Positions 1 through 4,465 of a stretch of DNA of 4,465 bases are shown here, piece by piece. Location: the NCBI GenBank assembly GCA_000004985.1, contig GG739186.1. One strand, written 5' to 3'. A program made the translations under genes and the position numbers. How positions within the stretch are numbered: position 1 is the stretch's first letter; each line of letters opens with the position of its first letter. The notes under the pieces were generated by a model. It was given only the letters and a program-made list of their open reading frames with translations, was not told the DNA's origin and made no database searches. This stretch comes from Naegleria gruberi (lineage: Eukaryota).

Positions 1-12
1 AGTATTTTGGAA

Positions 13-330
13 CTAGGTAGTATTACCAGAAATGAAAGTATAGGATGGTTCTTCTCCATCACTTGAACCTAGAGTATAGAATGAAAGGGAAGAGTTAGCA
101 ACCATAGTATTGGCATTATTATTCAAATCATAGTTGAGAGTTGTCAAACATTGACAAGAATCACCTGTGGTTGAACAAAAACCTCTACCATTACAAGAAT
201 CTGGACCTGTACATTCAAATGCATTAGTATTAGAAGCCAAAATGGACAAGATAACTAGGGTCACAAGCATACAAACAGTAACCTTACAGAGTTTTACTCT
301 GTTAGAGACCATACAGTAGTCAAGAGACAT
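13..330 (-). CDS. Small secreted cysteine-rich protein of 105 aa, single exon. Predicted signal peptide (MVSNRVKLCKVTVCMLVTLVILSILASNTNA) followed by an EGF-like Cys cluster CTGPDSCNGRGFCSTTGDSCQC and an N/S/T-rich tail with N-x-S/T sequons.
   Basis: ATG at 328-330 (read on the minus strand) preceded by an A-run (caaacaaaaaaATG). TAG stop at 13-15. Hydrophobic h-region followed by small residues (SNTNA|FE). Spacing C-x5-C-x5-C-x6-C-x-C is typical of EGF/laminin-type modules. Confidence 0.45.
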   Translation of the reverse strand: MSLDYCMVSNRVKLCKVTVCMLVTLVILSILASNTNAFECTGPDSCNGRGFCSTTGDSCQCLTTLNYDLNNNANTMVANSSLSFYTLGSSDGEEPSYTFISGNTT

Positions 331-1303
331 TTTTTTGTTTGAATTGTAGTAATAGCATCCAAAGTGACCTTTTTAACTTGTTTGTGAATTTTGTATCTCG
401 AGTATCGAATAAAGTTTTGTATGTTGTAAACTATTGCTTACTTGATGGTGATAGATGACATTAAGATACTACTAACATGAACTAATCTACTCGCGAATCT
501 TCCATTTATGGAATGCAATACAAAACTGTAAGAGAAATTGCTGATACAATATTATCCAAGGATATTTGTTTTGGAATTTAGAGAACCATTCTGGAATTTT
601 AATGTTCATAGTAATGCATCTCGTCTCCAATACACTTCAGTCGATAATTAGATTGAATGATAAATTGGTTAACAGATAGTGATTAAACTTCTTTTGAACC
701 AATTGCTCTTAATTGTTGATTCCTCGATGGTTTCAACAGCAATATTCGTTGAAAATGTAGCGTACGAAGAATAATCGTGATGGGAAGAGATTGCAGATAT
801 CACCAATTAGATGAACACGGCCACAATATTCAAAATGCATTATTTAAATTAAATATTGTGATGAAGAGATGCATCTGAGATTAATCTCTTGAATGTTGAT
901 GAGCAGTGAGACACTGCTTGTTAAAGTTGAACTCTCTCTTGATGACGATGATTGAATTGGATACAATAGACGAAGCCGCCATCTGGTGAAGTAAGTAAAA
1001 TAAAATTAATAATGATGAAAGTCTATTTAATGCATTGTTTTTTCTTGATTTTGAAAACGCAACGGTTTTTGGTAAATGCCCCGAATGAGTTGCTGTGGTA
1101 CCATTAATTGGTGCAAAATGACTTTATTTTTAATGGAGTTTGCTCTATAAATTTTCAATTTTGCTGACCACTTTTGGTCGTTTTTAAATTTTCATCGCTG
1201 TACAGATTAGGTGGCAAGGCTTAAATTTTAAAATTGACCAAAATTTGGTACCTAATTTTCAAAATTAAATTATTGGACCAAAGTTTTTTAATAAATTAAT
1301 AAG

Positions 1304-1309
1304 TTTATT
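1304..1309 (-). terminator. Candidate poly(A) signal AATAAA for the minus-strand gene ending at 1488.
   Basis: TTTATT on the plus strand reads AATAAA on the minus strand, about 180 nt downstream of the stop codon. AT-rich context means many chance matches. Confidence 0.25.
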
Positions 1310-1323
1310 ATTTCACAATGTCC

Positions 1324-1349
1324 TGACTTGGAGAAATTTCTCCAAGTCA
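1324..1349. repeat. Perfect 26-bp palindrome TGACTTGGAGAAA|TTTCTCCAAGTCA.
   Basis: Checked base by base: 13 complementary pairs around the centre at 1336/1337 and no spacer. It lies about 140 nt downstream of the 1488 stop codon and about 15 nt before a minus-strand AATAAA (1309-1304). Confidence 0.9.
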
Positions 1350-1487
1350 AGATTACATTCAAGATTTCAACAAAGGAGCATGATAACTCTGCATTTAAAT
1401 CCATTCCAGATGATAGGTATTACAATTATAGTACATCAACAAGTATCAGATTTCAACTATCTATTAAAGTAACTTACTAGAAGAAAA

Positions 1488-1689
1488 TCATCTCAATAGC
1501 ATTGCATGACATTTAAGTAAGGGTCTAACAATAAGCTTTTCATTGATATCCTTGACGAGCACAGCAGGACCAAGCACTTCACTAGGGGAAATGGAGTGGC
1601 TGTCATTGGCCAACACACCATTCCTAATAGGCCTCACATGAATGTAAAACTTGTCTTGCATTTCAAGGAACTTGACAATGACAGCAAAA
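1488..1689 (-). CDS. Terminal exon of a small gene, encoding an ATG12-like ubiquitin-like domain: SFAVIVKFLEMQDKFYIHVRPIRNGVLANDSHSISPSEVLGPAVLVKDINEKLIVRPLLKCHAMLLR*.
   Basis: Acceptor ...cattatAG at 1690-1691 (minus strand) after a pyrimidine/AT-rich tract. The open frame runs to a TGA at 1488-1490. Remembered ATG12 blocks are present: SFAMVILFLKRRL / KFANVIDFLRRQL (compare SFAVIVKFLEMQ), LFIYVN (FYIHV), SPDQEV (SPSEV) and KLVLHYCKSQAWG (KLIVRPLLKCHAM). Coding-region GC is much higher than the flanking AT-rich DNA. Confidence 0.4.
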
Positions 1690-1910
1690 CTATAATGATG
1701 AATTACTAGTATAATATTACAAAAAACATACCTAAATGTTATTGAGCATTTTGAATATTTCATAATAAACATTTTACCTCATTGTTTACATATGAATCAA
1801 ATACATTAAACTTACCTGAAATATGAATGAATTAATATCAATGAATACCAACTAATGAATTCCGTTATGTCAATTCTTGATGAATAAATTATAATGAATA
1901 GAAAACATAC

Positions 1911-2083
1911 CTATTGTTTGCGAGTTGAACAATGTTATTGGGGTGGAGAGTTTTCTCCATAACAAGAGCCATCCAACATGGTGTGAACGATCTTACCCTT
2001 TGAGTGTAAACACTGATACAGTTGAATGATACATTAAAGATATACGTACATGCTTGTTGATTAGGTCCAGCACTTTGGTCCAT
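1911..2083 (-). CDS. Putative first exon of the same gene: MDQSAGPNQQ...NIVQLANN, 57 codons plus 2 nt. It is joined to 1689 by a 221-nt GTATGT...TATAG intron at 1690-1910.
   Basis: Consensus donor GTATGT at 1910-1905 (minus strand). The phase-2 end (AAT AG) plus the T at 1689 gives AGT, keeping the frame. The ATG at 2081-2083 lacks the A-rich context seen at other starts here, and the exon begins 10 bp from a transposon-fragment boundary, so the true 5' structure is uncertain. Confidence 0.3.
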
Positions 2084-2092
2084 CTCCTTCTT

Positions 2093-2466
2093 GTAATGAA
2101 CAGTCTTGTTTAGACTTTCATCATTATCATGCTGATATGAAAATTAGGAATGGATTCAAAAGCTCGATCAAAACCTCCATTATCATCAAACAACTCACCG
2201 AGTGATGTCGAATTACTTCCTCTTCTTGCTGATCCATTATGAATTGCTCCTCATCATCTGATTCCGAGGATGAGAATGAAGCTCTCAATCAAATCATCCT
2301 CCATTAAATCTTCCTCATCAACTTATTCACTCCTTGTTGTTGTTTGATAAGGAATTTATTGCCTATCAATTTTTGATATATATTTTCAAACGTATGGAGC
2401 GTTCCTTTGTGTTGGTGTTTTCCCCATTTTTTTAGGCTTTGAAATAAGGCGCTAAGATCCACTCAC
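2093..2466 (-). mobile_element. Decayed 5'-terminal fragment (solo end) of the same En/Spm-like transposon: terminus, promoter, ATG and the start of exon 1, with indels and a premature stop (MGKTPTQRNAPYV*).
   Basis: Aligns with 3640-4081 at roughly 85% identity. This includes the shared terminus ...GATCCACTCAC (ending at 2466 here and 4081 in the long copy), the cctaaaaaaATGGGGAAA start (ATG at 2427, minus strand) and the ACTCACC (GTGAGT) site at 2193-2198. Confidence 0.8.
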
Positions 2467-2713
2467 TCATACTGATGATCGCAATGAGGTAGATGAAGAT
2501 GGATCGAATAAGAAGCTTATTGATGTATCATCACCTTATGATGATAGCAGTCGGGTGACAGCTGTTTATGTGTAAATAACATCATTATTACTATTCATCT
2601 ATTGTTAGTGTTAATATACTCAATTCATATCCATTCATATCATATGATTTCATAGCTTGATAACCATTATTAAGAACAGTGTGGTCCACATTTTTGCTCT
2701 AGATTTAAAATTA

Positions 2714-2763
2714 NNNNNNNNNNNNNNNNNNNNNNNNNNNNNNNNNNNNNNNNNNNNNNNNNN
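2714..2763. other. Scaffold/assembly gap: run of 50 N.
   Basis: Literal N characters. GGCCGC follows immediately at 2764-2769. Confidence 0.99.
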
Positions 2764-3744
2764 GGCCGCTGCTTTGGAATCTTGTTCTTCACGAGGAGTA
2801 CACTTGTATTGCTTGTTTGTAATAGTGAAAACCCATCTACGTTGAATACTGTGACCACTATTTAAACAAAATCCACAACCAAATAAACCATTAAAAGCAC
2901 TCATGCAATATGCAATAGCCTTTGCTGGCAAATCACATACTATTGAACAAAAGTTCACAAACCATGAACCATTATTGATAATCACTTCATTATTCTCCAT
3001 ACTCTTGACGTCTTGTACAAAATAGTCGAGAAAGACATTTCCTGGTTTTGTCTTTCCGTACCAAAGACCAACCATAAAGAGATTTTCCGGATTATATCTA
3101 ACCTCTGGTGGCAAGTTTTGAACAACAACATAAATAGGCCACATGCTCCATTTAGAGGATGAAAAAGGACTCGCTCCATCCCAATTCACCTGCAAAAAGA
3201 TTTGATTTGAATTGCCATGAAGTTGAATCTTATCCTTAATAACAGAACCATCGAATACGTCCATAATATTATCAGTATCATTCCGTCTAGTTTTGTAATA
3301 TTCTAATTGCTCACAATAGATAGGATCTTTACATCTTTCTTCAAATTGCTCCCGAAGACTATGATAAAGAAAGTGTGTTGTATTTTTCCTTCCACATGAA
3401 GAGCATGTTGAATTATTGCAACAACATTCACAATGTTTACAATAATATACTCGTTGCATTGAGTCCATGAATGGAATAAATTTGAAAAGCTGTGTTCTTG
3501 TCTTTGGAATGATATTATCTTGAGGGAGTAGTAAATTGAGTGTTTTGAGTAGAATGTCAATCTTACTAGTACCGATTTTCATTGTAATTATGAGAAAGAG
3601 AATAACGGTGATAAATGAACCCAAACTCAATGAAGCATCATTATGAATAGGCTTGTTTAGACTTTCATCATTATCAACATGAAAATTAGGAATGGTTTCA
3701 AAAGCTTGATCAAAGCCTCCAATATCATCAAACACACTCACCAA
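2764..3744 (-). CDS. Transposase core (Transposase_21 / plant TNP2-like). The open frame continues into the gap, so the C-terminal part is missing.
   Basis: LLPQDNIIPK...YYCKHCECCCNNSTCSSCGRK (about 3388-3441) matches the TNP2 pattern LPxGNxLPK...C..C......C..CG..R. IFLQVNWDGASPFSSSKWSMWPIYVVVQNLPPEVRYNPENLFMVGLWYGKTKPGN (about 3040-3198) matches DG..PF...S.WP.....NLPP..R....FL...IPGP..P. VCDLPAKAIAYCMSAFNGLFGCGFC matches the I.DFPA...LSGW...G..ACP.C block. The frame has no stop for 327 codons. The ORF track's 'M' at 3744 is a TTG, not ATG. Confidence 0.85.
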
Positions 3745-4033
3745 TAGATGCCGATCTGTTAAGATTTGCTTCTTCTTCCTCTTCTAGTTGATCCATTATG
3801 AATTCATCCTCATCATCTGATTCCGAGGTGTTATCAGAACCAATCTCGCTCTCAATCAAATCATCATCCACCATTAAATCTTCCTCATCTACTTCTGTTC
3901 TGAATTCAACTTCATCTTCATCACTTGTAGTTGTTGTTTGATAAAGAATTTCTTGCCCTAATTTTTCAGCCTTTCGTTTTGATCGATATTTTCGAACGTA
4001 TTGAGCGTTCTTTTGTGTTGGTATTTTCCCCAT
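3728..4033 (-). CDS. N-terminal exon/ORF of the transposon protein (101 aa). It has a basic NLS-like stretch RKYRSKRKAEK followed by a strongly acidic D/E/S-rich region.
   Basis: ATG at 4031-4033 (minus strand) in the context cctaaaaaaATGGGG. The ORF ends at a TGA at 3728-3730, just after a consensus GTGAGT at 3741-3736. It is out of frame (+1) with the transposase core ORF. Confidence 0.6.
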   Translation of the reverse strand: MGKIPTQKNAQYVRKYRSKRKAEKLGQEILYQTTTTSDEDEVEFRTEVDEEDLMVDDDLIESEIGSDNTSESDDEDEFIMDQLEEEEEANLNRSASIGECV

Positions 4034-4117
4034 TTTTTTAGGCTTTGAAATAAGGCGCTAAATATTACAAGATCCACTCACAATAGTAACAAATTGATCC
4101 AATAATAGCCAAAAAAA

Positions 4118-4465
4118 ATGTCAAAACTCAATTCGCAAGAAAGTGATAACTCTGAATCATCTTCACCAAATATCAAGCCTTCACAAAATATCACTACAAC
4201 CAAAAAGAAGAAACAAACATCTACTAGAAAGAAGCCAGCATCATCAAGTGAGTCTTCATCAACAACAAAATCGCCAACAAAGGCTTCATCAACCTCACCA
4301 AAAAAATCACCACCAAAGGCTTCAAAAGATGTCAACACTGTACCAAAAGAGTCTTCCTCCTCTTCTTCTTCTTCTACTTCTTCTGGAGGTGTGAAAAGAA
4401 AGCAAGATGATTCTAGTAGAATTGTTAAACTTCTAAAACTTACAAAAACTAACAAGACACGTCTT
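4118..4465 (+). CDS. 5' part (116 codons, no stop in the window) of a Ser/Thr/Lys-rich basic low-complexity protein. It carries SPKK/SPxK minor-groove-type motifs (KSPTKASSTSPKKSPPKAS) and a poly-Ser run.
   Basis: ATG at 4118 in the context gccaaaaaaaATGTCA. The frame stays open to the window edge. Codons are strongly A/T-ending (TCA, CCA, ACA, AAA). It is not in the supplied ORF track because it has no stop in the window. Low complexity limits confidence. Confidence 0.45.
   Translation, partial: MSKLNSQESDNSESSSPNIKPSQNITTTKKKKQTSTRKKPASSSESSSTTKSPTKASSTSPKKSPPKASKDVNTVPKESSSSSSSSTSSGGVKRKQDDSSRIVKLLKLTKTNKTRL

What the first reader, a model, noticed from the sequence alone, without database searches (positions are those of the whole stretch)
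2764..4081. En/Spm-CACTA-superfamily (Transposase_21) DNA transposon in an AT-rich protist-like genome
The minus-strand ORF carries three blocks I recognise from plant CACTA TNP2/TnpD transposases, in the same order. They are LPxGNxxPK...C..C......C..CGxxRK, then L...DGxxPFxxxxxSxWPxxxxxxNLPPxxRxxxxxxFxxGxxxGxxxP, then the C....PA.......G..GC..C block. If the host is a dictyostelid-like or other AT-rich protist, CACTA-type elements are not among the classic repeat families I know for that group. Either way it is a strong transposon call.
Basis: partly seen in the sequence, partly recalled or inferred. Interest (0 to 1): 0.6.

Follow-up and report, generated by a model that had tools for sequence, protein, structure and literature searches.

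The report
Decayed CACTA-type transposon in Naegleria
This stretch is a broken copy of the transposase gene of a CACTA/EnSpm-type "cut-and-paste" jumping gene in the amoeboflagellate Naegleria gruberi; it is a real transposon relic of a known superfamily, not a new kind of element.

Summary
The minus-strand ORF 2764..3744 (327 codons) matches Pfam Transposase_21 above its curated threshold. All 92 close relatives scanned match it too. A whole-library HMMER search found 6,252 relatives.

The window is an entire 4,465-bp scaffold of Naegleria gruberi (XP_002668240.1). The host is therefore a heterolobosean, not a dictyostelid.

The copy is dead as assembled:
- A 1-nt insertion near 3735 separates the acidic N-terminus (ATG 4033) from the core.
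- A 50-N assembly gap cuts the core after the second catalytic Asp and the C(2)C motif.
- The H(3)H motif and the catalytic Glu are not in the window.

A second, internally deleted copy lies at 1488..2467. It is 88.6% identical to the first copy and keeps only the N- and C-terminal ends of the gene.

Four relatives carry a divergent ~420-460-aa second gene whose C-terminus has a BEN-like fold. The + strand ORF starting at 4118 sits in the same position. Termini and target-site duplications were not resolved.

CMC-EnSpm repeats are already reported in N. lovaniensis. This is a new member of a known kind, of low to moderate interest. One relative lies beside a Tet/JBP-like gene, which is a lead worth following.

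The parts
2764..3744 (-). Copy A: N-terminal half of the transposase core (327 codons). It holds an alpha-helical region, a CxxC...CxxC motif, the first and second catalytic Asp and the C(2)C motif. It is cut by the assembly gap.
   Evidence: Pfam PF02992 34.2 bits. Family profile positions 53-373 of 787, E 3e-96. 47-50% identity to P0005. AF2 model pLDDT 73.7, with RAG1 and Transib as top PDB folds.
3728..4033 (-). Copy A: N-terminal basic/acidic region of the transposase (ATG at 4033). It is in a different frame from the core ORF.
   Evidence: ORF list. Homolog P0003 reads through the junction in one frame.
3733..3737 (-). Frameshift: one extra nucleotide in copy A. Copy A reads GGTGAGTGTGTTTG. 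Copy B reads GGTGAGT-TGTTTG, which encodes LGELFDD like the homolog.
   Evidence: Copy A/B DNA alignment. P0003 reads SGELFDEVGG.
3394..3441 (-). CxxC-x8-CxxC motif (C102, C105, C114, C117). Presumed zinc-binding module upstream of the catalytic core.
   Evidence: C114 is invariant and C102/C105/C117 are >=90% conserved among 60-88 relatives. Coordinates. Zinc binding is inferred.
3178..3180 (-). D189, the first catalytic Asp (in NWDGASPF).
   Evidence: Invariant column in alignments A6, A8 and A9. Its catalytic role is inferred from the CMC/RAG1 DDE signature (PMC12730594).
2932..2934 (-). D271, the second catalytic Asp (in VCDLPAK).
   Evidence: Invariant in A8 and A9. Coordinates.
2866..2877 (-). 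C(2)C motif (C290, C293 in GCGFC). This is the first half of the C2H2 zinc site that defines CMC/Transib/RAG1 cores.
   Evidence: C290 and C293 are invariant or nearly invariant. Motif definition from PMC12730594.
2714..2763 (.). Assembly gap of 50 N. The remainder of copy A (D-x-MH, H(3)H, catalytic Glu, C-terminal domain) is either hidden here or absent.
   Evidence: No other part of the window matches profile positions 374-787.
4034..4117 (.). 84-nt spacer between the divergent start codons of the transposase and the + strand ORF. Presumed bidirectional promoter. Homology between copy A and copy B ends at 4081.
   Evidence: Relatives have a ~135-146-nt spacer in the same layout.
4118..4465 (+). 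First 116 codons of a Ser/Lys-rich ORF that runs off the scaffold. Probably the N-terminus of the element's second gene (ORF2).
   Evidence: The same divergent position as ORF2 in L001, L015-17 and L018. No sequence homology is detectable with the ORF2 profile, so the assignment is positional only.
2096..2467 (-). Copy B, 5' part: transposase 5' leader and N-terminal region. 88.6% identical to copy A 3643-4081, with nine indels, most of them not a multiple of three.
1488..2095 (-). Copy B, 3' part, joined directly to the N-terminal region (internal deletion). The terminal ORF 1488..1772 is the C-terminal domain of the transposase, ending ...LLKCHAMLLR*. A probable intron lies at about 1693-1913.
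   Evidence: tblastn to L015 4559-4744, E 7e-7, with both ending at the stop codon. The NCBI model splices here. The 1889-2095 part has no detectable homolog.
1050..1300 (.). Cluster of short palindromic motifs: TTTTGCTGACCACTTTTGGTC at 1158-1180, GACCAAAATTTGGTACC at 1238-1254 and GGACCAAAG at 1274-1282. Candidate subterminal repeats of copy B's 3' end.
   Evidence: The pattern TTGCKKCCMASTTTY, derived from the flanks of L001 and L015, hits 1161-1175 with 1 mismatch (0.01 expected). The best blastn hits of window 1-1488 fall in the ORF2-distal flanks of L018 (E 0.006) and L001. The function is inferred.
2468..2713 (.). Sequence between copy B and the gap. Origin unknown; it may be flank or a rearranged element end.
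   Evidence: No similarity above shuffled controls to 4082-4465 or to 1-1488. No profile hits.

Best explanation
The region is a dead copy of the transposase gene of a cut-and-paste DNA transposon. The transposon belongs to the CMC superfamily (CACTA/EnSpm-Mirage-Chapaev), on the CACTA/EnSpm-Mirage side, and sits in the genome of Naegleria gruberi.

How the intact protein would work. This is inferred from relatives and from the RAG1/Transib fold match.
- The intact protein would be about 800 aa.
- It would start with a basic/acidic N-terminus and a CxxC...CxxC module.
- An RNase H-like DDE core would follow, interrupted by a C2H2 zinc-binding insertion.
- It would bind the element ends, cut them and insert the element elsewhere.

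What the window holds.
- Copy A has only the first half of that protein (D189, D271 and C(2)C).
- A 1-nt frameshift detaches copy A from its N-terminus, and an assembly gap truncates it.
- A second, internally deleted copy (copy B) keeps only the two ends of the gene. This is the usual product of abortive gap repair in DNA transposons.

The element probably also carries a second gene, ORF2, transcribed divergently from the transposase. In relatives ORF2 has a coiled coil and a BEN-like C-terminal fold. ORF2 may be the protein that recognises the short palindromic repeats near the element ends, much as TnpA does in En/Spm. That step is inference.
For: Identity of the host and the protein:
- Pfam PF02992 scores above its gathering threshold.
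- All 32 and all 60 relatives scanned match PF02992.
- phmmer found 6,252 relatives.
- The host is N. gruberi, at 99% identity to XP_002668240.1 on a 4,465-bp contig.

Catalytic features:
- D189, D271 and C293 are invariant, and C290 is invariant or >=90% conserved.
- Relatives continue with IDPMH, NFHHLLHL and FPFES.
- The AF2 model (pLDDT 73.7) finds only RAG1 and HzTransib in the PDB at E<5e-3. This agrees with the published CMC-Transib-RAG1 relationship (PMC12730594).

Decay, and behaviour as a repeat:
- The frameshift is visible in the copy A/B alignment.
- Only profile positions 53-373 of 787 are present in the window.
- Copy B is 88.6% identical to copy A with nine indels.
- Copy B's terminal ORF matches the C-terminal ORF of L015, E 7e-7.
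- An independent deletion derivative exists in L002, covering profile positions 29-186 and then 499-555.

Second gene and end motifs:
- ORF2 lies divergent from the transposase in L001, L015-17 and L018. L018 is N. gruberi DNA, 461/462 identical to XP_002682477.1.
- ORF2's top five fold matches are BEN-DNA complexes.
- The shared flank motif hits the window where 0.01 hits are expected.

Prior report:
- CMC-EnSpm repeats are already listed for N. lovaniensis (PMC6125883).
Against: - No terminal inverted repeats, CACTA termini or target-site duplications were found in the window or in L015.
- The Pfam score is modest (34.2 bits), and the Mirage profile scores nearly as well across relatives. 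Placement inside CMC is therefore not resolved.
- The + strand ORF at 4118 shows no detectable sequence homology to ORF2.
- The ORF2 model is poor (mean pLDDT 47). Neither Pfam nor PDB sequence searches find a BEN domain.
- The flank motifs could be host regulatory signals rather than transposon ends.
- Copy number in the genome was not measured.
Confidence: 0.85

Rival explanations
1. The element is intact and possibly active. On this view the missing half of the transposase lies inside the unsized assembly gap and the frameshift is a sequencing error in a low-coverage scaffold.
For: The 327-codon core ORF has no internal stops. The gap is a 50-N placeholder of unknown true size. Only one frameshift separates the N-terminus from the core.
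Against: The sequence on the far side of the gap (2468-2713) has no transposase similarity. The neighbouring copy B is clearly degenerate, and the two copies differ by 11%, which indicates old insertions. The related copy L001 also carries an in-frame stop.
Confidence: 0.08
2. It is a domesticated, transposase-derived host gene (or a host gene pair with ORF2), not a mobile element.
For: The ORF2-transposase pairing is conserved between copies that share only 41-50% protein identity. No termini or target-site duplications were found.
Against: The window copy has a frameshift, a truncation and a deletion derivative. A relative has an independent deletion derivative, and L001 has a stop codon. 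N. gruberi holds at least two divergent families. The window is a tiny, repeat-only scaffold. The flanking genes differ in every locus.
Confidence: 0.04
3. It belongs to a different transposase group (Chapaev, Transib, Plavaka, KDZ, or a separate unnamed lineage) and not to CACTA/EnSpm proper.
For: The Mirage profile DUF1258 scores almost as well as Transposase_21 across relatives, hitting 58 of 60 with an equal best E-value. The closest solved folds are RAG1 and Transib. One relative weakly hits Plavaka. No CACTA termini were seen.
Against: Only Transposase_21 passes its curated threshold for the window protein. Chapaev/DUF1280, KDZ, Plavaka and RAG1 families are not among the hits reported at E<=1. 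RepeatModeler labelled the Naegleria repeats CMC-EnSpm. The fold match to RAG1/Transib is weak (TM 0.24-0.31) and is expected for any CMC member.
Confidence: 0.1

Closest known systems
CACTA / En/Spm (EnSpm) transposons: TnpD/TNP2 transposases, Pfam Transposase_21 (PF02992)
   Same: - Same order of blocks: LPxxNxxPK, then CxxC...CxxC, then WDG..PF (first Asp), NLPP..R, CDxPA (second Asp) and GCxxC.
- The Pfam match is above threshold.
- Relatives carry the H(3)H and FxFE parts, and some hit DUF4218.
- There are internal-deletion derivatives and a candidate second gene.
   Different: - Only 34 bits to the plant-dominated profile.
- No hit to the plant-type Transpos_assoc or DUF4216 domains.
- The second gene is divergently transcribed and BEN-like. 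It is not a TnpA produced by alternative splicing.
- CACTA termini and a 3-bp target-site duplication were not demonstrated.
- The host is a heterolobosean.
Mirage elements of Caenorhabditis (Pfam DUF1258, PF06869; assignment from PMC3985635)
   Same: DUF1258 aligns over aa 100-297, which includes the CxxC block. It hits 58 of 60 nearest relatives as strongly as Transposase_21.
   Different: The window protein scores 26.3 bits, below the gathering score of 33.1. The host range is different.
Transib transposase and RAG1 (solved structures 6pqn/6pqx, 6dbv/6dbo)
   Same: They are the only significant fold matches for the model (probability 0.96-1.0). They share the DDE core with a C(2)C...H(3-4)H zinc site (PMC12730594).
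   Different: Sequence identity is 9-13% and TM-scores are 0.24-0.31. No Pfam match was found. This is superfamily-level kinship only.
CMC-EnSpm repeats annotated in Naegleria lovaniensis (PMC6125883, Table 3)
   Same: Same genus and same repeat class. The table lists 38 copies covering 0.23% of the genome.
   Different: That paper gives only a RepeatModeler label. It gives no sequence, gene structure or termini, so identity with this family was not tested.
TET/JBP-carrying EnSpm, Plavaka and KDZ transposons of fungi (PMC12730594)
   Same: The closest full-length relative (L015) has a Tet/JBP-like gene 258 nt from ORF2.
   Different: The Tet-like gene is seen in one contig only and was not shown to lie inside the element. 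It is absent from the L001 and L018 flanks and is not in the window.

Membership tests
CMC superfamily, CACTA/EnSpm branch | Transposase with a Pfam Transposase_21 (PF02992) match above the curated threshold | tested here: met
   34.2 bits against a gathering score of 28.6, E 1.9e-8, aa 178-297. All 92 relatives scanned also match.
CMC superfamily, CACTA/EnSpm branch | Complete DDE catalytic triad | tested here: not met
   D189 and D271 are present and invariant. The Glu-bearing region (profile positions 374-787) is absent from the window. Relatives have it (FPFES in P0005). This copy is incomplete, although the family has the feature.
CMC superfamily, CACTA/EnSpm branch | [quoted passage not shown] | tested here: inconclusive
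   C290-x2-C293 is present. H(3)H is not in the window but is present in relatives (NFHHLLHL in P0005, NVHHLVHL in L002).
CMC superfamily, CACTA/EnSpm branch | Terminal inverted repeats starting 5'-CAC(TA)... | tested here: inconclusive
   The window has no convincing inverted repeat pair. One element end lies beyond the scaffold. L015 has only a 21-nt inverted pair that does not start with CAC.
CMC superfamily, CACTA/EnSpm branch | 2-3-bp target-site duplication | not testable with these tools
   This needs defined ends or an empty site.
CMC superfamily, CACTA/EnSpm branch | Subterminal short repeats in both orientations | tested here: inconclusive
   A motif shared with the flanks of L001, L015 and L018 occurs at 1161-1175 (0.01 expected) and nearby. 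Its position relative to true ends is unknown.
Mirage (Pfam DUF1258) | PF06869 match above the curated threshold | tested here: not met
   26.3 bits against a gathering score of 33.1.
Chapaev (Pfam DUF1280, per PMC3985635) | PF06918 match | tested here: not met
   Not among the hits reported at E<=1 for the window protein, nor at E<=0.001 among 92 relatives.
KDZ (Kyakuja-Dileera-Zisupton) and Plavaka | Match to the KDZ or Plavaka transposase profiles | tested here: not met
   No hit for the window protein. One of 60 relatives hits Plavaka weakly (E 6.5e-4) and none hits KDZ.
BEN-domain DNA-binding proteins (for ORF2 of relatives) | BEN fold or sequence profile | tested here: inconclusive
   The top five Foldseek hits are BEN-DNA complexes (probability 0.90-1.0, target TM 0.58-0.66), but E is 0.017-0.2 and the model has mean pLDDT 47. 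No Pfam or PDB sequence hit was found.

The most novel reading that the evidence does not exclude
Naegleria-type amoebae may carry their own lineage of CMC transposons built from two divergent genes: the transposase, and a coiled-coil protein with a BEN-like DNA-binding domain that reads palindromic subterminal repeats. At least some members may carry or travel with Tet/JBP-like 5-methylpyrimidine dioxygenase genes, as TET-positive transposons do in fungi. If so, the multiple Tet-like genes of Naegleria could have been spread by, or serve, these transposons.
Probability: 0.12. Interest if true: 0.6.

Novelty: new member of a known kind. Interest (0 to 1): 0.25.

Why it matters
The main value is better annotation.
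- It shows that XP_002668240.1 is a chimeric gene model built over two decayed transposon copies.
- It adds a documented CMC/EnSpm family to the sparse transposon catalogue of Heterolobosea.
- It defines the family's probable two-gene layout.

The wider interest lies in two leads from relatives: an accessory protein with a BEN-like fold, and a Tet/JBP-like gene next to the closest full-length relative. If these hold up in the full N. gruberi genome, they would link Naegleria's well-studied Tet-like enzymes to transposon biology. So far that link has been described only in fungi.

Tried and rejected
- **Intron at the N-terminus/core junction (GTGAGT at about 3736-3742).** Rejected. Copy B and homolog P0003 read straight through, so it is a 1-nt frameshift.
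- **2468-2713 as the far end of ORF2 or the left terminus of copy B.** No similarity above shuffled controls to 4082-4465 or to 1-1488, and no profile hit.
- **The 1889-2095 part of copy B as the Glu-bearing region.** No detectable similarity to P0005 or to the 88-sequence profile.
- **Terminal inverted repeats.** None convincing in the window or in L015.
- **Fetching other N. gruberi copies.** XP_002682477.1 and the ORF at 13-330 are not in the contig index. The metagenome scan returned only relatives at 28-37% identity.
- **Viral origin.** No relative found in IMG/VR.
- **Pfam or PDB sequence hits for ORF2 and for the copy B C-terminal domain.** None.
- **Rfam families.** None at gathering thresholds.
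- **ORF2 homologs next to the distant metagenome relatives L004-L014.** None.
- **Yuan and Wessler 2011.** The paper could not be retrieved.

Full report
**What is in the sequence**

The window has 33.6% G+C and a run of 50 N at 2714-2763. On the minus strand an ORF of 327 codons runs from 3744 down to the gap edge at 2764. A second ORF (4033..3728, ATG at 4033) lies just upstream in another frame.

- LLPQDNIIPKT...YYCKHCECCCNNSTCSSCGRKN
- LQVNWDGASPFSSSKWSMWPIYVVVQNLPPEVRYNPENLFMVGLWYGKTKP
- VCDLPAKAIAYCMSAFNGLFGCGFC

**Is it more than chance, and what family is it?**

hmmscan against Pfam gives Transposase_21 (PF02992) at E 1.9e-8 and 34.2 bits, above the gathering score of 28.6. The match covers aa 178-297. 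DUF1258 (PF06869) scores 26.3 bits, below its cut-off of 33.1. Nothing else is reported at E<=1.

Majorek et al. (PMC3985635) equate Transposase_21 with CACTA/En-Spm, DUF1258 with Mirage, and DUF1280 with Chapaev. The protein therefore sits on the CACTA-Mirage side of the CMC superfamily and not with Chapaev.

A full HMMER scan of 1.84 billion representative proteins found 6,252 relatives at E<=1e-3 and 1,579 at E<=1e-10. Every one of the 32 and 60 relatives I scanned matches PF02992. Most also match DUF1258, a few match DUF4218, one weakly matches Plavaka and none matches KDZ.

**Host**

The best database hit is XP_002668240.1, "predicted protein, partial [Naegleria gruberi]". It is 99% identical and sits on a contig of exactly 4,465 bp. 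The window is therefore a whole small scaffold of N. gruberi, a heterolobosean, and not a dictyostelid.

That gene model is a chimera. It strings together the antisense of the + strand ORF at 4118-4465, the transposase N-terminus, part of the core and exons of the second copy. It splices across the gap to do so.

**State of copy A (2764-4081)**

Copy B and homolog P0003 both read ...(S/L)GELFD(D/E)... in a single frame. Copy A has one extra base at about 3735 (GGTGAGTGTGTTTG against GGTGAGT-TGTTTG). This disconnects the N-terminal 100 residues from the core. It is a frameshift, not an intron.

A profile of 88 relatives (787 positions) matches the window only over positions 53-373, at E 3e-96. 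The second half of the core is absent. In relatives that half carries IDPMH, the H(3)H motif (NFHHLLHL) and the Glu of FPFES.

Conserved residues present in the window are:
- C102, C105, C114 and C117 (a CxxC-x8-CxxC module)
- D189
- D271
- C290 and C293

According to Kojima 2025 (PMC12730594), a C(2)C and an H(3-4)H motif between the second Asp and the Glu define the EnSpm-Mirage-Chapaev-Transib-RAG1 group.

An AlphaFold model of the 327 residues (pLDDT 73.7) finds only RAG1 and Helicoverpa Transib transposase in the PDB at E<5e-3 (probability 0.96-1.0, TM 0.24-0.31). That fits the superfamily-level kinship and supports an RNase H-like DDE mechanism. Which residues are catalytic is inferred from these alignments.

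**Copy B (1488-2467)**

Segment 2096-2467 is 88.6% identical to 3643-4081 and has nine indels, most of them frame-breaking. At 2096 the homology jumps.

The sequence that follows ends in an ORF (1488..1772) whose last 63 residues match the ORF that follows the transposase in the closest full-length relative, L015. The tblastn E-value is 7e-7, and both end ...LKCH[AS][ML]LLR and then a stop.

Copy B is therefore an internally deleted derivative that keeps the 5' and 3' ends of the gene. This is the usual form of non-autonomous DNA transposons. An independent derivative of the same kind is seen in L002, which covers profile positions 29-186 and then 499-555. Segment 1889-2095 and the flank 2468-2713 have no detectable relatives.

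**A second gene**

In L001, L015/16/17 and L018, a gene of 420-462 aa lies divergent from the transposase, with roughly 135-146 nt between the start codons. L018 is N. gruberi DNA. Its ORF2 is 461/462 identical to XP_002682477.1 (NAEGRDRAFT_62315) on a 941-kb scaffold. Its transposase is only 41% identical to the one in the window. N. gruberi therefore holds at least two families.

The window has the same layout. A Ser/Lys-rich ORF starts at 4118 on the + strand, 84 nt from the transposase ATG, and runs off the scaffold. The ORF2 profile does not detect these 116 low-complexity residues, so the assignment rests on position alone.

ORF2 has no Pfam or PDB sequence match. Its model is poor (mean pLDDT 47, C-terminal part 60-83). 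Even so, the top five fold matches are all BEN domains bound to DNA: Insv, BEND6 and Bsg25A, at probability 0.90-1.0, target TM 0.58-0.66 and E 0.017-0.2. This is a lead, not a result. ORF2 is not found next to more distant relatives.

**Ends**

I could not define termini or target-site duplications. The ORF2 side runs off the scaffold, and no inverted repeat pair in the window or in L015 looks like CACTA termini.

A short, partly palindromic motif recurs in the flanks beyond ORF2 in L001, L015 and L018, and beyond the transposase in L015. Its form is TTGC-KK-CCMAS-TTTY, often continued as ...CCAACTTTCCGAAAGTTGG.

The pattern was derived from L001 and L015. It hits the window once, at 1161-1175, which is 313 nt past the stop codon of copy B. 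Only 0.01 hits are expected by chance. The best blastn matches of window 1-1488 to related loci fall in those same flanks.

These may be subterminal binding sites. They could equally be host regulatory motifs.

**Known or new?**

RepeatModeler already labelled 38 repeats (0.23% of the genome) of N. lovaniensis as CMC-EnSpm (PMC6125883). PF02992 is pre-computed on the N. gruberi protein.

I found no description of this family's structure in the searchable literature. Repbase was not available. I rate it a new member of a known kind.

**A side observation**

The closest full-length relative (L015, a metagenome contig) has the 3' part of a Tet/JBP-like dioxygenase gene convergent with ORF2 and 258 nt away. 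It scores 31.7 bits against PF12851, below the gathering score of 34.9, and the gene is cut by the contig end. Its best PDB sequence match is the Naegleria Tet-like dioxygenase 4lt5/5cg8, at E about 5e-10.

It is not present beside ORF2 in L001 or L018. Whether it lies inside the element is unknown. Fungal EnSpm, Plavaka and KDZ transposons carry such genes (PMC12730594). I found no report of this for Naegleria.

**Verdict**

Interest is low to moderate.

Noticed in passing
window 1488-2467 (minus strand): A second, internally deleted and degenerate copy of the same element (88.6% identity, nine indels). It keeps only the 5' leader and N-terminus plus the C-terminal domain of the transposase.
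   Followed up: yes
window 4118-4465 (+): A Ser/Lys-rich ORF that starts 84 nt from the transposase ATG, divergent from it, and runs off the scaffold. It is in the same position as the conserved ORF2 of relatives, but no sequence homology is detectable. The NCBI model uses its antisense strand as an exon.
   Followed up: partly
whole window (XP_002668240.1 / EFC35496.1): The deposited 444-aa gene model is a chimera. It is spliced across the 50-N gap and across both transposon copies, so it does not represent a real protein.
   Followed up: yes
L015 1-591 (+); also L016/L017 1-306: The 3' part of a Tet/JBP-like dioxygenase gene lies convergent with ORF2 of the closest full-length relative, 258 nt away. 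It scores 31.7 bits against PF12851. Its best PDB sequence match is Naegleria Tet-like dioxygenase 4lt5, E 5.6e-10. This echoes the TET-carrying transposons of fungi.
   Followed up: partly
L018 862-2250 (-) = XP_002682477.1 NAEGRDRAFT_62315; L015 849-2228 (-); L001 525-1787 (-): The conserved divergent ORF2 has a central coiled coil. Its C-terminal ~110 aa have BEN domain-DNA complexes as their best fold matches. The model confidence is low.
   Followed up: partly
window 1050-1300 and 2680-2705; L001 200-350; L015 748-830 and 6328-6560; L018 645-815: Short palindromic motifs of the type TTTTGCTNCCAACTTTYSRAAAG recur in the non-coding flanks of all family members. They are candidate subterminal repeats, but a host regulatory motif is not excluded.
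   Followed up: partly
window 1006-1025 vs 3658-3677 and 2111-2127: A 17-20-nt inverted match (95-100%) to the sequence encoding DNDESLN. It lies exactly at the deletion breakpoint of copy B. Unexplained.
   Followed up: no
window 4031-4044 and 4107-4120: A 14-nt inverted repeat covers both divergent start codons (AGCCTAAAAAAATG / AGCCAAAAAAAATG). It is probably a shared A-rich start context. A similar context is seen at the ORF2 start in L018.
   Followed up: no
window 13-330 (-): A 105-codon ORF with a signal-peptide-like N-terminus and a Cys-rich EGF-like stretch (Pfam EGF hits only at E 0.05-0.12). It is possibly a host gene fragment at the scaffold edge.
   Followed up: no
L002 1-1031: The closest relative by identity (63%) is itself an internal-deletion derivative. 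It fuses the first ~250 aa to the H(3)H region (NVHHLVHL).
   Followed up: yes
P0168 (NCBI, 'MAG: hypothetical protein [Candidatus Thiodiazotropha sp.]'): A Transposase_21 + DUF4218 protein filed under a bacterial metagenome-assembled genome. It is probably eukaryotic (host) contamination of the bin.
   Followed up: no

What the first reader, a model, noticed from the sequence alone, without database searches (positions are those of the whole stretch)
4050..4120. Transposon terminus is not CACTA and sits 36 bp from a host start codon
Both copies end at the same base after ...GATCCACTCAC (4081 and 2466). On the element's coding strand the terminus therefore reads 5'-GTGAGTGGATC..., not the canonical 5'-CACTA/G of En/Spm elements. 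The intact copy abuts the promoter of the divergently transcribed SPKK-rich gene (ATG at 4118), so it may affect that gene's expression. The terminus may define a divergent lineage, or the true TIR may be a few bases inside the shared segment.
Basis: seen in the sequence. Interest (0 to 1): 0.5.

Follow-up and report, generated by a model that had tools for sequence, protein, structure and literature searches.

The report
Internal deletion junction, not transposon end
The point where two decayed transposon copies stop matching is most likely an internal deletion scar in the short spacer between the element's own two back-to-back genes, while the real ends of this Naegleria transposon lineage lie elsewhere and read CCCGA rather than CACTA.

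Summary
The window is a whole 4465-bp Naegleria gruberi scaffold carrying two decayed, same-strand copies of a TNP2/Transposase_21 (CACTA-superfamily) transposon. Copy A (2096-2466) and copy B (3643-4081) are 92% identical, both stop after GATCCACTCAC, and a + strand ATG sits 36 bp beyond 4081.

The interpretation does not hold. Three related metagenome loci show the same layout: the transposase and a second gene are transcribed back to back across a 134-136-bp spacer. In the full-length relative L017, both genes lie between inverted CCCGAGTAA ends. In L001/L003, homology runs through the second gene and stops sharply at (A)CCCGAAC, with unrelated flanks beyond.

In the window, CCCGA occurs only three times. 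Two copies face inward around copy A (1080 and 2555). The left one is followed by the lineage's 17-nt subterminal motif (0/200 shuffles) and lies downstream of the transposase C-terminus (E=1.7e-7).

So 2466/4081 is best read as an internal deletion junction of a non-autonomous copy. The "host" SPKK gene is most likely the element's own second ORF. The lineage's ends are indeed not CACTA, but at a different place and with a different sequence. This is an ordinary finding of modest interest to transposon specialists.

The parts
1080..1087 (+). Left end of copy A (the end downstream of the transposase 3' end): 5'-CCCGAATG, read inward
   Evidence: CCCGA occurs only 3 times in the window on both strands. 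The same pentamer starts both inverted ends of L017 and marks the L001/L003 homology border.
1158..1174 (+). Subterminal motif ATTTTGCTGACCACTTT, 78 nt inside the left end. A weaker second copy lies at 1242-1258.
   Evidence: The pattern ATTTTGCKKCCNAMTTT was defined from L001, L003 and L017 only. It hits the window once with <=1 mismatch, against 0/200 shuffles. The second copy has 3 mismatches. In every case the motif faces inward from the nearest CCCGA.
1491..1745 (-). Transposase C-terminal end of copy A (...LKCHAMLLR, then stop)
   Evidence: tblastn of the L017 transposase tail gives E=1.7e-7. Both proteins end LKCH(S/A)(L/M)LLR-stop.
1746..2095 (.). Unassigned stretch inside copy A, between the C-terminal piece and the inner deletion junction
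   Evidence: No significant match to the C-terminal halves of P0008, P0005 or L006, or to a motif profile.
2096..2466 (-). Copy A 5' part: decayed N-terminal coding sequence (ATG at 2427) plus 39 bp of the intergenic spacer, ending in GATCCACTCAC
   Evidence: 91.8% identity to 3643-4081. tblastn of the copy B N-terminus supports it.
2467..2555 (-). Candidate right-terminal 89 bp of copy A, ending (read inward on the minus strand) 5'-CCCGACTG. The deletion junction is 2466/2467.
   Evidence: CCCGA lies on the minus strand at 2551-2555 and faces the one at 1080. It matches the left end at 7 of 8 bases. No subterminal motif is present, so the assignment is inferred, not shown.
2714..2763 (.). Assembly gap (run of N) that cuts off the rest of copy B
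2764..4033 (-). Copy B transposase, N-terminal ~420 codons, with a +1 frameshift near 3737
   Evidence: Pfam Transposase_21 scores 34.2 bits against a cut-off of 28.6, with a weaker DUF1258 hit. Identity is 45-49% to P0008, 42-46% to P0002 and 59-62% to P0003. The frame break is shown.
4034..4117 (.). 84-bp spacer between the two divergent start codons. It contains the 9-bp indel (4062-4070), the 11-mer (4071-4081) and the position of the copy A breakpoint (4081/4082).
   Evidence: Relatives have 134-136-bp spacers in the same place. The two ATGs sit in mirrored 14-nt contexts (I17). Similarity to the L002 upstream region continues weakly past 4081 (37/5000 shuffles).
4118..4465 (+). First 116 codons of the divergent second ORF (S/T/K/P-rich), cut by the scaffold end. 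Most likely the element's ORF2.
   Evidence: Its position and orientation match the ORF2 of L001, L003 and L017. It has no homologue in 5.8 billion proteins. There is a weak motif match, RIVKLLKLTKTN versus KIVPLLKL..KT (hhalign E=0.07).

Best explanation
The scaffold carries relics of a cut-and-paste DNA transposon of the TNP2/Transposase_21 (CACTA-Mirage-Chapaev) group. A full element of this lineage has two genes transcribed away from each other across a short shared spacer of 84-136 bp: the transposase and a fast-evolving second ORF. Both genes lie between short inverted ends that begin 5'-CCCGA, and a conserved 17-nt motif repeats just inside the ends.

Copy B (2764-4465) is the middle of such an element: transposase 5' part, spacer, and the start of ORF2.

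Copy A (about 1080-2555) is a short, non-autonomous deletion derivative. It keeps the end downstream of the transposase, the transposase C-terminus, and the N-terminus plus 39 bp of spacer. It has lost the catalytic core (junction 2095/2096). It has also lost everything from the middle of the spacer through ORF2 to about 89 bp from the other end (junction 2466/2467).

The 'shared terminus' is therefore simply where copy A's second deletion begins.

Shown: the family assignment, the shared boundary, the two-gene layout and CCCGA ends in relatives, and the left end and C-terminus of copy A.

Inferred: that the window's ORF2 is homologous to the relatives' ORF2, that 2555 is copy A's right end, and that the spacer acts as a bidirectional promoter.
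For: (1) Family: Transposase_21 scores above Pfam's cut-off. The exhaustive search found 6216 relatives. Distant relatives carry Transposase_21 plus DUF1258, and P0008 also DUF4218.

(2) Layout in relatives: L001, L003 and L017/18/19 all have a 420-473-aa ORF transcribed divergently 134-136 bp upstream of the transposase ATG.

(3) Ends in relatives: in L017, CCCGAGTAA occurs exactly twice, inverted, at 676 and 6564, and encloses both genes. An independent Logan contig (L019) stops exactly at 6564. L001 and L003 are 88% identical through ORF2 and about 330 bp beyond it. The match then stops at (A)CCCGAAC with unrelated flanks, which in L001 carry an NHL-repeat gene. Two 47-53-nt subterminal direct repeats lie just inside that border.

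(4) In the window: CCCGA occurs 3 times, and two copies face inward at 1080 and 2555 around copy A. The subterminal motif lies at 1158-1174 (0/200 shuffles). The transposase C-terminus lies at 1491-1745 (E=1.7e-7).

(5) Deletion derivatives occur in this lineage. L002, the closest relative, joins N-terminal residues 1-250 directly to the C-terminal NVHHLVHL region.

(6) The boundary itself has no inverted partner. It lies only 48 bp from the ATG.
Against: No other N. gruberi copy could be retrieved, so the ORF2-side end of this particular family was not seen. Sequence similarity between the window ORF2 and the relatives' ORF2 is not significant (BLASTP E=0.49; hhalign E=0.07). The right end at 2555 rests on a 7/8 match and has no subterminal motif. 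No consistent target-site duplication was found. Similarity to L002 beyond 4081 is modest (z=3.2, against z=2.25 for the copy A flank used as a control). L002 itself lacks the 11-mer. The relatives are 42-49% identical metagenome sequences from unidentified organisms.
Confidence: 0.72

Rival explanations
1. The boundary is an internal breakpoint and the divergent ORF is the element's own gene, but copy A is not a tidy deletion derivative. Instead it was truncated at 2466 by an unrelated rearrangement or insertion. On this reading 2467-2713 is foreign DNA and the CCCGA at 2555 is a coincidence.
For: No subterminal motif lies in 2467-2555. That segment shows no similarity to the terminal regions of L001, L003 or L017. 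One CCCGA on the right strand in 247 bp has a chance probability of a few per cent (rate). No target-site duplication was found.
Against: The CCCGA faces inward and matches the left end at 7 of 8 positions. Deletion derivatives that keep both ends are the usual fate of cut-and-paste elements (established knowledge, e.g. dSpm), and L002 is one.
Confidence: 0.18
2. One reading: 4081/2466 is the true 5' terminus of a single-gene En/Spm-like lineage with a non-CACTA end (5'-GTGAGTGGATC), inserted 36 bp upstream of a host gene.
For: Two copies stop matching at exactly the same base, with unrelated sequence beyond. The SPKK ORF shows no significant similarity to the relatives' ORF2.
Against: No inverted partner exists in the window, although copy A's other end is present. 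That would leave only 48 bp for a TIR, promoter and 5' UTR. Three related families have the same divergent ORF inside the mobile unit, with ends that read CCCGA. The ORF has no homologue in any proteome searched, which is unexpected for a conserved host gene. The L002 upstream region shows weak collinear similarity past the boundary.
Confidence: 0.07
3. Assembly artefact: the two 'copies' are a mis-join or collapsed repeat on a tiny, unplaced, gap-containing scaffold, and the boundary has no biological meaning.
For: The scaffold is only 4465 bp, contains an N gap, and carries a chimeric gene model.
Against: The copies differ by 8% substitutions and 17 indels, so they are distinct genomic sequences, not duplicated reads. 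Copy A has its own coherent end structure.
Confidence: 0.03

Closest known systems
En/Spm (CACTA) elements of plants, TNP2-type transposase (Pfam PF02992, with DUF4218)
   Same: The window and its relatives hit Transposase_21 above threshold, and P0008 gives a DUF4218-like hit. The C-x2-C motif CGFC follows the second acidic residue (translation). Subterminal repeats are present. There is a second element-encoded protein. Short internally deleted derivatives occur, like dSpm (the dSpm comparison is from established knowledge).
   Different: The ends read 5'-CCCGA...TCGGG-3', not 5'-CACTA...TAGTG-3'. The TIR is only about 9-12 bp. The second ORF is transcribed divergently from a <=136-bp spacer, whereas in maize En/Spm it comes from the same transcription unit (established knowledge). 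No 3-bp target-site duplication could be shown.
CMC / CMCT clade (CACTA-Mirage-Chapaev-Transib, Plavaka etc.)
   Same: The transposase fold family is the same. The clade is described as having 2-5-bp TSDs and mostly 5'-CA..TG-3' ends, with exceptions such as PlavakaA (5'-TGT..ACA-3') (PMC12730594). The DUF1258 hits point to the animal and protist side of the clade. CMC-EnSpm repeats are already reported in Naegleria lovaniensis (PMC6125883).
   Different: The CCCGA ends do not fit the 5'-CA rule. I could not check Repbase, so I cannot say whether this Naegleria family is already catalogued.
Kyakuja-Dileera-Zisupton (KDZ) transposons
   Same: They are large eukaryotic DDE elements with Cys-rich regions and sometimes accessory genes, and they are often linked to TET/JBP genes (PMC12730594). 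In L017 a Tet_JBP-like ORF lies 85 bp outside the left end.
   Different: No KDZ Pfam domain is hit. The only families found are Transposase_21 and DUF1258. The Tet_JBP ORF lies outside the inverted ends.

Membership tests
CACTA/En-Spm (CMC) DNA transposons | TNP2-type DDE transposase (Pfam Transposase_21) | tested here: met
   The window scores 34.2 bits against a cut-off of 28.6. P0002 scores 43 bits and P0008 42 bits.
CACTA/En-Spm (CMC) DNA transposons | [quoted passage not shown] | tested here: inconclusive
   C-x2-C (GCGFC) is present in copy B (translation). The H motif region is missing from the window. Relative P0008 has NFHHLLHL there. The catalytic residues were not mapped rigorously.
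CACTA/En-Spm (CMC) DNA transposons | Termini 5'-CACTA (or at least 5'-CA/CAC ... TG/GTG-3') | tested here: not met
The ends inferred here read 5'-CCCGA in the window, L017 and L001/L003.
CACTA/En-Spm (CMC) DNA transposons | Terminal inverted repeats | tested here: met
   In L017, CCCGAGTAA(A/T)TT is inverted at 676 and 6564 (11 of 12 bases), the only two occurrences. In the window, CCCGAATG and CCCGACTG match at 7/8, which is weak on its own.
CACTA/En-Spm (CMC) DNA transposons | 2-5-bp target-site duplication | tested here: inconclusive
   The L017 flanks are CTG and GCC. The window flanks allow a 2-bp TG only if the left end is set at 1079. No reading is consistent across loci.
CACTA/En-Spm (CMC) DNA transposons | Subterminal repeats near the ends | tested here: met
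   L001 and L003 each have two 47-53-nt direct repeats 70 nt apart. The shared 17-nt motif is in L001, L003 and L017 and in the window at 1158-1174.
Transposon terminus at 4081/2466 (the claim itself) | An inverted copy of the end sequence at the element's other end | tested here: not met
   GTGAGTGGATC with <=2 mismatches occurs only at the two boundaries, on the same strand. No inverted repeat involves 4050-4117 apart from the two start-codon contexts.
Transposon terminus at 4081/2466 (the claim itself) | The equivalent position in related elements is also an end, with unrelated flank beyond it | tested here: not met
   In L001, L003 and L017 the DNA upstream of the transposase ATG is a spacer leading to ORF2. 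The ends lie 1.5-1.7 kb further out.
Host gene (status of the SPKK-rich ORF) | Homologues in other genomes, or a copy independent of the element | tested here: not met
   No protein scores E<=0.1 among 5.8 billion. The deposited N. gruberi annotation has no model on this strand. Independence from the element could not be tested without the genome.
KDZ transposons | KDZ transposase domain | tested here: not met
   Only Transposase_21 and DUF1258 were hit at E<=1.

The most novel reading that the evidence does not exclude
Naegleria and related amoeboflagellates may host an undescribed sub-lineage of the CACTA-Mirage-Chapaev superfamily with three distinctive features. Its ends are 5'-CCCGA...TCGGG-3' with 9-12-bp TIRs, instead of 5'-CA...TG-3'. 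A conserved 17-nt subterminal motif (ATTTTGCKKCCNAMTTT) lies inside the ends. It also has an obligatory, very fast-evolving second gene (30% identity where the transposases are 60% identical), transcribed divergently from the transposase across a spacer of at most 136 bp.
Probability: 0.45. Interest if true: 0.35.

Novelty: new member of a known kind. Interest (0 to 1): 0.22.

Why it matters
For genome annotation, it shows three things. XP_002668240.1 is a chimeric model built from transposon debris and an antisense ORF. The SPKK-rich ORF should not be scored as a host gene disturbed by an insertion. Homology borders between only two decayed copies are unsafe as terminus calls. For transposon biology, it gives a testable definition (ends, subterminal motif, two-gene layout) of a TNP2-type family in Heterolobosea that breaks the 5'-CA terminal rule of its superfamily. 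None of this touches a major open question.

Tried and rejected
(1) I searched for other N. gruberi copies. The exact-protein look-ups all failed: P0001, the 101-aa N-terminal ORF, the 94-aa C-terminal ORF and the 105-aa left-hand ORF are not on record. A 21-mer from the conserved 5' region had no match in JGI metagenomes.

(2) Viral contigs contain no relative.

(3) The eleven metagenome loci from the protein-pattern scan are 27-63% identical over the matched segment (the two highest over only 24-32 residues). Those compared with each other (L007-L012) are the same loci repeated across samples, at 99% identity. They gave no information on ends.

(4) I first read 1746-2143(-) as the transposase C-terminal NxH..H..GP.W region. 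BLAST, two profile searches and a shuffle test do not support this. Only 1491-1745 is supported.

(5) A local-alignment test of window 1040-1330 against the L001/L003 terminal regions was weak (10/300 and 20/300 shuffles). The motif-level test was decisive instead.

(6) The idea that copy A is nested in a third, inverted copy was not supported. The left flank 700-1079 gives a marginal collinear alignment to copy B (8/300), but the right flank 2556-2713 gives none.

(7) I looked for homology between the + strand open frame 2456-2577 and an ORF2 C-terminus. There is none, and the frame runs past the inferred end, so it is a chance open frame.

(8) No solved structure is a sequence relative of the transposase.

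(9) GTGAGT at the boundary looks like a 5' splice site, but the possible introns are only 15-39 nt, so I rejected that idea.

Full report
SOURCE AND OBSERVATION. The window is an entire 4465-bp scaffold of Naegleria gruberi. Its transposase-like ORF is 99% identical to 'predicted protein, partial [Naegleria gruberi]' (XP_002668240.1 / EFC35496.1), whose only contig is 4465 bp long. The sequence is about 33% G+C and has a run of N at 2714-2763.

Copy A (2096-2466) and copy B (3643-4081) align with 336/366 identical bases (91.8%) and 17 indel runs. Both end in GATCCACTCAC. The next 60 nt are 25% identical, which is random. Copy B has a 9-bp insert (ATATTACAA, 4062-4070) just before the 11-mer. 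The + strand ATG is at 4118, 36 bp beyond 4081. The minus-strand transposase ATG is at 4033, only 48 bp inside.

WHAT THE ELEMENT IS. The minus-strand ORF 2764-3744 hits Pfam Transposase_21 (TNP2) at 34.2 bits, above the 28.6 cut-off, with a weaker DUF1258 hit. An exhaustive HMMER search found 6216 relatives at E<=0.001. Sampled distant relatives carry Transposase_21 plus DUF1258, and the closest long relative, P0008, also gives a DUF4218-like hit. So this is a CACTA-Mirage-Chapaev type cut-and-paste transposase.

Copy B is not intact. Relative to copy A and to relative L002 it has a 1-nt insertion near 3737 that breaks the frame, and it runs into the assembly gap. The deposited gene model is a chimera. 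It joins the antisense of 4225-4410, parts of copy B, parts of copy A and two further minus-strand ORFs.

THE BOUNDARY DOES NOT BEHAVE LIKE A TERMINUS. GTGAGTGGATC, even with two mismatches, occurs only at the two boundaries, both on the same strand. The only inverted repeat touching 4050-4120 is the mirrored context of the two start codons (I17). On the element strand no 5'-CA occurs anywhere in the shared segment upstream of position 4045.

RELATIVES SHOW THE REAL ARCHITECTURE. Word-based and exhaustive protein searches gave four close relatives. These are P0003 (59-62% identity), P0008 (49%) and P0002 (42-46%), plus P0007, an ORF2 homologue. Their contigs could be fetched.

In L001, L003 and L017 (L018 and L019 are 100% identical to L017), an ORF of 420-473 aa with an S/E/K-rich N-terminus is transcribed divergently. 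It starts 134-136 bp upstream of the transposase ATG. This is the same layout as the window's 84-bp spacer and SPKK-rich ORF.

L001 and L003 come from different samples and are 88% identical over 1977 bp. The match runs through ORF2 and about 330 bp beyond its stop. It then ends sharply at (A)CCCGAACAC with unrelated flanks. The L001 flank encodes the start of an NHL-repeat protein. Just inside the border lie two 47-53-nt direct repeats 70 nt apart.

In the 6.7-kb contig L017, CCCGAGTAA occurs exactly twice, inverted, at 676 and 6564 (0.01 expected). The two copies enclose ORF2 (849-2228, minus strand), the spacer, the transposase (2365-4747, plus strand) and 1.8 kb more, with other genes outside. 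An independently assembled Logan contig (L019) stops at exactly base 6564. In these sister families, therefore, the mobile unit contains both genes and ends 5'-CCCGA.

THE SAME END STRUCTURE IS PRESENT IN THE WINDOW, BUT NOT AT 4081.
- CCCGA occurs only three times on both strands: at 1080 (+), at 2551-2555 (-), and inside coding sequence at 3351.
- The first two face each other around copy A.
- A 17-nt pattern was defined only from the subterminal repeats of L001, L003 and L017 (ATTTTGCKKCCNAMTTT). It hits the window once with one mismatch, at 1158-1174, facing inward 78 nt from the CCCGA at 1080. None of 200 shuffles gave any hit. A weaker second copy lies 84 nt further in.
- Between this end and the 5' fragment, 1491-1745 (minus strand) encodes the transposase C-terminus. 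tblastn E is 1.7e-7 against the L017 tail, and both end ...LKCH(S/A)(L/M)LLR-stop.

Copy A is therefore an internally deleted element whose transposase-distal end is at 1080. The stretch 1746-2095 could not be assigned. The right end at 2555 (CCCGACTG, against CCCGAATG on the left) is plausible but rests on little. By my estimate a few in a thousand such arrangements arise by chance, and no subterminal motif lies in the remaining 89 bp.

INTERPRETATION OF THE BOUNDARY. The simplest reading is that copy A carries two internal deletions. One removed the catalytic core (junction 2095/2096). The other removed everything from the middle of the spacer through ORF2 to about 89 bp from the other end (junction 2466/2467). 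The 'common end' is then just the left edge of the second deletion.

Such derivatives exist in this lineage. L002, the closest relative, joins residues 1-250 directly to the C-terminal NVHHLVHL region (E=3.8e-10 to L014).

The L002 upstream region is clearly homologous to copy B inside the boundary (0/5000 shuffles). It is weakly and collinearly similar beyond it (37/5000, including the exact 11-mer CTATTATTGGA), although the copy A flank used as a control also scored somewhat high (168/5000).

THE 'HOST' GENE. The 116-codon ORF has no homologue at E<=0.1 among 5.8 billion proteins and no model on its strand in the deposited annotation. Direct similarity to the relatives' ORF2 is not significant (BLASTP E=0.49; hhalign E=0.07 for RIVKLLKLTKTN against the (K/H)(I/V)(V/L)PLL..(T/V)KT block).

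This is expected. ORF2 of L017 and L001 are only 30% identical while their transposases are 60% identical. The window transposase is more distant still, and only the low-complexity N-terminus of its ORF2 is on the scaffold. The assignment as element ORF2 therefore rests on position, orientation, spacer length and composition. It is an inference.

COMPARISON WITH WHAT IS KNOWN. The CMCT clade is described as sharing 5'-CA..TG-3' ends 'in most cases' and 2-5-bp TSDs, with exceptions such as PlavakaA (5'-TGT..ACA-3') (PMC12730594). [quoted passage not shown] CMC-EnSpm repeats are reported in N. lovaniensis (PMC6125883).

The lineage seen here meets the transposase, TIR and subterminal-repeat criteria. 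It fails the terminal-sequence criterion, and the TSD is unresolved. It differs from maize En/Spm in having its second gene in divergent orientation (that comparison is from established knowledge). I could not consult Repbase or Dfam, so prior description of this family cannot be excluded.

VERDICT. But the boundary is internal, the true ends read CCCGA elsewhere, and the adjacent ORF is most likely the element's own. The finding is ordinary transposon decay. The by-product, a definition of the ends and architecture of a heterolobosean TNP2 family, is of modest specialist interest.

Noticed in passing
window 1488-4410, minus strand: The deposited gene model XP_002668240.1 (444 aa) is a chimera. 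It splices the antisense strand of the SPKK-rich ORF to pieces of copy B, copy A and two further ORFs.
   Followed up: partly
window 3731-3745: Copy B has a 1-nt insertion (AAACACACTCACC, against AAACAACTCACC in copy A and the matching L002 sequence). It shifts the transposase frame, so the 'intact' copy is a pseudogene or carries a sequencing error.
   Followed up: yes
L017 10-591 (+), 85 bp outside the left CCCGA end: The ORF next to the element hits Pfam Tet_JBP (E=1e-7, 31.7 bits, just under the 34.9 cut-off). TET/JBP genes are known to travel with CMCT and KDZ transposons in fungi (PMC12730594). Here the ORF lies outside the inverted ends, so this may be coincidence.
   Followed up: partly
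L019 end = L017 6564; L018 and L019 both start at L017 286: A Logan contig stops at exactly the last base of the inferred right end. Two independent assemblies also begin at the same base inside the Tet_JBP-like ORF. This suggests assembly-graph branch points, meaning repeats or polymorphism, at both places.
   Followed up: no
window 1006-1025 (+) versus 3658-3677 and 2111-2127; wider 710-1054: A 20-nt inverted match (19/20, E=7e-4) to the DNDESL-coding part of both copies lies just outside copy A's left end. A long gappy alignment of 710-1054 to the copy B coding strand is marginal (8/300 shuffles). This may be a third, inverted, very decayed fragment.
   Followed up: partly
window 4031-4044 and 4107-4120: The two divergent start codons sit in mirrored contexts: AGCCTAAAAAAATG on the minus strand and AGCCAAAAAAAATG on the plus strand (I17). 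L002 has AAGCCTTAAAAAAAATG. An A-run before the ATG also precedes the flanking genes in L001 and L017, so it is probably the general start context of these organisms.
   Followed up: no
window 1321-1352: There is a near-perfect 32-nt palindrome, TCCTGACTTGGAGAAA/TTTCTCCAAGTCAAGA (I9, 94%, no spacer). It lies about 140 bp downstream of the copy A transposase stop, inside the terminal region. Its function is unknown.
   Followed up: no
L001 1799-1876, L003 272-351: The spacer between ORF2 and the transposase in this sister family holds two 32-34-nt direct repeats 46 nt apart. These are candidate regulatory or binding sites. Nothing comparable is seen in the window's 84-bp spacer, apart from GATCCA occurring twice (4071 and 4096).
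   Followed up: no
window 13-330 (-): A 105-aa ORF has a hydrophobic N-terminal stretch and a Cys-rich EGF-like pattern (weak Pfam EGF hits, E about 0.05-0.1). It is probably a real host gene at the scaffold edge and is unrelated to the element.
   Followed up: no
window 4076-4081 and 2461-2466, minus strand: The boundary begins with GTGAGT, the consensus 5' splice-site hexamer. Downstream AG sites would give 'introns' of only 15-39 nt, so this is judged a coincidence.
   Followed up: partly
L017 4397-4404 and P0008 residues about 455-465: The L017 transposase is split into two overlapping frames at 4397-4404. Where relatives have D.MH....EG, P0008 reads IDPMHQFSG. This full-length-looking copy may therefore also be inactive. 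The catalytic residues were not mapped rigorously.
   Followed up: no
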